Sequence record: OR525704.1
From: Escherichia phage vB-Eco-KMB35
Length of the DNA stretch: 43,891 nucleotides
Strand: one strand, 5' to 3'
The notes under the pieces: generated by a model
Told to the model about the DNA's origin: nothing
Databases searched by the model: none
The model's input: the letters and a program-made list of their open reading frames with translations, nothing else
In this document: one piece after another, positions 1 to 43,891 of the stretch
Layout: every line of letters starts with the position of its first letter
How positions within the stretch are numbered: the stretch's first letter is position 1
Made by a program: the position numbers and the translations under genes

Positions 1-1
1 C

Positions 2-1228
2 GGTATGCATTGCAAGTTTCCGGCATTCGTAGCTGGCTTCGGTACGGGTAAATCCGAAGTTATGTGCAACTCTGCACTACTCGACAGCATGGAAGGTGGT
101 AGCGATTCTATCATCGCCATGTATGAGCCGACTTATGACCTGGTGCGCCTCATCCTTGCACCGCGTATGGAAGAAAAGCTCACCGACTGGGGTATCCGGT
201 ACAAATACAACAAGTCTGACAACATAATCTATACGTCTTCCGGACAATTTGGGGATTTTGTTCTGCGTACACTTGATAATCCAGCACGAATCGTTGGCTA
301 CGAATCGTTTCGTGCGAAAATCGACGAGTTGGACACCCTTAACATGGAGCACGCCGAGCACGCGTGGAACAAAGTCATCGCCCGTAACCGCCAGTTGCCG
401 CGGACATATAAACCTATTACACCGAAACCTGCTAATACCGTTTCCGTGTTCACTACCCCGGAAGGATTCCGTTTCGTACATGACCGCTGGGTAGTCAAAA
501 AGAATCCAGGCTACGAGATGATTCAGGCGTCCACCCTGTCTAACCCGTTCCTGCCAGAAGATTATGTGCAGTCGTTACGCGACACATACCCAGGTCAGTT
601 GATTGACGCCTACATCAACGGCGAGTTCGTCAACCTGACGGCGGGGACTGTCTATTACGCCTATGACCGCAGGAAAAACAGCAGCCGCGAAACAATAAAA
701 CCAGGCGAGACTCTGTATATCGGGCAGGACTTTAACGTAGGCCACATGGCTAGTACAGTTTACGTGCAACGTGGCAAAGTCTGGCATGCAGTCGCCGAGT
801 TGGTGGATATGTTCGATACGCCCGATGTGGTGAGAGCCGTAACAGAGCGCTGGAAAAGTAAGGGCCACTATATCGTTATGTACCCCGACGCAAGCGGTAA
901 AAACCGTAAAAGTAACAACGCCAGCACATCTGATATTGCCCAGTTACAGCAGGCCGGCTTCGAAGTGCGCGCTAAATCGACAAACCCACCGGTTAAAGAC
1001 CGCGTAGCGGCGATGAATAAGGCGCTTGAATCTGGTATGGTCATGATTAATGAACAGGCTTGCCCTGTTACCGCACGATGCCTGGAGCAACAGGCTTACG
1101 ACAAGAACGGCGAACCGGATAAATCAGGCGGTGTGGACCACCAGAATGATGGAACCACATACCCTATCGCGTATGAAATGCCGATTCGCAAACCAGTTAT
1201 TAACGTCCCGGTGACTTTCGCACTTTAA
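2..1228 (+). CDS. terL: Terminase large subunit, C-terminal 408 codons; 5' end is at 43848..43891 if the genome is circularly joined
   Basis: ORF open from window position 2; N-terminal GFGTGKS Walker A-like motif; precedes portal gene; follows terS across the window junction. Confidence 0.8.
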   Translation, partial: GMHCKFPAFVAGFGTGKSEVMCNSALLDSMEGGSDSIIAMYEPTYDLVRLILAPRMEEKLTDWGIRYKYNKSDNIIYTSSGQFGDFVLRTLDNPARIVGYESFRAKIDELDTLNMEHAEHAWNKVIARNRQLPRTYKPITPKPANTVSVFTTPEGFRFVHDRWVVKKNPGYEMIQASTLSNPFLPEDYVQSLRDTYPGQLIDAYINGEFVNLTAGTVYYAYDRRKNSSRETIKPGETLYIGQDFNVGHMASTVYVQRGKVWHAVAELVDMFDTPDVVRAVTERWKSKGHYIVMYPDASGKNRKSNNASTSDIAQLQQAGFEVRAKSTNPPVKDRVAAMNKALESGMVMINEQACPVTARCLEQQAYDKNGEPDKSGGVDHQNDGTTYPIAYEMPIRKPVINVPVTFAL

Positions 1229-1240
1229 GAGGATTATTCA

Positions 1241-2722
1241 ATGTTAACTATGAACGGTCAGAATCAGGGTGTTAAGACAAAACACCGGGAATGGCTGCAT
1301 CACTTCGATAAATGGCAGAAGGTACGCCACGCTCTTGAAGGCGACCTTATCCGCTATCTGCGCAACGTCGGGAAGAACGAGCCTGACCAGACCTACGCAG
1401 CACAGCGACAGGAAGAATACGAGAACGGCGCTATCTGCTACAATTTCACCAAACGCACGCTGGCGGGGATGACGGGGTCAGTGATGCGCAAAGACCCTGA
1501 GCAGATTATCCCGCCTGAACTTGAGTACCTGTTGCACAACGCTGACGGTTCAGGTGTCGGGCTGTGGCAGCACGCGCAGGATACGCTGATGGAGATTAAC
1601 TCGATAGGCCGTGGCGGGTTGCTGGTGGACGCCCCGGAAACAGCCGCAGCAACGGCGGCAGAGCAGAACGCGGGATTATTAAACCCGGTAATCGCATTCT
1701 ATACCGCGGAGAACATTATCAACTGGAGACTCACCCGCATCGGTTCAGTGAACCGCGTGACGATGGTTGTATTGCGTGAGGCATGGGAATACTCGGAACC
1801 AGGCGCTGAGTTTGAAACAAAATTCGGCGAGCAATACCGCGTCCTTGACCTGATTGACGGTCGCTACCGCCAGCGCATCTACCGCTTCGATGCCGAAGGT
1901 GGCGCACAGGATGAAGTAATCGAAATCTTCCCGGAACTCGGCGAACAGTTGCGCGGTAAAATCCCGTTCACGTTCATTGGCGCAAGCAACAACGACGCCA
2001 CTATAGACGATGCGCCTTTACTGCCGTTAGCTGAGCTAAATATAGGACACTTCAGAAATTCGGCCGATGTGGAAGAGGCCAGCTTTATAGTAGGTCAACC
2101 GACACTGTTCATTGCCCCCGGCGAGAACATGAGCATGGAGCAGTGGAAAGAAGCCAACCCACACGGCATACGCATGGGGTCGCGTTCAGGCCACAACATC
2201 GGCTCCGGCGGCAATGCGTTTCTGGTTCAGGCGGCGGAAACTAACCTCGCCAAACAGAATATGCTGGATAAAGAGAATCAGGCCATCCAGATTGGCGCGC
2301 AGCTTATCACCCCGACGCAGCAAATCACCGCTGAATCGGCACGGCTGCAACGCGGCGCCGACACGTCAGTCATGGCAACAATAGCACGTAATGTAAGCAT
2401 GGCGTATACCGATGCGTTGCGCTGGGTTGCGGGTATGCTTGGGCTTAGTGAAGATACTGAGATTGAGTTCAAGCTGAATATGGAATTCTTCCTGCAACCT
2501 ATGACAGCTCAGGACCGCGCTCAGTGGATGGCGGATATTAACGCTGGCCTGCTACCCGCCACCGCTTACTATGCTGCGTTGCGCAAGGCAGGTGTGACTG
2601 ACTGGACAGATGAGGACATTCAGAACGCTATTGAAGACGCACCTCTGCCGTTGGGTTCTGTTGCTCAGGTAGCGGGAGAGATTCCGCAGTCGGCGCAGCA
2701 ACAGGACACCACTCAGCAGTAA
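1241..2722 (+). CDS. Portal protein
   Basis: 493-aa ORF directly after terL, ATG with RBS, size and position typical of portal. Confidence 0.8.
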   Translation: MLTMNGQNQGVKTKHREWLHHFDKWQKVRHALEGDLIRYLRNVGKNEPDQTYAAQRQEEYENGAICYNFTKRTLAGMTGSVMRKDPEQIIPPELEYLLHNADGSGVGLWQHAQDTLMEINSIGRGGLLVDAPETAAATAAEQNAGLLNPVIAFYTAENIINWRLTRIGSVNRVTMVVLREAWEYSEPGAEFETKFGEQYRVLDLIDGRYRQRIYRFDAEGGAQDEVIEIFPELGEQLRGKIPFTFIGASNNDATIDDAPLLPLAELNIGHFRNSADVEEASFIVGQPTLFIAPGENMSMEQWKEANPHGIRMGSRSGHNIGSGGNAFLVQAAETNLAKQNMLDKENQAIQIGAQLITPTQQITAESARLQRGADTSVMATIARNVSMAYTDALRWVAGMLGLSEDTEIEFKLNMEFFLQPMTAQDRAQWMADINAGLLPATAYYAALRKAGVTDWTDEDIQNAIEDAPLPLGSVAQVAGEIPQSAQQQDTTQQ

Positions 2723-2732
2723 GTTCACCTAT

Positions 2733-2755
2733 AGCCCCGAAAGGGGCTTTCTTAT
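2733..2755 (+). terminator. Hairpin agcccc-gaaa-ggggct followed by ttctt after portal gene
   Basis: Perfect 6-bp GC stem with tetraloop and T-rich tail. Confidence 0.5.
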
Positions 2756-2758
2756 AGT

Positions 2759-3835
2759 ATGCTATTAACTTTAGCGCCACAGGGTTTATCTATGAGCTTA
2801 CTTACATCCCTAATCAGCCATCAGATATGGCTGCAACGCACCGCATCCGGTGAAGTGAAAGACCTCACGCCGTTCATTCAGGAGATAAGGGATGAAATCA
2901 AACGGCAGGTGCTGTTATTCGGTGACGACGGTCGCAGCACTGCGCGACTGAATAAACTGTTACGCGACCTGGAAGAAGCACTAACCGGTATTACGGGTGA
3001 CTGGCAAACAAAGCTAACAGACGACCTTAAGGAACTGGCGGCGTACGAGGCTGAGTGGAACGTAAAGACACTGACCGCCAACGTAGACGCGGAATTTGTT
3101 ACGCCTACCGCTGAGCAGGTATGGGCCGCTGCCGAGTTTCAACCATTATCATTGAGCGACAAGCCCGTTGATTTCACTAAGCTGATGGACGGCTGGGGTG
3201 AAACGGAAGTAGCACGTCTTGTAACTGGAGTTAAGATGGGCTTTGTGCAAGGTCAAACCACACGGCAGATTGTTAAGAATGTTGTTGGCGCTGGTGGACT
3301 AGCCGACATCTCAGAACGTAACGCGACTACGGTAATCCGCACCGCGCTGTCCCACGTATCCAACGAGGCCCGTAACGAGACGTACCGCCAGAACGACGAC
3401 ATCATCGAGAAATATGAGTGGGTGTCAACTTTGGACAGCCGTACCAGCACGATTTGCAGGGCCAGAGACGGAATGACGTGGGAAATCGGTAAAGGTCCGA
3501 TGCCACCAGCCCATCCTAATTGCCGAAGTACCACTGCACCGGTAATCAGTTCAGAGTTCGACTTCCTTGATAAAGGCGCAAAACGTGCGGCTAAGGGTGC
3601 GGACGGCGGTACTCAGGTAAGCGCAGACACCACCTATTACGAGTTCCTGAAACAACAACCAGCATGGTTTCAGGACCAGGCGCTCGGTCCTGTTCGCGGT
3701 AAGATTTTCCGTAACAGCGGTATATCGCCGGAAGAGTTTCGCGTAATATCTGTAGATGGTTTCGGGAATCCGCTCACGCTTAAGCAGATGGCGGAACTCG
3801 ATAAACGTGTTGCTGATTATCTGAAAGGGGAATAA
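2759..3835 (+). CDS. Head morphogenesis protein (MuF / SPP1 gp7-like minor head protein)
   Basis: 358-aa ORF after portal; position and size typical of MuF-like proteins. Confidence 0.6.
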   Translation: MLLTLAPQGLSMSLLTSLISHQIWLQRTASGEVKDLTPFIQEIRDEIKRQVLLFGDDGRSTARLNKLLRDLEEALTGITGDWQTKLTDDLKELAAYEAEWNVKTLTANVDAEFVTPTAEQVWAAAEFQPLSLSDKPVDFTKLMDGWGETEVARLVTGVKMGFVQGQTTRQIVKNVVGAGGLADISERNATTVIRTALSHVSNEARNETYRQNDDIIEKYEWVSTLDSRTSTICRARDGMTWEIGKGPMPPAHPNCRSTTAPVISSEFDFLDKGAKRAAKGADGGTQVSADTTYYEFLKQQPAWFQDQALGPVRGKIFRNSGISPEEFRVISVDGFGNPLTLKQMAELDKRVADYLKGE

Positions 3836-4296
3836 TGATGGGCTTTTTCAAAGTAACTGACGTACCGTCTCGTCGCGTAGTCCAGTACGCCCGCGTGTCT
3901 GGCTCTGGCGAGAACGTGGTATTTATTGAGGACGAAAGTGTACTCGGTACACCGGTAGATGATATGCCGTTTGCAGATAAAACCGGTATTGCGTTGCCCG
4001 CCGCCGGTATGCTTTATGAAATTCCGTATCTGGCGGACGCTGGCGACGTGTATTTCTCTGCGCAACCGCAGGACGCTGAACTGGCGGGCGGCAGCGCAAC
4101 CATCACTGTCGAGGTTAAGGCAGGCAAAGCGCCGTATTCTCTGACCTGGTACAAAGACGGTAAGGAAGTGGTGAATGCGCCTGAGGAGGCTCTGTCTCTG
4201 ACGGTTAATGCGGTCGGCGAATACTTCGTTAAAGTTACTGATGCCGATGGAGTAGAGGCGGTAAGCAAAGCGGCGAAGGTTACTAAGCCAGAATGA
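3835..4296 (+). CDS. Ig-like domain protein (possible head decoration or minor structural protein)
   Basis: 153 aa; motif TWYKDGKEV typical of bacterial Ig-like domains; start overlaps previous stop (TAATGATG). Confidence 0.5.
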   Translation: MMGFFKVTDVPSRRVVQYARVSGSGENVVFIEDESVLGTPVDDMPFADKTGIALPAAGMLYEIPYLADAGDVYFSAQPQDAELAGGSATITVEVKAGKAPYSLTWYKDGKEVVNAPEEALSLTVNAVGEYFVKVTDADGVEAVSKAAKVTKPE

Positions 4297-4297
4297 T

Positions 4298-4326
4298 AAA
4301 AGGCCCCATTATGGGGCCTTAGTTTT
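4298..4326. terminator. Bidirectional hairpin ggcccc-attat-ggggcc between convergent genes
   Basis: GC stem flanked by A-run upstream and ttagtttt downstream. Confidence 0.6.
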
Positions 4327-4529
4327 CAACGGAATCTTGTGTTTAAATCCTGCTCATGGACAACCCTCAGAACAGTGTCATAATCCCCGTATCTTCCAGG
4401 TTCAAATATATCTAATGCCTTGTAAGCAGACATTGCGTCAGGGAAAACCTGCAGAACCTTTTTAACCCGGCACAAGTCACCGTCGAACTCTTCATCGAAC
4501 TCTTGAACTACTTCGCAAATTGCATACAT
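4326..4529 (-). CDS. Hypothetical small acidic protein (67 aa), reverse-oriented moron-like gene
   Basis: ATG at 4529 preceded by GGAGGTG RBS and the 32-bp promoter element; ends at bidirectional terminator. Confidence 0.6.
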   Translation of the reverse strand: MYAICEVVQEFDEEFDGDLCRVKKVLQVFPDAMSAYKALDIFEPGRYGDYDTVLRVVHEQDLNTRFR

Positions 4530-4553
4530 TTTTCACCTCCTGTTTAAGTTAAC

Positions 4554-4585
4554 TGAATAGTACCCTATTATATTGGGGTGTGCAA
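4554..4585 (-). promoter_or_regulatory. Promoter element family A (TTGCAC-N17-TACTAT), copy 1
   Basis: Minus-strand sense ttgcacaccccaatataatagggtactattca; 32 nt identical to 13678..13709; directly upstream of gene 4326..4529. Confidence 0.6.
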
Positions 4586-4651
4586 ACTATTTATTTACGT
4601 ATTCCAGTTATTCCTCCGAATTGTAAATGTTGGAATAAACTATTCGAATAG

Positions 4652-4680
4652 TTGACTTTTCACTAAAAATATGATAAGCT
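4652..4680 (+). promoter_or_regulatory. Putative sigma70-like promoter TTGACT-N17-TAAGCT
   Basis: Hexamers at 4652-4657 and 4675-4680 with a 17-nt AT-rich spacer. Confidence 0.3.
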
Positions 4681-4858
4681 CCACCTGAGCTTGTGAAGTA
4701 TGAACAAGCGACCGCGGCGCGGGCAGGTAACGGAGCGGGACGTAAGTCCTGAGTGTAGTTACGCTGACGCGTTCGGAAGGGCCATACTCTATTGCTTGTG
4801 TAAAAAGTAACTGGTTTACTGAGATTACGCCGTTTCTATGTTTAAATGATAAGGACTA

Positions 4859-4888
4859 GCGCCCCGCTTTATGGCGGGGCTTTACTTA
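4859..4888 (+). terminator. Intrinsic terminator gccccgc-tttatg-gcggggc then tttacttat
   Basis: 7-bp GC stem and T-rich tail just upstream of the Rz start. Confidence 0.55.
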
Positions 4889-4904
4889 TCGAGAAAGGGG
4901 AAAC

Positions 4905-5291
4905 ATGAATCTTAAAGCAACTGTCGTAGCAGGAGCATGTTTCATCATCCTGGTTTACGCACACGGCATCTACCAGTATCGCAGCGGATGGAACGAAGGC
5001 CGGGCTAATCTCGTTTCGCAGCAACAGCAGAAAGCACAGGCTGAGTTAGCGAAGAAAACACAACGGCAGCAGCAGGATGAATCGAAGGCCGCCGCCGCTG
5101 ACAACGAAGGCAAGACGAAATCAGAGGTGATTACCCGTGAAGTCGTTAAGTACATTAAAACGCCTGGTCGCAGCGTGTGCACTTTTGACCCTGAGCGCGT
5201 GCAGCTCAAGTCCCGCGCCGTCGCCAACGCCAATTCCATCCCCGGATACGACGATGATGCAGCCGCCGTGCAAACTGGCGCAGCCAAGTAG
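4905..5291 (+). CDS. Rz-like inner-membrane spanin (i-spanin)
   Basis: 128 aa; N-terminal TM helix (VVAGACFIILVYAHGIY), Q/A/K-rich coiled coil, periplasmic Cys; overlapping +1-frame lipoprotein gene. Confidence 0.7.
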   Translation: MNLKATVVAGACFIILVYAHGIYQYRSGWNEGRANLVSQQQQKAQAELAKKTQRQQQDESKAAAADNEGKTKSEVITREVVKYIKTPGRSVCTFDPERVQLKSRAVANANSIPGYDDDAAAVQTGAAK

Positions 5292-5400
5292 CGACGCTGA
5301 TGAGGATTTGGCCGTCGACGTTCAGAATGCTGAATGCGTACGGCAACTGAGACTGAAAGTGTTCATGTTGCAGGATTACGTGAGGAATATTCTGGAATAG
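5137..5400 (+). CDS. Rz1-like outer-membrane lipoprotein spanin (o-spanin)
   Basis: 87 aa; signal peptide with lipobox LSAC, proline-rich mature part (SPAPSPTPIPSP); starts inside Rz in another frame and extends past it. Confidence 0.65.
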   Translation: MKSLSTLKRLVAACALLTLSACSSSPAPSPTPIPSPDTTMMQPPCKLAQPSSDADEDLAVDVQNAECVRQLRLKVFMLQDYVRNILE

Positions 5401-5482
5401 TTGCCTTGCATGTTGGAATAATTTATTCTTGACATGTAAATCCGGGTGGCCCGGATTCCAACGTCCAGGGGACATACTGACT

Positions 5483-6184
5483 ATGAATCGTTTTTTACGT
5501 TATCCGTTCCAGGAAGAAGCTGGAGCAGAAGATAAAGCTGGTGGCGGTGACGCTCCTAAAATGTTCACCGCTGAAGAAGTTCAGGCGCTGATTGAGAAAG
5601 AAGTTGCCGGGCTTAAGGCTAATCAGGAAGCATTGTTGGCGGAGAAGAAAGAAGCCGCTCGCAAAGCAAAAGAGGCCGAAGAAGAACGGCAGCGCGCGCA
5701 CCAGGAGGCGTTAAAAGCCGCTGGTAAGATGGATGAGTTCGAAAAGACGATTCGTAGCCAGTACGACCCTGTGTTAGCCGAGAAAGACGGTCGCATCTCC
5801 AGAATGGCAGAGCGTATCCTCGGCAGCGAACGTAAAGCGGTGCTAGGCTCTTTCGCGGGTGACTTTATTACCCCAGAAGCAGTGGACATTCTTGCGCCGT
5901 TCGTTAAGACTGAGTTCGAAGGCGATGATGTGGTTACTAAGTTTGTTGGTGCAGACGGTAACGTAATCACGACTGACCCGGAACAGTTCCGCAAATACCT
6001 GCGCGAACACAAGGCGTTTTCGCATTTGATCAAAGCAAATGCAGCTTCCGGCGGCGGGGCTTCCGGTAGCAAAGGCGGCGGGGCCGCACCAGCGTTTAAA
6101 GACATGAGTGAAGCAGAGCGTTTAGCCCTGTATAAATCGAACCCTGCCGAATTTGAACGGCAACTTAAAGCCCTGAGGAAATAA
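5483..6184 (+). CDS. Scaffolding protein
   Basis: 233 aa from ATG 5483 (track ORF uses upstream TTG); Ala/Glu/Lys-rich helical protein immediately upstream of major capsid gene. Confidence 0.6.
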   Translation: MNRFLRYPFQEEAGAEDKAGGGDAPKMFTAEEVQALIEKEVAGLKANQEALLAEKKEAARKAKEAEEERQRAHQEALKAAGKMDEFEKTIRSQYDPVLAEKDGRISRMAERILGSERKAVLGSFAGDFITPEAVDILAPFVKTEFEGDDVVTKFVGADGNVITTDPEQFRKYLREHKAFSHLIKANAASGGGASGSKGGGAAPAFKDMSEAERLALYKSNPAEFERQLKALRK

Positions 6185-6186
6185 TA

Positions 6187-7236
6187 ATGGCAATTACCAC
6201 TATCGGCGATATCGTAACTGGCAACATCCCGGTCCTGGCGTCTTATATGACCGAGGACCCGGTAGAAAAAACCGCGTTCTTCCAGTCTGGTATTCTGACC
6301 CCGACCCCGTACGCTGCCGAGATTGCCCGCGGCCCGTCCAACGTCGCTAATATTCCTTTCTGGAAAGCGATTGATACCTCTATCGAGCCGAACTACTCGA
6401 ACGACGTATACCAGGACATCGCCACCCCGCGTAACGTGCAGACCGGCGAGATGATGGCGCGCGTTGCGTACCTGAACGAAGGTTTCGGTCAGGCGGATTT
6501 GACCGTTGAACTGACCAGCCAGAACCCGCTGCAATCCGTAGCGTCACGTCTGGATAACTTCTGGCAGCGTCAGGCACAACGCCGTCTGATTGCTACCGCG
6601 CTCGGGCTGTACAATGGCAACGTAGCCGCTACCGACGCATACCACGAGCAGAATGACATGGTAATCGACGTGTCTGCTACTCTGGGCTTCGATGCGGGCG
6701 CGTTCATCGACGCCACCCAGACTATGGGCGATGCTCTGATGGGCAACGGCGGTGAAGTGCTGGGGGCTATCGCGATGCATAGCTTCGTTTATGCGCAGGC
6801 ACGTAAGCAGCAGCTTATCGACTTCATCCGTGACGCGGACAACAACACCATGTTCGCCACCTACCAGGGCTACCGCGTGATTGTTGACGACAGCATGACC
6901 GTAGTCGGCACTGGCCCGACCCGTAAGTTCATCTCCATCATCTTCGGCAACGGCGCTATCGGTTACGGTGAAGGTTCACCGTCCAACCCGCTGGAATACG
7001 AGCGCGAAGCGTCCCGCGGCAACGGCGGCGGCGTTGAAACCCTGTGGACCCGTAAGACCTGGTTGCTACATCCGTTTGGTTACAGCTTCACCAGTGCAGT
7101 AATCACTGGCAACGGCACCGAGACTACCCCGCGCTCTGCTTCCTGGCAGGACCTGGCGAACGCCTCCAACTGGAACCGTGTGGTTGACCGCAAGCACGTA
7201 CCGATTGCCTTCCTGGTAACTGGTGTCGGTGCTTAA
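6187..7236 (+). CDS. Major capsid protein
   Basis: 349 aa, follows scaffold, strong terminator downstream, high-expression codon pattern. Confidence 0.75.
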   Translation: MAITTIGDIVTGNIPVLASYMTEDPVEKTAFFQSGILTPTPYAAEIARGPSNVANIPFWKAIDTSIEPNYSNDVYQDIATPRNVQTGEMMARVAYLNEGFGQADLTVELTSQNPLQSVASRLDNFWQRQAQRRLIATALGLYNGNVAATDAYHEQNDMVIDVSATLGFDAGAFIDATQTMGDALMGNGGEVLGAIAMHSFVYAQARKQQLIDFIRDADNNTMFATYQGYRVIVDDSMTVVGTGPTRKFISIIFGNGAIGYGEGSPSNPLEYEREASRGNGGGVETLWTRKTWLLHPFGYSFTSAVITGNGTETTPRSASWQDLANASNWNRVVDRKHVPIAFLVTGVGA

Positions 7237-7252
7237 GGTTAAGCTATAATCG

Positions 7253-7280
7253 AGAGGGACTTCGGTCCCTCTTTTCATTT
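7253..7280 (+). terminator. Hairpin agagggac-ttcg-gtccctc followed by ttttcattt after capsid gene
   Basis: Perfect GC-rich stem, tetraloop, T-run. Confidence 0.65.
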
Positions 7281-7295
7281 ACTAAGAGGTAAATT

Positions 7296-7595
7296 ATGGC
7301 TAAGACCGGAAAAGGCTTGCCGCGCAGCCTTCAGAATGTCGACTTCGGTGACTTTGATATCCCAGTCACGCCTGCTACTACCAGCGTAGTTGGTGGGGTT
7401 AAAAAGTCAGCTACTGTAGCCGCCCCCGCGGCCATTACCGCTGCCGCCGGGTCGCAGTCCGCTGCGGACCCGACTAAGACCGAGTTCGATGCCCTTGTAG
7501 CCGAGTACAACAAACTTCGAACTGATGTAACCGCGCTGCGCACTACCGTAGCAAATCTGTTGACTGCGCTTAAAAATGCAGGAACTGTAAGCTAA
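7296..7595 (+). CDS. Hypothetical Ala-rich structural protein
   Basis: 99 aa, RBS AAGAGG upstream; between capsid gene and Ig-like protein. Confidence 0.5.
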   Translation: MAKTGKGLPRSLQNVDFGDFDIPVTPATTSVVGGVKKSATVAAPAAITAAAGSQSAADPTKTEFDALVAEYNKLRTDVTALRTTVANLLTALKNAGTVS

Positions 7596-7607
7596 AGGAG
7601 CTTAAAA

Positions 7608-7958
7608 ATGGTTGATGTAATCAAACGTCGTATTACTGGTGTTTCTGATGATTCTCCTGCCGATGGTCAGGTTGAAATCGATATGGCGAATATCTCGCCC
7701 GCATCTTTTTCTACCGCACTTGCCGCTACCACTACCAAGTCTACGGGGCAGACGATGACTCTTACCGTAGCCGTAACTGGCGGTCTGGCCCCGTACACAT
7801 ACCAGTGGTACAAAGATAACAACGCTATCCCAGGCGCTACCGCCGCCACCTACGAGAAAACTTCGCTCGCTACTACCGATTCCGGTACGTATAAAGTGGT
7901 TGTCCACGATGTATATGGTAATATTATCTCCAGCAGCACCGTAGCAACTGTATCTTAA
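7608..7958 (+). CDS. Ig-like domain protein (possible capsid decoration)
   Basis: 116 aa; motif YTYQWYKDNNAIPGATAATYEKTS resembles bacterial Ig-like domains. Confidence 0.5.
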   Translation: MVDVIKRRITGVSDDSPADGQVEIDMANISPASFSTALAATTTKSTGQTMTLTVAVTGGLAPYTYQWYKDNNAIPGATAATYEKTSLATTDSGTYKVVVHDVYGNIISSSTVATVS

Positions 7959-7994
7959 TACCGCGGCCCTTCGGGGCCGTAATAAGGAAAGGTC

Positions 7995-8174
7995 ATGGCA
8001 GATAATTATGTAATCCGCGAAAAGTACACCCACGTTGATGTTGTTGACGGTCAGGTTATGCCCGTTCGCGGTGTTGTAGAAGCGGATGAACTGGTAGCGG
8101 TTCAACCGGACAACGAAGAAGCGCACAACAACGGCGGTGGCACTAAGCGTCGCCGCCGTAAGTCAGAGGAATAA
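7995..8174 (+). CDS. Hypothetical small protein with basic C-terminus
   Basis: 59-aa ORF (below track cutoff), RBS AAGGAAAGG, ends GGTKRRRRKSEE. Confidence 0.4.
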   Translation: MADNYVIREKYTHVDVVDGQVMPVRGVVEADELVAVQPDNEEAHNNGGGTKRRRRKSEE

Positions 8175-8177
8175 TTT

Positions 8178-8690
8178 ATGCCGCTAATCGTGGAAACTGG
8201 GGCAATCGTCCCGAATGCCGACAGTTACATTAGTCTGGCTGACGCCCGCGCGTTAGCGGCTAATTATGGCCTTGAGCTACCGGAAGACGATACCGCCGCG
8301 GAGGTGGCCTTGCGTAACGGCGCCACTTATGTCGGGCTTGCGGAACCGCAGATGTGCGGTCGCCGGGTATCCGCCGAACAGTCTCTGGCGTACCCACGTA
8401 CGGGAACAACACTGAACGGCTTCACTGTAGCGGATAATGATATTCCGTCGCAGTTAATCCGGGCGCAGGTAATCGCCGCTGTTACATATGGCGCAGGAAC
8501 TGATGTTCGGGCTAACTCTGATGGGCGTTCCGTGCAGACTGAGCGCGTAGAAGGCGCGGTGACCGTGACATACTTCAACAACGGCAACAGCGGAGCTACA
8601 ACTGCGATTACCGCCGCGGACGACGCTTTACGCCCGTTACTGTGCAGCGGTCTTAACAATGGCTTCTCATTTAACGTGTACCGGGGTTAA
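8178..8690 (+). CDS. Head-tail connector / adaptor protein (putative)
   Basis: 170 aa; position between head and tail genes. Confidence 0.45.
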   Translation: MPLIVETGAIVPNADSYISLADARALAANYGLELPEDDTAAEVALRNGATYVGLAEPQMCGRRVSAEQSLAYPRTGTTLNGFTVADNDIPSQLIRAQVIAAVTYGAGTDVRANSDGRSVQTERVEGAVTVTYFNNGNSGATTAITAADDALRPLLCSGLNNGFSFNVYRG

Positions 8691-8692
8691 AA

Positions 8693-9307
8693 ATGGCGAA
8701 AACTAAGGCAGAGATGTTTACCCTTATCGGTGCAAATCTCCCCGATAACACTACCGGACTTATTACCCCCGCTGCATTGCGTGAGGTAATGACGCAGATG
8801 GCGGACTCACCTATTTACGCCACTCCAGGCGTTAAAGAGGTTGAAGTTCTCCGTGCCGCGTCGACAGTAGCACAAGCGCCTACCGCGGTAGATACGGCAT
8901 TGCAGGTATCGTTCGGCTCTGCGAAGGGCAGCGCATCTGATCCGGTAATGATTAATGCTGCGGGGCTGGTTACGTTCAACACCGCAGGTAACTATGCCGT
9001 TCGCATCAAGTTACAGGCGGGCCGCACTGGCGCTAGCGGAACCTCTATCTTGCTATCGCGCATTCTGGTTAATGGCGCACAATACGGCTCTCCCGCAGCA
9101 ACTAAGCTGGTAAGTGCTGATATTACAATCCCGATTGAATCCCGCGTCGTTATTAACCCAACAGCAGGCCAGACATTCGCAGTTCAGATTATGCGAGATA
9201 GCGCCGGGACTAACTTCGGCGGCGTATATCCGCAAGCGGCTACCGTAACCGCATGGGGTACTGCACCATCCGCACTACTGGTTATTTCGAGACTGGAGGC
9301 TGCGTAA
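8693..9307 (+). CDS. Structural protein of unknown function
   Basis: 204 aa, tightly packed in structural operon. Confidence 0.45.
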   Translation: MAKTKAEMFTLIGANLPDNTTGLITPAALREVMTQMADSPIYATPGVKEVEVLRAASTVAQAPTAVDTALQVSFGSAKGSASDPVMINAAGLVTFNTAGNYAVRIKLQAGRTGASGTSILLSRILVNGAQYGSPAATKLVSADITIPIESRVVINPTAGQTFAVQIMRDSAGTNFGGVYPQAATVTAWGTAPSALLVISRLEAA

Positions 9308-9438
9308 TGCGTAAAATAATTAATATGTGGATTAACTCTGATTTTTTGTGGAAGTACGAATTTTTGGTATCAGTGTTTGCGATGGTGTCAACAACAGCTC
9401 TAATTATATTTTTAGCGGTTTGCGGGGAGTCAACATGA
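9307..9438 (+). CDS. Small hydrophobic peptide (43 aa, one predicted TM helix)
   Basis: ATG overlaps upstream stop (TAATG); sequence FLVSVFAMVSTTALIIFLAVC; lies in a markedly AT-rich island. Confidence 0.35.
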   Translation: MRKIINMWINSDFLWKYEFLVSVFAMVSTTALIIFLAVCGEST

Positions 9439-9794
9439 GCACCGCGTTCAGTAAACGTATGCAAGGCGTGGGTACACGCCTGTTAACCAAATTCGGTAGC
9501 ACGGTATCTCTGATTCGCGCTGGCTCGAAAGTGTGGGATGAAGTTCTCGGTGAGTACGTCTGGTCTGCGGATGAAGTGTTGCCGTTGAAGGCCGTTCCGG
9601 TTCCTGTTAATGCGGGTCTGGTGAACGGTACGACGATTCAGGCTGGTGACATGATTGTTAAAGCCGATTACAGCGTCGTTCCTAAGATGGAAGACAAAGT
9701 GCAATTCGGCGGCGAGCAATGGTCCGTCGTAGCCATTGAGAAGAAGGTGGTTAACGATGATGTTGTGGCCTACTTTATTCAGGTGAGAAAATGA
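9435..9794 (+). CDS. Head-tail joining protein (putative)
   Basis: 119 aa from ATG 9435 with GGGGAG RBS; gene order analogous to lambda FII. Confidence 0.45.
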   Translation: MSTAFSKRMQGVGTRLLTKFGSTVSLIRAGSKVWDEVLGEYVWSADEVLPLKAVPVPVNAGLVNGTTIQAGDMIVKADYSVVPKMEDKVQFGGEQWSVVAIEKKVVNDDVVAYFIQVRK

Positions 9795-10291
9795 GTTTCG
9801 CGCTGGACGTCTCTAAGTTCGTGGAAAAGGCGAAGAAGAACCCTGAGAAGGTGATGCGTCAGGTGTCTATCAAGCTGTTTTCCGCTATTATAAAGGCGAG
9901 TCCGGTAGATACTGGTCGGTTTCGCATGAACTGGATGGCATCTGGCGGTACTCCTGCTTCCGGTACGAGTCGCGGTACCGACCCTAGCGGGGCTAACGCA
10001 ATAAGCGCTATGGTTTCTACGGTGTCAGGTTTACCTGACTGGAGCGAGTTTACCCTGACAAATAACCTGCCGTATGCGGAAGTTATAGAGTTCGGGGGCT
10101 ACGCTACTGGCTTCCACGGCCCTAAGCGCCCTTCTAACTTAGGCTCTAAATTTGTTGGCCCATTGAGGCCGAAAGCGCCCAGCAGAACAACCACAGACGG
10201 ATATTCCCTTCAGGCTCCGCAAGGTGTTGTCCGGGTTAACGTTCAGCGATTCAATAAACTGCTCGAAGAAGAAGCGAGGAAGTATAAATAA
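9791..10291 (+). CDS. Tail completion protein (putative)
   Basis: 166 aa; overlapping start/stop with neighbours; gene order. Confidence 0.45.
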   Translation: MSFALDVSKFVEKAKKNPEKVMRQVSIKLFSAIIKASPVDTGRFRMNWMASGGTPASGTSRGTDPSGANAISAMVSTVSGLPDWSEFTLTNNLPYAEVIEFGGYATGFHGPKRPSNLGSKFVGPLRPKAPSRTTTDGYSLQAPQGVVRVNVQRFNKLLEEEARKYK

Positions 10292-10704
10292 TGGGCTACT
10301 TTGAGGACTTAACAAAAGCGTTCGATGTTCCGCTGGTAGCCTTCGGAACCGCCAACGGCATCAAGGTTGCGCTTGAAAACATCGACGCGCCGACGTCAAC
10401 CGATACGCCGTATCTGGCGAGTTACATGCTACTGGCAGATACTGAGCAGGCGGATTTGTTCTTCACTGAGCAACGCTCTGGTATTTATCAGGTAGACATT
10501 AACTACGCATCGGTGAAAGGTAGCGCGCCAATCAATAAAATGGCAGACTTACTTAACACGGCGTTTAAAGCGGGTAAGTCATTTTCGCGTAACGACATCT
10601 GCGCCGAGGTTCAATCGGTTAGCCTGGGGCCGCTGATTGTAGAAAACGGATGGGCCAAACGGCCATTGTCAATTAACTTTATAGCATTCACCAAGAGGCT
10701 GTGA
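10291..10704 (+). CDS. Tail terminator protein (putative)
   Basis: 137 aa, immediately upstream of major tail protein gene. Confidence 0.45.
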   Translation: MGYFEDLTKAFDVPLVAFGTANGIKVALENIDAPTSTDTPYLASYMLLADTEQADLFFTEQRSGIYQVDINYASVKGSAPINKMADLLNTAFKAGKSFSRNDICAEVQSVSLGPLIVENGWAKRPLSINFIAFTKRL

Positions 10705-10706
10705 AT

Positions 10707-11873
10707 ATGGCTACAACTCCTTTTAAGGGCGCGAATACCGCGCAATTCTATGTGGCGGAAGTGACCCCGGGTGTAACACCGACTAACCCGGTCTGGTCAC
10801 CATTACGTAACACGGGCGGTGTTCCTGCCATTACCCGCGACACGCTGACCTCCAACGAACTGGACGGCAGCCGTGAAACTACATCCATCCGCACCGGTAA
10901 CAAACAGGTTAGCGGTGAATACGCAATTGAGCTTAGCTCTAAAAGCCAGGACGACTGGTTAGCCGGGGCTTTAGGCTCTACGTGGCAGGCTGGCGCATCT
11001 CTGTCAGGGTTATCGATTACCGTCGCACCGGCTGGCAAGACGTTCACACGTGCCACCGGCAGCTTTATCACTGACGGAGTTGTGGTAGGCGACCTGATTG
11101 CGTTTACCGACTTAACAGGCGATAACGCAAAACCATTTATCGTTACTGCAGTAACAGCTACGGTCGTTACTGGTGCTGGTATCCAACACACCCTGACCAC
11201 CGAGACAAAAACTAGTAAGGCTAAAACTGGCGACACGCTGGAAACCGGTAACACGTGTAAGACGTTCTCTATCCTTACCTGGTACAAAGGCCAGTGCGGC
11301 GGCACTGACGCGTACACGTTAACCAAAGGCGTGGAAGTTTCTGGTTTCACTATTGAGCAGTCAGTTAACGCTATGGTAACCGGCAGCTTCCCATTCATCG
11401 GTCGCAGTCAGGAGATTCTCACTACGCCGCCGACCGGTTCCAACTTCTCATCTATTACTTTTGGTGATGAGCCATTCTCTTCGGTTGACGTTTCCGTGTT
11501 CGATGGCTCTACGCCGTTGCGTTGTGATAGCCTTACCATCACCAACGACAACAGCGCGTCCGCACAGTTCGAACTCGGCAACTCTAACGTTGCGTTTGTG
11601 GAACGTAGCCGCGCAGCTAACACCTTCTCCATCTCCGGTAAGCTGTATGACATGGCTATGATTCAGAAGTTTATCAACGAACAGCAGGTAGAGATTAACT
11701 CTATTCTGGCGGGGGTAAACGGGGCTATGTCTTTCAGTTTGAAACGTGCGGAGCTTACGGCAGTTACCCCAGAGATTGGCGGACCTGAGTCAATCACTCA
11801 GTCCATTGAAGGCCAGGCTACTGGCAACCAGTACCAGTCGTCTATTGTTATTCAGCGTATCACCTACGCATAA
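10707..11873 (+). CDS. Major tail protein
   Basis: 389 aa from ATG 10707 (RBS AAGAGG 8 nt upstream); position before chaperone/tape-measure genes; terminator downstream. Confidence 0.6.
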   Translation: MATTPFKGANTAQFYVAEVTPGVTPTNPVWSPLRNTGGVPAITRDTLTSNELDGSRETTSIRTGNKQVSGEYAIELSSKSQDDWLAGALGSTWQAGASLSGLSITVAPAGKTFTRATGSFITDGVVVGDLIAFTDLTGDNAKPFIVTAVTATVVTGAGIQHTLTTETKTSKAKTGDTLETGNTCKTFSILTWYKGQCGGTDAYTLTKGVEVSGFTIEQSVNAMVTGSFPFIGRSQEILTTPPTGSNFSSITFGDEPFSSVDVSVFDGSTPLRCDSLTITNDNSASAQFELGNSNVAFVERSRAANTFSISGKLYDMAMIQKFINEQQVEINSILAGVNGAMSFSLKRAELTAVTPEIGGPESITQSIEGQATGNQYQSSIVIQRITYA

Positions 11874-11875
11874 AA

Positions 11876-11904
11876 CTAAGGCCCCGAAAGGGGCCTTTTT
11901 TATT
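11876..11904. terminator. Bidirectional terminator ggcccc-gaaa-ggggcc followed by ttttttatt
   Basis: Perfect stem-loop between convergent major tail gene and minus-strand cassette. Confidence 0.7.
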
Positions 11905-12133
11905 ACTCATCAATGTTACTCCTGTACTCCCGTAACTTTTCCAGACTTTCAATTGCTTCCGCTAAGTCGGTTCCGGTGTCCTTGTGTCCACGTAAACCCA
12001 TGCACAATAGCTTCTTCAATGCGTGCTGTAACGCCGGGTCGCGGATGTCGAAAGCGCGGAGCACATCATAAACGTCTACTGTCATAGTGCTGCCGTGAGT
12101 GTTTGTCATTGTTCGGTTGTATTTTGAAGTCAT
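11903..12133 (-). CDS. Hypothetical protein (76 aa), last gene of reverse cassette
   Basis: ORF overlapping stop of upstream gene (12130), ends at terminator. Confidence 0.5.
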   Translation of the reverse strand: MTSKYNRTMTNTHGSTMTVDVYDVLRAFDIRDPALQHALKKLLCMGLRGHKDTGTDLAEAIESLEKLREYRSNIDE

Positions 12134-13260
12134 CCCAGCATCTCCGGTGAAATAGTTAAACGTGCGACCTCGCCATATTCGGCGCTATAAGTAATTACAT
12201 TTGCACTACGGCCTGACATCCACCCGCCGCGGGAGGCATAGGCGTCTTTAGCCGCTAAGGTGCGGTGTTGCTCAACAATCATGTTACGGCTTTCTACAAT
12301 CTTCTGGTGGTGCAGGTGGCCTACGTGGGCGTAGCTATAGACACTCTCACCGAACGCTTTGCGGAATTTGGCAATCATAACCGGTTCGATAGCATCGAAT
12401 CGCGCCTTATGCCCGTGGTGAAAGAACAACGTCGTTTTTCCGTGTTGCACCATCTTGTAAACATCCGGCGACGTATCGACAATCACTCGGCTGTCGTTCG
12501 AATATAAAACTGTGAACATTTCAGCCAGCCATACAGAGCCTACAGGGTCATGGTTCCCCTGTACGATAAGCAAGCGAACATTTTTATGTTTAACCAGTGC
12601 CATATCTACAACACGGCGTACCATACGAATCATGTAGCGGACGAGTTTCTGGTAGCGAGTGTCTGCGTCCAACACGTGACGCGACTCAGGTGTAACGGCA
12701 TCCAGACTATCGAAGTGCGCGAAATCACCCAGCAGGTTAATAACTCCTGTTCCTGCATCCGGTGCTTTCTGAAACGCCGCGTCGAACCAACGAGAGAACA
12801 GGTCTTCCGCAATCTTTATATCCCAGTCGTCGCCGCTCTCGTCGGCCCAGGCAAGCATACCGAGATGGAAATCAGATACCGTGTAAAGATTGAGTAGCTT
12901 GTCGTCGCGTTTGGCTCGAGTCGCTTTAGCCGGCGCAACTGGCGTAATCTCTGACTTCATGCCTTCAATCACGGCTTTCATCAACTCGACCTGACGTTCA
13001 GCGTCGGTGTCTGTCTTAACCCATTGCAACTTAGTATTGCCGAACTCGTCTACCAGAGACGACGTCCCTTTAATCTTGTAGCCGTCTGGGACAAGGTGGC
13101 TAACGTCACGCCCGTGGCCTACACCTTTCTTAGCCAGCTTCGCTTTACGGATACGAATAACTCGGTCTGAGATGCCGTATTTACGGGCGATGTCTACATT
13201 CTTCATCCCGGCGTTCAATTCTTCCTGTAACTGTTCGTCGGTTATTTTCTTCTGGGCCAT
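12130..13260 (-). CDS. HTH-domain / calcineurin-like metallophosphoesterase fusion protein
   Basis: 376 aa; N-terminal HTH (NVDIARKYGISDRVIRIRKAK); phosphoesterase motifs SDFHLG, LGDFAHFD, GNHD, HHGH, GHLHH in canonical order. Confidence 0.6.
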   Translation of the reverse strand: MAQKKITDEQLQEELNAGMKNVDIARKYGISDRVIRIRKAKLAKKGVGHGRDVSHLVPDGYKIKGTSSLVDEFGNTKLQWVKTDTDAERQVELMKAVIEGMKSEITPVAPAKATRAKRDDKLLNLYTVSDFHLGMLAWADESGDDWDIKIAEDLFSRWFDAAFQKAPDAGTGVINLLGDFAHFDSLDAVTPESRHVLDADTRYQKLVRYMIRMVRRVVDMALVKHKNVRLLIVQGNHDPVGSVWLAEMFTVLYSNDSRVIVDTSPDVYKMVQHGKTTLFFHHGHKARFDAIEPVMIAKFRKAFGESVYSYAHVGHLHHQKIVESRNMIVEQHRTLAAKDAYASRGGWMSGRSANVITYSAEYGEVARLTISPEMLG

Positions 13261-13325
13261 GCTTACTTCCTCGTGTTTAGGATTTGTCCTATTTAACCAC
13301 AGTGGATTCCTTTAAATAAAGGCAA

Positions 13326-13652
13326 CTATTTACTTTCTGCGCCTATCGCCCACCCTGTCATTACCATTTGCAGACGGGTGGCTGTCAGTAGGCTATAGAA
13401 AGCATCTCCGTTTTTCTCTACCGAACGTATCACTGTGTAGGTTACGGCCTGCGGGGGTAGGCCCGATTTACCAACCTCCACGGCGGCCTCACACTCGCGA
13501 ACTGTAGAGTCCTTGAACGCCTTTACAATAGTAGGGTCGGCTTTATCAAGCACACCAGAAGTCATAAGAACAGATTCACTAAATACCTGTTCGCACGGGG
13601 CTCCAAAAGTAGCAAAAGACATAAAACCCAGAGCTAGTACTAATTTACGCAT
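13326..13652 (-). CDS. Secreted/periplasmic protein (108 aa) with N-terminal signal peptide
   Basis: MRKLVLALGFMSFATFGA signal-like N-terminus; promoter element directly upstream. Confidence 0.55.
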   Translation of the reverse strand: MRKLVLALGFMSFATFGAPCEQVFSESVLMTSGVLDKADPTIVKAFKDSTVRECEAAVEVGKSGLPPQAVTYTVIRSVEKNGDAFYSLLTATRLQMVMTGWAIGAESK

Positions 13653-13677
13653 AATTATTTCCTCAGTAAGTTACATG

Positions 13678-13709
13678 TGAATAGTACCCTATTATATTGG
13701 GGTGTGCAA
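13678..13709 (-). promoter_or_regulatory. Promoter element family A, copy 2 (identical to 4554..4585)
   Basis: 32-nt exact repeat; TTGCAC-N17-TACTAT in minus-strand sense, upstream of 13652 start. Confidence 0.6.
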
Positions 13710-13816
13710 GTAGTGTGCTAGAATAAGTTTGCGCCTAGTGTCGCACACGAAAAGCGGGTGGTTCCCGCCTGGCGCATTAACCATAACCAGTAACCTCTTA
13801 ACCAAAGGACTAAAGA

Positions 13817-14233
13817 ATGAAACTTTCTGATTTCTATTTTGCCGACCGCCACGCCGCCGGTACTAAAATGCCTATCCTTCTGCCCAGTGGTAAAGATTCC
13901 GGTGAATGGTTGCAGGTCATCGGCCCCGATTGTGACGCTGGTGTTCGTGCGGGCCGTGCCTACACCACGGCAATTCGACGCCTTACGGAAGAACTTGCGC
14001 CATTAGATAAAGAGTGCGAGGCGCTGAATAACTGGGCGCGCTATAATGATGAGAAGGGCTGGCGGGTGATGGACCTGAACAAGCAGCTTGCCGTGGAAAT
14101 CGTCACCGGTTGGTCATTCGACGAACCATTCAGCAAAGAGGCGCTTGCTAACCTGTTCGACCAGTACAGTGGGTTGGCAGAGGCCGTAGTTAAGCATCAC
14201 ACCGATAGCCGTGAGAAACTCTCGGAAAAGTAA
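13817..14233 (+). CDS. Tail assembly chaperone (G-like)
   Basis: 138 aa immediately upstream of tape measure gene; overlapping -1 frame ORF downstream. Confidence 0.6.
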   Translation: MKLSDFYFADRHAAGTKMPILLPSGKDSGEWLQVIGPDCDAGVRAGRAYTTAIRRLTEELAPLDKECEALNNWARYNDEKGWRVMDLNKQLAVEIVTGWSFDEPFSKEALANLFDQYSGLAEAVVKHHTDSREKLSEK

Positions 14234-14595
14234 AAGCGCTGTATGAATTTGCGCAATGGTGCTTTGTCGACCGCCACAAACGTAAGCAATTCGACGACAT
14301 CGCGGCGGGCCACCAGGCGGCTTTGATTGCAATGGGCGTGATTAAAGAACCGCAGATGAAAGAAGCGACGGGGCCGGAATGCCCCGTTTCTCTTATCGAC
14401 GTGTTCGAGAAATACCGTGCCATTAAATTCCTACAGCGCGAAACAGATGATACTATCGTTATAATCCCGCGCGATGCGCTCAAATGGCAAGATTTGGTAG
14501 CGTTTCGTGATGTCGCCGGTTACGGCATAAGTTTGTTCGAAGCCGAGGTTATCATGGGCTTAGACGGAATATTTGAGGGCAGAGAAGATGGCTGA
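14215..14595 (+). CDS. Tail assembly chaperone frameshift extension (GT-like), reached by -1 frameshift near GGAAAAG 14224..14230
   Basis: Frame-1 ORF open from 14215 to 14595, overlaps chaperone 3' end and ends at tape-measure start; slippery A-rich run. Confidence 0.45.
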   Translation, partial: ETLGKVKALYEFAQWCFVDRHKRKQFDDIAAGHQAALIAMGVIKEPQMKEATGPECPVSLIDVFEKYRAIKFLQRETDDTIVIIPRDALKWQDLVAFRDVAGYGISLFEAEVIMGLDGIFEGREDG

Positions 14596-16900
14596 TACGG
14601 CTTCCCTAATTGCCAGAGTAAAAACAGAAGGCGCTGATGTAGCCGCTAAACAGCTTGACGCTATGGCGGCATCCGCAGACCGTGCGGACACATCCGTAAA
14701 CAAACTAACGCCGGATGTTAATAAAGTAAACTCCGCTACGTCTAAAGCGGCTTCTGACGGTTTCGCTAAATTCCGTAACGCCGCCGGGCAGGTAGGCTTC
14801 CAGGTGCAGGACATGGTCGTCCAGTTGCAGTCCGGTACGTCAGCATTTGTGGCAATAGGCCAGCAAGGTTCGCAACTTGCGGGTGCTTTCGGCCCTGGTG
14901 GTGCTGTGCTTGGGGCCGTAATCGCACTAGCGTCGGCTGTTGGTGGAGTACTGTATAAATCACTAACCGAAGCAGAAGGCAGTTCAAAAGACCTCGAAGC
15001 CGCGCAGAAACAGTTAAAAGATACTTTCCAGCAAACGGCATCTGGCTCTCTCGAGCTGACAGACGGCCTTATCCAGCTTACCCAAATCAGCAGAGAAGCA
15101 GCGGAGACTCAGCTTGCTCTGGCTAAGGCTAACGCGGACCTTATCGCGCAGCAAACCGCTAAAGCTGTTCGTGAAGATGCCGAATCATGGGAAACGTGGA
15201 AAGCCTCCACGGCATCGGCGATTAGCCAGTATGATGCATTAGTCTCTAAGGGCGCAGATGTAGGCGACACATTAGAAAAACTCGGCGGCACTTACGAGGG
15301 CAACATCGTAGGCGTCAACATGCTGGCGCAGAATATCGCGGAGCTTAGCAGTAAGTTCGGAGTTAACCGTGACCAGGCGCTGGAGATGATAGCGGCGCAG
15401 AGTGCGTTTAACAAAGAGCCAACCGCCGAGAATGCCCGTCGCATCGCCGATGTGTTTACCGACTGGCTCGGTAACACAAAACAGTTGAACCCGGAACTTA
15501 TCCGCCTGACGGACAACGCCAACAAGAACGCCACGGCACTGGAGAACGCGGAGAAGTCAGCAAACGCGGCGGCAGAGGCCCAAAAGAATCTTGGTCGCAA
15601 CGTCAACTCAACCACGCAGAGATTCCAGGAACAGAACGAAGCTATCGTCAAAAACCAGCAAATCGCCATCTTAAGCGACCGTGAGCGTATCCGGGCGCAA
15701 GCTGAACTTGATAAACAGGCGTTCGCTAAACGTGAAGCCGTCACCAAAGAACAGATAGCCGCGTATAATGCGGCCCGCGACGCGGAAGCGCAGCAAGACA
15801 TCGCCCGCATTGACAAGACCGAGAAAGAGAAGGCCGACCGCGAGGCTAAATCGAACGAGGAACGTCTGGCGGCACAAGCCAAACGCGAAGAAACAGCGGC
15901 ACAACGTCAGAAAAAAGCGGCGGAAGATTTCCTGGCTACTGTCGACCGCACAACCGGAGACGAAATTTCACGTATCACAGCGGCAGAAGAACAGAAACTG
16001 GCGAAACTTGAAGAGTTCAACCGCGCCGGAACGATAAGCCAGCAGCAGTACGAAAACGCCAAAACTCAAATTATGCTCACCGCCGAGCAGGCCAGACAGG
16101 AAGAACTGGATAAGAAAAGAAAAGAGCAGCAGGAAAAGCAGCAGAAAGGCGACGACTTCATGGCCCAGATTATGGGTCAGAACGCCGCTGAGCTTGAGCT
16201 TCTCGACATCCAGGAACAGCAGAAACTGTCGGTAGCAGATAAGTACCGCGAGCAGGGTTTGATTAGTGAGAAGCAGTATCAGGCTGCGCTTAATGCCATC
16301 AACGAGCAGTACGCCACGAAGCGTGCCGACGCAACGGCAACGGCCTTCGGTAACATGGCCTCAAACATCGGTTCGGCTTTGGGCGAGGCTTCTGGCGCGT
16401 ACAAGGCATTCGCTATCGTGCAGGCCACTATAGCCACGTACACCGCGGCTATTGAGGCGTATAAGTCAACAGCGGCTATCCCTGTAGTTGGCCCGTTCCT
16501 GGCTCCTGTAGCTGCCGCTGCTGCCGTTGGGGCGGGTATGGCGCAGATTTCCGCTATCAGGTCCGCACGTGAACAGGGCGGACAGTTATCCGCGGGGCAG
16601 GCTTCAACCATCGCCGAACGCGGTAAACCAGAAGTTATCATGCCCGCTGGTGCGTCACGTGTACGCACCGCACAGCAGATGAAAGAAATTATGGGGCAAA
16701 ACGGGTCTTCTTCCGGACCGTCTAATGTTACTATCGTAAACAACACGAGTTCTCAAATCGGCAACGTATCCACTGAGCAAGATGATGAAGGCCGTTTGCG
16801 TATCATCATCGAGGAGCAAGTGGCTGCCTCTTTGCAGAACAGTAACAGTAAGATTAGCAAGGCCCGCAAGGCCACAAGAAATGCGCCGGGGTTTAAATAA
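14588..16900 (+). CDS. Tail tape measure protein
   Basis: About 770 aa, long Ala/Gln/Glu/Lys-rich helical protein after chaperone pair. Confidence 0.8.
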   Translation: MADTASLIARVKTEGADVAAKQLDAMAASADRADTSVNKLTPDVNKVNSATSKAASDGFAKFRNAAGQVGFQVQDMVVQLQSGTSAFVAIGQQGSQLAGAFGPGGAVLGAVIALASAVGGVLYKSLTEAEGSSKDLEAAQKQLKDTFQQTASGSLELTDGLIQLTQISREAAETQLALAKANADLIAQQTAKAVREDAESWETWKASTASAISQYDALVSKGADVGDTLEKLGGTYEGNIVGVNMLAQNIAELSSKFGVNRDQALEMIAAQSAFNKEPTAENARRIADVFTDWLGNTKQLNPELIRLTDNANKNATALENAEKSANAAAEAQKNLGRNVNSTTQRFQEQNEAIVKNQQIAILSDRERIRAQAELDKQAFAKREAVTKEQIAAYNAARDAEAQQDIARIDKTEKEKADREAKSNEERLAAQAKREETAAQRQKKAAEDFLATVDRTTGDEISRITAAEEQKLAKLEEFNRAGTISQQQYENAKTQIMLTAEQARQEELDKKRKEQQEKQQKGDDFMAQIMGQNAAELELLDIQEQQKLSVADKYREQGLISEKQYQAALNAINEQYATKRADATATAFGNMASNIGSALGEASGAYKAFAIVQATIATYTAAIEAYKSTAAIPVVGPFLAPVAAAAAVGAGMAQISAIRSAREQGGQLSAGQASTIAERGKPEVIMPAGASRVRTAQQMKEIMGQNGSSSGPSNVTIVNNTSSQIGNVSTEQDDEGRLRIIIEEQVAASLQNSNSKISKARKATRNAPGFK

Positions 16901-18300
16901 TGAGCGACTTATATTTCCCACGTAGCCTTAAGCCGGTGGTATCGAAAGGCTACTCAATGACCAGACGCAACAACGTCTGGAGTGTAGATTTAGCCGGTGG
17001 CGGAGTGCGTCAAGGCCGTGACACGTATTATGATGTGTTCCCAATAAGCGTAACCCTGATTACATCTGCACTAGGGCGACAGGCGTTCCTGTCGTTCCTT
17101 GAGAAAGTGGACGGCGGCGCGTCAAGTTTCTGGATGGCGCATGACTTCGGCATGGGTATTGAAGATTATCAGGTAACCATCACGTCCACCATCGCGGAGT
17201 CCACCGAAGACGGCATTAACTGGACGATTACTTTCACGGCAACCGCCGAGAAATCCCCGTTCCAGGACCAAGAGAACCAGTGCCTGATTAACAATCTTCC
17301 AGATTTGTACGGTTGTTACGGGGATTGTCTGGGTAGTTTCCTGAAAATATACGCGAACTACGAGACTACGTTCCCGCGCATCTGGAGCAATGAAGGGCCT
17401 GCCGGGCATCCACCGATTAACCTTCTGGCGTCGACTCTTGATAGCCGCATTGTTTACGACGGGCCACAGGTTTACTACATCAACCGAAATGGCAATCTTG
17501 TGCAGTCCGCCACTAATGAATGGCCTCTTACGTTTATCGATGGAGTTGCTGTTGGGCGTGTACCACCGGAAAAGGCGGCTACCAATGTGGTAGAACATTC
17601 TAACAACTTACTATCTACATCATTTTCACGTACCAGAACAACAACCACGGCGAGTTCTTTGGCGTTATTCCAAGAAACTTATGCTGCTAAATTAACCGCA
17701 ACGTCGGTATCAGGTAACCATTATATAAACCAGATGGTGGCTCCCGCACCGGGAACAAGGTATTCTCTTAGCGCTATCATGAAAGCAGATGAGTACCAGT
17801 CGGCAGCGGTAGTCATCGGCAACCGAGCCGCTTTAGATAATTTCCAGTATGCCTATGTTGACTTAGCCTCCGGCTATTTGATATCAGGCGACACCTCAAG
17901 GTCGTTCGTAAGCAATCTTGGTGGTGGGTGGTATCACGTTTCAATGTCAGCGGACACTAACGACTCCGGCGGATTGATTTATTCGCAGATAAACATGTTG
18001 TCGCCGTCTAACTCCCTCACCTTCACAGGGGATGATGTCAGTGGGTTCAATGTGGCTCTAATTCAATTGGAGGCATCGCCATTTGCCACATCGCCAATAG
18101 TAACCGATGCGTCACCGGTAACCAGACACACGGCATCGGCAAAAGTAGCAATGAACGGCGCAACAAGCATCGACATTACCTATTCAGACGGCTCCGTGAT
18201 AAACGTTCAGGCTGTTGACGGTTACGCCTCCATACCCCAAGCGGATTCGGCGTGGGGTAGTAAGTACATCACTCGTATTGATTTTAATGTGGACGGTTAA
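16900..18300 (+). CDS. Distal tail protein, lambda gpM-like N-terminus with about 340-aa C-terminal extension
   Basis: N-terminal FLSFLEKVDGGASSFWMA resembles gpM FLEEHGGWKSFLW region (recollection); follows tape measure. Confidence 0.5.
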   Translation: MSDLYFPRSLKPVVSKGYSMTRRNNVWSVDLAGGGVRQGRDTYYDVFPISVTLITSALGRQAFLSFLEKVDGGASSFWMAHDFGMGIEDYQVTITSTIAESTEDGINWTITFTATAEKSPFQDQENQCLINNLPDLYGCYGDCLGSFLKIYANYETTFPRIWSNEGPAGHPPINLLASTLDSRIVYDGPQVYYINRNGNLVQSATNEWPLTFIDGVAVGRVPPEKAATNVVEHSNNLLSTSFSRTRTTTTASSLALFQETYAAKLTATSVSGNHYINQMVAPAPGTRYSLSAIMKADEYQSAAVVIGNRAALDNFQYAYVDLASGYLISGDTSRSFVSNLGGGWYHVSMSADTNDSGGLIYSQINMLSPSNSLTFTGDDVSGFNVALIQLEASPFATSPIVTDASPVTRHTASAKVAMNGATSIDITYSDGSVINVQAVDGYASIPQADSAWGSKYITRIDFNVDG

Positions 18301-18303
18301 TTT

Positions 18304-18819
18304 ATGAGCCAGGAATCTGTAGAAGCCGCCTATCGCCGTAAGCTGGCCTCAAATCCCGACGGCGAGATGGACTACATCACGTTGCAAATCAGCCACCCGT
18401 TGTTGTCAAAGACGTACTATCTTGTTCGTGGGCTACAGGAACTTACGGCGACACTGGAAACCGGCGAAACTATCACATTCGAACCCACCCCGATGGAGGC
18501 GTCGGGGGCCGCTAACAACAGTGATATGGACCAGACGACCACGTTTACTTTACCGGATATCCTCAATCAACTTGATGATGAGATGGATAAAATCCCAATG
18601 GGCAATACGGAGTTGCCGAAGTTCGTATTTCGCCGTTACGTCAGCACCGACCTGTCTTATCCGGCGGACGGCCCTGTCGTGTACGAGTTACAGGCCATCA
18701 ACCAGGAGAAGGGCGAGTTCTCTGCGGATGTCGGTACACCTATGCTGAACCAACGAAGCACTGGTATACTGATGACACCTAAAGAGATACCGTTATTACG
18801 CGGCCTGTTGACTACATGA
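18304..18819 (+). CDS. Minor tail protein
   Basis: 171 aa, gene order in tail-tip module. Confidence 0.45.
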   Translation: MSQESVEAAYRRKLASNPDGEMDYITLQISHPLLSKTYYLVRGLQELTATLETGETITFEPTPMEASGAANNSDMDQTTTFTLPDILNQLDDEMDKIPMGNTELPKFVFRRYVSTDLSYPADGPVVYELQAINQEKGEFSADVGTPMLNQRSTGILMTPKEIPLLRGLLTT

Positions 18820-19181
18820 ATATTAACGACTACACGGGAATACCTTACGACTTTCGCAAACGTAATTGCTGGCATCACGTGCGCATTGTCCGCGCGGATG
18901 CCGGGTTAGAAACCCCAGCGTTCGACGTTGCAAGCCCAACGGCGATTAACGAAGCGTTCGACGAAGGACATCGCAACACGAAGGGACTTACAAAAATTGA
19001 TAAGCCTGAAAACTTCTGTGCGGTGCTTATGGGGTATCGCCGCGGCGGTCGTATCGTGTGGCACGCAGGAGTTTACTTCGACGGGATGGTGAGCCATTGC
19101 GAGCTTGCTTCCCGTCAGGTACGGCTTGACAGGCTGGCGGATCTCAGAGACACGTACACGGAGATTGAATTTTGGCGATAA
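18816..19181 (+). CDS. Tail assembly protein with NlpC/P60-like Cys-His signature (gpK-like)
   Basis: 121 aa; conserved C and H residues (NCWHH, HAGVY, SHCE); gene order. Confidence 0.45.
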   Translation: MNINDYTGIPYDFRKRNCWHHVRIVRADAGLETPAFDVASPTAINEAFDEGHRNTKGLTKIDKPENFCAVLMGYRRGGRIVWHAGVYFDGMVSHCELASRQVRLDRLADLRDTYTEIEFWR

Positions 19182-21739
19182 TCCTGCACTACACGCGAAA
19201 CGCTGATGGCGCTTTCAACCGTACAAAACACGTCGGGATGCCGATGGAGTTTGTCGTTAACCGTATCCCGGACGGCGTTCCGGTACGCGTCTATCTTGGC
19301 GAGATTGGTGATGATACTGATGTTACAGACGACTTCGACGCGCTCAAAGACGAGGACGCCGTGTACCACATTATTGAGGGCGCTGGCGGCGGCATTGGCG
19401 ACGCCATCGGGAGTGTATTCAGTTTCATCCTTAAGCCAATCGCCAAATTGTTCGGGCTAAACACAGCGGCTAACGCTAATTATTCCGCTACCAACAATCA
19501 GGCTACGTCGCCTAACAACAGTCTCACCGACCGCTCAAACAAGCCACGACCTTATGAGCGTTCCTATGATATCTGCGGGACAGTGCAGACCATCCCCAAT
19601 GACCTGATGCAGACATATAAGGTGTTTAATGCCGCGGGTGCGCTTATTGAATATGCGTACTATGACGCCGGTCGAGGGTATCTGCATATTGAGGAAGACG
19701 GTGTAACTGAGGCAGATACCCGAATCAGCGAGATAACTGGCTCGTCGGTGACGGTGTATTCTCCTTACACTTCGCCGAATAACACCAGCACACCACAATT
19801 GCGTATCGGCGACCCTATAGACCAGAAATTGTACGTTACATTTAAAAACGCCGATGTCGATGGCGCTGTTCTTCCCGCCCCTAATGATATCGCTATAGAC
19901 GTGCAGGACTACACTGTCCAGCGGCAGGGAACAACCGGCGTTGTAGTAGGCGATGACGCTGGTTTCGATGAGTTTTTGGCGGTCGGGGACCTGGCATACT
20001 TCGATAACGTATATGCAGATACAACCCCAGGGTCTTTGGGTAATGAGGTTAACCTGGACGGGAGGTACACGGTTCTTTCGGTTAGTGAAACCACCCTTAT
20101 TGTGGACGTCAGTACAAATCAATCAGTATGGAACCAGCTAGGGGCGTCTGTGTGGTTTATAGGTGAAGAGGGTAACCATCTTATAGGCCCGGCGGACACT
20201 TACGCGGCTTCTCTCTCTGAATGGGCGTACATCACCCGCGGTACTGTCGACCGTGTTGTAGCCAATGTCGCCGCCAGCAACGGCATGTATAAATACAACG
20301 GCGACTATAACCGCGCTTCTGTGACGGTGGAACTGCAATACCAGATGGTCGACGAGTTGAAACAACCTGTAGGTGATGTATTTACCGTACAAGGAACCGT
20401 AACAGGCCGGAACACGGATTACACAGGGATTACTCTTTACGGAAGTTTACCAACTGCTTCCAGATTCCGCGCCCGTATGCGTCGTGTTTCTGACACCGAT
20501 AAAGATTTTGAAGGTACTGTTAGTGACGAGGTTACTTTCACTAATCTGTACGGACAGTCACTGGACACAACACCGCACTACGGCAACCGCACTACGGTGC
20601 ACTGCGCCCGTAAACAAACACCACGTGCGGCGGAGGTGTCCGAACCGGAACTGCGCATGATTGCTACTGAGATGTGTTACAAATACTTAGGCAATGGGGT
20701 GTTCGATACAGTAATGACCCCAAATACGCAGGCTGTGCAATCGCTAATCAGACTGGCGCGCGACCCGGCGGTTGGCAATCTGGAGCTGACAACAGCAAAC
20801 ATGGACAAGTTACTCGCCGTGCAGGAAGAAATCGAGTCCTATTTCGGAAGTAAGTTAGCAGGTCAGTTCTGCTACACGTTCGACGACTACGACACAACCA
20901 TGCAGGACATAGTTCAGACCATAGCGGAAGCCGAGTTTTGTACTGCGTACCGTAAAGGTGCGGATATTATGCTGCGATTCGACCGTCCGGTTGCAGGGCC
21001 TGAGATGGTGTTCACTCACCGTAGCAAAACTACCGGTACAGAGAAATGGACCCGCACGTTCAACGATTCGACAACCTACGATAGCCTGTCGTTCTCGTAT
21101 ATCGACCCGGATACTAACGTACAGGAAACGATTTATATCCCGGAAGAACTCGGAGCAAACACCGAGGAATATGAATCGAAGGGCGTACGTAACTATCAGC
21201 AGGCATATTGGCTGGCGTGGCGTCGCTACCAGCGCAACGCGTTAAGTAAAGTTGTCGTAGAGTTCGAAGCTACCGAAGAGGGGGCACTCGCTACACCGGG
21301 CGGCGTAATCAGCGTGGTTAAAGGCTCACGCATCGCGCCGCAGGATGGTTATGTTGTTGCCGTTAACGGGCTTACGCTTACGCTGTCTCAGCCAGTTACG
21401 TTTACCCCCGGAGACGACCACTCCATCATCCTCAAGAAGCGCGATGGCTCTGTGCAGAGTATCTCGGTTATCAAAGGAAGCCACGACCGCGAGGTGATTA
21501 TGCTCTCCGCGCCGGAAGAAGCAATCTACACGGGGAATAGCGCGCTAAAAACTGAGTTTTCATTCGGCAACGAAGCAAGGCATAATGCCCAGAAGATAGT
21601 TGTTTCTTCAATCGACCCCGGCGACGACCGCACGGTCAAGATTACGGGCTACAACTATGATGACGGATTCTATAAATACGACGGCGTCGCGCCATACGGC
21701 AGCGGTTTCTCCGACGGATTCAGCAATGGTTTTAATTAA
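19172..21739 (+). CDS. Tail tip / host specificity protein (gpI-like N-terminus fused to J-like body)
   Basis: 855 aa; Gly-rich GAGGGIGDAIGSVFSFILKP segment like gpI C-terminus; start uncertain (TTG 19172 or ATG 19238). Confidence 0.5.
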   Translation: MAIILHYTRNADGAFNRTKHVGMPMEFVVNRIPDGVPVRVYLGEIGDDTDVTDDFDALKDEDAVYHIIEGAGGGIGDAIGSVFSFILKPIAKLFGLNTAANANYSATNNQATSPNNSLTDRSNKPRPYERSYDICGTVQTIPNDLMQTYKVFNAAGALIEYAYYDAGRGYLHIEEDGVTEADTRISEITGSSVTVYSPYTSPNNTSTPQLRIGDPIDQKLYVTFKNADVDGAVLPAPNDIAIDVQDYTVQRQGTTGVVVGDDAGFDEFLAVGDLAYFDNVYADTTPGSLGNEVNLDGRYTVLSVSETTLIVDVSTNQSVWNQLGASVWFIGEEGNHLIGPADTYAASLSEWAYITRGTVDRVVANVAASNGMYKYNGDYNRASVTVELQYQMVDELKQPVGDVFTVQGTVTGRNTDYTGITLYGSLPTASRFRARMRRVSDTDKDFEGTVSDEVTFTNLYGQSLDTTPHYGNRTTVHCARKQTPRAAEVSEPELRMIATEMCYKYLGNGVFDTVMTPNTQAVQSLIRLARDPAVGNLELTTANMDKLLAVQEEIESYFGSKLAGQFCYTFDDYDTTMQDIVQTIAEAEFCTAYRKGADIMLRFDRPVAGPEMVFTHRSKTTGTEKWTRTFNDSTTYDSLSFSYIDPDTNVQETIYIPEELGANTEEYESKGVRNYQQAYWLAWRRYQRNALSKVVVEFEATEEGALATPGGVISVVKGSRIAPQDGYVVAVNGLTLTLSQPVTFTPGDDHSIILKKRDGSVQSISVIKGSHDREVIMLSAPEEAIYTGNSALKTEFSFGNEARHNAQKIVVSSIDPGDDRTVKITGYNYDDGFYKYDGVAPYGSGFSDGFSNGFN

Positions 21740-21751
21740 AGAGGACTCTAT

Positions 21752-23932
21752 ATGTCAAGCGGATGCGGTGACGTTTTAAGCCTGGTGGATTTACAAACCG
21801 CCAAGAAACACCAGATTTTCGAGGCCGAGGTTATCACCGGTAAAGCTGGCGGTGTAGCTACGGGTGCTGATATTGATTACGCAACTAATCAGGTTACGGG
21901 ACAGACACAGAAGACGTTGCCAGCCGTGTTGCGTGACGCCGGGTTCAGACCTGCGCCATTCACATTCGAAACAGGTGGGACTTTGGGCGTTAACGACGCT
22001 GACCTGGCGGTGTTGTGGCCAGGGCCATCAGGCGACGGCAACTATTATGCATGGAAAGGTGCCCTGCCAAAAACCATCCCGGCATCTTCAACCCCGGCGT
22101 CTACGGGCGGAGTAGGCCAGACCGCATGGGTTGCCGTTAGTGAAGCTGCATTGCGCCGTGATTTGGCCCTAAGCACTGGCGCAGGGTTAGTTGGGACAAC
22201 ATCCGGCAGGACCGTACAGGCAGAGTTTGACTACCGCAAGACTCAAGCAGCAAAAACAGAGATAAACATACTTGACTACCTTCCGGATAACGTGATCGCG
22301 GCGCTAAACGATGTTAACGCGTCAAAAGCTCTAGGAAGCGTAAGGACATACATTGAGCAGGCTTTAGCGGCAGCAACGAGCGCGAATATCGGTACGGGGG
22401 TTACTTTACGTTTCCCGGCTGGGTTCTTTTGGCTTGATTCTACTCTTAACCTACCTCGTAGGACGCGTATTATCGGGGTCTATCCAGAAACATATTTCAT
22501 GGCGCTCCCTAGCTTCACTGGCACTAACGTAATTGCTGGCGCTACAGGGCCTGCTATCGTCGCTATTGATAATTCAGGGCAAGACCCGTTTTATATTGAA
22601 GGTTTCCAGATAAACGCAGATGGTTCACAGCCGAATGTGGTTGGACTTCACATTGGCGGCTGCCGTAATGCTGTCGTCCGCCGGGTATCCGTATCCGGTA
22701 CCTTCGATGCTGGTGTTGTTATCCACCCTAAAAACGCAACATCTGGAGACGTAGAGAACCTTGAATTAAGCCATGTATGGACCTTAGGCGGGGGGCTTGT
22801 GCTCCGGTCTAATACCGCTATTACCCGCGGCAATTTAACAGGTCTGTCATTCCGGGATTGCATGTTCTTCAGTACAATCGACAACAACCCATCATGGGCG
22901 ACATCCGGTAACCCTAGTATTAGGTTCTCCTGCCATGTAGACCGACAGATTTTTGCATGTACATTCGACCGCGTTGGCTGGGCGAGCCGTGCGACATACG
23001 CCATCTACTCAGAAAGTCTTGCTGGAGATACCGCGTCAGACGTAAAAGGTTTCCGAGATATTCATTTCTCAGATTTCCACGGAGAAGCGCATAACGCCGA
23101 CGGCTCTCTAACATCAGATTGTACGTTCGCTCTTCTCACAAAGATGCGGAACAGCACATTTACTAACATCCAACGCTCCGGCGCTGTGACTCGCGGCGGT
23201 ATTATCATGGATGGGTGCGAATACGTAACATTCAACTCAGTATCGTTTGCGGACCCTAATATCACAACAGGAACAACGGCACCCATTTGTGTATACCAGA
23301 ACTCCACCAACAGATTTAATAGATTTATTAACTGTGACTTAACAGATGCAACCGGAAGTATGTTTGATTTAGCTGGTTGGACTATAGCCCAGAGTGTTAT
23401 GTATTATTTTAAAGGTTTATTTTGGGATGATAGCGGAACCAGTATATGGGAAAGCGAACAGATGTCTTCTACGCCGCGAGTACTGTTTCACCGAGCGGCG
23501 CTAAACCAAAGTAACGGCAGCGGATACCCACAGCAGTCGGGGGTGACTATGGCGACATCGGGTGATAACTTGCAAGTTACTTTCGCGAGAGACGCCACTA
23601 CAAAACTGTTTACTATCCCAATAACTTCGGCGTCAGGAGCTTTTAATAACCAAGACCGAGTGTATGTCTTATTCCGCCATCAGTTCACTAGCTATGGAAC
23701 TAATACGGTTGTAAAAATTGGACTAGGAAACTCTTATGTAACCATATCCCCTCAGAGTGGGAGTGATTATTTTGCGGCTATTAGCCTTAAAAGAAGTCAG
23801 GCTACAAGTTTTAACATTCAAGTTATATACAGCGGTGCATCTGCCGATTGTGGAATTCTAATTCGAGATTTAGTAATTTCTGACAGGATGCCGTGGGCGC
23901 CAAACTTCACCAAATCCTTACTTTGCGATTAA
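21752..23932 (+). CDS. Tailspike / tail fibre receptor-binding protein, probable beta-helix (possible depolymerase)
   Basis: 726 aa, last structural gene; body rich in repetitive G/N/T/S beta-strand-like segments. Confidence 0.55.
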   Translation: MSSGCGDVLSLVDLQTAKKHQIFEAEVITGKAGGVATGADIDYATNQVTGQTQKTLPAVLRDAGFRPAPFTFETGGTLGVNDADLAVLWPGPSGDGNYYAWKGALPKTIPASSTPASTGGVGQTAWVAVSEAALRRDLALSTGAGLVGTTSGRTVQAEFDYRKTQAAKTEINILDYLPDNVIAALNDVNASKALGSVRTYIEQALAAATSANIGTGVTLRFPAGFFWLDSTLNLPRRTRIIGVYPETYFMALPSFTGTNVIAGATGPAIVAIDNSGQDPFYIEGFQINADGSQPNVVGLHIGGCRNAVVRRVSVSGTFDAGVVIHPKNATSGDVENLELSHVWTLGGGLVLRSNTAITRGNLTGLSFRDCMFFSTIDNNPSWATSGNPSIRFSCHVDRQIFACTFDRVGWASRATYAIYSESLAGDTASDVKGFRDIHFSDFHGEAHNADGSLTSDCTFALLTKMRNSTFTNIQRSGAVTRGGIIMDGCEYVTFNSVSFADPNITTGTTAPICVYQNSTNRFNRFINCDLTDATGSMFDLAGWTIAQSVMYYFKGLFWDDSGTSIWESEQMSSTPRVLFHRAALNQSNGSGYPQQSGVTMATSGDNLQVTFARDATTKLFTIPITSASGAFNNQDRVYVLFRHQFTSYGTNTVVKIGLGNSYVTISPQSGSDYFAAISLKRSQATSFNIQVIYSGASADCGILIRDLVISDRMPWAPNFTKSLLCD

Positions 23933-23936
23933 AACT

Positions 23937-23962
23937 AAGGCCCCTTTTGGGGCCTTTTCTCT
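23937..23962. terminator. Bidirectional terminator ggcccc-tttt-ggggcc then ttttctc
   Basis: Perfect stem-loop between convergent tailspike gene and minus-strand replication operon. Confidence 0.7.
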
Positions 23963-24098
23963 ACTCTTCTGATAACTTCTCCAGTACAAACGCCAGTTGC
24001 GCATTAGCGGCATCTCTCTGCTGACGTAGTCGTAGAACCTCTTCTTCGAGTTCCTTGATACGTTTTTGCAATGCTGGAATCGGGGCTATGATGTTCAT
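23961..24098 (-). CDS. Small coiled-coil protein (45 aa)
   Basis: ORF below track cutoff; heptad-like KRIKELEEEVLRLRQQRDAANAQLAFVLEKL. Confidence 0.35.
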   Translation of the reverse strand: MNIIAPIPALQKRIKELEEEVLRLRQQRDAANAQLAFVLEKLSEE

Positions 24099-24280
24099 TT
24101 CTCACCTTCGCTTTTCTTGAAGCTGCGCTTTATGTCCGGCAGCGTGTAACATCGTGACTTTTCATATTTACCGTTCGAGCTTACTAAAACAAAGCTGTTG
24201 CCGTCTTTTGATATGTACTCGATGGTGAAAGTATTGAATGAGCGTATGCTGTATATTTCATCGCCAACATTAAGTTTCAT
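24095..24280 (-). CDS. Hypothetical protein (61 aa)
   Basis: Start overlaps helicase stop; translationally coupled. Confidence 0.45.
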   Translation of the reverse strand: MKLNVGDEIYSIRSFNTFTIEYISKDGNSFVLVSSNGKYEKSRCYTLPDIKRSFKKSEGEK

Positions 24281-25701
24281 TTCTTACCTCGTCTCTTCAT
24301 GTAATTAAGCAACTCTTCCTGTACCGATTTTTTCTCGTCCGTACGCGCGGCAACAACCTCGTCCAGCGTGTCTTTAGCGACGATATGATAGAGGAACACC
24401 GGGCGCTCGTGTCCCGCCTGTTTCTGGCGGACCGGGCCTATGCGCTCAACAACCTGTAAATAGTGCTCAAGGTTCCACCCTTGCGAAATAAACGCCAGAT
24501 GATGTCCGCCGTCCTGTAAATTCAAACCATGACCAGCTGACGCAGGATGCACGCATAAGATTTCGATTTCGCCACGGTTCCACGCTTCCATCTGCTTATT
24601 ACCCTTCGCACCTTTAGCAAACGCCTGTGCTTGCGGGAATCGCTTAAGGATACGCTCCAGTTCGTGCTTGAACTGATAAGCCACCAGTAACGGCGCACCT
24701 TGTAGCTCCTCAACAATTGACTCGAGCGCATCCAGTTTCGTGTCGTGCACTTTCTCCCAGTCTTTGGTTGCTTCTCCGTCGTCACCCGTCACATACACGG
24801 CACCGGAAGCAATCTGCAAACACTTAGACGTCTTCGCTGCCGCGTTAGCCGCTTCAACTTCCCCGCTCTCCAGTTCCGCGAATAACTTTTCCTCCATATC
24901 GATGTACGCCTGACGCGCTTTCTTCGGCAGGTCGATTTCAACAGGTACGATAACCGGCGCTTCGCATCCGAACCACTCAGCGGCGTCAATCGTGAGACTG
25001 ATGTCCTTCATCTTCTGGTGGATTTCAGTATCCGCACCCGGGCGGGCGTGGTATTCGCGCGCCATAGCAGATTTGCCCTTCTGCACCGAGTTAAACCAGC
25101 GGTCGGTGAATGCCGTGTACGAAGAACCGAGGCGCTCGCCCGCGTCGATAAACCAGTTCTGTCCCCACAAGTCCTTGAGGCCGTTAGGCGATGGTGTACC
25201 TGTCAGGTTGATAAAACGCTTAACCTTTCCGAACGCCACTCTACTAAGCGCCTTCGCCCGCTTGCTGCCGCCTGAACGGCTGCGGAATGACTTCAGTTTC
25301 GTGCTTTCATCGGCAACGATAACGGTAAAAGGCCAGTCGTCTTTGCCGTAGTAGTCAATCAACCACTCTATTACCTCATAGTTCGTGCACACCACGTTAG
25401 CGTCCGACTCCAGCGCCGCGATGCGGCGCTTCTCTGAACCGGTCGCGTCTACGACACGCAGACATGGGAAATTCCACTTAGTTTGTTCCGCCGGCCATGT
25501 GCCTGATGCAACGCGCAACGGGGCGAGGATTAACACGCGGTCCTCTTCTGTAAGCTGCCCGTTGCGGAACAGTCGGTTTAATGTCCACAGTACGCTGCCA
25601 GTCTTCCCGGCGCCCATGCTCGCCCAAATATTACAGCGATGGTGCCGCAACATGAACGAAGTCATTAGCTTCTGGTATTCGCGCCTTTGAAACTTACTCA
25701 T
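24277..25701 (-). CDS. SNF2/DEAD-like superfamily 2 helicase
   Basis: 474 aa; Walker A GAGKTGS, DExx box VIVADESTK, C-terminal helicase domain. Confidence 0.75.
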   Translation of the reverse strand: MSKFQRREYQKLMTSFMLRHHRCNIWASMGAGKTGSVLWTLNRLFRNGQLTEEDRVLILAPLRVASGTWPAEQTKWNFPCLRVVDATGSEKRRIAALESDANVVCTNYEVIEWLIDYYGKDDWPFTVIVADESTKLKSFRSRSGGSKRAKALSRVAFGKVKRFINLTGTPSPNGLKDLWGQNWFIDAGERLGSSYTAFTDRWFNSVQKGKSAMAREYHARPGADTEIHQKMKDISLTIDAAEWFGCEAPVIVPVEIDLPKKARQAYIDMEEKLFAELESGEVEAANAAAKTSKCLQIASGAVYVTGDDGEATKDWEKVHDTKLDALESIVEELQGAPLLVAYQFKHELERILKRFPQAQAFAKGAKGNKQMEAWNRGEIEILCVHPASAGHGLNLQDGGHHLAFISQGWNLEHYLQVVERIGPVRQKQAGHERPVFLYHIVAKDTLDEVVAARTDEKKSVQEELLNYMKRRGKK

Positions 25702-26488
25702 TTACGGCCCCCATGAACGCCTTTATAAATTCAGCGGCTACTTGCGGGACGATAGCATTGCCGTAACCGCGCAATCGTCCCACTCTGGCGGGTACCCCAT
25801 TAGCCAGCGGGAATGTGCTGGGTTCAACTGGCCTGAATTTTCCATCCCGGCATCCGAGCCAGTCAGCATCTGACCAGAACCCGTTAGGCGGATTGGCTGT
25901 GTCAGAGATGCCTCTGTTTGCAGATTGTGGCCCCCGTTCCTGCCCTGATGGCCTGCTCCCGCCGAGTTGTTCGCACACGGTGTTGGCCAGTTGCTGCGCT
26001 CCGAAGAACAATCGATTCCTTTTGTGCGGTGCGCCGACGCTACAAGCTGGGAGTACGGCAAACCCGACGGCGTAGTCTTCTCTTTCCAGGTGAGTTTGTA
26101 AATCGCACATCCACGATTTTGCAATTGCTGCCGCAACCTGCTCCCCAAAGATGACTGGAGGGTGGCACTCGCTGATGAGGTCGAGGAGCACAGGTGCGAG
26201 GTGTCTCTGGTCGAACTGTCCGAGTTGCTTTCCTGCCGTGCTAAACGGTTGGCAAGGCGGACTTCCCGTCCATATAGGCGTATCTTCAGAAACTCCCGCA
26301 AGTCTGAGCGCGAGAGGCCAGCCGCCGATACCCGCGAAAAAATGACACTGGGTGAACCCGTCAAGGTCTTCTGGCTTAACTTCGGTAATGCTTCTTTCAT
26401 CTACAACTCCAAAAGGTATGTGACCCTGTTTTATCAACTCACGCAGCCACGCGGCTGCGCCTTTATCCCATTCATTGTAATAGTTCAT
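25694..26488 (-). CDS. DNA (cytosine-5) methyltransferase
   Basis: 264 aa; motif I FAGIGGW, motif [13 protein letters not shown], QxRxR-like KRNRLFF, C-terminal GNAIVP. Confidence 0.7.
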
Positions 26489-26676
26489 TTCGCCACCAGC
26501 ACCAGCTCTTTACGCCCGAACGCCGTAACGTTACCCGTTACATCTTCGATAACCAGTTTACCGTTCGACTCGACGAACACCGTATCAACGGCAACAGGTT
26601 GACGTGTCTTAACGTTGAAAATCATGTCACCCGGTACGATGTCACGTGCTGGTTTGCGGTCGTATTCGTGTTTCAT
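26485..26676 (-). CDS. Hypothetical protein (63 aa)
   Basis: RBS AAGGAA; overlaps methyltransferase start. Confidence 0.45.
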   Translation of the reverse strand: MKHEYDRKPARDIVPGDMIFNVKTRQPVAVDTVFVESNGKLVIEDVTGNVTAFGRKELVLVAK

Positions 26677-26706
26677 TTCTCAATTCCTTATATTGTTGGT
26701 GTGTGA

Positions 26707-26994
26707 TTAACTATAATAGCCCGCTATTAGGTCGTCAACCTGTTTAAACGAACCAACGACAAAAACATTTGCACCACGTTTACGCATCCGCTCGTGCTCT
26801 CGTAACTGGTGCGGGTCCGGCTTCGTGTTTTCGTCTTTCTTAACCTCGACGAACCAGATGATGCCACCAGGGAGAATTACCAGCAGGTCGGGGGCGCCGG
26901 AGCGCCCCTCATAAGACAGCTTACGAACGAGGCCACCAATGGCCTCGAATCGCTCTTTTGCGTATTTCTGCACGCGCCCCTCAGGCGTACTCAT
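26707..26994 (-). CDS. VRR-NUC domain nuclease
   Basis: 95 aa; PDLLVI...VEVKK PD-(D/E)XK-type motif. Confidence 0.7.
   Translation of the reverse strand: MSTPEGRVQKYAKERFEAIGGLVRKLSYEGRSGAPDLLVILPGGIIWFVEVKKDENTKPDPHQLREHERMRKRGANVFVVGSFKQVDDLIAGYYS
26709..26738 (-). promoter_or_regulatory. Promoter element family B (minus-strand TTGACG-N17-TATAGT) overlapping the 3' end of the VRR-NUC gene
   Basis: 30-nt element aactataatagc-NNN-ctatt-NNNN-cgtcaa shared with 30898 and 33447. Confidence 0.45.
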
Positions 26995-27075
26995 CTATAC
27001 ACCCCTCACGTTTCGTATGTTCAGTACCGCAGCGCGGACAGATTCGACAGTCTTCTTCATAAAACCAGTAGATTT

Positions 27076-27207
27076 TCATTCCAGCACCCACAGATAAATT
27101 GCGATGAACATGCCCAATATGGCAACCATCATGCCGTATTGACCCTCGTGACAGTAGACACCGGCAGCAAATCCCGCCAGTACCGCGATAATCAGTTTAC
27201 TTGGCAT
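27076..27207 (-). CDS. Small membrane peptide (43 aa)
   Basis: Strong AAGGAG RBS; hydrophobic sequence LIIAVLAGFAAGVY...MMVAILGMFIAIYLWVL. Confidence 0.45.
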   Translation of the reverse strand: MPSKLIIAVLAGFAAGVYCHEGQYGMMVAILGMFIAIYLWVLE

Positions 27208-27892
27208 CTCTACATTCTCCTTCAGGCCACCTATTAGGAAAAGACGGTATATGTGAAACTTCTCTCGCCGCTTTTATTCTTTTAATGGCGGGACCTATCT
27301 CCGTAACCATTTCAATGAATGTAAACCGGTGTCCTCTGGTAAGATTACATGTCTGACAACAAGAAACGCAGTTAGATACTATGTGCCCGCTTGTATTATC
27401 TATGCGGTCTACCCCGACTTTTGTAGTGCTTCCGCAATAATGGCATGGCTGTGATATTAGTTTAATAACGCTTTCCAGTGTTAAATCGCAGATAAGCCCT
27501 TTTCCTGAATCTGCTCTTTTGTATCCTAACAAAAGCGCGTACGCCCGCGTCCTTTGGTCCTTATTCACCAGTTCCCTGCGTTGCTTGTTGAGACACTCCC
27601 GGCAATCTTTCCTGATATGAGAGCCATTACTTTTATTTCCTTTCCTGAAGTTTTCCTCTGTTAAAGGTTTTACCTCCCCACACTTTCTGCATTTAACAGG
27701 CTTCCCAGTGAAAACATACCAAGGGCTTTCTCGTCTGGATTTACCTTGTAATTTAAGTTTTTCGTCATACTTTTCCTTCCTGTTAGCATTTACACACTCT
27801 TTACACCAGCGTTGCAGCCCGAGGCGCGTTGACTTTGAAAAATACTCTGTAGTCGCCGGTTTATCTTCGCCGCATCTTGAACACTTTTTCAT
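27197..27892 (-). CDS. HNH endonuclease with two N-terminal CxxC zinc-ribbon repeats (homing-endonuclease-like)
   Basis: ATG 27892 with GGAG RBS; repeated C-R/K-CGE-KP...C-E-C modules; C-terminal CHYCG...DRIDN...H HNH motif. Confidence 0.7.
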   Translation of the reverse strand: MKKCSRCGEDKPATTEYFSKSTRLGLQRWCKECVNANRKEKYDEKLKLQGKSRRESPWYVFTGKPVKCRKCGEVKPLTEENFRKGNKSNGSHIRKDCRECLNKQRRELVNKDQRTRAYALLLGYKRADSGKGLICDLTLESVIKLISQPCHYCGSTTKVGVDRIDNTSGHIVSNCVSCCQTCNLTRGHRFTFIEMVTEIGPAIKRIKAAREVSHIPSFPNRWPEGECRDAK

Positions 27893-27902
27893 TAATAACT
27901 CC

Positions 27903-27939
27903 AAAAAAAAAAATACCGACATAGCCATTATATCGGTAT
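27903..27939 (-). terminator. Minus-strand intrinsic terminator: hairpin ataccga/tcggtat followed by T11
   Basis: 11-nt A-run on + strand (27903..27913) adjacent to 7-bp inverted repeat, just 3' of DNA polymerase gene. Confidence 0.6.
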
Positions 27940-27971
27940 TTACATTTTCTACAACGTATTTCCTAAATCTA

Positions 27972-30152
27972 CTACTTGGCGTATCTGTACATTTCGCTAC
28001 CTTCTGCTACAAGAGGGAACCCCTCCGCCCATTCTGGTAATTCGCACATCAATCGCTCAAGCTCTGCGACATTGTATTCCGGCGTATCTGGAGTTTCGCA
28101 GATAATCTCATCGTGGACATGAAGTACAATTGGATAACCGTTTGCTTCTACGTTCAGCAGCGCGTTGGCCAGCAAATCACGGCACAACGCCTGAGTGCAG
28201 TTTTCCACCAGTTTACCAGAGTAGGTGTACTGGAAGCCCCACTGCCGGGTTAACTGGTTTTCGCCCTGGTACTTGATGCGCACGTTAGTAGACACCTTTC
28301 CATCTTCGTCTGTCTCTTTCGACACACTTAATCCGACGCCCGGGTATGACATAACGCGACCCGACGGCAACGTCATGCGCAACCACCAGCCCGCGACTTT
28401 GTCGCCGTTGTTGTCTGTCTCTATGTTACGCGAAAACTTAACGCCTCGCGGTCCTGCGGTGAACTCTTTACCTGGATTGCGGATAGCGGCCATAGCTGCG
28501 TCTTCAATATCTCGCCAGAAAGCTACTGTTTCAGGGTGTGACTCTCGCCACATACGCTTGATAGCGTCACAGGTACGCCACACTTTCTTATCAAGAATAT
28601 ACGATGGTCGGTCATCCTTCTCCCCGGGTCGCGGCGGTCGCTTGGCTTCCTGAATACGTGCCCATTCATAGCCGCGTGCAGTAGCCGCCCAGATGTGGTC
28701 CGGGAAAGTACCGTCCATTGTTTTTGACATATCAACAAGGTCAAGTCCGAGGTTCTTAGCAAACTGAACGAAAGCGCCAACACCACCAGCGTAGCCGAGG
28801 CCAAGCTCGCAGGCTTTACCAATCTGGCGCAAGTCTTTGCGTTCCTTCTTAATGTAATCCGGCTCCATGCCGAACATCTTACCCGCGGTTACACAGTAAA
28901 TGTCCAGCCCGGCGCGGAACGTATCTAGCGCGGTTTCTTCGCCTGCCAGCCACGCAAGCCCCCGACCTTCAACGTTAGAGTAATCGGCGACGACAAACTT
29001 TTTTCCGGCTTCCGGGATAATGCAGCTACGCACCGTCGATGCCGTTAGCTTAGCGACATCGAAACGGCGATGCGCGCGGCCCTTAAGTAACGCTGAAATA
29101 CCTTTATCCAGTTCATCATCGTGATAGTACCCACGCGCGAGGTTCTGCGGCTGAAATCCTTTACCGGCAAATCGTAATGTACGCTTGGCTCCGCCGTACT
29201 GAATGCAACCACGACGGCGGTCGTCCGACGAGCGCCCTAACAGCAGCGGGTTATATTTCGTTGACGCTGTGGACGCGGCCCCGAGGCGCATTTCGATAAT
29301 CGCGCGGGCGTCGTCCGGTAAATCATCGTCCGCCAGCAGGTCGTTAAGCGTTGACTTCTGTGCATTGTGTATGCGGTGCGCGGGCGCAAGTTCACGCAGA
29401 ATCGGAAGGAAGTCTTTACCGGTAAGCGAGCCGCCGTATTTACGTTGAGCTTCTTCCTGTAACTGTGCCTTGTGCTTCTCTACGGCTTCAATCGCGGCTT
29501 CCGCCAGTGCGACGTCAACCTTAAATCCGCGGTCGTTGATTAACTGGTCAAGTTCCAGTACACGGTCTTCGAATTCGGAGTTACCCCACCGCGGCAGCTT
29601 ATGGAACACTTCACGCATCGCTGTGATGTCACTCACGGCATACTTGATAAACAGCGCCCACTCATCCGGGTGCGTTTCCGCGGTATAGCGGCGGATTTTG
29701 TAGTTCTTCGGCGTCGGTTTAGAGAAACGCTTAATCAGAGCCTTGCCGCGTTTATCTTTCGCGTTGTCTGCAGACACGCCCAGCACTTCGCACAGCGCAT
29801 CAAGAGAACCCGGCAGCGCGTGACGGAACGCCCAAATCATAGTATCAATGGTGTTGCTTACCGGAATATCAAAGCCCCAGCAGTGCTTCATGACGAGCCT
29901 ATCGAAAAGTCCACCGTTGTGCCACACCATCTTGATGCGGCTGTTGGGCTTAACAAGGCGGCGCAGTGCGCGGTGTAAATCCCCCGGCATGTCGCTGCCG
30001 TCGGTGCAATCCCATACCCGCACAGGTTCGTCGTCAAAAGCATATGTACAGATAAGCACTTCGGTTGACGGGTGTTCGGCGTAAGCGTAAGAACCGACTT
30101 TCTTCAAATCGGCTTCTGAGAATGTTTCAAAGTCTAAGAACAGGTAACTCAT
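27972..30152 (-). CDS. Family A DNA polymerase with N-terminal 3'-5' exonuclease domain
   Basis: 726 aa; exo motif FLDFETFS; polymerase motifs DYSNVEGR (A), RQIGKACELGLGYAGG (B), HVHDEI (C). Confidence 0.9.
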   Translation of the reverse strand: MSYLFLDFETFSEADLKKVGSYAYAEHPSTEVLICTYAFDDEPVRVWDCTDGSDMPGDLHRALRRLVKPNSRIKMVWHNGGLFDRLVMKHCWGFDIPVSNTIDTMIWAFRHALPGSLDALCEVLGVSADNAKDKRGKALIKRFSKPTPKNYKIRRYTAETHPDEWALFIKYAVSDITAMREVFHKLPRWGNSEFEDRVLELDQLINDRGFKVDVALAEAAIEAVEKHKAQLQEEAQRKYGGSLTGKDFLPILRELAPAHRIHNAQKSTLNDLLADDDLPDDARAIIEMRLGAASTASTKYNPLLLGRSSDDRRRGCIQYGGAKRTLRFAGKGFQPQNLARGYYHDDELDKGISALLKGRAHRRFDVAKLTASTVRSCIIPEAGKKFVVADYSNVEGRGLAWLAGEETALDTFRAGLDIYCVTAGKMFGMEPDYIKKERKDLRQIGKACELGLGYAGGVGAFVQFAKNLGLDLVDMSKTMDGTFPDHIWAATARGYEWARIQEAKRPPRPGEKDDRPSYILDKKVWRTCDAIKRMWRESHPETVAFWRDIEDAAMAAIRNPGKEFTAGPRGVKFSRNIETDNNGDKVAGWWLRMTLPSGRVMSYPGVGLSVSKETDEDGKVSTNVRIKYQGENQLTRQWGFQYTYSGKLVENCTQALCRDLLANALLNVEANGYPIVLHVHDEIICETPDTPEYNVAELERLMCELPEWAEGFPLVAEGSEMYRYAK

Positions 30153-30171
30153 TATTTTTGACCCCTAGTAA

Positions 30172-30198
30172 AAAGGCCCAATGAAGGGCCTTAGTTAA
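30172..30198 (-). terminator. Hairpin aggccc/gggcct with T-run in minus-strand sense, between SSB-like and polymerase genes
   Basis: Inverted repeat followed on minus strand by ttttt. Confidence 0.45.
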
Positions 30199-30212
30199 AA
30201 TTGATTCAGATA

Positions 30213-30839
30213 TTAGCGGCGACGACGTTCACGGCGCGGTGCTTCATCTTCTTCGTCATCTTCCAGGTCATTGACGCTCGCGGCGACTTTAGAACCGCCG
30301 AACGCTTTGCCTTCGCCAACGTATTTAATCGCCAGCAGGTTAACGCCGAGGACTTTGTATTTCTGGCTGAACCAGATTTCAACGCTTACGTTAGCTAAGC
30401 ATCCGCTGTAAACCTGTTCACCTTCAATCTGTTCGCCGTCTACGTTGAAGTCCTGCTCTACCTGAGTCTCACCTTTTTTAGAGGTTACAATCAGCGGCTG
30501 TTTCTGTGCCTTCGCTTTGAAGTAGAAGCCTTCCGGGAAGTCTTCAAACGGATTGTCGCGCTCGGCAATGTCTTTAATCGCGCATTTATCCATGTGCTTA
30601 CCTTCACCGTAGTTGGACTTCATCCATTTCTCGGCAGCGGCTGCGCCTAACGCTTCTTCAACTACAGCGTAAACGGTGTCGTAGAGTGCATCGATTTGAG
30701 CATGGTCAGACGGCAGGATGATAGTCGCGCTGTACTGGCCTTTAGTGATTGAGCCATCATCGTTTTCACGGTCTTTTTCACGTTCAAATACGTTAACCCA
30801 AGCAGTGTTTACTTTACGCAGATTCAGTTTAATACCCAT
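30213..30839 (-). CDS. Single-strand DNA-binding-like protein (DUF2815-like, from memory)
   Basis: 208 aa; acidic C-terminal tail DLEDDEEDE; position next to polymerase and nuclease genes. Confidence 0.5.
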   Translation of the reverse strand: MGIKLNLRKVNTAWVNVFEREKDRENDDGSITKGQYSATIILPSDHAQIDALYDTVYAVVEEALGAAAAEKWMKSNYGEGKHMDKCAIKDIAERDNPFEDFPEGFYFKAKAQKQPLIVTSKKGETQVEQDFNVDGEQIEGEQVYSGCLANVSVEIWFSQKYKVLGVNLLAIKYVGEGKAFGGSKVAASVNDLEDDEEDEAPRRERRRR

Positions 30840-30897
30840 CGTGATTTCTCGCTTTTAAGTTTCGTTTACTCCGGGAAGCTGCCCGGTCAGTGATTAG

Positions 30898-30927
30898 AAC
30901 TATAATAGCTAACTATTCAGGTGTCAA
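30898..30927 (-). promoter_or_regulatory. Promoter element family B (minus-strand TTGACA-N17-TATAGT)
   Basis: Near-consensus hexamers, 17-nt spacer, about 60 nt upstream of gene start 30839. Confidence 0.6.
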
Positions 30928-31116
30928 ATAAAATTTCGCAATACGGACTATGTTCTCGAAATCATTCATATCAACGGGTTCGAATTCATCCTCCACATGG
31001 TTGTATCGCACCATCGTGCCGTTCAGGAACGTAAACGATTCCGAATGGATATAACCGCCCCAGCGCCATATCATCACAAAATCTTTATCTGTGGGCATTT
31101 CATTTACTTGAATCAT
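30913..31116 (-). CDS. Hypothetical protein (67 aa)
   Basis: ORF with start overlapping upstream stop. Confidence 0.4.
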   Translation of the reverse strand: MIQVNEMPTDKDFVMIWRWGGYIHSESFTFLNGTMVRYNHVEDEFEPVDMNDFENIVRIAKFYLTPE

Positions 31117-32354
31117 TCTAAATCCTCCTCTGTTACCCTATTCCACTCAGGACGTTTGTCGTCTGCCGTTGCAACACATGGTGCGCCTGGCTTACGGGTA
31201 ATGAAGTCTTTCAGTTCTTCTTCCGGTATGACTTTAACCGCTTCGGTTGGCGTCATGAGCACTTGCTTCATTAGCGCTATGCCATACTTGCCAGCCACTT
31301 TCTCTGCGTCTTTCCACGCACGATTGCCCGGGCGGCCCTCAACCAGCTTGTACCCCGGCACTTTCTTACCGGAATGCAACGCGGTGGCCATCGCTTTCTC
31401 AACCTTGTCGATGTGCTGGCGCAACAACGGCAACTTCTCATATTCAGCTACGAGTTGCTCCGGCGTAAGTTCCAGCGCAAAGTCGTCCTCCAGTTCTTCC
31501 GCCAGTACAGAGTTAACGGTTTTTGTACGCGCGGCACACTGTTCAGAGAACCGACACCACTGACAACCATCTACAGACGGCTTGAAATCAGATGCTTTCA
31601 GGTTCTTCTTACCGCGGAAATACGCATCAAGCGCCAACAGTGCACGTTTCTTGGCAAACTTAGCGAACAGTTCAAGGCCTTCAACCGAGATGTCCCACTC
31701 CGACGCGCCGCCAGTGTACGGCTGGAAGATTACCAGACGAACAACTGTTATGTTATAACGTCTCTTGAGTCGGCGATAAACACCGAGAGCGTAAAGCATA
31801 AGCTGTTTGTTTTCTTTCGCTTCGACACGATGCCGCCCGGTTTTCAGGTCGCCGATAATGAGCATGTGCTCGTCGGTGTTTGCCAGTTCCTGTACAGCAA
31901 CGAGGTCAGCGGTTCCGAACGTCTCAACGCCTTCATACCCCGGATGCAATACCTCAGTAAGATTGACACGCATTTCCAGCTTGGCGTAAGTCGCTACGTC
32001 TATAATCGCTTTGCAGTAGTCGGTGTACTTGCGCACCTGCTCAATCATGTCCGCCGTAATCAGTACCGCGCCTTTCATCGGGCTGATTAGCGCCTTAATC
32101 TGACCTTTACCCTCATCCAGCACGTAAGCACCGACTTCACGTTCTAACGGCAGCGCAGTGCCACGGATATAGGCGTTTAGGTGCACTTCTGCGATTGTAT
32201 GGCATGCGGTCCCCGTAACGGCAGCTTTACCTGACGTGTTAGGAATATCTTTTTCACAGGCCAGTGATGCACTGCACGTCAGCCACTTCTTAGCACCTGA
32301 CGGCGACAATAAGGCGTGCACATCATTATTGCCACCGCGTTCTTTTAGAATCAT
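31113..32354 (-). CDS. PD-(D/E)XK-type nuclease (DUF2800-like, from memory)
   Basis: About 413 aa from ATG 32354 (RBS GGGAGAA); IGDLKTG...EAKENKQLMLYALG nuclease-like motifs; adjacent to SSB-like and polymerase genes. Confidence 0.55.
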   Translation of the reverse strand: MILKERGGNNDVHALLSPSGAKKWLTCSASLACEKDIPNTSGKAAVTGTACHTIAEVHLNAYIRGTALPLEREVGAYVLDEGKGQIKALISPMKGAVLITADMIEQVRKYTDYCKAIIDVATYAKLEMRVNLTEVLHPGYEGVETFGTADLVAVQELANTDEHMLIIGDLKTGRHRVEAKENKQLMLYALGVYRRLKRRYNITVVRLVIFQPYTGGASEWDISVEGLELFAKFAKKRALLALDAYFRGKKNLKASDFKPSVDGCQWCRFSEQCAARTKTVNSVLAEELEDDFALELTPEQLVAEYEKLPLLRQHIDKVEKAMATALHSGKKVPGYKLVEGRPGNRAWKDAEKVAGKYGIALMKQVLMTPTEAVKVIPEEELKDFITRKPGAPCVATADDKRPEWNRVTEEDLE

Positions 32355-32623
32355 GCTCTGTTCTCCCACTGGTCAATTAAATGCCGTGTCTTGTGGTCGC
32401 AATGTAAGGCCCATCCATACATCGACTCGAAGACATAAAAGTCGGGCTTGGCGAATGTCGTGCGTTTAATCCGCGACACGTGACGACCTATATCTTTAGG
32501 ACGCGGTACTTTGCCTAAGTACGCCATCTCTTCCATCTGGTGCGCACCGGACGGCGCACGCAACAGCCACAACGCCTCTGTGTTATCCCGCCTGTCTACG
32601 GCGCGGTAGAGTTGGTAAATCAT
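32351..32623 (-). CDS. Hypothetical protein (90 aa)
   Basis: ORF translationally coupled to nuclease gene. Confidence 0.45.
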   Translation of the reverse strand: MIYQLYRAVDRRDNTEALWLLRAPSGAHQMEEMAYLGKVPRPKDIGRHVSRIKRTTFAKPDFYVFESMYGWALHCDHKTRHLIDQWENRA

Positions 32624-32666
32624 ATTTCCGCCCCTCCGTTAAAGCGGCCCGAAGGCCGCCTGATAG

Positions 32667-33167
32667 TTATTCTTCTTCGAAATACTTGTTCTTGATTGCT
32701 GTCAAGCGTTCCAGGTATTCAGCCAGGTCTTCGTCTTTAATCGCTGCAATCTTCATTTTCTTACCTGTGAACTCTTCCAGCAGTTCATCAGAATCATCGC
32801 ACGCGGCATCGCTCGGACCTTCGTTAATTGCATCGTCGATAGCCTGAATCTGGTCGCGCAGAGACTTATAGTCTACTTCTTCTTTCTCTTCTTCCGGCTC
32901 TGGCGTCGTTTCCTCTACTTTAGCTTTACGCGGCTTGCGTTTTGGCTTCTCTTCTTCTGCCGGTTTAGTGTCAACGATGTCTTCACCTTCTGCCGGGATT
33001 TCTTTTGTTGCTTCTTCAGCGCACTCAGCTACCGCTTCTTTGGTGTACGATACAGTCTCTACTTCCAGCGGCGCGGCAACCTGAACAACTTGTTTCGCAC
33101 TGTTCGCGGCAATCAGTTCATGTGCAACTACGAAACGTTCCAGCAATACTAAGAATTTCTCTAACAT
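32667..33167 (-). CDS. Highly acidic protein (166 aa)
   Basis: E/K-rich low-complexity centre (EEEKPKRKPRKAKVEETTPEPEEEKEE). Confidence 0.5.
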   Translation of the reverse strand: MLEKFLVLLERFVVAHELIAANSAKQVVQVAAPLEVETVSYTKEAVAECAEEATKEIPAEGEDIVDTKPAEEEKPKRKPRKAKVEETTPEPEEEKEEVDYKSLRDQIQAIDDAINEGPSDAACDDSDELLEEFTGKKMKIAAIKDEDLAEYLERLTAIKNKYFEEE

Positions 33168-33191
33168 TTGTTTCTCTCCTGTTTGTGTAAG

Positions 33192-33419
33192 TTACTCACC
33201 GTCGCCTTCAGTAAGGCTATCGTCTATTAGTTCAAATTTACCGTTTGAGTGTTGAATAGCTTCTTGCCCGCAATGGTCACAGACAACAAGTTTATCGAAC
33301 CCATCAAACTCATCCCCTACTACGCAAGAAAGTACAAATTTATGTTTTGTGCACACTTCTTGCGGAGCGCCGAAAATTGCTCGAAAACCTTTAGCTATGG
33401 CCCCAGTGATTGTGTTCAT
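33192..33419 (-). CDS. Small zinc-ribbon protein (75 aa)
   Basis: CxxC-like Cys pairs (C..C...C..C); RBS GAGAGGGG; first gene downstream of promoter 33447..33476. Confidence 0.5.
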   Translation of the reverse strand: MNTITGAIAKGFRAIFGAPQEVCTKHKFVLSCVVGDEFDGFDKLVVCDHCGQEAIQHSNGKFELIDDSLTEGDGE

Positions 33420-33446
33420 ATCTGCCCCTCTCGTTTGGTATGGGCT

Positions 33447-33476
33447 AACTATAATAGCGAACTATTCACATGTCAA
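33447..33476 (-). promoter_or_regulatory. Promoter element family B (minus-strand TTGACA-N17-TATAGT), early leftward promoter
   Basis: Consensus hexamers with 17-nt spacer; palindromic core TAATAG-N4-CTATTC. Confidence 0.6.
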
Positions 33477-33540
33477 TGGGCTTTTCTAAAATAATTAATA
33501 TGGTACTATTCACATATCAACTGACTAAGGAGTAATTGAC

Positions 33541-33756
33541 ATGCAACCATCTGAACTAGGTATCCGTGTAGAACAACGCCGTAAAGAACTCGGCATCTCC
33601 CAGCGCCGTTTGGCGGCCCTGACCGGCGTTTCCCAGGGCGCGATTAACCAACTGGCACTTGGAGTAACTCAGGACGTCCGCCCGGCAACGCTGTTCAAAC
33701 TGGCGGAAGTTCTGGAAGTAGACGCCAAGTGGCTGGCGTTAGGTGAAGGGGCTTAA
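33541..33756 (+). CDS. Cro/XRE-family helix-turn-helix transcriptional regulator
   Basis: 71 aa; LGISQRRLAALTGVSQGAINQL HTH; divergent from replication operon; AAGGAG RBS. Confidence 0.7.
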   Translation: MQPSELGIRVEQRRKELGISQRRLAALTGVSQGAINQLALGVTQDVRPATLFKLAEVLEVDAKWLALGEGA

Positions 33757-33773
33757 AGCCCCTTTCTTTTTAC

Positions 33774-36008
33774 CTATTCCAAATCCTCCTCTGTCACCAC
33801 CAGCATCTCATTTGGTTCGTATAGTGTCTTCGGCCTTAATCTATCCCCTATTCTTTCGGGTATACGATATGTTCTCGGTACTACTTCGCCGTTAGCATCG
33901 CAACCAAGCATTAGTTCTCCATCTTTCAACATTTTATCAAGATGGGTGTTAGTCACAGAGAAGTCACCGGAACGAGCCACTATCTGCTGCTGAGTAAAAC
34001 CGCGACCTGTGTCATCTGACTGTTGCAGGTCTTCCAGTGCCGAAAGTATTGACTCCTTCCTTACTTCATCCCTGCCGCGTTTAACTTCTTCCTTTACTTT
34101 TTGCTTACCTTCTTTCGTCAACCCTTCTTCCCGCTCTTTCTCCTCGTCAGTTTTGAACGGCTCGAAACCCCACGGCATCAACACAAGCGCCTTGTGTGGT
34201 TCAGGCAGGTCCAGGTTTACGATTGTGCCGTATTCCTCTGTGCTACCCAGGAACTCAACCGCTCGGTATTCTTTAGGCGGCGGCGCTTCACGGAACTGTA
34301 CCGACTCCAGCACCATGCCAACCGTCTTCTGCTGAGGCCCGTGCTTGAATTTCGAGTGATATACGTTTATCTGACGGTCGGTTGCACGTTCGATTGTCAG
34401 TTCCACGTCAACACCCGCATACAGCGCCCCACTGCCGCGTGCTTTCTTTCCACCCTTCGGCGTATGGTGGACAACGCCTACTGCGGCTTTAGTTGCATCG
34501 CGTACTTCTTTCAGAATGGCGATAACTTTACCCATGCCGATTGCTGTTGATGAACTGTTCTCGTCGAACTTATCAATCGTCAGGGCCAGCGTCTGGTTAA
34601 GGGTGTCGAAGGCAACCATGCCAATAGGTTCATCCCCTGCGGTTTCGCGCATTAACTTAATCAGGCTTTTAAGTTTGCCGACTTCGCCCATATCGATGAC
34701 GTGTACATAATCTTTACCTTCCCCGCCATATTTAGCCGCTAGTGCATCAATACGGGTGCGTGTAGCTGCGCCACCCTCACCATCAATATAGAAATGGTGG
34801 CAACGCTGGGTATCCGCCCCCGCAAACCGGTACCCGGCGGCGCTCAGGTACATCATCCCCAGCGTATAGAATGATTTGTACGTGCCAGATTCCCCGACGA
34901 TATCCCATATACAATCTGATGGCATGTACCCTTCAACGACGAAATCAGCCTTTACCGGCTCCGGTAACTCGTCCCCCTCTGAGTCCTCCTCTGAGTCCTC
35001 GTCGTCTTCCAGGTCGTCGAGGCTGCAAGTTACTGGGTCCTCGTTCTCTGTGCGGTGTAGTTCTTCAATCTCTTCATCCGGTAAATCAGGCAGAGCCGCA
35101 CGAATGCTGTTAATACTGATAGGTTGCTTGTCTACGTTAAGCTCGTCTGGCAGGCCGCACATACGCAGGGCCAAATGCTGTCGGCGGTTAAGCTCGGTGC
35201 AAGCGCCGTTGTTTGTATGCTGGCACACAAAGCGCACTTCTTTACCATCAAGCATGATGCTTGTGGAGCCTTTGCCTGTATGCAGATGTTCGTTAGGACA
35301 TGGGACTTCGTACCCGCGCCCGGAAGATAAAGCGTCAAGGCCAAGCTCGGCTTCGCAGAAATGCGCTATATCAGCGTTAAGCCCATACTCATCGGCGGCA
35401 AGTGTCTTAACTTCACGTTTACTCAACCCCATCTCTTCGGCTTTCTTGATGTACCGCTCGGCACGGATAACACGCCCTTCTGTAACCGTTATCTTTGACT
35501 CTCTATGTGGCAGATAGATAAGGCGGTTGCCGTCTTCCGTGCAGTGGTCACGCAAGGCTTCATCTATTTCTAACTCTGCACAAATAGCCCGTTGGACCAT
35601 CCACGCATCGTTAGAGTTAAACGGCGTGCGAGCCGGTACGAGAACGCGGAAGGCGTAATCACCGTTTTTACACACATGCTGATGCGATGCCGTTGTATGC
35701 AGAATATTGAAGAACGGTGCGTTCTTGAATTTGCGGGTAAGGTCGCGGTACTGAGTACGGTTGAGATGGTCAAAATCGAACTTAACCACACTGTCTTCCA
35801 GAATAGCGTTCTTACGGCGACCGCCAACAGGCGCAATAGCTTTCTGTTTAATCTTGGCCGCGTCGTACTCTTCCTTAGTCCATGACGGGTCCACGGATAA
35901 ACGCTTCGATGTATCGCAGACATACTCCACAAACTGCTCGAGCGGCATCTCACGCGCTACAGGGTTTTTATCGAATGTGTTACGCAGCGTTGCAAAAACA
36001 ATATTCAT
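33774..36008 (-). CDS. Bifunctional DNA primase-helicase
   Basis: 744 aa; central zinc-binding CPNEHLH...C...C; C-terminal RecA/DnaB-like Walker A GESGTYKS. Confidence 0.7.
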   Translation of the reverse strand: MNIVFATLRNTFDKNPVAREMPLEQFVEYVCDTSKRLSVDPSWTKEEYDAAKIKQKAIAPVGGRRKNAILEDSVVKFDFDHLNRTQYRDLTRKFKNAPFFNILHTTASHQHVCKNGDYAFRVLVPARTPFNSNDAWMVQRAICAELEIDEALRDHCTEDGNRLIYLPHRESKITVTEGRVIRAERYIKKAEEMGLSKREVKTLAADEYGLNADIAHFCEAELGLDALSSGRGYEVPCPNEHLHTGKGSTSIMLDGKEVRFVCQHTNNGACTELNRRQHLALRMCGLPDELNVDKQPISINSIRAALPDLPDEEIEELHRTENEDPVTCSLDDLEDDEDSEEDSEGDELPEPVKADFVVEGYMPSDCIWDIVGESGTYKSFYTLGMMYLSAAGYRFAGADTQRCHHFYIDGEGGAATRTRIDALAAKYGGEGKDYVHVIDMGEVGKLKSLIKLMRETAGDEPIGMVAFDTLNQTLALTIDKFDENSSSTAIGMGKVIAILKEVRDATKAAVGVVHHTPKGGKKARGSGALYAGVDVELTIERATDRQINVYHSKFKHGPQQKTVGMVLESVQFREAPPPKEYRAVEFLGSTEEYGTIVNLDLPEPHKALVLMPWGFEPFKTDEEKEREEGLTKEGKQKVKEEVKRGRDEVRKESILSALEDLQQSDDTGRGFTQQQIVARSGDFSVTNTHLDKMLKDGELMLGCDANGEVVPRTYRIPERIGDRLRPKTLYEPNEMLVVTEEDLE

Positions 36009-36133
36009 TTCTTTTTCTCCGCACGTTCTAAGGCTTCCTGCATACGGCGCATTGCGCGGTTCATCTTTACCGGTGCGAAGAAGTCAGCGCCGTGTTTCTG
36101 TCGGCGCAGCTGTGGAACTATTAACTTCGTCAT
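36005..36133 (-). CDS. Small basic protein (42 aa)
   Basis: ORF below track cutoff; AAGGA RBS; stop overlaps primase start (ATGA). Confidence 0.35.
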   Translation of the reverse strand: MTKLIVPQLRRQKHGADFFAPVKMNRAMRRMQEALERAEKKK

Positions 36134-36202
36134 TGTATAATCCTTGTGCTTACTTTGATGATTTGTGCTTTGGCCCCGACGTTCTTGCGTTGGGGTTTCT
36201 TT

Positions 36203-36493
36203 TTACCGTTTAGCCAACCCTTCCAGCAAATTTTTATACTCTTCAAAATATTCCTCGACCAAATCATCGCCGAAATAGAAGTCGATATACTCGAGATTAT
36301 CTCTTACGTTAAGCGATGCCGACATGGTGCTTAGTTGGCGTAAGCTAATTAGCTTCATTTCTGTTTCTACGCAGAAAGGCCGGTAGGTATCAAGATGGCA
36401 AGAGATATTGAAGCATAAAGCGAACTCTCCGGCCACGGAGTGAACCATATACACTTCGTTTTCTGCTTTATTGTGGAAAATTACGCCTTTCAT
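36203..36493 (-). CDS. Hypothetical protein (96 aa)
   Basis: ORF in replication operon, overlaps upstream gene stop. Confidence 0.45.
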   Translation of the reverse strand: MKGVIFHNKAENEVYMVHSVAGEFALCFNISCHLDTYRPFCVETEMKLISLRQLSTMSASLNVRDNLEYIDFYFGDDLVEEYFEEYKNLLEGLAKR

Positions 36494-36672
36494 TTCACGT
36501 TCTCCTTAATCCATGCTTCGACTTTATTACGGTCAAATGTTCCCGGTAAACGGCGGCCCATAACCTTAATACAGCAGTCAGGGAATTTGCCGCTGCGCAA
36601 CCAGTTATTAATGGTCTGACGTGTCACCCCGATACGCTCGGCTACCTCATTCTGTGTCATGTAATGTTGCAT
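36490..36672 (-). CDS. AlpA/excisionase-like HTH DNA-binding protein
   Basis: 60 aa from ATG 36672 (RBS AGGGGA); MTQNEVAERIGVTRQTINNWLRSGKFP matches AlpA-type HTH pattern. Confidence 0.6.
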   Translation of the reverse strand: MQHYMTQNEVAERIGVTRQTINNWLRSGKFPDCCIKVMGRRLPGTFDRNKVEAWIKENVK

Positions 36673-36703
36673 TTTTATATCCCCTGTTTGTTTAGTGAAA
36701 CCG

Positions 36704-36732
36704 AGTATAGGATAGCGGGAATGTAAAAGCAA
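36704..36732 (-). promoter_or_regulatory. Minus-strand promoter TTGCTT-N17-TATACT for the leftward early operon
   Basis: Hexamers (read on minus strand) with 17-nt spacer about 30 nt upstream of AlpA-like gene. Confidence 0.45.
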
Positions 36733-36769
36733 CCAATCCCTGCAATATTTAATCTTTACAAAAAAGTTA

Positions 36770-36799
36770 TTGAAAGTTCTTGACACATGTTTGTATAAT
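36770..36799 (+). promoter_or_regulatory. Plus-strand promoter TTGAAA-N18-TATAAT
   Basis: Consensus -10, good -35, TG adjacent to -10; divergent from the minus promoter. Confidence 0.5.
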
Positions 36800-36805
36800 G
36801 GTTTT

Positions 36806-37026
36806 GGGACTTGTATATATTACGGAGTTGACGAACCCTCCCCGAGGGATTCGTCAACCCCTCCCAGACAGCTGAGATGCTTGCCTTGTGGTTTAAGGAT
36901 AAGTGTATCTAAATCTCATTTAAAGAAGTAACCCGCTGAAATATCTACTGTTTCTTAATGTGCCGTAGATTCGCAACCGTAAAAATGTAACGATTATTGG
37001 GCAGGCTTAGGGCCTGCCCTTTAGTT
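36806..37026 (+). ncRNA. Candidate small non-coding RNA (promoter to terminator, no ORF)
   Basis: About 220 nt between promoter 36770..36799 and terminator 36999..37026; 13-bp imperfect hairpin 36828..36857; longest ORFs 10-11 codons. Confidence 0.35.
36999..37026 (+). terminator. Intrinsic terminator gggcaggc-ttagg-gcctgccc then tttagtt
   Basis: Perfect 8-bp GC stem with T-rich tail. Confidence 0.6.
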
Positions 37027-37091
37027 ACCAAGTAATAAGAATAAAGGCACAACAGTTTCGAAAGAATCACAACGGCAACGTAACTATTCTC

Positions 37092-37123
37092 TTGCACACC
37101 CCAACATAATAGGATACTATTCA
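37092..37123 (+). promoter_or_regulatory. Promoter element family A (TTGCAC-N17-TACTAT), copy 3, rightward early promoter
   Basis: 30/32 identity to copies at 4554 and 13678 in opposite orientation; 30 nt upstream of ORF 37155. Confidence 0.6.
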
Positions 37124-37154
37124 CTTATCGAAACGAGACAGAGGAGTGAGGGTT

Positions 37155-37346
37155 ATGTTTAAGAAGGGTCAGTTGGTTATAACTAAACGCGGAGGGCAAT
37201 ATGTATTAGTGTTGCAGGACGAGAGCGAGTATGACGAGGATAATCTGGTTGACGTATGGGGTCTGGTAAGAAAGAAAACTGGGTTCGCCTCACGCGATAA
37301 TTTAGAACTCATCGGCAACAATTTTAAATTCAAAGGGGCGAAGTGA
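37155..37346 (+). CDS. Hypothetical small protein (63 aa)
   Basis: ATG with GAGGAG RBS. Confidence 0.5.
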   Translation: MFKKGQLVITKRGGQYVLVLQDESEYDEDNLVDVWGLVRKKTGFASRDNLELIGNNFKFKGAK

Positions 37347-37582
37347 TGCAAATCATAATTACGGATAACACAGTTGCCTACGAAAAAGGTGGCGACAATA
37401 CTCTGGAAAGAATAGGCGTAAATATAGGTGACGTTTTTGATGTGCTTGGTACTGTATCAGGCGGTTGGTGGATTAAGGTTGGACGCAACAAAGTGCCAGT
37501 AACTAAGGCCGAAGCGGAAATATACACAACGGCATCGAATCATGATGCTCGTGCCAACGACTCTGAGGGAGGTTGCCGTTAA
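37346..37582 (+). CDS. Hypothetical small protein (78 aa), paralog of next gene
   Basis: Start overlaps upstream stop; shares I-ITD...GV-GD-F-V pattern with 37582..37773. Confidence 0.5.
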   Translation: MQIIITDNTVAYEKGGDNTLERIGVNIGDVFDVLGTVSGGWWIKVGRNKVPVTKAEAEIYTTASNHDARANDSEGGCR

Positions 37583-37773
37583 TGAGAATTCGTATAACTG
37601 ATGTTGATTATGTGGACCCGCGCGATGGTGACGATTTGTCGCTTAGTTACTGGGGAGTTTCGGTAGGTGATGAGTTTGAGGTTTCCCTTGCTGGTTCCGA
37701 TATGTTCATTATCGAATGTGACGCCGGATATGTGGTTGTGCACTCCTGTGAGTGTGAGGTTCTGGAGGACTAA
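37582..37773 (+). CDS. Hypothetical small protein (63 aa), paralog of previous gene
   Basis: TAATG overlap; RBS GAGGGAGG. Confidence 0.5.
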   Translation: MRIRITDVDYVDPRDGDDLSLSYWGVSVGDEFEVSLAGSDMFIIECDAGYVVVHSCECEVLED

Positions 37774-37776
37774 GTT

Positions 37777-37920
37777 ATGAGAGGAGCATTTGAACGGTGG
37801 GCCGTAGTCGAGGGTCTGCCGGTTAACAAGGGTTCGAAGAAAGAGTACCTGAACGTTAAGACGCGTCTCGCGTGGCGGGCGTGGAAAGCTGGTGTGCAAA
37901 CGGTGGTGAATACGAGGTGA
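37777..37920 (+). CDS. Hypothetical small protein (47 aa)
   Basis: ORF below track cutoff filling the gap between neighbours. Confidence 0.35.
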   Translation: MRGAFERWAVVEGLPVNKGSKKEYLNVKTRLAWRAWKAGVQTVVNTR

Positions 37921-37923
37921 GAT

Positions 37924-38112
37924 ATGAGCGAGTGGATTAAGTGTAGCGAGCGGATGCCAGAAGAGCTTGAGGATGTACTGGTTACTGATGGTAGGTCCGT
38001 AGAAGTTATGTACCTCAGATTCGGCCTCTGGTACGTAACATCCCCGGATTCTGCTATTTGTGGGGATGAGGTTACACACTGGATGCCGTTACCAGAACCG
38101 CCGGAAGTGTGA
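37924..38112 (+). CDS. DUF551-like small phage protein (from memory)
   Basis: 62 aa; MSEWIKCSERMPE...HWMPLPEPP pattern. Confidence 0.5.
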   Translation: MSEWIKCSERMPEELEDVLVTDGRSVEVMYLRFGLWYVTSPDSAICGDEVTHWMPLPEPPEV

Positions 38113-38259
38113 TGTTCAATAGTTTGGGATTTTACTGTGTGACTTACGCTGCTACACAGCAGCGTATCATTTTTCTCATTTTTGTTCTATTTCACCAAAC
38201 GCAACAATCGAAGCGACTATTGCAGGAGACGCAACAATACAAACACCAATAAAATTTAC

Positions 38260-38291
38260 TTGCACACTAATATAGAGTAGGCTACTATTCA
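38260..38291 (+). promoter_or_regulatory. Promoter element family A variant (TTGCAC-N17-TACTAT), copy 4
   Basis: Same hexamers and spacing; TACTATTCA core; 28 nt upstream of ORF 38320. Confidence 0.5.
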
Positions 38292-38319
38292 TTTACACAA
38301 ACGAGAGGAGAGACAGAAT

Positions 38320-38469
38320 ATGGTTACTTTGATGATTATGGAATTCGAAAACAGCGCCGCAACTTATCGCGAGATGACTATGGCGCAGGCGTACCGCCTG
38401 GCCTCGAACGGCAACTTCTACAAGGCTCAAATCATCAATGAGTTCGGGGTAATTGACTATGAATTTTAG
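38320..38469 (+). CDS. Hypothetical small protein (49 aa)
   Basis: ORF below track cutoff, preceded by conserved leader aaacgagaggagagacaga. Confidence 0.4.
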   Translation: MVTLMIMEFENSAATYREMTMAQAYRLASNGNFYKAQIINEFGVIDYEF

Positions 38470-38731
38470 AAGCTACACCGTGACCGTTGATTTTGAGGGG
38501 CTGGAGTTGCCCCTCCCTAACAACTACAGGTATATAACTCGTGACCGTTTCGGGTTTATTCAGGGGTGGCGGAACAAACCTACAGACACTGAGTTCGGGA
38601 TGTCTGGCGGCGAAGAGTTGCCGATCACTTTCGGGCATCAGAGTAGTCACGAAGAGCTTAAAACGGTGATTCGTAAGTATCGCCGCCGCGGTAACACGGG
38701 GCTTATAGCAATAACAGGCGCTGTTGAATAA
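38459..38731 (+). CDS. Hypothetical protein (90 aa)
   Basis: ATG overlapping upstream gene end. Confidence 0.45.
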   Translation: MNFRSYTVTVDFEGLELPLPNNYRYITRDRFGFIQGWRNKPTDTEFGMSGGEELPITFGHQSSHEELKTVIRKYRRRGNTGLIAITGAVE

Positions 38732-38748
38732 ACGAGAGGAGAGACAGA

Positions 38749-39174
38749 GTGAACACTAAAAACGAAGTATTCGAGTACCTGATTGACCAACTACGGCAGC
38801 AGGTGAACAACAGCCCGTACAAGCAACAGTGCGAAGACCTGGCGCACGAGGTGTTGTCACTCAAGAATCAGTTACGTGATGCTTCGGCGCAGATTAAGGA
38901 GTTGCATCTGGCTCTGGCCCAAGCTACGGGTGACGTGGAGGCGTATAAACTTATCCGCAAAGGTGGGTACGTTTCCGCAGGCCAGCGCTACGTGGTTGGC
39001 GAACATGCGCCCGGGCCAACGGTAAATTGTCGGTGCACACAGACGCCTGTACCGCCGGAGCAATCTGGTTGCCGTAAGGAAGATACGCAGGAGTGCCGCC
39101 ACGACTTTGAATACATATACCCTGAAAGCGGGGTGCACCGTCATTGTATTAAATGTGGATGGATAACCGAATGA
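38749..39174 (+). CDS. Hypothetical protein with C-terminal Cys-rich zinc-finger-like region (141 aa)
   Basis: GTG start after the same 19-nt leader as 38320; CRC...C...C...H..CIKC cluster. Confidence 0.5.
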   Translation: MNTKNEVFEYLIDQLRQQVNNSPYKQQCEDLAHEVLSLKNQLRDASAQIKELHLALAQATGDVEAYKLIRKGGYVSAGQRYVVGEHAPGPTVNCRCTQTPVPPEQSGCRKEDTQECRHDFEYIYPESGVHRHCIKCGWITE

Positions 39175-39374
39175 CCAGCATCCTCTTTATCTGGGTACTG
39201 TCCGCAGGCCAGATGCAACTCGCGGCATCAGAAACGTTTTACTCGATGGAGGCGTGCCAGTCAGCGGCACGCGCCGCTGAGAACGCGCACTTTCTGTTTC
39301 AGGGTGACAAGCCCAACGATTCAGAGGTACGCGCTATCTGCTCACCTAAGCGACTTGGAAAACAGGAGAAATAA
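39171..39374 (+). CDS. Small protein with signal-peptide-like N-terminus (67 aa)
   Basis: ATGA overlap with upstream gene; N-terminus MTSILFIWVLSAGQMQLAAS. Confidence 0.45.
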   Translation: MTSILFIWVLSAGQMQLAASETFYSMEACQSAARAAENAHFLFQGDKPNDSEVRAICSPKRLGKQEK

Positions 39375-39375
39375 C

Positions 39376-39579
39376 ATGGTACAGAGATATTCTAAGTATG
39401 GGTCCGACAACCATTTCATTGACCGCCACGGGAAGTGGGTTAAGTTTGAGGACTACCAGAATCTTGACCTAAAGCTGTTGGAAGTTGAAGCCGAGTTACA
39501 GAAATACAAGGACCAGTTCCCGGATTACGTCGAGTGCGCGAACTGTGGGTCAGTTACACATGTGGGAGGGGTGGAGTGA
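39376..39579 (+). CDS. Hypothetical small protein (67 aa), paralog of next gene
   Basis: RBS AGGAGAA; shares MV-RY...G-WV--EDY--L--KL-E with 39579..39758. Confidence 0.5.
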   Translation: MVQRYSKYGSDNHFIDRHGKWVKFEDYQNLDLKLLEVEAELQKYKDQFPDYVECANCGSVTHVGGVE

Positions 39580-39758
39580 TGGTGCATAGATACGAAAACG
39601 ACCACGGCGATATGTTTCAGGCCGCGGGAGGGCGCTGGGTCCTATACGAAGACTACGCGGAGCTGGCGCGTAAACTGCGCGAGCTTGCTAAGCAGGTAGT
39701 AAACAGTCCGTGCGACTGGAAGACGGATGAATTAGCGCGCGAGATTCTGGACCTATGA
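39579..39758 (+). CDS. Hypothetical small protein (59 aa), paralog of previous gene
   Basis: ATG overlapping upstream stop (TGATG). Confidence 0.45.
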   Translation: MVHRYENDHGDMFQAAGGRWVLYEDYAELARKLRELAKQVVNSPCDWKTDELAREILDL

Positions 39759-40048
39759 GCCTTGCAACTGACATCCTGAAACGGAGCGGCCTTGCGCCGC
39801 TGTCGCCGAGAGCGAACACACGAATATACAAGCGCCGCCGTAATGCGCTGTACCCTGAGATTCAGGCCAGACGCAAAGCAGTCCGCGCCTGCGGATTCCA
39901 GAACGGAAAGGCCGTGAATCTCGGTGAGTTTAAAACAAAGGAACGTGCGGCTATCGCTAATCGGTTATTTAATTACTGGAAATCGCTGGGTTATGAAGAT
40001 ATTCCGACGAAACCACAGAGACGACAATACATCTGGCGTCATAAATAA
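39755..40048 (+). CDS. Small basic protein, possible AP2-like DNA-binding domain
   Basis: 97 aa; NGKAVNLGEFKTKERAAIANRLF resembles AP2/HNH-associated DNA-binding motif (weak). Confidence 0.35.
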   Translation: MSLATDILKRSGLAPLSPRANTRIYKRRRNALYPEIQARRKAVRACGFQNGKAVNLGEFKTKERAAIANRLFNYWKSLGYEDIPTKPQRRQYIWRHK

Positions 40049-40078
40049 ACCGTTATTAAGATAATTCCTAACCGTGCT

Positions 40079-40118
40079 ATCCTCCAGTTACTGCATACTT
40101 AATACGCACCTGGAGGAT
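40079..40118 (+). promoter_or_regulatory. RNA hairpin sequestering the holin Shine-Dalgarno (atcctccag ... ctggaggat)
   Basis: 9-bp perfect inverted repeat; 3' arm contains GGAGGA located 6 nt before TTG start at 40124. Confidence 0.4.
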
Positions 40119-40123
40119 TCATC

Positions 40124-40432
40124 TTGGATAAATTTACTGAAACAGTGACAGGCTGGCTTCTCGCTGCCGCACTAGCCGGAGGGGTAATCGGACTAAGGCA
40201 ACATAAGTCCGCTATTTCCGGCCCTATCGACGGCTTCTGCTTTATTGCAACTGGCTTCACTTGCGCCGTATTTGGCGCACCTCTCGCAGCTCAATGGTTT
40301 GGAATCACGGGCGACCGTGAAATCGCAGGCCTGGGCTTCATTATCGCTATTCTCTGGATGCCTATCTATTCCCGTCTGTCCGGTATCGTCGCCGGAGAAT
40401 ACATCGCACGTCGAGGAGGCCCGGATGAATGA
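40124..40432 (+). CDS. Holin (three predicted TM segments), TTG start
   Basis: 102 aa with three hydrophobic helices; immediately upstream of second TM protein and endolysin. Confidence 0.6.
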   Translation: MDKFTETVTGWLLAAALAGGVIGLRQHKSAISGPIDGFCFIATGFTCAVFGAPLAAQWFGITGDREIAGLGFIIAILWMPIYSRLSGIVAGEYIARRGGPDE

Positions 40433-40697
40433 GTTATTCTGGTTCTGCGGTATGCTGGCAATCGGAGGCACATCGCTGTTTAATGTGTATCATCCCAGCG
40501 TTGACGACGGGCTATTTGGCCGGGTGCTCTATATCCTGACTGCTATTGTCTGCGCCGCAGGATGTATCCACCTGTTACAGGGCAGCATGTCTCCGACGCT
40601 GCCTGAGACATTAATCACATTAGTTGCGCTGCGCCAGATTCGTCAGGCGTGGCTGTCATACGGAGGACATAAGCGTGTCTCGAAATATTTCAGATAA
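40425..40697 (+). CDS. Second holin-like / antiholin membrane protein (two TM segments)
   Basis: 90 aa from ATG 40425 overlapping holin stop (ATGAATGA); two hydrophobic helices. Confidence 0.5.
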   Translation: MNELFWFCGMLAIGGTSLFNVYHPSVDDGLFGRVLYILTAIVCAAGCIHLLQGSMSPTLPETLITLVALRQIRQAWLSYGGHKRVSKYFR

Positions 40698-41163
40698 TGG
40701 ATTGCATTTCACCGCTGCGTTCGAGGGATTCCGCGGAACTGCATACCGCGCTACGCCGAACGAGAAGTACCTGACTATCGGGTACGGGCACTATGGGCCG
40801 GACGTAACCCCGGGTAAGACCATCACACCGGGGCAAGGCCTCCTGTTACTGAATCGCGATATGGCTAAGGCCGTAGCTGCGGTTGATGTGGCGGCACACC
40901 ATTCGCTGACACAGGCACAGTTCGACGCTGTGTGCGACCTGGTCTATAACGCCGGTGCTGGTGTGATTGCAGCTGCTACCGGCACAGGAAAGGCGCTGCG
41001 TTCTGGTGACATCGCGACACTGCGGGCTAAACTGGCGCTGTTTATCAACCAGAACGGCAAACCGTTACTTGGTCTGCGCCGCCGTACTGCCGGGCGTCTT
41101 GCACTGTTTGACGGCAAGCCGTGGCAGGAGGCGGAGGCCATTGGGCGCGCGGTGAAAGGTTGA
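40675..41163 (+). CDS. Endolysin, T4 E-like lysozyme (glycoside hydrolase family 24-like)
   Basis: GTG 40675 with GGAGGA RBS; FEGFRGTAYRATPNEKYLTIGYGH matches T4 lysozyme EG-R--Y-D--G--TIG-GH catalytic region. Confidence 0.8.
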   Translation: MSRNISDNGLHFTAAFEGFRGTAYRATPNEKYLTIGYGHYGPDVTPGKTITPGQGLLLLNRDMAKAVAAVDVAAHHSLTQAQFDAVCDLVYNAGAGVIAAATGTGKALRSGDIATLRAKLALFINQNGKPLLGLRRRTAGRLALFDGKPWQEAEAIGRAVKG

Positions 41164-41229
41164 CACCTGAGACTAATCCGACGATACTTAAATCACCCCC
41201 TGTTCCATACCTCTGCTCTCCAGTTTTAT

Positions 41230-41260
41230 CCCGGCCCTGACCCAGCCGGGATTTTTTTTA
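41230..41260 (+). terminator. Intrinsic terminator cccggc-cctgaccca-gccggg followed by T8
   Basis: GC stem plus long T-run after endolysin. Confidence 0.7.
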
Positions 41261-41281
41261 TCTATTTTCTGCAATGACTAG

Positions 41282-41310
41282 TTGACTATTACCTACGACC
41301 CTATTATATT
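41282..41310 (+). promoter_or_regulatory. Promoter TTGACT-N17-TATATT
   Basis: Good -35 and -10 hexamers with 17-nt spacer directly after terminator. Confidence 0.5.
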
Positions 41311-41343
41311 TACTCCATCGACAACGAGAACGGAGTAGAGAAG

Positions 41344-41647
41344 ATGAGTAACGTACAGACAATCGCAATAACCGAGGAACTTGAAGCCAAATGTATCGCA
41401 TGGACTATGGGTAATGACCAGGTTGCTATGCGTAAATTTCCAATGAAAATCACAGACATCGAAGCGTAATGACCAGGTTGCTATGCGTAAATTTCCAATG
41501 AAAATCACAGACATCGAAGCATTCAAAGATGCACAACTGATGGCACGTATTGCCGTTGGCAACCTGAGCAACAATATCCCGGCGGACGCGTTCTGGTTCG
41601 CTGCTATGCAGACACTGAAAGCAGCTTATGCAGGAGAGAAGAAATGA
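41344..41647 (+). pseudogene. Small gene split by a 55-bp tandem duplication (N-fragment 41344..41469, C-fragment restart 41483..41647)
   Basis: Removing one 55-bp copy restores a single 82-codon ORF; with both copies the frame shifts and stops at TAA 41467. Confidence 0.55.
41411..41520 (+). repeat. Perfect tandem direct repeat, 2 x 55 bp
   Basis: 41411..41465 identical to 41466..41520; flanking bases differ. Confidence 0.95.
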
Positions 41648-41841
41648 AAGTTAAAGCCGCTAAAATTCTCTGGTTAGCCGCCCTTGACTATGTCACAGAG
41701 GGTAAAGTGTATGATGTATACAACCCGACAGCTACTGGTTTCGGTTATATAGACTCCGACGACGACTGCCATATTTTCATAGACTTTGGTAACGATGACG
41801 GTGATGGTTTCCACGGCGTTAAATGGGAGGTTGTAGAATGA
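41644..41841 (+). CDS. Hypothetical small acidic protein (65 aa)
   Basis: ATG overlapping upstream stop. Confidence 0.5.
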   Translation: MKVKAAKILWLAALDYVTEGKVYDVYNPTATGFGYIDSDDDCHIFIDFGNDDGDGFHGVKWEVVE

Positions 41842-41999
41842 GCGAACAAGGTCAAGTAAGCCAACCATTACGAGTAGGCCGTAAGGTGAGTCACACCCCG
41901 TTCCCGACACGCGAGGAACTGATGAAACGTAACAGTTTCCCTGGGCCGGACAAGAACAAGTATCTCAACCGCATGTGGGGAGAGCGTAAAAATGACTGA
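41838..41999 (+). CDS. Hypothetical small protein (53 aa)
   Basis: ORF below track cutoff; RBS GGGAGG; ATGA overlaps at both ends. Confidence 0.4.
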   Translation: MSEQGQVSQPLRVGRKVSHTPFPTREELMKRNSFPGPDKNKYLNRMWGERKND

Positions 42000-42177
42000 C
42001 CGTGAATATGAAAAGATGATGGTAGAGGCCGTTAACGGCGGCGTAGACATTAGCCACGTGATGTGCGTCCTGAATAATAAAATCGCGGTAGCCGAGCAAA
42101 TGGTGGAGTCGCTTTATGAGACGCGCCGCGAACTGATTAACCGCTTCAACCTGAACAAAGGTGACACCAATGCCTAA
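41992..42177 (+). CDS. Hypothetical small protein (61 aa)
   Basis: Translationally coupled ORF. Confidence 0.45.
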   Translation: MTDREYEKMMVEAVNGGVDISHVMCVLNNKIAVAEQMVESLYETRRELINRFNLNKGDTNA

Positions 42178-42469
42178 AATCACAATTGCATCGCTCGAGC
42201 GCCGTATTATGGTGCTTGAGTCGGAGAAACAGACGTTAGGCGGGCAACTGTCAATTAACGGTGAGTTTCAACTGGAGGCGTATAAAGAACTTCTAGAGGC
42301 GTTTAAAGAGCTACAAGCCATCGCGTCTGACATAGAAAATATGATTGGATTGTTGCAATCCGGGGAGTGGGCCGAACACTGCACTAAATCGGCGTTAGGA
42401 AAACGGCTTGAGACGGAGATTACTGACATGCTGAGTTGTCTTGTTGAGGCGCCAGATGAGCACGCCTGA
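42170..42469 (+). CDS. Hypothetical coiled-coil protein (99 aa)
   Basis: ATG 42170; heptad-like helical sequence. Confidence 0.45.
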   Translation: MPKITIASLERRIMVLESEKQTLGGQLSINGEFQLEAYKELLEAFKELQAIASDIENMIGLLQSGEWAEHCTKSALGKRLETEITDMLSCLVEAPDEHA

Positions 42470-42638
42470 GCCGGTAGTTATCGATGGCGTCCTGTGGAAA
42501 CCTTACTCGGTTAACCACATCGACGCCGATGGGAAGAAGTTCAGTTTCTACATTTTTGCGATTAGCCGTGAGCACGCTGCGTGTGTAGTAGACGATATAC
42601 GAGAAACGGCGTGGCTTGGCGATGAGATAGTGGGGTGA
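42456..42638 (+). CDS. Hypothetical small protein (60 aa)
   Basis: ATG 42456 overlapping upstream gene. Confidence 0.45.
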   Translation: MSTPEPVVIDGVLWKPYSVNHIDADGKKFSFYIFAISREHAACVVDDIRETAWLGDEIVG

Positions 42639-42642
42639 GAGC

Positions 42643-42726
42643 ATGAGTCTTGAGGTTGTTATAAGTCTGGTTGGTCTTAGTTACTTCATTGGGCTATTGG
42701 TCGGTTTTCTGTGGGGTAGATACTAA
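42643..42726 (+). CDS. Very small hydrophobic peptide (27 aa, single TM helix)
   Basis: MSLEVVISLVGLSYFIGLLVGFLWGRY; coupled to flanking ORFs. Confidence 0.3.
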   Translation: MSLEVVISLVGLSYFIGLLVGFLWGRY

Positions 42727-42896
42727 TGTTCAGCGACATCAACGCAGCAATCGAAGAAGCAATCTGGCGCCGTTACAACGGCGAGCAACAGCGTCACTTC
42801 TGCCTGGTGCAACGTGGTAACATGGTCGCCGTGGTGCAGGACCGCGATAACAAATATCCGAATGCGATGTGGACAACGAGGAATTTCTTAGGATGA
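42726..42896 (+). CDS. Hypothetical small protein (56 aa)
   Basis: ORF below track cutoff; TAATG overlap with preceding peptide ORF. Confidence 0.35.
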   Translation: MFSDINAAIEEAIWRRYNGEQQRHFCLVQRGNMVAVVQDRDNKYPNAMWTTRNFLG

Positions 42897-43129
42897 TTAC
42901 CAGCATTCCTAACCTGATTAAAGAATATGGCACGATGGCCGAGACATGCCGACAAACCGGCATCAACGAAATGACTATTGCTAAGTACAGCAAAGATGTT
43001 AACTGCGATCGCCACGTAATTTTTAACAACCGTCTGATGACGCACGTTAAGACAAGCCCGGTGTTATTCACGCGCCGGGGTATCACTAAAACAGAGCAAC
43101 GCATTGCTAAAGAGGAGAGTGGGGAATGA
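42893..43129 (+). CDS. Small HTH-like DNA-binding protein upstream of small terminase
   Basis: 78 aa; AETCRQTGINEMTIAKYSK HTH-like segment. Confidence 0.4.
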   Translation: MITSIPNLIKEYGTMAETCRQTGINEMTIAKYSKDVNCDRHVIFNNRLMTHVKTSPVLFTRRGITKTEQRIAKEESGE

Positions 43130-43231
43130 GACTACTAGTCTTTCCGAATTCCTGGGCTATCGCCGTAGCTAACGACCATTACGGCGGCGACGGTAAACGA
43201 GCGCCACGCCACGGCCTATATAACTGATACA

Positions 43232-43255
43232 AGCCCTCTACGGAGGGCTTTTCTG
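43232..43255 (+). terminator. Hairpin agccctc-tacg-gagggct followed by tttct
   Basis: Perfect 7-bp stem, tetraloop, T-rich tail. Confidence 0.55.
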
Positions 43256-43348
43256 TACATCCCGCCCAATCCCCTTATATAATCCCTTTAGACGCGTAGG
43301 GCGCGTCTGGTGCGCTCTGATGGTCAGACGCATATGCAAGGGGATTCT

Positions 43349-43858
43349 ATGAAGCTGAAACTTAAGCAGCCATCGCCAGAGGTGGTACAAGCTGCACATG
43401 AAGAAGCTGTTAGCGCAAACCGTCGCCGTAAACGACCGCGCGGTAAACAGAGCCTTTATCAATCATCCCGTAATTCCGCCGCGTTGTGGGACCCGGGCTA
43501 TTGCGATGCACTAATCGAGTTCTTCGACCGCACGTCGTGGGAGCTTGTGCCTACGTCTAAGGGTGACGAACGCCCGCTGATTCAGGATAAACCACCGTCA
43601 CTGGCCCGCTTCGCCTTACACATCGGAGTCACTATCCCGATTATTAAGCTTTGGCTGCGTGAGATTCCCGCATTTGCAGAAGCCTATGAAACGGCGCAGG
43701 CGCTGGAAGAGGCGTACTTCACCGAGACAGGGGCCGCGGGCATCTCTGCTACGTTTGCTGCTGCGAAACTGGGGTTGAATAAAACAGTTGTCGCCGAAGA
43801 AGTACGCGACGAGCCAATCAGCGAAGTAACAATTAAGGTGGTGTCCGGTGAACGTTAA
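43349..43858 (+). CDS. terS: Terminase small subunit (putative)
   Basis: 169 aa from ATG 43349 (RBS AAGGGG); basic N-terminal region RRRKRPRGK; immediately precedes and overlaps terL start. Confidence 0.5.
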   Translation: MKLKLKQPSPEVVQAAHEEAVSANRRRKRPRGKQSLYQSSRNSAALWDPGYCDALIEFFDRTSWELVPTSKGDERPLIQDKPPSLARFALHIGVTIPIIKLWLREIPAFAEAYETAQALEEAYFTETGAAGISATFAAAKLGLNKTVVAEEVRDEPISEVTIKVVSGER

Positions 43859-43891
43859 TATCACGGCAACGGAGCCGCAAGGCGCGTTTCT
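43848..43891 (+). CDS. terL: Terminase large subunit, first 15 codons (continues at window position 2)
   Basis: GTG 43848 with AAGGTGG RBS 6 nt upstream; reading frame is continuous across the window junction into ORF 2..1228. Confidence 0.6.
   Translation, partial: MNVNITATEPQGAF

Follow-up and report, generated by a model that had tools for sequence, protein, structure and literature searches.

A conserved antisense island around a widespread phage metallophosphoesterase, between the tail genes of the Kagunavirus phage vB-Eco-KMB35

The closest described relatives of the enzyme considered here are phage proteins of the PHROG 704 family, such as CPTT1_064 of phage T1 and Bas73_0023 of the BASEL collection phage Bas73, which share with it their architecture, a length of about 375-400 aa and their catalytic motifs. 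The T1 protein is annotated as an 'exonuclease' and the family as a 'DNA repair exonuclease', which is an annotation name only, as we found no biochemical test behind PHROG 704 and no biochemical characterisation of any family member in the literature searched. The same searches returned nothing relevant on the function of the enzyme in T1-like or Guernseyvirinae phages, or on their transcriptomes. At the level of the superfamily, a likeness also exists to Gp48 of mycobacteriophage A10ZJ24, a metallophosphoesterase that is expressed early and has five conserved motifs; the damage that it does to host DNA silences defence genes (PMC12287305). Further points of comparison are the Mre11, SbcD and PolD DP1 (proofreading exonuclease) proteins for the fold of the enzyme, the T4 Imm-type proteins (PF14373), envelope-targeted membrane proteins of about 59 aa with two helices, for one of its neighbours, and the lambda-type phage morons, autonomous promoter-gene-terminator units with variable cargo inside late operons, for the locus as a whole.

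The window, meaning the whole stretch of 43,891 nucleotides that was analysed (Escherichia phage vB-Eco-KMB35, OR525704.1), is the complete genome of a virulent Kagunavirus phage. As proposed in a first-pass annotation made from the sequence, three minus-strand ORFs run against the structural operon between the plus-strand genes of the tail tube protein (10701..11873; PF18906, E 2.7e-37) and the tail assembly chaperone (13817..14233; PF08748, E 1e-8). In the order of reading, they encode proteins of 108 aa (13326..13652), 376 aa (12130..13260) and 76 aa (11903..12133). Each has an ATG start preceded by an SD-like sequence, GAGGAA for the first two and GGAG for the third, and the second and third genes overlap by 4 nt (12130-12133). 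The suggestion that these are not virion components was upheld, none of the three proteins being similar to virion or assembly proteins. In contrast, the suggestion that they form an undescribed system was not, since the same genes are already annotated in Bas73, which is 99.4% identical to the window over the region compared (11700-13900), and in dozens of published genomes. The region is a standard, already-annotated feature of Kagunavirus and Jerseyvirus genomes, in which a nuclease-like enzyme very common among phages is central, and not a new three-gene system.

The island is predicted to have a host sigma-70-type promoter of its own on the minus strand at 13678..13709, composed of TTGCAC-N17-TACTAT (13681..13709) and a conserved TTCA. 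This is a copy of a repeated 32-bp element, as had been noted previously; the hexamer pair occurs four times in the window against 0.14 occurrences expected by chance, and the copies have the 32-bp core in common, with the spacer conserved too. Groups of small genes of early type, at 37092 and 38260, also have copies in front of them, and the element is kept in Kagunavirus relatives and partly in Jerseyvirus. From this promoter similarity only, we infer that the island would be expressed early; no transcription data for any Guernseyvirinae phage were found in the searched literature. At the distal end, a terminator scan placed a GC-rich hairpin at 11878..11897, between the tail-tube gene and the island, that scores on both strands (-16.3 kcal/mol, z -4.1 on the plus strand; -17.3 kcal/mol, z -3.7 on the minus strand), and 0 of 200 shuffles folded as well. 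Of the two strands, the plus strand has the cleaner T-run. In keeping with the bidirectional terminator of the earlier annotation, this hairpin is predicted to be one that can act as an intrinsic terminator in both directions, thereby ending the tail-tube transcript too. A second conserved hairpin in the chaperone leader (around 13754-13770) was of ordinary stability (z 0.04 and -1.0) and was set aside.

All five phosphoesterase motifs that had been read in the 376-aa protein were found in canonical order, namely SDFHLG (residues 129-134), LGDFAHFD (177-184), GNHD (235-238), HHGH (281-284) and GHLHH (314-318). Across 66 diverse homologues D130, H132, D179, N236, H237, H282 and H317 are invariant, while H182, H284 and H315 are nearly so. 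The protein has the DxH, GD, GNH(D/E), H and GHxH ligand motifs of the calcineurin-like binuclear metallophosphoesterase superfamily in their proper order, together with its beta-alpha-beta-alpha-beta sandwich fold. The Pfam Metallophos and Metallophos_2 profiles match it, but below the Pfam thresholds; the match to PHROG 704 is full-length (E 1.5e-162, residues 3-375 against positions 1-389 of the 390 in the profile). In the structure model (pLDDT 92.7, pTM 0.81), a helix-turn-helix (HTH; 8-44) and a beta-hairpin with a helix (61-102) precede the phosphoesterase core (119-376), and the approximately 60 residues from motif VI to the C-terminus are core strands; the additional domains are N-terminal. 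The HTH had been claimed at the outset, and its three-helix module is present in the high-confidence model, but the GerE/LuxR sequence matches remained sub-threshold (GerE, E 0.026 with the full protein and 0.0019 with the N-terminus alone; family profile against the GerE structure 1fse, E 0.079). The HTH is thus a putative one, drawn from the model and from matches below the cut-off.

The core had also been described as SbcD/Mre11-like rather than PP-lambda-like, and the structural matches agree, since the nearest folds are those of the nucleases PolD-DP1, SbcD and Mre11. The motif II GDxxH/D and the motif III catalytic His of the Mre11/SbcD branch are present, and the features of PPP-type (lambda) Ser/Thr phosphatases, namely a GDxxDRG motif II, a GNHE motif III and a PPP-like fold, are absent from the protein. 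However, sequence identity to Mre11, SbcD and DP1 is only 12-18%, the model lacks their C-terminal capping domain and the Rad50-binding helices, and it has the N-terminal HTH and hairpin domain instead. Neither a Rad50/SbcC nor a DP2 partner gene is found in this genome, since the Bas73 annotation lists no Rad50/SbcC gene and scanning the window's large ORFs against Pfam gave none either. Gp48 of A10ZJ24 is a plausible functional analogue, but its motif I lies near residue 10, which leaves it without an N-terminal HTH domain, and it belongs to another phage group with another host (PMC12287305).

A total of 2042 phage records contain a homologue of the phosphoesterase, at full length in 1960 cases, and so do 4567 cluster representatives. 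CPTT1_064 is 44% identical over 100% of the protein, and its gene lies co-directionally in a replication/recombination module, adjoining genes for a helicase, a resolvase and Dam, whereas the gene studied here belongs to an antisense island flanked by tail genes. In an N4-like phage the gene adjoins those for dCMP deaminase and ThyX, and in K1H the next genes encode a HAD phosphatase of the PNKP type and a P-loop protein that resembles dNMP kinases. These contexts link the phosphoesterase to DNA and nucleotide metabolism. It occurs without the other two genes in T1, Dhillonvirus, Vibrio phages and Cornellvirus, and in the one Cornellvirus genome examined it sits in the other of the two antisense islands. 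The phosphoesterase gene is of a core type, conserved widely and found elsewhere in modules for replication or nucleotide metabolism, and few uncharacterised enzyme families are as widespread as the HTH-metallophosphoesterases in T1-like phages, Dhillonvirus, Guernseyvirinae and marine siphophages. With the BASEL Kagunavirus phages, the family is now open to genetics in E. coli K-12, and once its substrate is known, it would become clearer how small virulent siphophages deal with the DNA of the host, with recombination or with defence.

The promoter-proximal slot of the island is variable. Here it holds the 108-aa gene, whose product begins with MRK and a 13-residue hydrophobic stretch, with AxA-type cleavage candidates after residues 14 and 17 and no lipobox. 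By these simple sequence rules the N-terminus resembles a signal peptide, as had been suggested. Two cysteines are invariant in the family, a pair consistent with the periplasm, and the product appears to be a putative Sec-exported, all-helical, soluble protein that is probably disulfide-bonded. It belongs to phrog_14165, a lineage-restricted family with homologues in 98 phage records, and its fold gave no informative structural neighbour. The island of phage JSSK01 has no 108-aa gene, and about 267 related phages carry a T4 Imm-like gene (PF14373) in the same slot. Such genes take this position in Jerseyvirus and in some of the Kagunavirus relatives. Because of this shared slot, superinfection exclusion is our best guess for the 108-aa protein, a purely positional argument by analogy. 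The two occupants would have envelope targeting in common, predicted in the case of the 108-aa protein, but differ in that the latter is apparently soluble and helical with a conserved cysteine pair, unlike the small two-helix membrane proteins of the Imm type. Thirteen members of the 108-aa family matched none of the Pfam profiles up to E 10, Imm_superinfect (PF14373) included; an Imm_superinfect gene is absent from the window, and the Jerseyvirus Imm protein has no similarity to it. The label DUF3718 on a Jerseyvirus homologue of the 108-aa protein was likewise unsupported by any Pfam match at E up to 10. The alternation of an Imm-like gene and the 108-aa gene in this slot offers a natural experiment for new superinfection-exclusion proteins.

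The distal slot is variable as well. The 76-aa protein, a small domain widespread in phages with homologues in 773 phage records, matches the C-terminal part of the phrog_2452 and phrog_17613 profiles but no Pfam family, and the label DUF3310 is not supported. Across relatives the slot holds the 76-aa gene, HNH endonuclease genes, a phosphatase and kinase pair, or Rha/Ant, and in K1H unrelated genes stand in place of the 76-aa gene. The 76-aa gene is one of several interchangeable occupants of this slot. We also considered it as a remnant of the K1H ATP-binding gene, but the two proteins are dissimilar and the alignment of the DNA stops precisely where the slot lies.

The architecture of the island had been called moron-like. 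This is apt insofar as a predicted promoter and terminator enclose it between late-operon genes, but neither sporadic presence nor atypical base composition was observed. None of the Kagunavirus and Jerseyvirus loci examined lacks the phosphoesterase-bearing island, in which the phosphoesterase gene is constant and only the flanking cargo in the first and distal slots is sporadic, and its GC content (0.47-0.53) is like that of the flanks (0.49-0.54). Strong purifying selection acts on each of the three genes (dN/dS at most 0.08; 0.00-0.05 for the 76-aa gene). Given its neighbour-like composition and its presence in both genera, the island is not a recent moron; it differs from morons, too, in belonging to a virulent phage and in having a conserved DNA-metabolism gene at its core. 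These results bear directly on the proposal that the three genes were acquired as a moron and form one co-functional, undescribed anti-defence or superinfection-exclusion system. Such a system would account for the promoter and terminator that the genes have in common, their antisense orientation, their dissimilarity to virion proteins and the Imm-like genes in the first slot of relatives, and the exclusion part of the proposal retains positional support in the case of the 108-aa protein. However, the genes do not travel together: their distributions are unequal (2042, 773 and 98 phage records for the phosphoesterase, the 76-aa and the 108-aa protein, respectively), the phosphoesterase occurs alone in the phages named above, JSSK01 lacks the first gene and K1H the third. 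As the composition is ordinary, the genes are publicly annotated and none of the three proteins matched a PADLOC defence model, we regard a single three-gene system as very improbable.

Instead, the region is, on balance, probably an early antisense island transcribed by the host polymerase, which combines a DNA-acting nuclease with exchangeable cargo. An independent transcription unit would thus sit antisense within the late structural operon, read from the sigma-70-type promoter at 13681-13709, and the hairpin at 11878-11897 would close both the island and the tail-tube transcript. The 376-aa protein, with its active-site residues intact, would act early in infection as a metal-dependent DNA nuclease that works without a Rad50-type partner. 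Its likeliest roles would be the processing of DNA ends or intermediates for replication and recombination, the degradation of host DNA for nucleotide salvage, or both. The first slot would supply a small envelope-targeted cargo, the 108-aa protein here and a T4 Imm-like membrane protein in many relatives, and the last slot a further exchangeable cargo, here the 76-aa domain protein. In a bolder form, which we consider possible but unlikely, the island would be a dedicated unit for early host takeover, in which an HTH-tethered, Rad50-independent nuclease nicks or shreds the chromosome, while the periplasmic 108-aa protein represents a new class of superinfection-exclusion protein replacing the T4 Imm-like one. 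If so, the nuclease attack would supply nucleotides for salvage and would keep inducible defences silent, as reported for the mycobacteriophage Gp48, and this host-takeover strategy would be common to the more than 2000 phages carrying the family.

Other activities of the phosphoesterase could be envisaged. The metallophosphoesterase domain of bacterial Pnkp (Clostridium thermocellum) is used in end healing, and with this precedent the phage enzyme could be a 2',3'-cyclic or 3'-phosphate esterase that, together with polynucleotide kinase/phosphatase functions, mends the ends left in tRNA or DNA by host defence nucleases. In K1H-type phages the genes immediately after its own point in this direction, one encoding a HAD phosphatase of PNKP type (PF25109, E 6.7e-20) and the other a P-loop protein that resembles kinases. 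However, the P-loop protein matches a dNMP-kinase PHROG family and not the PNK kinase, both genes are missing from the window and from most relatives sampled, the near-identical genome of Bas73 has no annotated ligase and the nearest folds are nucleases, not lambda-phosphatase-like enzymes, which together make end healing rather improbable. The same structural matches, being DNA nucleases, speak against a hydrolase of signalling nucleotides (cyclic oligonucleotides, cADPR-type or similar) that would counter CBASS, Pycsar or Thoeris. Its conserved N-terminal HTH and hairpin suggest a DNA-bound enzyme, its contexts are those of DNA and nucleotide metabolism, and the BASEL Kagunavirus phages have not been reported as notably defence-resistant (PMC11990801), so this activity appears still less probable. 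Least probable of all, in our estimation, is a protein that acts mainly as a transcription regulator, for example in an early-to-late switch at the 32-bp promoters, with the phosphoesterase domain as sensor or scaffold. The sub-threshold GerE/LuxR-like HTH, a weak match to a 'late transcriptional activator' PHROG family (E 8.8e-4) and the conserved spacer of the repeated promoter would suit such a role. In contrast, the catalytic metal ligands are conserved in divergent homologues, and the 376-aa protein is therefore an enzyme; an operator-like palindrome considered within the promoter spacer was rejected, its dyad symmetry not being significant (equalled by 158 of 2000 shuffles), and the family also has members in phages whose promoters are unrelated, VSiP for example.

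Two minor observations concern the annotation of the region and matches on plasmids. The ORFs of 41-44 aa that the Bas73 and JSSK01 annotations place over the conserved promoter are apparently spurious. Plasmid matches amounted to a handful, mostly in phage-sized, non-mobilizable records.

Nucleotide matches to the region 11700-13900 were found in 362 phage records, mostly from Salmonella and Escherichia siphophages, with Escherichia phage GertrudWoker_Bas73 at 99.4% identity and many other Kagunavirus phages at 89-98%. On the basis of these matches, the window is assigned as a complete genome of Kagunavirus (subfamily Guernseyvirinae), a genus of virulent, O-antigen-dependent small siphophages (BASEL completion paper, PMC11990801). 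Three minus-strand ORFs, encoding proteins of 108 aa (13326..13652), 376 aa (12130..13260) and 76 aa (11903..12133), lie antisense between the tail tube protein (PF18906; 10701..11873(+)) and tail assembly chaperone (PF08748; 13817..14233(+)) genes, exactly where the first-pass annotation had placed them, and each begins with ATG behind a Shine-Dalgarno-like sequence. All three are under strong purifying selection against their Kagunavirus and Jerseyvirus orthologues (dN/dS 0.00-0.08), and they are real genes. The base composition of the island is like that of its neighbours.

The island was also said to possess its own promoter and terminator, and this prediction holds, given a repeated 32-bp element and a stable hairpin. 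The predicted promoter, TTGCAC-N17-TACTAT, is located at 13681-13709(-), with further copies at 4557-4585(-), before a 67-aa ORF in the head module, and at 37092-37120(+) and 38260-38288(+), each before a cluster of small ORFs with no assigned function. These four copies, against 0.14 expected by chance, have a 32-bp core in common, and a ribosome-binding site and start codon follow each of them 25-35 nt downstream. Each of the four is in a divergent intergenic region, and a test of the promoter spacer for dyad symmetry was not significant. The hairpin at 11878-11897 was terminator-like on either strand in a terminator scan, and its folding energies of -16.3 and -17.3 kcal/mol were not equalled by any of 200 shuffles. 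The best-supported reading of the region is an autonomous transcription island lying antisense within the late operon, probably transcribed early and by the host polymerase, the early timing being deduced solely from the presence of the same promoter before two clusters of small early-type genes. A literature search for a transcriptome of this phage group returned none. Upstream of the island, short ORFs annotated in relatives (Bas73_0025, JSSK01_32; corresponding to window 13718-13852(-)) run across the conserved promoter and the intergenic stretch around it, and look like annotation artefacts. The leader of the tail chaperone gene contains a GCGGG-N5-CCCGC hairpin (13740-13785) with a sequence kept from Kagunavirus to Jerseyvirus, the stability of which was not unusual when compared with shuffles.

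The 376-aa protein matched PHROG 704 along its entire length (E 1.5e-162), while its matches to Pfam metallophosphoesterase models were below threshold. The five phosphoesterase motifs recognised in the first-pass annotation were confirmed, in order, at residues 129, 177, 235, 281 and 314. Among 66 diverse homologues D130, H132, G178, D179, N236, H237, H282, G314 and H317 were invariant and H182, H284 and H315 nearly so, and the active site looks intact. The structural model was of high confidence (pLDDT 92.7, pTM 0.81) and consisted of a three-helix N-terminal module (residues 8-44), a beta-hairpin and helix (residues 61-102) and the phosphoesterase core (residues 119-376); the N-terminal HTH was GerE/LuxR-like at sub-threshold significance only. 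The protein had been described as Mre11-like, and while this likeness stands, the capping domain that defines Mre11/SbcD is absent from it, and the defining partner Rad50/SbcC is not encoded anywhere in the genome.

The phage records with a tblastn homologue number 2042, with full-length homologues in 1960; among the carriers are Dhillonvirus (73% identity), T1 (44%), T1-like phages of Klebsiella, phages of Vibrio and Alteromonas, and an N4-like roseophage. An exhaustive search gave 4567 cluster representatives at E values up to 1e-3. The distant homologue (26% identity) in the N4-like Roseovarius Plymouth podovirus 1 (2950-4110 in its locus record) is labelled 'structural protein'. The gene is co-directional and follows helicase, resolvase and Dam genes in T1, lies between lysin and small terminase genes in Dhillonvirus, adjoins dCMP deaminase and ThyX in the N4-like phage and, in K1H, precedes two genes, one for a HAD phosphatase of PNKP type (PF25109) and one for a P-loop protein whose PHROG match is a dNMP-kinase family. 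These contexts link the phosphoesterase to DNA and nucleotide metabolism and not to an accessory defence role.

The product of this constant gene would best be envisaged as a DNA-bound, metal-dependent nuclease working without Rad50, which would process replication or recombination intermediates, break down host DNA for nucleotide salvage, or both. A functional precedent is an early-expressed mycobacteriophage metallophosphoesterase that damages host DNA and silences defences (PMC12287305), although it lacks an HTH and is likened here by function, not as a close relative. Given the K1H arrangement, an end-healing enzyme acting together with PNKP could be imagined, but we consider this unlikely; in the window itself the 76-aa gene alone occupies the place downstream of the phosphoesterase gene. 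Hydrolysis of signalling nucleotides by the phosphoesterase is a distinctly doubtful reading, against which the DNA- and nucleotide-metabolism contexts speak, and a purely regulatory role for the protein, which its HTH might suggest but its apparently intact active site argues against, seems very unlikely.

Directly 3' of the phosphoesterase gene, HNH endonucleases were found in T1 (5207-5689 in its locus record), Jerseyvirus ZCSE9 (3671-4171), a Vibrio phage (4741-5250) and 590B (1947-2417), that is, in four phage groups, the T1 and ZCSE9 enzymes being 61% identical. This adjacency suggests that the conserved gene serves as a landing site for homing elements. Two diverged phosphoesterase alleles, with 54% and 86% identity to that of the window, circulate in Jerseyviruses, which homing at this gene may explain.

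An antisense island with the phosphoesterase gene between the tail tube and chaperone genes was present in every Kagunavirus and Jerseyvirus locus examined; the island is fixed and its cargo variable. The 108-aa gene fills the promoter-proximal slot in the window, K1H, fFiEco02, 590B and ZCSE9; in JSSK01 this slot has no credible gene. In Salmonella phage PBSE191 it holds (2259-2438 of the locus record) a gene for a 59-aa two-helix membrane protein matching Pfam Imm_superinfect (PF14373; E 3.5e-15), which recurs in about 267 phage records at at least 80% identity, fills this slot in many phages of Jerseyvirus and in some of Kagunavirus, and has distant homologues in T4-like phages, where they bear the Imm annotation. 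A search of the window for an Imm homologue found none. The distal slot elsewhere carries the 76-aa gene with a 66-aa gene, an HNH endonuclease or a Rha/Ant-type protein, or, in K1H-type Kagunaviruses (1703-2742 in the K1H locus), the HAD phosphatase and kinase-like P-loop pair, the 76-aa gene being absent. Where the window is aligned with K1H at the DNA level, the breakpoints coincide exactly with the stop codon of the phosphoesterase gene and with the terminator, and comparison of the 76-aa protein with the ATP-binding protein of K1H revealed no similarity.

The 108-aa protein is limited to Guernseyvirinae (98 phage records; 22 clusters in a set of 5.8 billion proteins). Its N-terminus is signal-peptide-like and has no lipobox, and two of its cysteines are invariant. 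The protein gave an all-helical model of moderate confidence (pLDDT 76.8) and yielded neither an informative structural neighbour nor a Pfam match. The earlier suggestion of superinfection exclusion is retained as our best guess for this protein, purely because an Imm-like gene alternates with it in one slot. The 76-aa protein, also without a Pfam match, carries a small domain present in 773 phage records, mostly as a stand-alone protein (70-127 aa) and sometimes as the C-terminus of longer proteins. Since the distributions of the three genes are independent, and since all three are already annotated in public genomes (in Bas73 as a hypothetical protein, a 'DNA repair exonuclease' and a hypothetical protein), the idea of an undescribed three-gene system is unsupported. 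What merits pursuit is the very widespread, uncharacterised HTH-phosphoesterase family, together with the slot alternating between the Imm-like and 108-aa genes.

In Cornellvirus VSiP the phosphoesterase gene resides outside the tail slot, in another antisense island flanked by the head morphogenesis and spanin genes. The window has a second antisense island in this same slot (4297-4590), with the 67-aa ORF at 4326..4529(-), a 32-bp promoter copy identical to that of the tail island and a hairpin terminator (4300-4320) whose stem is almost that of 11878-11897. Beside it, inside the head module, lie Rz-like spanin genes (4905-5291(+), via the Bas73 annotation); the genes for holin and endolysin are distant, at about 40-41 kb.

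Follow-up and report, generated by a model that had tools for sequence, protein, structure and literature searches.

Frameshifts of the G/GT type are textbook knowledge for tailed phages; in phage lambda, the slip is not known to need a downstream structure. The −1 frameshift of tail chaperone genes in tailed phages is credited to Levin (1993) and to Xu, Hendrix and Duda (2004), as both are cited in PMC5009743, and the lambda G:GT ratio is given as about 30:1 (PMC5009743). The locus considered here lies in Escherichia phage vB-Eco-KMB35 (record OR525704.1; the whole stretch of 43,891 nucleotides that was analysed is called the window), and it resembles the lambda gpG/gpGT system in several respects: two overlapping ORFs stand just 5' of the tape measure gene, the second of them is in the −1 frame and apparently without a start of its own, the slip would take place near the end of the first ORF, with tRNA-Lys moving on A_AAG, and a minor fusion acting as an assembly chaperone is expected (for this phage, predicted). 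It differs in that lambda uses a canonical G_GGA_AAG heptamer several codons before the stop, whereas here the conserved element is a tetramer alone, at the last sense codon; in that its ORFs belong to other Pfam families, here Phage_TAC_4 and Phage_TAC_18; and in that a long-range helix follows the slip site.

Closer in their slip site are the A_AAG signals of IS1222 (G_CGA_AAG), of the B. subtilis cdd gene (A_CGA_AAG) and of the IS3-family tetramer users (PMC5009743; PMC4066793). They share with the site proposed for this phage the slip of a single tRNA-Lys, a non-slippery P-site codon and a nearby 0-frame stop, and they depend on a stimulator about 5 nt downstream, the distance at which the candidate helix of this phage starts. 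E. coli has a single tRNA-Lys (UUU) for both AAA and AAG, which pairs poorly with AAG (PMC5009743). In E. coli assays, Z_ZZN motifs alone gave about 0.15% frameshifting against a background of 0.11%, and A_AAG was by far the best tetramer when combined with a downstream stimulator, reaching up to 5.6% with an assay spacing of 5 nt (PMC4066793). The stimulators of IS1222, cdd and the IS3 family are local pseudoknots or stem-loops, or an upstream Shine-Dalgarno (SD) sequence in the case of cdd; this phage, unlike them, has no conserved SD and no local hairpin, and its candidate stimulator is a direct long-range duplex.

Long-range 3' stimulators have been described in luteo-, diantho- and umbraviruses and in T7 gene 10 (>200 nt), and the IS3 family shows apical-loop/internal-loop pairing with elements 44-104 nt away (PMC5009743). 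In these systems, as in the locus described below, a sequence adjacent to the slip site pairs with an element at least 100 nt downstream. In the known cases, a distal partner modifies a local stem-loop that lies close to the slip site, whereas here a single-stranded proximal element would pair directly with the distal arm, and that arm has occupied at least three positions during evolution. The analysis deals with a known frameshift whose signal, as far as could be found, has a new architecture.

The chaperone ORFs and their predicted fusion

The region 13700..14700 of the window shares 99.9% identity with Escherichia phage AnnaReinhart_Bas75 and with other Kagunavirus genomes, and phage K1H shows ~95% nucleotide identity across the locus. 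By its sequence, the window is a Kagunavirus, and E. coli is taken to be its host because the 99.9% identical phages infect that species. Both chaperone ORFs sit between the tail tube gene (10701..11873, plus strand; Pfam PF18906 Phage_tube_2, E=2.7e-37), which provides the upstream context, and the tape measure protein gene (14588..16900, plus strand, starting at ATG 14588; phrog_1538, E=1e-197, and so annotated in Bas75 and K1H). The tube gene and G are separated by a minus-strand island of 1.75 kb (11903..13652), which includes a metallophosphatase-type 'DNA repair exonuclease'.

The G-like tail assembly chaperone ORF (13817..14233, plus strand) encodes 138 aa by standard decoding, matches PF08748 Phage_TAC_4 (E=1e-8) and positions 1-138 of phrog_15027, and its counterparts in Bas75 and K1H are annotated as 'tail assembly chaperone'. 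Its 0 frame closes with CTC TCG GAA AAG TAA, ending at 14233. In the −1 frame, a TGA at 14212..14214 precedes an open stretch of 126 codons, which starts at 14215 and is closed by TGA 14593..14595; the two ORFs overlap by 19 nt (6 codons), and the last 8 nt of the −1 ORF lie within the tape measure gene (ATG 14588). The coordinates given by an earlier sequence-only reading of the window, namely a chaperone ORF overlapped for its last six codons by a −1 ORF that ends just within the tape measure gene, are therefore confirmed. The ATG that this reading had placed at 14323 does not exist, as 14323 is a TTG and the first ATG in the −1 frame is at 14332.

The −1 ORF matches a second chaperone family, PF23812 Phage_TAC_18 (E=9.5e-18). 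No other Pfam family, including lambda's own G and T families, matched the chaperone ORFs at E<=0.1. In the PHROG comparison, PHROG 15027 is a single profile of 259 positions that covers residues 1-138 of G and, from AAA 14227..14229 onward, the −1 frame; phrog_313 was also matched at the locus. A slip at A_AAG would yield a GT fusion of 259 aa, join(13817..14230, 14230..14595) on the plus strand, whose T-like part, decoded in the −1 frame past the slip (14230..14595, plus strand; 121 aa and the stop), corresponds to phrog_15027 positions 138-259. The predicted fusion junction is Lys-rich and would be cut by trypsin as ...LSEK/VK/ALYEFAQWCFVDR; the Ala of the predicted tryptic peptide ALYEFAQWCFVDR precedes CUG 14239. 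The proposal of the sequence-only reading that a programmed −1 frameshift joins the two chaperone ORFs is thus supported by the two TAC families and by phrog_15027, as well as by the presence of the slip motif in 40 of 43 lineages of relatives.

The frameshift product itself is already known as an annotation. The RefSeq entry for K1H contains a two-piece CDS, 'ORF19B', with coordinates exactly as they would result from a slip at A_AAG, and the 259-aa K1H fusion protein (ADA82316.1 / YP_009168853.1 / UniRef100_D2XJD7) is identical to the fusion predicted for the window, with the same seam; in K1H, ORF19A/19B is likewise an annotation only. Bas75 carries instead a separate CDS, 14239..14595, from CTG 14239, and most assemblies list proteins of 138 and 87 aa in their database records. 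In the literature, the authors of the Shashou report stated that a canonical slippery sequence was not seen (PMC6776780), and beyond that remark we found no published description of the frameshift signal or of an RNA structure in Kagunavirus, Jerseyvirus or Guernseyvirinae, no description of a slip motif, its conservation or an RNA structure for K1H ORF19A/19B, and no published experiments that demonstrate the fusion protein or the helix in this group of phages. A scan of 14100..14650 against Rfam gave no match at E<=1. As far as could be found, the architecture of the signal, consisting of a tetramer, an abutting stop and a long-range helix that covaries and whose distal arm relocates, is undescribed.

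Putative slip site and reading of the −1 frame

The loci of relatives were collected from IMG/VR and metagenomes, and provided 126 unique junction sequences. Grouped at 80% nucleotide identity, these form 43 lineages, whose proteins are as little as about 50% identical. AAAG stands immediately 5' of the G stop in 123 of the 126 sequences and in 40 of the 43 lineages, and the −1 ORF is kept in all of them. In the window, these four bases form the putative slip site A_AAG (14227..14230, plus strand), made of the wobble A of the penultimate codon and the last sense codon AAG and in phase with the 0 frame, a position to which the seams of phrog_15027 and of the K1H fusion also point. The sequence-only reading had called attention to a longer run, GGAAAAG (14224..14230, plus strand), and had described it as non-canonical, which is correct: its in-phase reading is G_GAA_AAG, and the overlap holds no canonical X_XXY_YYZ heptamer. 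The re-pairing of tRNA-Lys from AAG to AAA proposed in that reading is retained, but not the heptamer as a conserved unit, since its last four bases alone are conserved. The three bases before AAAG can be GGA, CGC, GGT, AGC, GGC, GGG, AAA, TGT, CCA or GTC; GGAAAAG is the commonest variant (about 60% of the unique sequences), and a true heptamer, A_AAA_AAG, occurs in two lineages. Since these first three bases vary freely, a tandem slip of P- and A-site tRNAs on GGAAAAG is not the conserved event.

The constraint is also visible in codon choice. The penultimate codon may be GAA, GCA, GUA, GGA, AAA, CAA or UCA, which encode seven amino acids (E, A, V, G, K, Q and S), and its third base is always A; the last Lys codon is always AAG, which accounts for 38% of the Lys codons in the tail genes of this phage. 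The 0-frame stop UAA (14231..14233, plus strand) adjoins the slip codon, and its U and A serve as second and third bases of the first −1 codon, GUA (Val), which ends in A although GUA makes up 28% of the Val codons in this phage. Among 123 sequences, UAA or UAG serves as the stop in 122, and UGA in the remaining one. In one lineage (L062), an additional codon separates AAG from the stop (A AAG UUA UAG), and both the −1 frame and the helix arm are retained. A spacer of 5 nt (14231..14235, plus strand) separates the slip tetramer from the helix described below, and its length is constant in all lineages, including L062. Junction alignments of the relatives revealed no conserved SD-like or purine-rich block 5' of the slip site, and an upstream SD-like stimulator in the style of dnaX or cdd was rejected on this ground. 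Judged from these alignments, the conserved slippery unit is the tetramer A_AAG with its abutting stop, and not a heptamer.

Conservation of the T protein begins at the seam itself, with the pattern KV-x-ALY-x-[FY]-A-x-W...QKFD...GHEAALIAMG. The first ATG, GTG or TTG in the −1 frame, in turn, lies anywhere from +11 to +281 past the G stop across lineages; in the window, the first canonical start is TTG 14323, 92 nt past the G stop. Within the start-codon-free stretch, the mean pairwise difference was 0.55-0.57 at third positions of the −1 frame versus 0.23-0.29 at first and second positions, and its 71 aligned sequences are free of stops in the −1 frame, whereas their 0 and +1 frames contain 51 and 158, respectively. 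Given that conserved coding sequence lies upstream of starts that wander in this way, independent initiation cannot be the conserved mechanism.

A covarying long-range helix

A second near-invariant block, GCGCUGU, spans +5..+11 after the first base of the stop, and its invariance extends to synonymous positions of the Ala (GCG) and Leu (CUG) codons. In the roughly 115 nt that adjoin the slip site, no local hairpin or pseudoknot was found: over 119 nt, RNAalifold gave a consensus of −0.1 kcal/mol, with three trivial pairs, and the local fold of the window itself 3' of the slip site was worse than that of shuffled sequences (z = +1.82). A local stimulatory hairpin or pseudoknot was rejected on these two results. 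The block belongs instead to the proximal (5') arm of a long-range helix, GCGCUGUAUGAAUUUG (14236..14251, plus strand), which pairs with a distal (3') arm, UAAAUUCCUACAGCGC (14424..14439, plus strand), located about 190 nt downstream within the T ORF, in the codons K-F-L-Q-R. In the window, the arms form 8 bp, one U.C mismatch and 7 bp, with a duplex energy of −18.3 kcal/mol. When 14231..14445 is folded alone, the minimum free energy structure contains all 15 pairs, with probabilities of 0.84-1.0, and pairing continues inward; of 200 shuffles, 199 folded less well than this domain (z = −3.33). The lineage of the window carries the weakest version of the helix, and it also has an alternative local pairing of +2..+11 with +25..+34 (10 bp, including 3 G.U).

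The position of the proximal arm never moves across the relatives, whereas the distal arm is found at about +200, +130 or +45. The distal complement ends at about +205..+210 in clade A (Kagunavirus-like, including the window), at +134/135 in clade B (Jersey-like) and at about +49 in two lineages. The paired arms, proximal then distal, are GCGCUGUA and UACAGCGC in the window (8 bp), CGCGCUGUUGAAAU and AUUUCAACAGCGCG in L012 (14 bp), CGCUGCAUAAAUU and AAUUUAUGCAGCG in L139 (13 bp), GCGUUGCU and AGCAACGC in L173-180 (8 bp), GCGUUGUUUC and GAAACAACGC in L181-189 (10 bp), and UGCGCUGUACGAAUUUG and CAAAUUCGUACAGCGCA in L080, where 17 bp are perfect. Many positions of the helix are G.U pairs, which fits a sense-strand RNA rather than a DNA repeat.

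The existence of this helix and its covariation are shown by the alignments. Covariation was counted over 42 sequences and 17 pairs in clade A and over 29 sequences and 11 pairs in clade B, and 84.2% and 84.6% of the cells, respectively, were paired, as compared with 19-51% and 17-50% when the partner was slid. In clade A, 18 cells were changed on both sides (shuffle mean 5.3), and in clade B 25 were (shuffle mean 11.7); these values were reached by 0 of 500 shuffles in either clade, counts that are not probabilities because the sequences are phylogenetically related. Pair 19-142 of clade B is CG in 22 sequences and UA in 7, with none broken. Under unconstrained RNAalifold, the long-range helix is the sole consensus structure in clade A and the outermost helix in clade B. 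Within the 170-nt loop, RNAalifold found no conserved structure in clade A; in clade B, two small inner hairpins are seen.

Codon usage within the distal arm is in agreement with a constraint on the nucleotides. Its Ile codon is the rare ATA throughout (21 of 21; 16% usage in this phage), CUA encodes its Leu in 4 of 5 cases (6% usage) and CGC its Arg in 38 of 42, and in clade B the nucleotides CA-GCG-C are kept under varying residues (A/T/P, A/T and Q/R/P). When the proximal arm of each sequence was paired with its T ORF by RNAduplex, the energies were only modestly better than those of synonymous-shuffle nulls, the fraction at or below the observed value being 0.02-0.36; this null keeps the CAG and CGC codons, and large internal loops are permitted by the energy model. 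The duplex-shuffle test was replaced by the alignment-based controls and by positional ones. In a scan of arm starts from −100 to +300 (about 395 starts, 40 lineage representatives), the start at +4..+6 was the best in 21 lineages, within the top 1% in 30 of 40 and within the top 5% in 39 of 40. Base pairing between a slip-adjacent sequence and an element at least 100 nt downstream is supported here by covariation, as read from the sequences.

Proposed mechanism, alternatives and implications

These observations are best integrated, with a probability that we put at roughly 0.78, by assuming that the fusion is made by a −1 slip at A_AAG and that the helix is its probable stimulator. According to this model, most ribosomes would read ...GAA AAG and terminate at UAA 14231, releasing the 138-aa G-like chaperone, while a minority would slip back one base on A_AAG (14227..14230). 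In these, the single E. coli tRNA-Lys would leave AAG (14228-14230) and re-pair with AAA (14227-14229), and decoding would resume at GUA (14230-14232) and proceed in the −1 frame to 14595, giving the 259-aa G-T fusion. By analogy with lambda gpG/gpGT, the tape measure protein and the tail tube subunit would be connected through this fusion. At the moment when GAA fills the P site and AAG the A site, the helix would be placed at the mRNA entrance of the ribosome and would resist translocation, and the abutting stop codon would probably add a pause. An alternative timing can be envisaged, in which peptidyl-tRNA-Lys is already in the P site and a slowly decoded stop occupies the A site (a 'shifty stop'); as the protein produced is identical, sequence data cannot separate the two routes.

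The assignment of the helix as the most likely stimulator draws on A_AAG alone being barely shifty in E. coli: since the bare tetramer stays near background, a stimulator would be needed for lambda-like levels. The 5' arm keeps its 5-nt distance even where the stop is displaced, while the 3' arm has been relocated, which suggests that the point where the helix meets the ribosome is what matters. Distant relatives (30-45% identity) use canonical heptamers, T_TTT_TTC or A_AAT_TTC, 25-49 nt before the stop, and the top-ranked helices of several of them start 4-7 nt after these heptamers. In L047/L197, T_TTT_TTC is followed by a 12-bp helix closing a 221-nt loop, and in L198-200 A_AAT_TTC is followed by a 14-bp helix closing a 127-nt loop, with 0% of control starts as good in either case; L208 has a local hairpin of 9 bp. 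The distant-relative helices (L046/L047 groups) come from single or near-identical sequences and are without covariation; that they follow differently placed heptamers suggests that the helix tracks the slip site and not the stop codon. A helix that closes a 170-nt loop is unusual for a stimulator. Because ribosomes in the 0 frame terminate 5' of the helix, the T region would be mostly free of ribosomes, and a long-range structure would thus be feasible.

Other explanations have to be weighed against this model. A real frameshift at A_AAG, assisted by a shifty stop, might coexist with a helix that has another job and little part in slippage, such as shielding a poorly translated T from Rho-dependent termination or RNase E, or masking internal starts. 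Its geometry, in which the helix encloses most of a segment that by inference at least 90% of the ribosomes never enter, would suit such a role, as would long loops atypical of stimulators and per-sequence duplex energies only weakly above the null. We consider it unlikely, given that a helix with another job would not require a 5' arm exactly 5 nt from the slip site while its 3' arm relocates, would not account for the helices that accompany heptamers at other positions in distant relatives, and would leave A_AAG near background in E. coli, where some stimulator is expected (PMC4066793). Somewhat less probable still is a tandem slip of two tRNAs on G_GAA_AAG, in which the P-site tRNA-Glu would move to GGA and the A-site tRNA-Lys to AAA. 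It would lead to the same protein product as the single-tRNA slip, and it draws on the frequency of GGAAAAG, on the capacity of tRNA-Glu to re-pair at two of three positions, on the efficiency of G_GGA_AAG-type heptamers in E. coli (PMC5009743) and on the two lineages with A_AAA_AAG; nevertheless, neither the codon in the P site nor its −1 equivalent is conserved (GCA/CGC, GUA/GGU, UCA/GUC and others), so P-site re-pairing cannot be a conserved requirement.

That no frameshift occurs at all, and that T is translated alone from the non-canonical CUG 14239, from TTG 14323 or ATG 14332, to which the 87-aa calls correspond, or by termination-reinitiation after the G stop, is judged very improbable. 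This notion agrees with the separate CDS 14239..14595 of Bas75, with the 87-aa ORF listed by many records and gene callers, with the remark of the Shashou authors (PMC6776780) and with the conservation of [C/U]UG at 14239. It is contradicted by the conserved coding upstream of every canonical start, whose position shifts from +11 to +281, and it leaves the invariant wobble A (14227) and the choice of the AAG codon unexplained. As for CUG 14239, its conservation as a start codon was rejected: no conserved SD stands before it, the upstream bases being variable (CGCAAAG, AGCAAAG, GGUAAAG...), and its C/U covaries with the distal arm (the CG and UA states counted above), so that pairing, and not a start function, explains the conservation. 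Finally, transcriptional slippage on the short A run (AAAA, 14226..14229), producing mRNA with one A fewer or more, was rejected as having next to no likelihood, since four As, or three in the GGUAAAG and CGCAAAG lineages, fall far below the 7-9 needed (PMC5009743).

On a more tentative level, and with a likelihood well short of even, the helix may be viewed as a relocatable long-range clamp for the minimal A_AAG site, with negative feedback built in. Ribosomes that terminate at the G stop would never melt the helix, while each frameshifting ribosome would unwind both arms as it crosses the T ORF, switching the stimulator off for its followers. If this were true, the GT:G ratio would be low and roughly independent of the translation rate. 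Closures spanning the T ORF (127-221-nt loops) may then be widespread in phage chaperone signals, and they would have been missed because surveys fold just 35-120 nt downstream.

For the Guernseyvirinae (Kagunavirus, Jerseyvirus and relatives), a large subfamily of relevance to phage therapy, the conserved signal, A_AAG plus stop, settles a split annotation practice. The locus represents a natural, deeply conserved pairing of a minimal tetramer site with what is probably its long-range stimulatory helix, and frameshift predictors that rely on fixed, short folding windows can miss the relevant structure. The combination of a relocated distal arm with a proximal arm fixed at 5 nt would offer a clean system for learning what stimulators need.

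Slippery sequences at the chaperone junction

Among the closer relatives, the dnaX-type canonical heptamer A_AAA_AAG was found in two lineages (L079 and L139/L143) at the position usually taken by the slip site, which in the window is A_AAG (14227..14230). The helix is retained beside this heptamer, as a local version of 10 bp in L079 and as a long-range one of 13 bp in L139. In L062, the stop codon of the G-like chaperone ORF is shifted by one codon (A AAG UUA UAG); both the -1 frame and the GCGCUGU block of the proximal arm are kept, as is the spacer of 5 nt. L066 alone among the sequences compared uses UGA as the abutting stop.

Canonical in-phase heptamers are also present in relatives at 30-45% identity (L046, L047/L197, L048, L049, L198-L200 and L204-L208). 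They are of the types T_TTT_TTC, A_AAT_TTT and A_AAT_TTC and lie 25-58 nt 5' of the G stop, L049 having an additional T_TTG_GGC at the last two codons. In L047 and L198-L200, helices of 12-14 bp, with loops of 127-221 nt, are predicted to start 4-7 nt 3' of the heptamer, and no control position in these loci was as good as this start.

Annotation of the second chaperone and of the adjacent block

In the related phage Bas75 (99.9% identical), the second, T-like chaperone is annotated as a separate CDS (window 14239..14595, corresponding to L001 2040..2396) that starts at a non-canonical CTG (14239), and most public gene calls give 87 aa from ATG 14332. In the match to Pfam PF23812 (Phage_TAC_18), the first residue is precisely the one that TTG 14323 encodes. 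This suggests that the family model was built from gene calls truncated in this way and lacks the conserved 36 N-terminal residues.

Within the plus-strand tail module, a 1.75-kb block (11903..13652) of three minus-strand ORFs separates the tube gene from the chaperone. One ORF encodes 76 aa and another a 376-aa metallophosphatase-type protein, annotated as 'DNA repair exonuclease' in Bas75 and in the related phage K1H. The product of the third, of 108 aa, has an N terminus that resembles a signal peptide.

Folding around the long-range helix

In the window's own lineage, 14233..14242 is predicted to pair locally with 14256..14265 (AAAGCGCUGU/AUGGUGCUUU; 10 bp, three of them G.U, with a 13-nt loop), as a competitor for the proximal arm (14236..14251). 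This pairing is not favoured in either the MFE structure or the ensemble when the distal arm (14424..14439) is in the folded region.

For the Jersey-like clade B, RNAalifold predicts two small hairpins within the long-range helix (alignment A4, columns 70-73/93-96 and 100-104/115-119), one pair of which occurs as CG (12), UG (8) and UA (8). Together with the long-range helix, they would form a three-way-junction-like domain. An equivalent conserved inner structure was looked for in the Kagunavirus-like clade A, which includes the window, and was not found. Three clade B loci, L022-L024, carry the distal arm at +129 from the G stop and, around +195..+208, also a degenerate form of the arm used in clade A (UCAUACGACGC, 7/8 pairs); this two-arm state may represent a transitional stage in the arm's relocation.

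Follow-up and report, generated by a model that had tools for sequence, protein, structure and literature searches.

The genes behind the tape measure gene of Escherichia phage vB-Eco-KMB35 encode two long tail-tip proteins, of 466 and 855 residues, and raise the question of what their additional parts are and whether these parts contribute to host range. We examined this in the window, meaning the whole stretch of 43,891 nucleotides that was analysed (OR525704.1), through gene order, homologies, folds, mosaic structure and distribution, all of which were read directly. The window is a Kagunavirus (Guernseyvirinae), and its DNA is 95-96% identical to that of BASEL phages Bas70-76. Its tail-tip genes are closely packed and all on the + strand, and their open reading frames lie where the first-pass annotation had put them, including those of the 466-aa protein, the 855-aa protein and the tailspike:

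14573..16900, + strand: tape measure protein, 775 aa from the first TTG (phrog_1538, E = 1e-197; Bas72 annotation)
16900..18300, + strand: gene of the 466-aa distal tail protein (DTP), directly after the tape measure gene
18304..18819, + strand: DUF1833 protein, 171 aa (Pfam PF08875, E = 2e-16; phrog_396)
18816..19181, + strand: putative minimal NlpC/P60-type protein, 121 aa (phrog_329; C18, H83 and H94 invariant)
19172..21739, + strand: hub protein, 855 aa (TipJ family)
21752..23932, + strand: tailspike, 726 aa (Pfam Tail_spike_N)

These ORFs are genes and not chance reading frames, because they match PHROG families at up to E = 7e-116 and 2e-248. The ATG of the DTP gene overlaps the TAA of the tape measure gene as TAATG. 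The annotation of relatives starts the tape measure protein at the ATG at 14588. ORFs on the opposite strand at 17122-17598 and 19535-20122 lie wholly within the conserved DTP and hub genes and carry no gene annotation in Bas72.

Overall, we consider the region to be probably a standard tail-tip module of a Kagunavirus-type siphophage, with an optional, non-enzymatic lectin as an appendage of the DTP and a gpI-type module in the hub. The two proteins had been called unusual, a description that does not hold: both architectures are the norm in hundreds of relatives, and both are largely explained by the 2025 cryo-EM structure of the Shigella phage Sf11 tail tip (Subramanian, Dover and Parent, J Virol 2025) and by a 2006 comparative study that described the I-J fusion (Iyer, Burroughs and Aravind, 2006). 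What we add is the domain identity of the appendage, the exact boundaries of an exchanged cassette, and pairs of naturally occurring phages that share a host, one carrying the appendage and the other lacking it.

The 855-aa protein is a TipJ-family hub in which a gpI-type module and a J-type hub share one ORF, as the first-pass annotation had suggested. The ORF begins with TTG, 8 nt downstream of GGAG, and overlaps the preceding stop codon, and the first predicted beta-strand, at residues 2-9, depends on this start; a start at M23/M25, used in some database entries, is less likely given this ribosome-binding site and predicted first strand. We looked for a frameshift separating the I-like from the J-like part and found none, the frame being uninterrupted here and a single ORF in 756 homologues, including Sf11 gp14 (828 aa). 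Its parts follow one another as beta-grasp, Gly-rich stretch, hydrophobic segment and J-type hub:

19172..19381, + strand: hub residues 1-70, ubiquitin/ThiS-like beta-grasp domain (gpI-type module; predicted fold)
19382..19462, + strand: hub residues 71-97, Gly-rich stretch and hydrophobic segment (GGGIGDAIGSVFSFILKPIAKLFGL), analogue of the gpI hydrophobic plug region
20246..21676, + strand: hub residues 359-835, TipJ-family hub body (baseplate hub protein 2; NF040662)

The hub scored 390.6 bits with NF040662 TipJ_rel against a cutoff of 140 (E = 8e-117), and it aligned with Sf11 gp14 over its full length (E = 4e-25). In blastp searches of the four tail-tip proteins against gpM, gpL, gpK and gpI of lambda nothing was significant, the only lambda match being that of the J-type hub to gpJ (E = 3e-4). 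Pfam returned weak matches to Phage-tail_3 (17.6 against a cutoff of 23) and FNIII-A_GpJ. With 855 residues against the 1132 of gpJ, the hub is without the lambda-type C-terminal receptor-binding domain.

At the start of the hub, the first-pass annotation had noted a Gly-rich, gpI-like segment. A Gly-rich stretch is present, and the domain before it is predicted to be a ThiS/MoaD-like beta-grasp with a conserved Gly at its end and a Gly-rich linker next, so that the likeness to gpI stands for fold and position; the Gly-rich stretch, however, lies at residues 70-81 (GAGGGIGDAIGS) and not at the extreme N-terminus, and the sequence tests for similarity to gpI failed. Pfam Lambda_tail_I (PF06805) found no match at E <= 10 in eight queries (the window and Sf11 hubs, each cut to its first 140 residues, and six relatives at full length), against E = 1e-28 for lambda gpI itself as the control, and hhalign of shallow family alignments gave no significant match of the hub N-terminus to gpI (probability <1%). 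In a BFVD search, ubiquitin-like proteins appeared at E > 0.1 only; no entry named 'tail assembly protein I' and no significant match outside the family came up. Residues 1-130, searched against representative proteins, gave 12 matches (9 from the same family, 3 HEAT-repeat false positives) and no stand-alone gpI-like relative. The Sf11 hub N-terminus gave only seven hits, and from lambda gpI a related-locus search led to nothing but lambdoid copies at 99-100% identity, from which no useful profile could be built.

This missing sequence link (Pfam, hhalign and BFVD alike) is what would be expected if the beta-grasp were unrelated to gpI, by convergence or as another ubiquitin-like recruit, making 'I-J fusion' a misnomer. 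We regard that as unlikely, since the elements come in the same order, the domain ending ...DAVYHIIEGAGGG (gpI ...GAVIHIVPRVAGAKSGG) and leading into a Gly-rich and hydrophobic stretch and then J, in the same neighbourhood behind an NlpC/P60 K-like gene. The Sf11 version and gpI both weakly match one and the same MoaD model, and exactly this fused variant, TAPI-TAPJ with an NlpC partner that lacks JAB, has been described for the TAPI family (Iyer et al., 2006). Lambda gpI, gpJ and gpK thus resemble the window in having a beta-grasp, a Gly-rich linker and a hydrophobic segment beside a J-type hub and an NlpC/P60 protein (putative in the window), but the window joins the gpI- and gpJ-type parts in a single ORF, has a far shorter hydrophobic region and lacks a JAB peptidase. 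Residues 135-223 of lambda gpI form a lumen plug that includes the hydrophobic stretch 137-152; by analogy, the gpI-type module of the hub (beta-grasp, Gly-rich and hydrophobic) would plug the tip lumen or touch the membrane. Sf11 gp14 was detected in virions and modelled only from residue 81 on.

Between the DTP and hub genes, the DUF1833 protein occupies the position of lambda gpL and Sf11 gp16 and is the equivalent of baseplate hub protein 1; it contains no Cys and therefore no gpL-type Fe-S site. The 121-aa protein lacks a JAB domain; what it resembles is the C-terminal half of lambda gpK. Its C18, H83 and H94 fall on the catalytic motifs within gpK residues 61-151 in a weak hhalign alignment (P = 0.03), and Pfam gave no match. 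Some public records label it a peptidoglycan endopeptidase. We propose that this NlpC/P60-only protein would be the gpK counterpart, and that the tip cone would be built from the DUF1833 protein and the TipJ-family hub, each present three times, a stoichiometry suggested by comparison with the solved Sf11 tail.

The 466-aa protein is the distal tail protein. At 4.3 times the 109 residues of lambda gpM, it has about the fourfold length that was noted at first reading, and we resolved it into five segments:

16900..17271, + strand: DTP residues 1-124, putative ring domain (position after the tape measure gene; short DTPs consist of ring domain and adaptor only)
17272..17385, + strand: DTP residues 125-162, adaptor, presumed docking site for the tailspike N-terminus (positional counterpart of the Sf11 gp17 helix)
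17386..17574, + strand: DTP residues 163-225, Pro/Gly hinge (SNEGPAGHPP), then the near-invariant N-terminal appendage flank (alignment A1)
17575..18114, + strand: DTP residues 226-405, hypervariable beta-sandwich core (GTA_spike_fiber domain, CBM-like; A1 variability, AF2, NF048003)
18115..18300, + strand: DTP residues 406-466 and stop codon, near-invariant C-terminal appendage flank (alignment A1, segment identities)

The N-terminus had been called gpM-like. In position, and as predicted in fold, the likeness stands: the protein follows the tape measure gene, would share the role of a ring protein and has the short motif SVTL...SFLE..GG..SF. By sequence the claim failed, with blastp at E = 2.9 over 29 residues, hhalign at P = 0.008 and a probability of 5%, and nothing in Pfam, Phage_min_tail (PF05939) included, at E <= 0.1; gpM, moreover, lacks both adaptor and appendage. 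We found the ring domain in 498 phage records, of which 361 bear Salmonella phage names. An AF2 model of low confidence (residues 1-125, pLDDT 23-66) matched the Sf11 DTP chains 9occ_C/D in Foldseek (E = 8e-4 to 1.5e-3; target-normalised TM 0.41-0.42). At the sequence level we found no match of the ring domain to any solved DTP, either by hhalign or with a ring HMM against the PDB, and hhalign of shallow family alignments with the Sf11-type ring was not significant.

In the Sf11 cryo-EM structure (PDB 9OCC), gp17 residues 3-165 form a hexameric ring and a helix packed into a bundle with three helices of the tailspike. According to the authors, gp17 bridges the symmetry change and docks the tailspike; they describe what lies beyond as a 'large extra appendage' to which they give no function (Subramanian et al., J Virol 2025). 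Sf11, with gp17, gp16, gp14 and gp13 in its tail tip, shares with the window the gene order after the tape measure gene, a downstream tailspike gene, a DTP with a homologous C-terminal appendage of equal length whose flanks are 85% identical, and a full-length hub homologue with the same beta-grasp, Gly-rich and hydrophobic N-terminus. It differs in the DTP ring and adaptor (19-26% identical, undetectable by HMM), in the appendage core, which is another allele (35%), in the tailspike anchor and receptor-binding domain, and in having no annotated NlpC/P60 gene. The adaptor is an acidic helix with salt bridges in Sf11 but carries three Cys in the window (C128, C139 and C143), where it terminates in FPRIW. 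Its sequence type co-varies with that of tailspike residues 1-52 (21752-21907), a genus-specific anchor with an invariant Cys5, beyond which the tailspike is exchangeable, the breakpoint lying at about residue 52. From Sf11 gp17 we infer a hexameric DTP ring in the virion: six copies would sit below the tail tube, each would use residues ~125-162 to dock one tailspike trimer by its N-terminal ~52 residues, and the hinge at residue 163 would direct the ~300-residue appendage of each copy away from the tail.

DTP residues 158-464 match Sf11 gp17 with E = 2.5e-87. The N-terminal flank of the appendage is 85-94% identical across genera, and DNA similarity of the window to Sf11 and Bas77 starts at 17413. 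Structure prediction yielded an independently folded module between the flanks, namely a beta-sandwich at residues 230-395 with pLDDT 83-94 in an AF2 model that was poor elsewhere (mean pLDDT 58). Foldseek matched it to carbohydrate-binding modules of families CBM4, 6, 16, 22, 35 and 61 (probability 1.00; target-normalised TM 0.48-0.69; E-values modest, 1e-4 to 5e-3) and to lectin-like domains of phage tailspikes. NCBIfam NF048003 (GTA_spike_fiber) covered residues 224-409 with 102.7 bits, where the cutoff is 36 (E = 3.3e-29), the core matched RcGTA Rcc01080 with E = 4e-10, and related modules occur in tail-fibre and tail proteins of phAPEC8-like myoviruses. The earlier suggestion of a carbohydrate-binding module in the extension is borne out for the fold and for homology to a capsule-binding domain, and by analogy points to a glycan-binding role of the appendage.

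Some of the Foldseek matches fall inside glycoside hydrolases and tailspikes, as would be the case if the appendage were an enzyme that modifies or degrades surface polysaccharide, such as an esterase or a second depolymerase. We consider this highly improbable: the matches cover the non-catalytic beta-sandwich modules of those enzymes, the Pfam and NCBIfam scan of the DTP revealed no catalytic family, and the core has no invariant polar residues in alignment A1. As a binding domain, the closest counterpart is the RcGTA head spike fibre Rcc01080 (NF048003; PDB 6TB9), of the same domain family, mostly beta and flexible. Rcc01080 binds capsular polysaccharide by experiment and is an accessory, non-obligatory adhesin; when tagged, it bound 100% of capsulated cells and about 4% of capsule-less ones. 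In contrast to the window domain, which is fused to the distal ring protein of the tail, it is a separate protein held on capsid pentons by a 10-residue N-terminal peptide. In phages that infect lactic acid bacteria, Dieterle and colleagues (2017) reportedly described 'evolved' distal tail proteins into which carbohydrate-binding modules are inserted. T5 pb9 and RcGTA g12 carry oligosaccharide-binding-fold (OB) domains. In all of these, as predicted for the window, the ring protein also bears sugar-binding modules around the tip, but there they lie within, or replace, a C-terminal galectin or OB domain, whereas in the window a different family is appended after a hinge. The window further departs from the evolved proteins in that its appendage is optional, its core is exchanged as a cassette and its host is Gram-negative.

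The mosaic structure of the DTP delimits this cassette. Identities to the window, listed as N-terminus / adaptor / flank / core / flank, were 19 / 22 / 89 / 94 / 85% for Bas77, 19 / 26 / 85 / 35 / 85% for Sf11, and 97-98 / 100 / 89-94 / 26-32 / 79-97% for other Kagunavirus-type loci, with DNA breakpoints of the core at about 17579 and 18078. Across the 9.4-kb module, the window and Bas77 share DNA only at 17413-18272 (860 nt, 93.5%) and over 108 nt of the tailspike gene. Judged from these alignments, the core allele has been transferred as an 860-nt cassette. At an identity of at least 87.8% it was found in exactly 16 records out of 50,697, beyond which the best match falls to 37%; the 16 include all of Bas70-76 and Bas77-80 and span two genera and two unrelated tailspike types. 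A search with the Sf11 core for a second allele shared across genera found that core to be unique in the collection.

The receptor-binding part of the window tailspike is of the type found in the O16-dependent Bas74-76 and Bas81, with nucleotide identities of 88% to Bas74-76 and 84% to Bas81/Bas96. All eleven of Bas70-76 and Bas77-80 are O16-dependent and carry the window core allele. Since 11 of the 16 allele records come from one collection on one host, sampling and local recombination could yield this O16 pattern. DUEC01 has a tailspike 98% identical and of O16 type, yet a different core, and two different cores accompany the Sf11-type receptor-binding domain (L027 versus Sf11). Together with rbd1 occurring with both var1 and var4, these cases rule out a strict pairing of core allele and tailspike. 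The variable core appears to reassort largely independently of the tailspike, and the window allele seems tied neither to the tailspike nor firmly to O16.

The appendage is also optional. Short DTPs of 157-166 aa that end directly after FPRIW were found in 21 IMG/VR loci and in Bas81, and we detected no appendage copy near any of these; one such natural form ends in ...FPRIWDPMQ. Salmonella phage records, in all cases checked, have DTPs of ~165 aa, and short forms occur in close relatives of the window too; the 133 records with an appendage include no Salmonella phage. Because natural short DTPs exist, the role of the appendage can be auxiliary at most. Bas81 is an O16-dependent example on the same host, and short-DTP phages keep the same conserved tailspike N-terminus.

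These distributions bear on two further readings. The appendage might be purely structural, a spacer or brace for six tailspike trimers or a bridge from six-fold to three-fold symmetry with no ligand of its own, as the roles that the Sf11 authors give gp17 and the extreme conservation of the flanks could suggest. This is quite unlikely: docking and ring map to residues 3-165 in the solved structure, the natural short DTPs keep just this part along with an unchanged tailspike N-terminus, and a brace needs no core at 26-35% identity between otherwise 97%-identical proteins. The core pairs with two unrelated tailspike types and is therefore not adapted to the tailspike body. Alternatively, the core could bind a secondary receptor that is not a glycan, for instance a protein of the outer membrane, supplying the terminal binder that the short J-type hub misses; the hub indeed lacks the lambda-type C-terminal domain, and hypervariable cassettes are typical of any receptor binder. 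We judge this very unlikely, as fold and homology favour sugar binding and relatives Bas70-80 are completely O-antigen-dependent, O16 dependence having been reported for these relatives (PMC11990801). Nor is the appendage an obligatory terminal binder, because short-DTP phages infect without it, Bas81 doing so on the same host.

We therefore favour an optional lectin. In this proposal, whose docking, glycan-binding and plug steps are drawn by analogy, a conserved stem (DTP residues 173-225 and 406-466) would hold the hypervariable beta-sandwich (226-405), which would act as a non-enzymatic lectin that reversibly binds strain-specific surface polysaccharide, increasing adsorption and orienting the tip while the tailspikes cut O-antigen. 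It would be an accessory and not an essential receptor binder, evolving by cassette exchange, also across genera. More tentatively, and with somewhat less than even confidence, we suggest that the appendage is a serotype-specific lectin cassette, which would give the phage a second receptor-binding device that can be exchanged on its own. A role in host range, proposed at first reading for the extensions together with the tailspike, may exist for an appendage that is dispensable and whose core is largely decoupled from the tailspike.

The BASEL collection paper makes no mention of a DTP appendage, and the collection provides natural pairs, Bas77-80 with the appendage and Bas81 with the short form, alongside long and short Kagunaviruses. 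With these pairs and the cassette boundaries, the function of the appendage is directly testable with publicly available phages. If the core is a lectin, it would be an overlooked determinant of host range and adsorption in phage therapy candidates against uropathogenic E. coli, and a ready-made swap site for engineering. If it is moreover such a second receptor-binding device, the host surface would have selected for the allele that O16-dependent phages of two genera have in common, and O-antigen-dependent siphophages of the Kagunavirus and Skatevirus type would possess two glycan-recognition systems, as opposed to the single receptor-binding protein described now.

The open reading frames (ORFs) described in the first-pass annotation are present with their coordinates confirmed, and the six tail ORFs from tape measure to tailspike are tightly coupled on the same strand:

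14573-16900, + strand: tape measure protein ORF
16900-18300, + strand: 466-aa ORF, the distal tail protein (DTP); its start ATG shares bases with the stop codon of the tape measure ORF (TAATG)
18304-18819, + strand: 171-aa ORF (DUF1833)
18816-19181, + strand: 121-aa ORF
19172-21739, + strand: 855-aa ORF, the hub; TTG start with GGAG 8 nt upstream, overlapping the preceding stop
21752-23932, + strand: tailspike ORF, 726 aa

The tail-tip ORFs are real, conserved genes, as indicated by PHROG matches up to E 7e-116 and 2e-248. At the DNA level, 16900-21739 is 94-96% identical to the BASEL collection phages Bas70-76 and to 590B, NTEC3 and XY2 (Kagunavirus, Guernseyvirinae), and 448 phage records match this region. 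The first-pass observations on the tail tip were confirmed and their interpretation was supported in part. The proteins are not unusual: both features are the norm in this phage group, and most of this has been described before. The tape measure ORF opens with a TTG at 14573, and relatives annotate an ATG at 14588, five codons later (MADTASL...). Upstream of the tail chaperones, a minus-strand gene block (11903-13652; in the Bas72 annotation, a DNA repair exonuclease and small hypothetical genes) breaks the + strand tail genes.

A PDB sequence search matched DTP residues 158-464 to gp17 of Shigella phage Sf11 (9OCC; E 2.5e-87) and residues 223-430 to the RcGTA head spike fibre Rcc01080 (E 4e-10). 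Sf11 gp17 is a distal tail protein present in six copies per virion; its modelled part (residues 3-165) comprises the ring and one helix, which forms a bundle together with the three N-terminal tailspike helices of one trimer, with six trimers per tail. Everything beyond this part is a sizeable additional appendage to which the authors assigned no function (PMC12724387). The window DTP belongs to a family of at least 487 proteins of 446-472 aa, and an alignment of 30 members gave the following segments:

Residues 1-124: putative ring domain, few sequence types
Residues 125-162: adaptor, Cys-containing, with FPRIW at its end
Residues 163-225: Pro/Gly hinge, then a near-invariant stretch
Residues 226-405: hypervariable core
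Residues 406-466: near-invariant flank

AF2 performed poorly on the whole DTP (mean pLDDT 58), and in a Foldseek search against the PDB the N-terminal part of this low-confidence model matched chains of the Sf11 DTP with E near 1e-3. The first-pass annotation had noted that extended distal-tail proteins often carry carbohydrate-binding modules. Within the extension of this DTP, AF2 predicted a folded domain, a confident all-beta sandwich at residues ~230-395 (pLDDT 83-94). Against the PDB, Foldseek matched this core to carbohydrate-binding modules of families 4, 6, 16, 22, 35 and 61 (target-normalised TM-scores 0.48-0.69) and to lectin-like domains of phage tailspikes. Residues 224-409 also fall in NCBIfam NF048003, 'phage head spike fiber domain' (E 3e-29, over cutoff). 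The RcGTA protein with this domain binds capsular polysaccharide (PMC10218006; PMC7296036), and the tagged protein showed 100% binding on wild-type cells versus about 4% on a capsule-less mutant (PMC10218006).

The appendage, comprising core and flanks, is optional and modular. Short DTPs of 164-166 aa, ending ...FPRIWDPMQ directly behind the adaptor, occur in 21 of 41 related IMG/VR loci, with no appendage copy in flanks of up to 8.5 kb, and the DTP of Bas81 (Skatevirus, O16-dependent) is likewise short, at 157 aa. The ring domain was found in 498 of 50,697 phage records (361 of them named Salmonella phages) and the appendage in 133 records of the same collection. No Salmonella phage is among these 133, and 0 of the 361 Salmonella phage records with a homologous ring domain have the appendage. 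Among the E. coli Kagunavirus records, about half have the appendage, and its stem or core is also found in tail proteins from phAPEC8-like phages and from phages of Erwinia, Pantoea and Acinetobacter. One related locus (L017) has an internal deletion in the DTP core, and the DTP gene is split in two in two GenBank phages. Identity to the window differs between segments of the protein.

DTP amino acid identity to the window, by segment
Bas77 (Skatevirus): ring 19%, adaptor 22%, flank 89%, core 94%, flank 85%
Sf11: ring 19%, adaptor 26%, flank 85%, core 35%, flank 85%
Three other Kagunavirus-type loci: ring 97-98%, adaptor 100%, flank 89-94%, core 26-32%, flank 79-97%

DNA comparisons place the boundaries. 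Over the whole 9.4-kb module, similarity between the window and Bas77 is limited to 17413-18272 (860 nt, 93.5%) plus 108 nt within the tailspike gene; with Sf11, the two appendage flanks align and nothing else. Against a Kagunavirus with another core allele the alignment gap is 17579-18078, and against a short-form locus similarity ends at 17346 and restarts at 18304. Readings of the appendage as a brace, as a binder of a protein receptor or as an enzyme agree less well with the naturally occurring short DTPs, with the hypervariable core or with its fold than an exchangeable lectin-like core would.

At 87.8% identity or more, the window's core allele occurs in exactly 16 records of the 50,697-record collection (next best 37%), namely Bas70-76, Bas77-80, NTEC3 (two records), SCS92, 590B and XY2. 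O16 O-antigen is strictly required by all eleven BASEL phages of this set (PMC11990801). Among these phages the tailspike receptor domain comes in two unrelated types:

Type A: Bas70-73, Bas77-80
Type B: window, Bas74-76, 590B, NTEC3, SCS92, XY2

The core cassette and tailspike domain lie ~3.5 kb apart and the intervening genes are genus-specific, which indicates that the two were acquired separately. Against a link to the host, phage DUEC01 combines a type-A tailspike (98%) with a different core, Bas81 lacks the appendage though O16-dependent, and cores and tailspike domains reassort among IMG/VR loci. Their pairwise association in these loci had an odds ratio of 7 (p 0.017) across non-independent pairs, and 11 of the 16 core-allele records come from one study and one host. 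We therefore treat the possibility that the core allele tracks the host surface (O16) as a lead, not a result. According to the BASEL paper, the tailspike is mostly the only receptor-binding protein encoded by these phages; the DTP is not mentioned there (PMC11990801).

Tailspike residues 1-52 track the DTP adaptor type, the N-terminus being MSSGCGDV... in all Kaguna/Jersey-type loci, long- and short-DTP alike, and MAT(T/V)PTN... in the Sf11 type. Past residue ~52, tailspikes are swapped between genera (Bas72 versus Bas77 88%, window versus Bas81 83% aa). The exchange breakpoint is sharp, with a genus-linked anchor at 21752-21907 and an exchangeable part at 21908-23932; this remainder is common to other genera and morphotypes, including podovirus Bas96 (84% nt over 71% of the gene). 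Three adaptor cysteines occur in 36 of 40 Kaguna/Jersey-type sequences (39 loci plus the window), in the window C128, C139 and C143 (17281-17331), the third lying at 143 or 146 by lineage. Tailspike Cys5 (21764-21766) is invariant in every recovered Kaguna/Jersey-type tailspike, and neither the Sf11-type adaptor nor the Sf11-type tailspike N-terminus contains Cys. With three tailspike chains meeting each adaptor, the tailspike could conceivably be locked to the ring by disulfides or by a metal site. Micrographs of these siphophages were read as three distal tailspikes on J-like fibres (PMC11990801), whereas in the Sf11 cryo-EM structure the distal tail protein holds six tailspike trimers (PMC12724387). 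The window's conserved adaptor/anchor pair fits the six-trimer arrangement rather than three spikes on J-like fibres.

The hub is homologous over its full length to Sf11 gp14 (E 4e-25), which is baseplate hub protein 2 and is present in three copies per virion (PMC12724387). Residues 359-835 match NCBIfam TipJ_rel (E 8e-117), and similarity to lambda gpJ is weak (E 3e-4). The first-pass annotation had read this ORF as an I-J-like fusion, and its reading frame is uninterrupted. Residues 1-70 form a predicted beta-beta-alpha-beta...beta domain (AF2, pLDDT 76-83); a homologue of the Sf11 hub N-terminus is named 'MoaD/ThiS family protein' by NCBI, and the Sf11 version and lambda gpI weakly match one and the same MoaD model. 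The domain ends ...DAVYHIIEGAGGG and is followed by the hydrophobic stretch IGDAIGSVFSFILKPIAKLFGL; in lambda gpI, the beta-grasp end ...GAVIHIVPRVAGAKSGG precedes a Gly/Ala-rich hydrophobic region. In the lambda tail, residues 135-223 of gpI make up a trimer that plugs the lumen of the tip, the N-terminal part of gpI being unseen (PMC10721106), and the Sf11 gp14 model starts only at residue 81 (PMC12724387). Because the hub gave no match to Pfam Lambda_tail_I and profile comparison of its N-terminus with gpI was not significant, the fusion reading draws on the fold, on the order in which the elements follow each other and on the gene neighbourhood.

In the 121-aa protein upstream of the hub, C18, H83 and H94 are invariant and, in a weakly scoring alignment with residues 61-151 of lambda gpK, fall on its NlpC/P60 motifs; the 121-aa protein lacks a JAB domain. 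The 171-aa protein (DUF1833, E 2e-16) corresponds to Sf11 gp16 and occupies the place of lambda gpL, but it lacks Cys and therefore an Fe-S site. Between gp16 and gp14 of Sf11 (8592-8964) no NlpC/P60-type gene is annotated, gp15 being a small ORF on the reverse strand. The Sf11 relatives Bas77 and Bas81 have a 156-aa minor tail protein annotated in this interval. The gene may be unannotated or lost in Sf11.

Alongside the homologies, folds, mosaic boundaries and distributions shown here, Sf11 and lambda suggest how the tip may be built. Six DTPs would form the ring, their adaptors docking six tailspike trimers in all; three DUF1833 proteins and three hub proteins would form the cone, and the hydrophobic N-terminal segment of the hub could work like the gpI plug. 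Judging from domain identity and evolution, six hinged appendages would present an exchangeable lectin-like core that binds strain-specific polysaccharide, and may serve as an accessory adhesin for faster or oriented adsorption.

Follow-up and report, generated by a model that had tools for sequence, protein, structure and literature searches.

A cytosine methyltransferase locus with two apparently coding frames in the replication module of a Kagunavirus phage

Genes and sites of the replication module

The window analysed here, the whole 43,891-nt stretch of Escherichia phage vB-Eco-KMB35 DNA (OR525704.1), is a Kagunavirus (Guernseyvirinae) genome and is ~95% identical to the BASEL phages Bas70-76. 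Positions 24277..36008 contain a leftward module for replication and recombination that is ordinary for a Kagunavirus phage. The genes listed in the original prediction are all found, every one on the minus strand, and Pfam and PHROGs matches of their products uphold its reading as a replication module. The sites described below also lie on the minus strand.

In leftward order, the module comprises a replicative helicase-primase of 744 aa (33774..36008; PF13481 (AAA_25) 4.6e-17; phrog_3228 E 0), a highly acidic 166-aa protein of unknown function (32667..33167; phrog_3127 3e-67, no match in a Pfam search), and a 418-aa DUF2800/PD-(D/E)XK nuclease (31113..32369), whose DUF assignment is confirmed by the HMM match to PF10926 at E 8.8e-69, with PF12705 at 1.4e-8. 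These are followed by a gp2.5/Enc34-type ssDNA-binding and annealing protein of 208 aa (30213..30839; PF10991 4.2e-16; phrog_112 4.3e-41). The acidic tail ascribed to this protein is present as DLEDDEEDEA, but the basic PRRERRRR comes after it, and the C-terminus is Arg-rich. The family A DNA polymerase of 726 aa contains a 3'-5' exonuclease region (27972..30152; PF00476 9e-16, weak PF01612, NCBIfam PolA models). Directly after its stop codon, the terminator scan finds a strong 13-bp hairpin followed by T9 (27911..27941).

The next ORF, with a Zn-ribbon and an HNH/'endonuclease VII' region (27197..27892; phrog_1035 1.3e-29), has a GC content of 0.43, is absent from Golestan, and is probably a mobile endonuclease. 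A VRR-NUC-type nuclease or Holliday-junction resolvase of 95 aa (26707..26994) matches phrog_93 (4.7e-33) and phrog_5702 (8.9e-21), with its PF08774 match (E 1.6e-3) under the Pfam threshold. The promoter-like site TTGACG-17-TATAGT (26710..26738), a consensus match only at 10/12 positions, lies upstream of a 63-aa ORF of unknown function (26485..26676; phrog_4879 1.3e-46) and of the methyltransferase gene (25694..26488). The stop of the 63-aa ORF overlaps the methyltransferase ATG (ATGA), and the methyltransferase stop overlaps by 8 nt the start of a 474-aa SNF2-family DNA helicase (24277..25701; PF00176 E 3.6e-13, weak Helicase_C). The latter ORF is labelled DNA helicase in the Bas74 and Golestan records.

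A second promoter-like site, TTGACA-17-TATAGT (30899..30927; 11/12 consensus matches), is present just upstream of the gp2.5-like gene. The sigma-70-like promoters of the consensus scan thus sit within the supposed operon; they were overlooked in the original prediction, as were the HNH/endonuclease-VII ORF, the hairpin with T9 at 27941-27911, and a +1-frame ORF nested in the methyltransferase gene (25738-26400).

The hairpin claimed between the gp2.5-like gene and polA does exist. It consists of AAGGCCC-UUCAUU-GGGCCUU and a U-run (30169..30192), with the stem AAGGCCC/GGGCCTT at 30192-30173 and the T-run next to it. Its folding energy is -14.8 kcal/mol within 66 nt (z = -2.0), and it is not called by the consensus terminator scan. 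The sequence is invariant within Kagunavirus. In Jerseyvirus the stem differs and the pairing is kept (AAGGCGGC-UUCG-GUCGCCUU), both sides having changed at two pairs; the hairpin is structurally conserved through compensatory changes. Together with the promoter-like site upstream of the gp2.5-like gene, this conservation makes it look like the terminator of a self-contained ssDNA-binding-protein unit. It most likely ends a strongly expressed ssDNA-binding-protein transcript, and read-through past it would supply the polymerase. The attenuation of polymerase expression proposed earlier would then take the form of lower expression by read-through.

The two frames of the methyltransferase gene

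Frame A: the annotated frame encodes a C5-cytosine methyltransferase chain of 264 aa (phrog_363 1.5e-82; PF00145 at 59 bits, cut-off 22). Motifs I, IV, VI, VIII and X are all intact. The FAGIGG (aa 51-56), PCQ (78-80) and RNR (157-159) motifs are found as reported, and GEQV (aa 115-118) and GNAIVP (aa 243-248) are further present. The order is a II-III-like segment, I, IV, VI, VIII, a Gly/Arg/Ser-rich linker, and motif X. Profile comparison with hhalign aligns frame A to M.HhaI with 98.4% probability across motifs I and IV-VIII, and profile matches in the PDB reach down to E 1e-18. The C-terminus aligns weakly with motif IX-X of HhaI (E 0.3), and the AlphaFold model has a pLDDT of 36. The linker comprises 57% G+R+S+D+E+Q and 13% hydrophobic residues, and is not an ordered domain. 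It is hypervariable in close relatives, whose A proteins range from 264 to 359 aa and in which the matching modules of the other frame are recognisable. The earlier description as a 264-aa C5-methyltransferase therefore stands for the catalytic motifs only: the protein is probably not the entire enzyme, because it lacks an ordered target-recognition domain and motif IX is better matched in the nested +1 ORF. The gene is 100% identical to that of Bas73, whose 81 annotated features include no restriction enzyme, and the enzyme keeps its status as an orphan.

Frame B: the nested +1-frame ORF (25738..26400) encodes up to 220 aa. A GGAG lies ahead of its ATG at 26400, separated by a 6-nt spacer, and the position of the start codon varies across the family. 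The product comprises a helix and hairpin (IYKLTWK..TPSG..ASAHRT), one WPTP module, and a 16-residue motif-IX-like segment; the DNA of the last two reads as the low-complexity linker in frame A. In the family, WPTP modules occur in tandem and vary in number and type, and even close relatives differ in module content. The C-terminal 122 aa give 232 homologue matches (down to E 7e-38, 36-88% identity), and the homologues form 19,002 clusters at 50% identity. Frame B matches phrog_1008 (8e-53) and phrog_31772, both of which carry the PHROGs label 'DNA methyltransferase'. Its best hhalign alignment to HhaI falls on motif IX (E 0.12, 17 columns), which is insignificant alone. The AlphaFold model is of moderate confidence (mean pLDDT 67, pTM 0.33).

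Both frames are open in 76/76 IMG/VR loci with the AHSRWLM motif. Among 69 uncut bacterial-genome loci, picked by frame-A N-terminal motifs only, A is full-length and includes motif X in 64; frame B is open for 220-627 codons in nearly all, and the third frame for just 10-188. When the A protein is held fixed and synonymous codons are shuffled, the +1 frame exceeds the shuffles in 19 of 21 loci (p <= 0.05), and the +2 frame gives no signal. In the window, the +1 frame runs for 220 codons; the 300 shuffles average 97.5, and none of them is as long. The converse shuffles, with B fixed, predict that frame A would have a mean of 3.3 stops across the module region; the probability of zero stops has a median of 0.025 (window, 0.03). 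These results exclude a chance origin of the open frames.

Codon-position entropy over 140 loci shows where each frame is constrained. Residues 1-120 of A have the pattern of A coding alone, and third positions are constrained at A residues ~123-154 and ~203-242. The WPTP and 16-residue motif-IX-like stretches have the pattern of B coding, and at motif X the pattern returns to that of A, so that third-position variability passes from frame A to frame B to frame A along the gene. The N-terminal ~80-95 residues of B are unconstrained. Purifying selection acts on both frames, and the architecture is family-wide. As judged from these sequence patterns, the nested +1 ORF is a genuine coding frame.

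The same ORF, in the same position and frame, is annotated in K1ind2 (ORF28, 'putative Mte8-like protein'), fTaEco03 (TE3_033) and K1H (gp33), and the nested ORF of NTEC3 is annotated 'methyltransferase' (YP_010749187.1). The fTaEco03 and NTEC3 proteins share a 90%-identity cluster with the 220-aa product of the window. These four entries are labels only, with no function, subunit model or analysis of the wider family attached, and the ORF is missing from the BASEL records (Bas70-76) and from that of Golestan. The nested ORF is thus already known in a few relatives, yet is left unannotated in many phages.

Known two-chain enzymes and the readings of the locus

M.EcoHK31I, from E. coli HK31, is a heterodimeric alpha/beta C5-methyltransferase specific for YGGCCR (Lee, Kam & Shaw 1995, as described in PMC2836561 and PMC3404938). 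[quoted passage not shown] The N-terminus of beta is dispensable and internal Met codons are usable as starts (PMC2836561), and the predicted target-recognition domain is placed in alpha, not beta (PMC2836561, PMC3404938). Judged by this published description of architecture, the phage locus is similar in having a predicted small chain, with the motif-IX-like segment, nested in the gene of a large chain that keeps motif X, and the unconstrained N-terminus and variable start of frame B parallel the dispensable N-terminus of beta. Chain sizes are comparable, the phage chains being 264 aa and at most 220 aa and those of M.EcoHK31I reportedly about 309 aa (alpha) and about 176 aa (beta). M.EcoHK31I is one half of a restriction-modification pair, unlike the orphan phage enzyme. 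In the latter, the VIII-X region is a low-complexity linker in the alpha frame with the conserved modules in the beta frame, and the motifs at the N-terminus of alpha seem to stand in a permuted order.

M.AquI (CYCGRG) is also a two-subunit C5-methyltransferase, with its break in the variable region and a small subunit comprising the distal variable region and motifs IX and X (PMC3404938). The phage enzyme would resemble it in consisting of two polypeptides, and differs in having motif X on the large chain and a fully nested small-chain gene. The catalytic core is common to phage alpha and the monomeric PF00145 enzymes M.HhaI and M.HaeIII. Unlike monomeric C5-methyltransferases, phage alpha lacks an ordered target-recognition domain and has its better motif-IX match in the other frame. 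Between motifs I and IV, phage alpha has no counterpart of M.HhaI residues 34-70 (motifs II-III); a II-III-like segment is found instead at the extreme N-terminus.

The multispecific C5-methyltransferases of the Bacillus phages SPR, phi3T and rho11s contain tandem exchangeable modules in the variable region between catalytic motifs. There, the modules share one chain and one frame, and experiments have demonstrated their role in specificity. The tandem arrangement offers a lead for the phage modules, which differ in lying in the +1 frame and in having a putative specificity role.

By analogy, the two-frame phage gene appears to match the known but under-appreciated M.EcoHK31I kind. Frame A would be the catalytic chain, with the AdoMet-binding and catalytic motifs I, IV, VI and VIII, a disordered linker where the target-recognition domain normally sits, and the motif X helix. 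Frame B would be a second chain, translated from its own ATG behind GGAG, which supplies the small-domain and DNA-recognition part and sets specificity. The two chains most likely assemble as a heterodimer into one active C5-methyltransferase. A standard module, a methyltransferase locus read in two frames whose chains form one enzyme, and a hairpin terminating the ssDNA-binding-protein transcript make up the best overall explanation, and we consider it probable. The original observation is thus partly confirmed and its interpretation partly supported.

Frame B could instead be a real protein other than a methyltransferase subunit, e.g., a DNA-binding regulator or an anti-defence factor. It has no match in Pfam or among PDB sequences, its resemblance to motif IX has weak statistical support, and the variation in number and type of its tandem WPTP modules recalls a diversifying binding array. 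This reading is unlikely, as B in the sample is found nested in this methyltransferase family (0/7 high-scoring representatives examined have a fused catalytic domain), the stretch that encodes B is precisely where A has no ordered target-recognition region, the B families carry a methyltransferase label, and the nested beta of M.EcoHK31I is a precedent.

Programmed recoding that joins the two frames is likewise unlikely. A +1 shift after motif VIII would fuse the A N-terminus to the B C-terminus, and an A to B to A double shift would give the order I-VIII, WPTP target-recognition region, motif IX and motif X. The selected frame switches in this way along the gene, a rare AGG codon lies at the first junction in the window, and a composite of A 'DGKFR', 17 B residues and 10 A residues resembles 'NGKTR-KLHPRECARVMGYPDSY...FGNSVVINV' of M.HhaI. 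However, A is open through the module region in 64/69 independently chosen loci where ~3 stops are expected, and a shifted ribosome would not need it to be. Frame B is also constrained at B97-128, overlapping the essential motif VIII of A, so both frames must be translated across the same DNA. The composite spaces motifs IX and X by ~5 residues against ~12 in HhaI, and M.EcoHK31I acts as separate polypeptides.

That frame A is a complete, self-sufficient orphan enzyme and the +1 ORF an untranslated by-product of composition and A conservation is very improbable: frame A alone does exceed the Pfam threshold with its five motifs, has a weak 11-residue motif-IX-like skeleton at its C-terminus, and is the only ORF listed in many curated phage records, but B is conserved where A is not, with WPTP modules within indel-rich regions, B-type codon-position variability, a +1 (not +2) frame longer than synonymous shuffles, and a low-complexity, hypervariable A linker.

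Putative role of the proposed two-chain enzyme

Kagunavirus isolates in the BASEL phenotyping show 'a high sensitivity to RM systems' among those tested (PMC11990801), so any protective benefit of the methyltransferase is putative. As it has no partner restriction enzyme, the proposed two-chain enzyme would methylate a single type of sequence in phage DNA. If active, it would shield the phage only from restriction enzymes whose specificity matches its own. The self-protection against host restriction put forward in the original prediction is thus plausible as a putative and narrow function.

Gene content and transcription signals of the replication module

By megablast, the module at 24277-36008 matches 489 phage records, the best of them being the BASEL Kagunavirus phages Bas70-76 (identity about 94-98%). 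The group is assigned to the genus Kagunavirus of the Guernseyvirinae through RefSeq relatives, among them Golestan. The order of the genes is the same as in annotated relatives. The lineage is well sampled, most of the module is ordinary, and its content is already known. All replication genes named in the original prediction are found on the minus strand, each backed by profile searches. They comprise an SNF2-type helicase (24277-25701), a C5-methyltransferase (25694-26488), a VRR-NUC nuclease (26707-26994; sub-threshold in Pfam, phrog_93 at 5e-33), a family A polymerase (27972-30152), a gp2.5/Enc34-type ssDNA-binding protein (30213-30839), a DUF2800/PD-(D/E)XK nuclease (31113-32369; E 9e-69), and a helicase-primase (33774-36008). 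The acidic tail ascribed to the SSB-like protein is only partly borne out: an acidic patch is present, but the C-terminal end itself is arginine-rich. A very acidic 166-aa protein (32667-33167, minus strand), which matches phrog_3127 of unknown function and no Pfam family, may have been conflated with the ssDNA-binding protein.

Two further ORFs belong to the region. The minus-strand ORF at 27197-27928 has Zn-ribbon and HNH/'endonuclease VII' features (phrog_1035, 1e-29), and is probably a mobile endonuclease because it lies in a low-GC stretch adjoining polA and is absent from Golestan. Its true start is probably 27892, since the mechanical start at 27928 falls within the hairpin downstream of the polymerase gene. 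A Cro/XRE-type helix-turn-helix ORF (33541-33756, plus strand) is encoded within the leftward module but on the other strand, with face-to-face promoter-like sites on its flanks and then a plus-strand hairpin (33448-33492, 33745-33765). It is CRO/DicA-like in the Golestan annotation, and Bas73 and Bas74 do not have it.

The hairpin predicted before the polymerase gene exists, and reads AAGGCCC-UUCAUU-GGGCCUU on the minus strand. It has a 7-bp stem with 5 GC pairs followed by UUUUU, and is located about 20 nt past the stop codon of the gp2.5-like gene and about 20 nt ahead of the polymerase ATG. Kagunavirus genomes, Golestan among them, have it unchanged; in Golestan a different ORF lies downstream. 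The Jerseyvirus counterpart (AAGGCGGC-UUCG-GUCGCCUU plus a U-run) has two pairs changed on both sides with pairing kept, which supports a functional RNA structure. The GC-rich stem-loop, U-tract, position at a gene end, and conserved pairing are those of a rho-independent terminator; a strict consensus terminator scan did not call this hairpin. A short way upstream of the gp2.5-like gene is a TTGACA-17-TATAGT site, so the simplest reading is that promoter, gene, and terminator form one unit expressing an abundant ssDNA-binding protein, and that the polymerase gene is reached by read-through. Attenuation of polymerase expression, as first proposed, would be a reasonable consequence. The hairpin after the polymerase gene (27941-27911, minus strand; 13 bp and then T9, about 30 nt past the stop codon) resembles a terminator more strongly than the one before it.

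Near-identical promoter-like sites of the form TTGAC(A/G)-17-TATAGT occur on the minus strand inside the presumed operon at 33448-33476, 30899-30927, and 26710-26738. They precede a 75-aa ORF, the gp2.5-like gene, and a 63-aa ORF with the methyltransferase, respectively, and the operon region thus looks like several transcription units. Overall, promoter-like sites are no more numerous than expected by chance.

The methyltransferase gene and its nested frame

The 264-aa methyltransferase ORF (frame A) belongs to PF00145, with 59.4 bits against a cut-off of 22, and matches the monomeric C5-methyltransferase M.HhaI at E 1e-18 in a PDB profile search. In hhalign, motif I and motifs IV-VIII align to M.HhaI at 98.4% probability, and the alignments end at HhaI residue 175. 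The predicted motifs FAGIGG (51-56), PCQ (78-80), and RNR (157-159) are in place and represent motif I (FxGxG), motif IV with the catalytic Cys, and motif VIII (RxR). Frame A also has GEQV (115-118), which is motif VI with the ENV-type Glu, and GNAIVP (243-248), which is motif X. These catalytic and cofactor motifs (I, IV, VI, VIII, and X) are invariant or nearly so in 31 diverse relatives. Residues 3-37 (26383-26482, minus strand) contain VDERSI, precede motif I, and resemble motifs II-III of M.HhaI (SNEWDKYAQEVY...GDITQV). The hhalign result places A36-169 onto HhaI 3-175, with HhaI 34-70 deleted. A permuted motif order, II-III-I-IV, is suggested throughout the family.

Between motifs VIII and X, frame A contains neither an ordered target-recognition domain nor a clear motif IX. 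This linker consists of about 40 aa rich in G/R/S/Q that are hypervariable in relatives; 57% of it is G/R/S/D/E/Q and just 13% is hydrophobic. It accounts for the range of total frame-A length, 264-359 aa, among close relatives with flanks at least 90% identical. After the linker, frame A reads FW.DADW..C.DGK.RP..., followed by motif X. The C-terminus has a weak motif-IX-like skeleton (E 0.3), which is due to CCC/GGGG runs that encode Pro/Gly in both frames, and it has no match in the PDB. The AlphaFold2 model of frame A, made with 30 close homologues, has a pLDDT of 36. The picture of a simple 264-aa methyltransferase is incomplete, as the gene holds a second frame.

This second frame (frame B) is a 220-codon ORF in the +1 frame (25738-26400, minus strand), and lies wholly inside the methyltransferase gene. 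For its C-terminal 122 residues, databases give 232 homologues at 36-88% identity and down to E 7e-38, none of which contains a Pfam domain. Their alignment is that of a true family, showing indels, repeated 'WPTP' modules, and a near-invariant C-terminal end. Searched with a profile, 1.8 billion cluster representatives yield 19,002 frame-B-type proteins (4,534 at E <= 1e-30). The seven high-scoring representatives inspected are all multi-module frame-B proteins, and none is fused to a catalytic domain. Pfam has no family for 93 frame-B members, NCBIfam gives no match to frame B either, and the frame-B profile finds nothing among PDB sequences at E <= 10. The AlphaFold2 model is moderate (pLDDT 67). 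The single alignment of B to M.HhaI puts B residues 191-207 on motif IX (KLHPRECARVMGYPDSY in HhaI; E 0.12), a likeness that is no more than suggestive.

The DNA of the frame-A linker, when read in frame B, consists of recognisable WPTP modules. One module is present in the window, Bas74, and fTaEco03; the one in K1H is different, and K1ind2 and Golestan carry two. Some frame-B relatives (P0241, P0275, and P0279) are 426-577 aa long with up to about 10 tandem modules, whose recurring types include WPTPTTRDHKGGYQGGRIRNGK, WPTPMAGTPAQNGYNEAGNTDSSRKTVEL, and WPTP..NN.TGAG.QGR.GG.NLQT. Such arrays imply frame-A linkers of several hundred residues that are still stop-free. In the Terriglobia methyltransferase gene L133, a Zn-ribbon/HNH-like domain similar to that of the ORF beside polA is inserted in the frame-B ORF (about 2400-3000), with frame A open throughout. 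A TAG stop and, 6 nt upstream, GGAG precede the frame-B ATG at 26400, a context identical in six Kagunavirus sequences. A start codon conserved across the whole family was rejected, since the first ATG is found at differing positions (A residues ~23-37 or ~90).

Annotation of the nested ORF is uneven. It is present as K1ind2 ORF28 ('putative Mte8-like protein'), fTaEco03 TE3_033, K1H gp33, and NTEC3 YP_010749187.1, and two PHROG families for it carry the label 'DNA methyltransferase'. It is missing from the BASEL and Golestan annotations and has no Pfam model. The GenBank label 'Mte8-like' may reflect a match to M.EcoHK31I, a known two-chain C5-methyltransferase with beta encoded inside the alpha gene; no source of the label 'Mte8' was found. 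In three unrelated metagenomic phage contigs (L003, L004, and L005), both frames are open over the same DNA, and gene callers retained only frame B, for which Pfam has no match, at the expense of the overlapping methyltransferase frame that Pfam recognises. Metagenome gene callers often make this choice. Methyltransferases of this family are thus invisible in those annotations and under-counted. Literature searches found no report of an overlapping-frame phage cytosine methyltransferase.

Selection on both frames and a probable two-chain enzyme

Two sets of 80 loci show how widely both frames are open. The IMG/VR set was found through frame-B motifs; AHSRWLM occurs in 76 of its loci, and both frames are open for at least 220 codons in all 76. 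The less biased set consists of bacterial-genome loci chosen by frame-A N-terminal motifs alone, from Proteobacteria, Verrucomicrobiota, Planctomycetes, Terriglobia, Chloroflexi, and others, and 69 of these are uncut by a contig end. Full-length frame A with motif X is present in 64 of the 69. Frame B is open for 220-627 codons in nearly all of them, against just 10-188 for the third frame.

When the A protein is held fixed and synonymous codons are shuffled, the +1 open span beats the shuffles in 19 of 21 loci (p <= 0.05). In the window, the span is 220 codons against a shuffle mean of 97.5, and 0/300 shuffles reach 220. The +2-frame control of the same A-fixed shuffles gives no signal (median p 0.49). 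Chance and GC content are ruled out as the origin of frame B by the shuffle tests and this control. With the B protein fixed, about 3.3 frame-A stops are expected from shuffles over the module region, with a median probability of 0.025 for none, and frame A is nonetheless open in 64 of the 69 independently chosen loci. Codon-position entropy over 140 loci shows an A-only coding pattern at A residues 1-120, where third positions vary most, and constrained third positions at A residues ~123-154 and ~203-242. The WPTP modules and the motif-IX-like stretch are most variable at the third position of frame B, and the A-coding pattern resumes in the motif X region. Constraint acts on motif VIII of A and also on the B segment that overlaps it, GSTLYxLTWK..TPSG..LRASAxRT, which implies translation of the same DNA in both frames. 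The nested arrangement is conserved family-wide, beyond chance.

The enzyme would be a new member of the nested alpha/beta C5-methyltransferases, which are known but seldom recognised. The most likely reading, and a probable one, is that the A and B polypeptides assemble into one methyltransferase, in which B would supply the small-domain and recognition part. Putative membership in the M.EcoHK31I type is based on architecture. As in M.EcoHK31I, the biochemical precedent for this architecture, the small-chain ORF (25738-26400) is entirely inside the large-chain gene (25694-26488) in another frame, and the large-chain motifs are carried by phage frame A. M.EcoHK31I beta can do without its N-terminal 42 residues in vitro, and its translation can begin at internal Met codons (PMC2836561, PMC3404938), which is similar to the unconstrained N-terminal part and variable start of phage frame B. 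In contrast to M.EcoHK31I, the phage enzyme is an orphan, and its conserved variable-region modules are encoded in the frame of beta instead of that of alpha.

A single chain could also be made by recoding, through a +1 fusion or a double shift from A to B and back to A. Its appeal is that the composite sequence resembles a canonical motif IX-X region. It is down-weighted, as frame A is kept open by selection through the modules, the region around motif VIII is under dual constraint, and the motif IX-X spacing would come out too short. That frame B is a real protein with a function unrelated to the methyltransferase is improbable. An untranslated by-product is effectively excluded, being contradicted by the openness, shuffle, and codon-position entropy tests.

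Orphan status and wider meaning

As predicted, no cognate restriction enzyme is annotated for the methyltransferase: none is among the 81 annotated products of Bas73, whose methyltransferase gene is 100% identical, and the term 'orphan' therefore holds at the annotation level. The neighbours of the gene are the helicase, an unknown 63-aa ORF, and the VRR-NUC nuclease. Self-protection from restriction by an orphan phage methyltransferase is plausible. The BASEL study describes 'a high sensitivity to RM systems' in Kagunavirus isolates, and any protection would thus be limited to restriction enzymes of matching specificity. A Kagunavirus transcriptome places the C5-methylase gene in the late-peaking group (PMC12645636), which is evidence of transcription only. 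Module differences between near-identical phages suggest a possible quick route to new methylation specificities against restriction systems.

A broader joint reading is tentative and rather doubtful. Here, the two-frame state would be ancestral and near-universal in one very large family of phage and prophage C5-methyltransferases, with at least 19,000 beta-type clusters, and beta would be made of exchangeable WPTP specificity cassettes. The module array would set the sequence specificity and could quickly change or multiply it. Alpha would need only to keep a stop-free disordered loop across the inserted modules. Together with the apparently permuted motifs (II-III before I), the cassette reading would define a distinct, essentially uncharacterised class of DNA methyltransferases that is largely missed by Pfam-based and gene-caller-based annotation.

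For the window phage and the BASEL Kagunavirus phages, prediction or engineering of the methylation phenotype from the annotated 264-aa ORF alone would probably fail, and an edit that looks silent in the methyltransferase ORF can destroy a second protein. The same-strand overlap of about 200 codons, found across many bacterial phyla, ranks among the larger dual-coding regions conserved in dsDNA phages. Its significance lies in the size and conservation of the overlap, the frequency with which annotation misses it, and a testable link of module content to methylation specificity.

Follow-up and report, generated by a model that had tools for sequence, protein, structure and literature searches.

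Free-standing homing endonuclease genes are well known, and the biology of a further one would be unsurprising. In T-even phages, the HNH genes (mobE and mobA-D) and the GIY-YIG seg genes are intergenic, lying between conserved genes, and occur sporadically; they show short co-converted flanks and a carrier allele that differs at the presumptive target. Hairpins or terminators temper their expression, and promoters are nested in hairpins (PMC2988022, PMC2790892), as in the regulatory hairpins of the T4 endonuclease genes I-TevI and segB and of Aeh1 mobE (PMC2988022). In turn, the PacI-like HNH genes of the lactococcal Skunavirus, recognised by HHpred and presumed to encode homing endonucleases, are free-standing, rare, and variably present in these siphophages, with the morphogenesis module as their insertion site (PMC12724721). 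The one gene of this kind that was tested does not figure among the genes for which phage exclusion is reported, which counts against homing, and comparative evidence of the type presented here is not described for them (PMC12724721). No PacI-type enzyme reported as a homing endonuclease was found in the literature searched.

The locus described here lies in the genome of Escherichia phage vB-Eco-KMB35 (OR525704.1), analysed as one stretch of 43,891 nt (the window, equivalent to Bas72); all features given below are on its minus strand. Comparison with related genomes suggests that the locus is probably a free-standing homing-endonuclease-type cassette of ~0.8 kb, situated exactly at the junction where, in nearly all relatives, the end of the polymerase gene and the small ORF behind it overlap. 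With the T-even mob and seg genes it shares the sporadic, intergenic position between conserved genes, the short co-converted flanks, and a carrier allele that may be altered at the presumptive target, as well as candidate elements of the same regulatory types, and with the Skunavirus genes its free-standing, rare, and variable occurrence in siphophages. It differs from the former in the clade of its nuclease (PacI-like, without the canonical His), in its terminator-type hairpin upstream of the ribosome-binding site (RBS), where the T-even genes have an RBS-sequestering stem, and in splitting an overlapping gene pair and duplicating the overlap; from the latter it differs in phage group and in insertion site.

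The gene for the PacI-like ββα-Me (His-Me finger) nuclease occupies 27197..27892. A listing of open reading frames extends it to 27928 (27197..27928, 243 aa), with the first ATG of that frame falling within a hairpin loop. The start at ATG 27892..27890, yielding 231 residues, is favoured by the RBS and by the homologs, which begin with MK.C, and the same 696-nt coding sequence is annotated by GenBank in Bas72. The Shine-Dalgarno motif GGAG, read directly from the sequence, is found at 27899..27902, 6 nt before the ATG and, as stated in the earlier note, abutting a run of 11 Ts (27913..27903). In the minimum free energy fold of the long transcript it is paired solely via weak G-U and A-U pairs, and sequestration of the RBS is therefore not proposed. 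Upstream lies the gene of DNA polymerase A (27972..30152, 726 aa; Pfam DNA_pol_A, E = 9e-16), whose stop at 27972 is a TAG with a second TAG right after it. On the other side, a 43-aa hydrophobic (membrane) ORF of PHROG 10404 (27076..27207) overlaps the nuclease stop by 11 nt, and in the genomes with an empty site this ORF overlaps the polymerase stop, also by 11 nt. The VRR-NUC-like nuclease gene (26707..26994), which GenBank labels as Holliday junction resolvase and whose Pfam match (VRR_NUC, E = 0.0016) falls under the curated cutoff, lies outside the cassette. The nuclease gene had been placed between the polymerase and VRR-NUC genes; the region is indeed the same, with two small ORFs, of 43 aa (27207..27076) and 32 aa, separating it from the latter.

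The protein is predicted to be a PacI-family ββα-Me enzyme with two tandem Cys4 zinc ribbons. PacI is by far its closest solved relative in profile alignment, which spans PacI residues 3-135, as well as in fold comparison; a single-sequence search of the PDB finds it at E = 0.14 only, the match being significant with the profile and fold comparison. PacI (PDB 3LDY/3M7K; His-Me finger group 20, Jablonska et al. 2017) and the phage nuclease have in common the motif G-x-D-R-x-D ... G-[Y/H] ... N ... C-x2-C-N-x2-[K/R] and an Arg at the place of the HNH general-base His. The phage protein is distinguished by His170, where PacI carries its catalytic Tyr, by one more zinc ribbon at the N-terminus, by a disordered tail of 20 aa, and by being encoded in a sporadic phage cassette rather than a bacterial restriction locus. 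Its earlier designation as an HNH endonuclease is not borne out in the canonical sense: Arg163 replaces the His of the Asp-His pair, and searches gave no match to any HNH family, PF01844 and the related HNH_2 to HNH_5 among them, at E ≤ 0.1 in Pfam and no family whatever at E ≤ 1 in NCBIfam. Weak matches to Cys_rich_CPXG, Stc1, and DUF6510, all under the cutoffs, were rejected as mere cysteine spacing.

The GenBank name, "endonuclease VII", arises through PHROG 1035 and is a family-label artefact; Endonuclease_7 (PF02945) was matched in neither the Pfam nor the NCBIfam searches, and neither profile nor fold places the protein in that family. This annotation, along with the location in a replication/recombination module next to VRR-NUC, would favour a housekeeping recombination or replication nuclease, a resolvase acting with VRR-NUC. 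T4 endonuclease VII (gp49) and the phage nuclease are both zinc-containing ββα-Me proteins of the broad His-Me finger superfamily, but the phage nuclease lacks the Pfam Endonuclease_7 match and the Asp-His dyad and is not conserved among relatives. The housekeeping explanation is already disfavoured, and we consider it highly improbable.

The duplication of the zinc ribbons, recognised earlier, is confirmed by alignment of residues 3-40 with 67-107 (44% identity, E = 6e-9), and the pattern C-x2-C-G-E-x-K-P ... C-x-E-C is present in both modules. The cysteines of module 1 (aa 1-48, 27749..27892; C4, C7, C30, and C33) are 98-100% conserved where the module is present, and module 2 (aa 65-112, 27557..27700; C68, C71, C97, and C100) is equivalent to the N-terminal Cys4 motif of PacI, aligning with its residues 3-30; module 1 is the additional copy. 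The catalytic domain (aa 124-210, 27263..27523), defined by alignment to PacI 89-135 and by column conservation computed on a phmmer alignment of ~200 family members, contains the previously noticed elements CHYCG (150-154), DRIDN (162-166), and H170. As in the PacI group, the ββα-Me core includes a structural Cys4 site (CxxC...CxxC), here C150, C153, C179, and C182. Further residues of this domain are D162, R163, D165, N166, H170, N174, N183, and R186, and in the ~200 family members D162, R163, N174, and N183 are 99-100% conserved. The candidate metal ligands D162/D165 and N183 (84-99%) are paired by the sequence alignment with PacI D92/D95 and N113. The canonical general-base His is missing, with Asp-Arg (D162-R163, 99% conserved) in place of Asp-His and aligned with D92-R93 of PacI. 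In PacI, a Tyr is considered the substitute for the HNH histidine (PMC5714182, PMC4081073); the position aligned with this omega-loop Tyr is occupied by His170, its equivalence to Tyr100 being counted from the HMMER alignment and the role of the Tyr taken from two reviews. Of the ~200 relatives, 54% have Tyr and 45% have His at position 170, and in the polymerase-associated clade His is invariant. A His is chemically able to serve as the base, yet it departs from PacI.

The comparison of relatives for presence or absence of the gene, proposed in the earlier note, revealed that empty-site variants are the rule, and the universal conservation that would have spoken against a mobile gene is thus not observed. 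Only three of 324 Kagunavirus-type records carry the gene, with the other 321 empty; in tblastn searches, these three records alone reach at least 99% identity, and the 5' part of the cassette occurs in no other record. A 50%-identical homolog is found in 26 of 158 Dhillonvirus records (132 empty). In the empty sites examined, the polymerase gene and the ORF behind it share 11 nt. All homologs with a known gene context directly follow a DNA_pol_A gene, namely those of P0003, P0004, and P0005 (60-64% identity) and of L023 (63%), and the Dhillonvirus homologs (~50%) likewise lie directly after the polymerase gene. Footprints of a lost cassette (a recoded tail and hairpin without the gene) were found in no other phage record. 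The sequence CGGAAATGTTGCTTTT, which follows the polymerase gene in the Dhillonvirus PTXU06, was considered as such a footprint and rejected; filled genomes have it too, upstream of their cassette, which makes ancestral intergenic DNA its probable origin.

As read from the sequence, the cassette comprises recoded polymerase codons with a double stop, a hairpin with a T-run, a putative sigma-70-like promoter, an RBS, and the nuclease gene. Its net insertion relative to Bas75 amounts to 775 nt, the indel being aligned at 27208..27996. The last eight polymerase codons (27996..27972) are part of the cassette, which recodes them with respect to the empty-site alleles: CAG GAG TTA AAA CGC TAT GCT AAG TAA in the empty state becomes AGC GAA ATG TAC AGA TAC GCC AAG TAG TAG in the filled one, leaving the length of the polymerase unaltered at 726 aa. 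Comparison of the alleles indicates that the cassette splits the site and that the recoding is synonymous for R-Y-A-K-stop; synonymous codon differences between filled and empty tails are seen in both genera, Kagunavirus-type and Dhillonvirus. An imperfect direct repeat of 19-21 nt flanks the cassette. Its left copy, AATGTACAGATACGCCAAGTA (27973..27993), forms the end of the polymerase gene and has lost the ATG and acquired a doubled stop, and its right copy, AATGTAGAGATGCCAAGTA (27198..27216), covers the last nuclease codons and stop together with the ATG of the 43-aa ORF. In local alignment the copies have 18 of 19 matches and a 2-nt gap, a score reached by none of 2000 shuffles. At its end the nuclease ORF enters another, degenerate version of the polymerase tail; it consequently ends at the ancestral polymerase stop, with the 11-nt overlap with the 43-aa ORF restored. 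A derivation of the whole C-terminal tail of the nuclease from the polymerase tail was considered and discarded: homologs with 60-64% identity also have ...FPNRY..GE.K, so only the last ~6 codons derive from the duplicated junction.

Transfer of this unit between diverged backbones is evident from three comparisons. The window and Bas75, which lacks the block, are 100% identical over 28006-29051 and 26819-27162, and differ between these segments by the 775-nt indel and by 3 + 3 adjacent SNPs. Against Bas73/74, only 2 SNPs are present in 27167..28031, with flanks ~90% identical, and the IMG/VR contig L022 differs by 1 SNP in 27194..28019, with 85-90% identity outside. The minimal horizontally shared block, 27194..28019, is therefore the cassette with at most 14 and 24 nt of flank. 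The values of 0-2 SNPs in ~830-865 nt, versus 10-15% divergence outside, are those expected of homing, and they agree with the earlier view of a free-standing, sporadic, horizontally moving nuclease gene in an essential operon. The genomes are also mosaic, with other blocks of 100% identity (e.g., 25400-26400 versus Bas73), and general recombination could therefore have carried the cassette. The nuclease might accordingly belong to a moron-like accessory unit, serving a purpose beyond its own spread, such as cutting competitor or host DNA in the manner of a phage-borne restriction enzyme, and moving passively with mosaic blocks, which are common in the region. The unit is self-contained in its expression signals, a restriction enzyme is the nearest solved relative of the nuclease, and a role as viral "restrictases" has been proposed for PacI homologs of viruses (PMC5714182). 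However, in each of three independent backbones the identity block and the indel agree in extent to within 14-60 nt, homologs down to 50% identity keep the position after the polymerase gene, and the filled alleles of two genera have recoded polymerase tails. Together, these features form the pattern expected for break-stimulated, site-specific copying, and we regard the accessory unit as unlikely.

The hairpin followed by 11 Ts on the minus strand, reported previously, is real. Its stem (27941..27911) has 13 pairs and a 5-nt loop, and the whole intrinsic-terminator-like element occupies 27903..27941. The hairpin alone has a predicted energy of -13.7 kcal/mol, and the 83-nt gap folds with z = -3.8, with none of 200 shuffles folding equally well. 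The stem-loop is directly followed by the U-run, as in intrinsic terminators, and the stem is A/T-rich; because only 3 of its 13 pairs are G-C, the efficiency of termination is uncertain. All homologous cassettes have a hairpin in front, and all but L013, where a proper T-run is missing, have T-rich sequence after it; in cassettes 50-64% identical at the protein level these elements are kept in structure and not in sequence. Double changes affect 5 of 12 stem pairs among homologous cassettes; the window hairpin is out of register in RNAalifold of six cassettes, and structure conservation rests mainly on the individual folds.

According to the earlier note, the gene was placed behind a terminator already present in the operon and lacked a promoter, so that expression would depend on read-through. 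Such an arrangement has precedents, as a number of free-standing endonuclease genes in T4 lack a promoter and terminators restrict mobE and segF (PMC2988022); moreover, the hairpin with T11 exists, and a consensus promoter scan of the gap called no promoter. Contradicting the first part, the hairpin is absent from the empty sites examined; there, the polymerase gene and the ORF behind it overlap by 11 nt, leaving neither an intergenic region nor a terminator. The comparisons with Bas73/74, Bas75, and L022 place the terminator inside the transferred block. The terminator thus arrives with the cassette and is not a feature of the operon. The absence of a promoter is in turn doubtful. A perfect -10 hexamer, TATAAT (27927..27932), in the stem top and hairpin loop, lies 16 nt after the -35-like TTGTAG (27949..27954) of the conserved block AAATRCGTTGYWG. 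The match to sigma-70 (6/6 at -10, 3/6 at -35, 16-nt spacer) is below the threshold of the consensus scan. TATAAT at this position is one of seven on the minus strand of the 43.9-kb window, and the combination TTGTAG-16-TATAAT (27954..27927) is one of just two TTGNNN-N16-18-TATAAT sites on both its strands. The -35 position is kept as TTGTAG, TTGCAG, or TTGCTG in L016, L012, L013, and L023, with -10 equivalents TATAGT in L022, TATAAT in L016 and L023, and TATTGT in L012 and L013. Versions of the pattern are found in all Kagunavirus-type cassettes, with conservation seen across five diverged cassettes; the Dhillonvirus cassette has the hairpin with TATTGT in the loop and no recognisable -35. 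With this candidate promoter both present and conserved, dependence on read-through behind the operon's own terminator seems decidedly unlikely.

As part of the homing-endonuclease reading, we propose that transcripts of the polymerase operon would mostly end at the hairpin, and that transcription from the nested promoter would begin around 27920, within the 3' arm; the hairpin could then not form, and the RNA would extend across the nuclease gene into those downstream. RNA from this putative start is predicted to be essentially unstructured (-1.9 kcal/mol). More tentatively, we can suggest that the cassette would be a fully autonomous, "insulated" homing unit. The terminator would stop transcription of the polymerase operon and the promoter in the loop restart it, bringing the nuclease, the small ORFs, and VRR-NUC under the control of the cassette, and the enzyme might be the first member of the PacI clade to be demonstrated as a homing endonuclease, with His for the unusual catalytic Tyr of PacI.

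The comparisons establish the anatomy of the cassette, its sporadic distribution, its transfer between diverged backbones, and its family membership, and they lend good support to the homing-endonuclease reading. In a mixed infection, the enzyme would nick or cut the uninterrupted polymerase-tail junction of a cassette-less genome, and phage recombination functions would mend it with the cassette-bearing genome as template, so that the cassette is copied along with only tens of bases of flank. On sequence grounds, the carrier allele would differ at this presumptive target, and we propose that the carrier genome would be immune because its site is split and its polymerase tail recoded.

The family assignment corrects the database label "endonuclease VII", and the way Tyr and His alternate at the catalytic position in thousands of relatives is relevant to the unusual mechanism of PacI. 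The terminator with its putative nested promoter, together with the duplicated overlap, suggests how a selfish insert may enter a translationally coupled operon with both genes remaining intact. Bas72 and Bas75, from the same collection and the same river, are a near-isogenic pair of a small, genetically tractable coliphage, with the cassette as their sole difference in about 1 kb to each side of the site, and offer a natural experiment for homing, target mapping, and co-conversion; if the cassette is indeed an insulated homing unit, this pair would make that directly testable.

Around the cassette, Escherichia phage NicoleGrasset_Bas72, a Kagunavirus-type siphovirus (Guernseyvirinae) of the BASEL collection, is 99.9% identical to the window over 1.7 kb, and the flanks are matched by 323 further phage records. 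The surrounding replication/recombination operon, on the minus strand, encodes the ssDNA-binding protein, DNA polymerase A, small ORFs, VRR-NUC, a C5 methyltransferase, and an SNF2 helicase, with the polymerase gene ending at 27972 in a double TAG. A hydrophobic 43-aa ORF and a 32-aa ORF, both unmentioned in the earlier note, separate the nuclease gene from VRR-NUC. The 32-aa ORF (annotated Bas72_0039, 26981-27079, minus strand), located between the 43-aa ORF and VRR-NUC, encodes a CxxCxxC...C mini-protein, MKIYWFYEEDCRICPRCGTEHTKREGCIDEYA; relatives carry one to three additional small ORFs at this position.

The nuclease ORF described in that note is real, comprising 231 aa (27892..27197, minus strand) from ATG 27892, a start backed by the RBS, the GenBank CDS, and all homologs, and favored by them over the mechanical ORF start at 27928, which lies inside the hairpin loop and was set aside. 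The order of hairpin, T-run, and GGAG was likewise borne out (27941..27911, 13 pairs, 5-nt loop, -13.7 kcal/mol), with 11 T, GGAG, 6 nt, and the ATG following the hairpin, and the two zinc-ribbon modules proved homologous to each other (44% identity, E = 6e-9).

The patchy presence expected of a mobile gene was found among the relatives: only 3 of 324 records (Bas72, Bas73, and Bas74) carry it, and even the 5' part of the cassette was not found in any record beyond these. The five cassette-less genomes examined at the junction (DUEC01, Bas70, Bas75, phiWAO78-1, and NTEC3) have an 11-nt overlap between the polymerase gene and the 43-aa ORF, with neither an intergenic region nor a terminator. 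The empty junction reads GTAGCGGAAGGT CAGGAGTTAAAACGCT ATGCTAAGTAAACTG and the filled one GTAGCAGAAGGT AGCGAAATGTACAGATACGCCAAGTAGTAG ... cassette ... GAATGTAGAG ATGCCAAGTAAACTG, a net insertion of 775 nt.

Any insert between the polymerase gene and the 43-aa ORF must duplicate the overlap in which the former ends and the latter starts. The corresponding imperfect direct repeat comprises AATGTACAGATACGCCAAGTA (27993..27973) and AATGTAGAGAT--GCCAAGTA (27216..27198), with an alignment score reached by none of 2000 shuffles. The left copy forms the end of the polymerase gene, encoding SEMYRYAK where empty alleles encode QELKRYAK, its internal ATG destroyed and a double stop present, while the right copy supplies the final codons and stop of the nuclease ORF, as well as the ATG of the 43-aa ORF. 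Between filled and empty alleles, all codons of R-Y-A-K-stop except AAG are synonymously changed, and Dhillonvirus alleles follow the same pattern (TAT CGC TAC CGC AAG TAG versus TAC AGG TAC AGG AAG TAA). A cleavage-resistant carrier allele would be expected to show such recoding at a putative target.

Bas75, without the cassette, is 100% identical to the window over 28006-29051 and 26819-27162, and between these stretches it differs only by the indel, flanked by three SNPs per side. Bas73 and Bas74 differ from the window across 27167-28031 by two SNPs and one T-run length difference, whereas ~10% of positions differ in the flanks (41 mismatches in 28032-28455 and ~60 in 26600-27166). The metagenomic (IMG/VR) contig L022 represents a fourth backbone, with one SNP in 27194-28019 and a divergence of 10-15% that sets in 3 nt past the nuclease stop on one side and 24 nt inside the polymerase gene on the other. 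These near-identity blocks place the same ~0.8-kb element in four backbones. Although mosaic blocks are also found elsewhere in these genomes, the blocks here fit the limits of the indel to within 14-60 nt, a coincidence that argues for element-specific transfer. The T-run (27903-27913) has 11 T in the window and 9 T in GenBank Bas72, Bas73, and Bas74, as well as in L022; this sole difference from Bas72 in the cassette region reflects either a length polymorphism of the homopolymer or a difference in sequencing.

The 60-64% identical homologs with a known context, on metagenomic contigs L012, L013, L016, and L023, lie directly behind a DNA_pol_A gene in comparable replication modules. Dhillonvirus homologs (~50% identity) occupy the polymerase/VRR-NUC junction in 26 of 158 records; other genomes are bare there or carry a different small insert. 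This junction is a hot spot, with an unrelated 78-aa ORF in some genomes (Opt212, L021 813-1049) and a 31-nt spacer in others (PTXU06, L020 845-877); in one Dhillonvirus record, Pubbukkers, the polymerase is annotated as intein-containing. More remote relatives reside at other intergenic positions, e.g., adjoining the portal gene or between tail genes. The wider family includes 15,719 cluster representatives at E <= 1e-3, 1,766 at E <= 1e-10, and only 5 at E <= 1e-30.

Searches of Pfam and NCBIfam with the protein, previously called HNH, gave no HNH or endonuclease VII match; the GenBank name comes from the label of PHROG 1035 ('endonuclease VII'), matched at 1e-29. The family profile matches the restriction endonuclease PacI (residues 3-135, E = 6.6e-12), and an AlphaFold model from 56 sequences is confident (mean pLDDT 89.7), with disorder limited to residues 220-231. 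The protein is built like PacI, with a further zinc ribbon at its N-terminus and a short tail added. Conserved residues make up the motif C150-x-Y-C153-G ... G160-x-D162-R163-x-D165-N166 ... G169-[Y/H]170 ... N174 ... C179-x2-C182-N183-x2-[K/R]186. Among His-Me finger enzymes, PacI is known for having no general-base His, with a Tyr of the omega loop used instead (PMC5714182, PMC4081073). It is with this Tyr (Tyr100, counted from the alignment) that His170 aligns; among ~200 relatives, column 170 is 54% Tyr and 45% His, and it is invariant His throughout the polymerase-associated clade. Recent work describes free-standing PacI-like genes in Skunavirus phages as presumed homing endonucleases; the sole member tested does not figure among those reported as phage-excluding (PMC12724721).

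The terminator had been taken as a pre-existing feature of the operon, a view that does not hold: the hairpin and T-run are part of the cassette, lie inside the transferred block, and are absent from the empty sites examined. All homologous cassettes, those of Dhillonvirus among them, have a hairpin in front, and only in L013 does no T-rich run follow it; the stems vary in sequence, with double changes at 5 of 12 consensus pairs. Also doubtful is the supposed lack of a promoter in the gap, where TTGTAG-16 nt-TATAAT is present at 27954..27927; the pattern TTGNNN-N16-18-TATAAT occurs only twice in the window, both strands counted. A consensus promoter scan missed it because the -35 agrees at only 3 of 6 positions. 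Corresponding elements are TTGTAG-16-TATAGT in L022, TTGTAG-16-TATAAT in L016, TTGCTG-16-TATAAT in L023, TTGTAG-17-TATTGT in L012, and TTGCAG-17-TATTGT in L013, and the best conserved part of the gap is the block AAATRCGTTGYWG. The -10 is located in the upper stem and loop of the hairpin. A transcript would start ~7 nt downstream of it, near 27920 in the 3' arm, and would thus lack the hairpin; RNA from this putative start folds at only -1.9 kcal/mol. The predicted arrangement parallels the hairpin-embedded promoters of T4 I-TevI and segB and of Aeh1 mobE, as well as the case of mobE and segF, which are limited by terminators (PMC2988022).

Other variable spots were observed in the window. A 61-aa ORF (24095-24280), shared with Bas75 and missing from Bas73, Bas74, and DUEC01 (~182-nt indel), is another small accessory gene of patchy distribution. 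The C5 DNA methyltransferase gene (25700-26450) matches Bas73, Bas74, and DUEC01 at 100% identity and Bas75 and L022 at only 42-68%, which suggests allele replacement, possibly with a different methylation specificity. Inside the otherwise conserved polymerase gene, 28700-28950 is a hypervariable patch (61% identity to DUEC01, 47% to L022, 9-nt indel), far above the divergence of the remainder. At 33000-33430, ~250 nt present in Bas73 and Bas75 are missing from Bas74 and DUEC01; this segment adjoins a strong minus-strand promoter-like site (33476..33448, TTGACA-17-TATAGT). The tail-spike gene (22200-23900), with ~50% identity to Bas73 and DUEC01 and 70-96% to Bas74 and Bas75, appears to reflect an exchange of the receptor-binding module, unconnected with the cassette.

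On sequence grounds, the cassette is a genuine, well-behaved free-standing element of the homing-endonuclease type. The category itself is familiar, and the comparative evidence is unusually clean. New are the PacI-type catalytic domain carrying His where PacI has Tyr, the predicted terminator brought by the cassette with a nested promoter-like element, and the duplicated gene overlap, with a near-isogenic partner available naturally. The next good minus-strand promoter downstream is at 26738..26710, and the 43-aa ORF, the 32-aa ORF, and VRR-NUC are located between it and the promoter-like element of the cassette. In the expression picture, inferred from sequence throughout (hairpin, nested promoter, and downstream dependence), these three genes of cassette-bearing phages would need either read-through or the cassette promoter.

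Follow-up and report, generated by a model that had tools for sequence, protein, structure and literature searches.

The window analysed here is the whole 43,891-nucleotide sequence record OR525704.1 of Escherichia phage vB-Eco-KMB35, a virulent Kagunavirus. Its minus strand contains exactly three matches to TTGAC(A/G)-N17-TATAGT (26710-26738, 30899-30927 and 33448-33476; family B), each at the head of a set of genes for replication or recombination (Table 1). The promoter at 26709 drives a 63-aa ORF, a cytosine methylase and a DNA helicase, and that at 30898 the genes for an Enc34-type ssDNA-binding protein (30839), DNA polymerase and nucleases. The third, at 33447, drives ORFs from 33419 that encode proteins of 75, 166 and 90 aa and an exonuclease; the 75-aa ORF has no Pfam match and is divergent from the gene for a 71-aa Cro-like protein. 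Two of the elements overlap coding sequence. The promoter at 30898 overlaps the end of ORF 30913-31116, and the copy at 26709, which an earlier sequence-only reading had placed inside the last codons of the VRR-NUC gene, indeed overlaps ORF 26707-26994. The same reading had aligned three 30-nt elements at these sites, and both their positions and their alignment were reproduced. An Rfam scan of the window gave no matches.

Table 1. Promoters, palindromes and helix-turn-helix genes of the window.
Feature	Coordinates	Strand	Details
Family B promoter 1	26709..26738	-	-35 TTGACG 26733-26738, -10 TATAGT 26710-26715, palindrome 26715-26728
Family B promoter 2	30898..30927	-	-35 TTGACA 30922-30927, -10 TATAGT 30899-30904, palindrome 30904-30917
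Family B promoter 3 (PB-cro-divergent)	33447..33476	-	-35 TTGACA 33471-33476, N17, -10 TATAGT 33448-33453
Operator-like palindrome AATAG-CGAA-CTATT	33453..33466	.	Inside the spacer of family B promoter 3
Cro-like gene promoter	33481..33510	+	Poor -35 (CTTTTC), extended -10 TGgTACTAT 33501-33509
71-aa HTH_3 (XRE/Cro-type) protein	33541..33756	+	Proposed operator-binding repressor
Family A promoter	4556..4585	-	Palindrome 4556-4569; drives 67-aa ORF 4326-4529
Family A promoter	13680..13709	-	Palindrome 13680-13693; drives 108-aa ORF and DNA-repair exonuclease
Family A promoter TTGCAC-N17-TACTAT	37092..37121	+	Palindrome AATAGGATACTATT (37108-37121)
Family A promoter	38260..38289	+	Palindrome AGTAGGCTACTATT, one mismatch in the window
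Class C promoter TTGACT-N17-TATATT	41277..41310	+	-35 at the centre of one-mismatch palindrome ACTAG-TTGA-CTATT
One-mismatch palindrome AATAG-TTGA-CTTTT	4647..4660	+	Holds -35-like TTGACT; weaker candidate
60-aa HTH_17 (AlpA/excisionase-like) protein	36490..36672	-	Pfam HTH_17

With hexamers TTGACA or TTGACG and TATAGT separated by 17 nt, the family B elements have the architecture of sigma70-type promoters, for which a spacer of 16-18 nt is expected. They match 11, 11 and 10 of the 12 consensus positions, the top sigma70-like scores between 24 and 44 kb, and all sigma70-like sites between 1 and 20 kb score below them. Allowing up to one mismatch, three copies of TTGAC(A/G)-N17-TATAGT were found; 100 dinucleotide shuffles gave an expectation of 0.23, and none of them yielded three. 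Start codons (ATGs at 26676, 30839 and 33419) follow 20-60 nt past the -10 elements, each preceded by a GAG-rich Shine-Dalgarno sequence. The consensus scores, ribosome binding sites and start codons thus support the earlier claim that these are near-consensus sigma70 promoters facing the replication genes. A bidirectional reading, with a second promoter on the plus strand of the same elements, was rejected because that strand offers no -35.

Inside each family B spacer lies a 14-bp inverted repeat, AATAG-N4-CTATT, with half-site centres 9 bp apart. It begins 4 nt past the -35 and covers the spacer and the first base of the -10; at the 33447 promoter, the outermost half-site base (33453) doubles as the first T of TATAGT. 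The motif is far commoner than expected: six copies in the window are exact, where the expectation is 0.04, and allowing up to one mismatch raises the count to 13, where it is 1.1. It is the commonest exact 5-N-5 palindrome of the window, for which Markov simulations peak at two to three copies. Although ORFs cover about 93% of the window, 11 of the 13 copies are intergenic or at promoters, and the two within genes equal the chance expectation.

The inverted repeat is common to a second promoter family, as had been claimed. This family (A) is defined by TTGCAC-N17-TACTAT, with four copies against 0.14 expected, and its palindrome begins 10 nt past the -35. With the invariant TTGCAC-N17-TACTAT as the assumed promoter, it is the downstream part of the spacer and the -10 TACTAT that the palindrome overlies. 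The sequence-only reading had placed the repeat over the -10 and the start site in family A; with the promoter so defined, the -10 stands and the start site does not. In both families the palindrome belongs to a larger 18-bp unit, TGAATAGT-N3-CTATTAT, which lies on the promoter strand in family B and on the antisense strand in family A. The 37092 promoter drives a small plus-strand gene cluster from near 37160; at 38260, most relatives have AATAG at the position of the mismatch in the window. The palindrome at 13680 is also shared by a B-like plus-strand promoter, GTTACA-N17-TATATT (13670), a weak candidate.

A third register is found at the class C promoter at 41277, where the palindrome lies over the -35; this site is conserved in phage SE2 as AATAGTTGACTAGT. 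The weaker candidate at 4647 lies upstream of plus-strand lysis and head genes and is also present in Bas72 and fBC-Eco01. The promoter of the Cro-like gene itself carries a one-mismatch palindrome, AATATGGTACTATT at 33497-33510, overlapping its extended -10. It is arranged back-to-back with the family B promoter at 33447, the two palindrome centres being 44 bp apart, and is nearly invariant across 39 Kagunavirus loci. What had been read as a further half-site at 33503..33512 is in fact part of this full palindrome.

Conservation was assessed from column statistics over 28-34 distinct Kagunavirus variants per family B element, which share ancestry and are therefore not independent samples. Variation was seen in 5 of 30 half-site columns (mean non-majority fraction 0.006), as against 10 of 12 central N4 columns (0.121), 7 of 12 columns beside the -35 (0.118) and 35 of 75 flank columns (0.053); the corresponding means were 0.016 for the -35 and 0.013 for the -10. 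The difference between half-sites and N4 gives a Fisher p of 1e-4, computed on kin sequences that are not independent. The half-sites are thus invariant like the -35 and -10 hexamers, while the 4-5 nt beside the -35 and the central 4 nt vary freely; where a 1-nt indel occurs beside the -35, the palindrome stays in register with the -10. At the 33447 promoter, conserved in 34 distinct Kagunavirus variants, invariant half-sites flank the centres CGAA, TGAA, CTAA, CAAA, CTAG and CGAG. Conserved half-sites with a variable centre and adjoining spacer are as expected where a dimeric protein binds, and agree with the operator for a dimeric helix-turn-helix (HTH) regulator that had been proposed beforehand. 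Because the half-sites are invariant while centre and spacer are free, and because the repeat occurs in three registers with respect to the promoter, its 18-bp unit being flipped from family A to family B, the palindrome appears to behave as an independent protein-binding module, separate from the promoter proper.

Beyond Kagunavirus, orthologues of the family B promoters are found in phages SE2, VSiA, SE1 and Tsm2, and AATAG/CTATT half-sites occur at orthologous promoters of Jerseyvirus and of the Serratia phage Tsm2. Jerseyvirus and Cornellvirus have an altered form of the 33447 promoter. Most Jerseyviruses carry, at the family B promoters before the ssDNA-binding protein gene (PB-ssb) and beside the cro-like gene (PB-cro), two 14-mers that are reverse complements save for one base, centre included, and in SE2 they are exact reverse complements; the palindrome at the cro-like gene's own promoter is degenerate in this genus. 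Tsm2 carries AATAG-N4-CTATT at the orthologues of PB-ssb, of the promoter in the VRR-NUC gene (PB-VRR) and of one early family A promoter, and no clear palindrome was seen in its region beside the cro-like gene. The B-type promoters of Cornellvirus have hybrid, imperfect repeats. Its promoter palindrome, TATTA-N6-TAATA, has three exact copies, which in the palindrome census reach only the upper edge of the null, and the output of a de novo k-mer search in Cornellvirus was dominated by coding repeats.

These patterns bear on the suggestion that the repeat has no dedicated binder, being either intrinsic to the promoter (mirrored -10-like sequences, or DNA shape) or a relic of promoter-cassette duplication. 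CTATT does overlap or abut the -10 in every class (cTATTAT, TACTATt, ctatTATAGT), TATAAT-like hexamers flank the palindrome on both strands, and at 13680 the plus-strand B-like promoter and the minus-strand family A promoter use one palindrome. However, the plus-strand promoter at 13670 is not conserved in Bas72 or fBC-Eco01, and the family B elements have no plus-strand -35. Furthermore, the distal AATAG of family B occupies roughly positions -25 to -21, a stretch that sigma70 does not contact base-specifically, and nevertheless shows hexamer-like invariance while its neighbours vary. The register differs by class, the unit is flipped between A and B, and the half-sites persist across genera despite diverged surroundings. 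We therefore regard a repeat without a binder as unlikely.

The motif itself has already been published. In the genome paper of phage fBC-Eco01, a close relative, the PHIRE consensus tgAATAGTa-ccTATTat-T was described as a phage-specific promoter and ascribed to a phage RNA polymerase (PMC9825357; GenBank OM272052). It is the same sequence motif, including the copy in the nuclease gene, where the counterpart of the 26709 promoter is annotated as PHIRE 'phage promoter4', and the copy upstream of the HTH gene. Seven copies were listed, without orthologues of 30898 and 33447 (PMC9825357), and the sigma70 hexamers and the palindrome were not distinguished. The Golestan paper likewise gives seven PHIRE-predicted promoters, and our search of the literature on promoters, operators and transcriptomes of Kaguna-, Jersey- and Guernseyvirinae phages returned only such PHIRE-based predictions, with no transcriptome or transcription start site studies of Kagunavirus or Jerseyvirus and no binding or footprint data for the phage group. 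PHIRE detects a repeated 20-mer, and the name 'phage promoter' is that paper's own. The attribution to a phage RNA polymerase is contradicted by gene content, since the annotations of Bas72 (82 CDS) and fBC-Eco01 (78 CDS) list no such gene, and the motif sits in canonical sigma70 -35/-10 architecture; we consider this reading to have almost no chance of being correct.

Two candidate binders had been put forward from the sequence alone, the Cro/XRE protein and an AlpA-like protein, and the evidence favours the former. The 71-aa Cro-like protein matches Pfam HTH_3 with 49.7 bits against a cut-off of 23, and its nearest solved relatives are 434 Cro (E = 8.5e-6) and the 434 repressor, matched over the full length at E values of about 1e-5. 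Along its entire length it shares about 39% identity with 434 Cro, and a model predicted from the single sequence (pLDDT 81) resembles HipB, restriction-modification C-proteins, 434 Cro and P22 c2. The 14-bp operators of 434 Cro have conserved outer bases and a variable centre; here too, an HTH_3 regulator accompanies a 14-bp inverted repeat in which the outer 5 bp are conserved and the centre is variable. The protein is present in Kagunavirus, Jerseyvirus, Cornellvirus and Tsm2, and is the sole HTH protein found in all four lineages examined. Given its family, its likeness to 434 Cro, the palindrome copy at its own promoter and its presence in all lineages, the 71-aa protein is most likely the binder of the palindrome.

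The recognition helices co-vary weakly with the site. All three AATAG lineages have Ser as the first helix residue, and Cornellvirus, with its TATTA-N6-TAATA, has Thr. The Kagunavirus and Jerseyvirus helices (SQGAINQ and SQSLITH) differ at four of seven positions although the half-site is identical, and those of Jerseyvirus and Cornellvirus are more alike, yet the palindromes differ. Co-variation between protein and operator therefore hangs on one residue and one lineage change.

The AlpA-like candidate is a 60-aa HTH_17 protein, which could bind the same operator as a repressor or an activator. It is 80-100% identical between Kagunavirus and Jerseyvirus, both of which have AATAG-N4-CTATT, whereas the Cro-like protein is about 48% identical between these genera; moreover, Cornellvirus lacks the HTH_17 protein and has a different promoter palindrome. 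A search for distant clades with the HTH_17 protein returned only Kaguna- and Jerseyvirus loci. The candidate is disfavoured because Tsm2 retains the palindrome without the gene: whole-genome tblastn found no HTH_17 homologue in this phage. In addition, small Xis/HTH_17 proteins have, by textbook accounts, no dimerisation module and usually recognise direct repeats or single sites rather than 14-bp inverted repeats, and the gene's own promoter, TTGCTT-N17-TATACT (36702-36735), carries no full palindrome. Binding by the HTH_17 protein thus seems decidedly unlikely.

An AlpA-like antiterminator with a loading site in the promoter spacer was also considered. Loading sites of the Q/AlpA type (lambda QBE, Pseudomonas aeruginosa ABE) resemble the present arrangement in that the element is located in the spacer and an 'AlpA-like' protein is encoded nearby. 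[quoted passage not shown] Here, in contrast, the element is symmetric, and the HTH_17 protein consists of 60 aa of HTH alone, has no ring segment and is absent from Tsm2; this candidate was rejected.

If the phage made use of a transcription factor or nucleoid protein of its host (Enterobacteriaceae), this could account for the same half-sites in E. coli, Salmonella and Serratia phages, whose hosts have many regulators in common. Yet Cornellviruses, which also infect Salmonella, carry a different repeat at analogous promoters, and a phage HTH protein of matching geometry is encoded beside the sites. To our knowledge, no enterobacterial regulator has an AATAG-N4-CTATT consensus. A host binder is accordingly judged very unlikely.

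The reading that we consider probable is that these are sigma70 promoters with an operator for a dimer of the Cro-like protein, which would block RNA polymerase, damp early and replication transcription and limit its own synthesis. Three strong promoters for the host RNA polymerase would give the replication and recombination genes of the minus strand three separate transcription units. The palindrome would be a separate protein-binding module, common to at least five further promoters of the phage, and its binder a dimer of the 71-aa 434-Cro-like HTH_3 protein, whose gene adjoins one of the family B promoters. A dimer that covers the spacer and reaches the edge of the -10 would exclude RNA polymerase, so that transcription of early and replication genes would be turned down as the protein builds up. 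The weaker copy at the promoter of the cro-like gene may also let the protein restrain its own production.

One-mismatch copies of the palindrome are found at late-type promoters (41277 and 4647), and a simple 'early shut-off' model leaves these unexplained. It has to be weighed whether the Cro-like protein or another factor binds the palindrome as an activator or acts according to position, with repression from the spacer and -10 but activation or timing of late-type promoters from the -35. The three registers, one of them over the -35 of plus-strand promoters toward late genes, are in keeping with such a role, and the annotations of Bas72 and fBC-Eco01 include no phage RNA polymerase or sigma factor to account for temporal control. 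The family B promoters are, however, near-consensus with an optimal 17-nt spacer, so an activator should be needless. Sites centred near -18 or -33 overlap RNA polymerase contacts, in textbook terms the usual position of a repressor and not of a class I or II activator. The copies overlapping the -35 are all mismatched, and a match that contains TTGAC may partly reflect the -35 hexamer itself. Activation or position-dependent action is therefore improbable in our estimation.

The favoured arrangement, repression by a Cro-like dimer, shares features with several known systems. The operators of phage 434 have the form ACAA-N6-TTGT. As in 434 and the lambdoid OR, the sites described here overlap core elements of back-to-back divergent promoters, and the regulator's own promoter has the weaker copy. 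Here, though, each promoter has a single site in place of a tripartite OR/OL, at least eight promoters across the genome carry one, and the half-site is AATAG, not ACAA. Unlike in the lambdoid immunity region with its bistable CI/Cro switch, no CI or integrase is annotated in Bas72 or fBC-Eco01, the gene divergent from cro is the 75-aa ORF, and the phage group is described as strictly virulent or lytic (PMC9825357). Anti-CRISPR-associated Aca proteins and the C-proteins of restriction-modification systems are small HTH_3 dimers that damp or time strong promoters from inverted repeats over the -35 and -10, and the single-sequence model of the Cro-like protein has some of its best structural matches in C.BclI, C.AhdI and C.Esp1396I. 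Each such regulator has a single operon under its control, whereas the present motif recurs at most promoters of a virulent phage of 44 kb. The operators of P1 C1 and the stoperators of mycobacteriophage L5 gp71 offer the parallel of one phage protein with many scattered, promoter-associated sites. Those sites are asymmetric and serve the maintenance of lysogeny in temperate phages, in contrast to the symmetric sites of a lytic phage seen here.

The control circuit proposed here is of an ordinary phage kind and reveals no new principle. Both Kagunaviruses and Jerseyviruses are often isolated as agents of therapy and biocontrol against E. coli and Salmonella and are included in the BASEL reference collection. 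Their gene regulation is essentially unstudied, and the sole published statement on the motif credits an RNA polymerase that, by annotation, these phages do not encode. It is possible, if doubtful, that across the Guernseyvirinae, a siphophage subfamily that is strictly virulent, nearly the whole sigma70 programme is placed under one orphan-Cro operator in the spacer, -10 or -35, forming a genome-wide timer whose cassettes are also junctions of module exchange. If so, an orphan Cro without CI would shut early and replication promoters and balance them against late promoters. Recognition of the sites may also be of use in annotation, in phage engineering as a source of strong, portable and repressible promoters, and in accounting for mosaic boundaries at these sites. 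Host-type promoters with a common putative operator yield a testable map of transcription units, comprising three replication operons, early operons and an autoregulated cro-like gene, and point to a single small protein that is probably the master regulator.

The three minus-strand 30-nt elements that the sequence-only reading had described as sigma70 promoters sharing an operator-like palindrome (family B, B1-B3) are all found in the window. They consist of TTGACG or TTGACA, 17 nt and TATAGT; with one mismatch allowed, this pattern returns three sites, all of them family B (0.23 expected from shuffles), and in a consensus scan they take the first three places among sigma70-like sites in the 24-44 kb half (11, 11 and 10 of 12 positions). 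Downstream of each, within 20-60 nt, come a ribosome-binding site rich in purines and a start ATG, so that the promoters head three units; two of the three elements extend over the final codons of the gene that precedes them. The window represents all or nearly all of the genome of a Kagunavirus (Guernseyvirinae), a lytic siphophage of E. coli, and its 24-37 kb portion matches the BASEL phages Bas70, Bas72 and Bas74 at 92-98% identity over 90-98% of its length. In the Bas72 annotation, this minus-strand block encodes helicase, methylase, Holliday-junction resolvase, DNA polymerase, ssDNA-binding protein, exonuclease and helicase-primase, and is broken by one plus-strand 'transcriptional regulator' gene.

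The shared palindrome, AATAG-N4-CTATT, occurs in six exact copies (0.04 expected) and in 13 copies with at most one mismatch (1.1 expected). A palindrome census found it to be the most frequent exact 5-N-5 palindrome of the window, where, apart from it, only GC-rich terminator stems reach three copies. Promoters or intergenic sites account for 11 of the 13 copies, and the two intragenic ones equal the number expected by chance. Family A, TTGCAC-N17-TACTAT, has four exact matches (0.14 expected), and further promoters have a -35 TTGACT centred in a one-mismatch copy. The promoter of the plus-strand HTH_3 (Cro-like) gene has no -35, and combines an extended -10, TGgTACTAT, with the palindrome AATATGGTACTATT, whose sole mismatch is the T of the TG.

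Coordinates of promoters and associated elements
Feature	Position	Strand	Detail
Family B, B1	26709-26738	minus	ATG 26676; 63-aa ORF, methylase, helicase
Family B, B2	30898-30927	minus	ATG 30839; Enc34-type ssDNA-binding protein, polymerase, nucleases
Family B, B3	33447-33476	minus	ATG 33419; small ORFs, exonuclease
Family A	4557-4585	minus	exact match
Family A	13681-13709	minus	exact match
Family A	37092-37120	plus	exact match
Family A	38260-38288	plus	exact match
TTGACT promoters	41277, 4647	plus	-35 centred in one-mismatch palindrome
HTH_17 gene promoter	36702-36735	minus	TTGCTT-N17-TATACT
5′UTR motif	33425-33433	minus	AACGAGAGG or AACGAGACAGAGGAG
5′UTR motif	~37134-37150, ~38297-38310, ~41318-41330		AACGAGAGG or AACGAGACAGAGGAG
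Cornellvirus promoter facing back into cro-like gene	VSiA (L004) 34690	minus	
Cornellvirus promoter facing back into cro-like gene	L005 6426		

Several other features accompany these promoters. The minus strand of the cro-like promoter (33491-33520) is itself family B-like (TTGATA-TG-TGAATAG...; TTGATA-N18-AATTAT by scan) and could act as a second, weak leftward promoter placed in tandem with B3. At 13670-13698 on the plus strand, a B-like promoter, GTTACA-N17-TATATT, faces the tail-assembly genes and shares the palindrome at 13680 with the family A promoter on the minus strand; the -35 of the plus-strand promoter is conserved in neither Bas72 nor fBC-Eco01. The one-mismatch copy TATAGTATGCTATT (2753-2766) directly follows a terminator hairpin (2733-2748), includes the ATG (2759) of the head-morphogenesis gene and is identical in Bas72; it may be a functional site or a coincidence. 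A 5′UTR motif, longer than a plain Shine-Dalgarno sequence, recurs ahead of many start codons, in Cornellvirus and Serratia phage Tsm2 as well. Between B2 and the ssDNA-binding protein gene, the 5′UTR holds a stem-loop, CCGGG-cagctt-CCCGG (30871-30886, minus strand), also present in Salmonella phage SE2, in Salmonella virus VSiA and in SE1. Because its Tsm2 counterpart has the arms exchanged (CCCGG-cggtgtta-CCGGG), a conserved RNA structure is suggested, possibly a translational operator or 5′ stabiliser. Kagunavirus homology ends directly upstream of the B2 -35 (30928 onward) and just downstream of the B3 5′UTR (33427), and mosaic junctions thus fall at the promoter-operator cassettes. Behind B3, the 75-aa ORF (33192-33419) has ~87% DNA identity with T7-like Kayfunavirus phages, pointing to a recent exchange across unrelated families of phages.

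Three results, namely conservation pattern, register and orientation, point to the palindrome as a module separate from the promoter. Distinct variants of each element were aligned from 36 Kagunavirus loci in IMG/VR together with Bas72 and fBC-Eco01. In family B, five of 30 half-site columns vary, each in one or two sequences, and the mean non-majority fraction (0.006) shows the half-sites to be as conserved as the -35 (0.016) and -10 (0.013) hexamers. The most variable positions of the region, above the flanks (0.053), are the central four palindrome columns (10 of 12 variable, 0.121) and the four between palindrome and -35 (seven of 12, 0.118); the Fisher test of half-sites against centre (p = 1e-4) is descriptive only, because Kagunavirus sequences share ancestry. 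At B3, the centre takes at least six states among the aligned variants, and a 1-nt indel beside the -35 gives a spacer of 17 or 18 nt while the palindrome keeps its register to the -10. Base-specific contacts of sigma70 are absent from the region of the distal half-site, about -25 to -21. The two plus-strand family A promoters A_37108 and A_38276 follow the same conservation pattern. Measured from the -35, the palindrome starts 4 nt downstream in family B and 10 nt downstream in family A; at 41277 it straddles the -35. Its orientation also differs, as the 18-bp unit TGAATAGT-N3-CTATTAT lies on the promoter strand in family B and on the antisense strand in family A. In SE2, the ssb-promoter 14-mer is, with its centre, the exact reverse complement of the cro-divergent-promoter 14-mer; in the majority of other Jerseyviruses a single base breaks this relation.

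In Jerseyviruses, (T)AATAG-N4-CTATT(A) is retained at the orthologues of every family B promoter and at family A promoters, and Tsm2, a separate Guernseyvirinae lineage, keeps the palindrome at those of B1 (one mismatch), B2 and an early family A promoter. It is absent from the Cornellviruses VSiA and SE1, where family-A-type promoters carry TATTA-N6-TAATA in its place, which amounts to an A-to-T change made symmetrically in the two half-sites; B-type promoters, however, carry imperfect hybrid repeats. VSiA has three exact and three one-mismatch copies of TATTA-N6-TAATA, every one at a promoter, a count that lies just at the top end of the null. Cornellviruses also have an inverted helicase-primase gene relative to Kagunavirus, and a promoter close to consensus (TTGACT-N18-TATACT or TATAAT) that lies just past the end of the cro-like gene and faces back into it, so that an antisense transcript may arise.

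Of the two binders proposed in the sequence-only reading, the Cro-like protein is the preferred candidate. Its gene (33541-33756) encodes a 71-aa HTH_3 protein (49.7 bits); among solved structures, full-length alignments place 434 Cro and the DNA-binding domain of the 434 repressor closest to it. An AlphaFold model built from the single sequence (pLDDT 81) matches HipB, controller C-proteins, 434 Cro, P22 c2 and SinR, each of them a dimer when bound to its inverted repeat. Operators of phage 434 span 14 bp, conserved in the outer bases and variable in the centre, the same geometry as AATAG-N4-CTATT. The gene stands back-to-back with B3, 4 bp separating the two -35 positions, and the one-mismatch palindrome of its promoter lies 44 bp, centre to centre, from that of B3. 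Among the 536 phage records with homologues, each of the four Guernseyvirinae lineages examined is represented. Co-variation of protein and operator is weak, because only the first recognition-helix residue (Ser or Thr) follows the half-site difference (Kagunavirus SQGAINQ, Jerseyvirus SQSLITH, Tsm2 SQGMLNH, Cornellvirus TQSAISH).

The AlpA-like HTH_17 protein (60 aa, 36490-36672) was initially favoured because it is conserved between Kagunavirus and Jerseyvirus (80-100%) and absent from Cornellvirus. It is an unlikely binder: the whole Tsm2 genome has no HTH_17 homologue although the palindrome is present, the HTH_17 gene promoter has no full palindrome, and HTH_17-type proteins usually bind direct repeats or single sites. 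A role as an antiterminator loaded at a spacer element, like P. aeruginosa AlpA, was also rejected, as the ABE of AlpA is asymmetric and the phage protein lacks the N-terminal ring segment of AlpA. Upstream of the HTH_17 gene promoter, a near-perfect ~40 bp palindrome, GGAGGGGTTGACGAATCCCTC / GAGGGTTCGTCAACTCC (36824-36864), with no U-tract after it, could be the binding site of another regulator.

Since the family B sequences are near-consensus, host RNA polymerase would initiate there unaided. The Cro-like protein would be made from its extended -10 promoter and build up, and its dimers on the palindromes would occlude spacer and -10 and damp transcription of the replication and early operons and, at higher concentration, of its own gene. 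Such production, binding, damping and autoregulation are suggested by position and family resemblance; simple damping does not account for the one-mismatch copies that overlie the -35 at late-type promoters.

The motif is already known as a sequence. The fBC-Eco01 genome paper (PMC9825357) gives seven PHIRE 'phage promoters' (consensus tgAATAGTa-ccTATTat-T), ascribed to a phage-encoded RNA polymerase, and in the GenBank record the copies within the nuclease gene and ahead of the HTH gene are marked. This attribution is wrong, as no RNA polymerase is annotated in Bas72 or fBC-Eco01 and the motif lies within sigma70 architecture. Our literature search returned no experimental study of transcription or of the Cro-like regulator in these phages. 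The original reading, sigma70 promoters with a regulator's operator, is supported at the sequence level. The system is of a well-known kind, sigma70 promoters with a putative Cro-type operator; its general interest is modest, but it can help in the annotation and engineering of these widely used phages.
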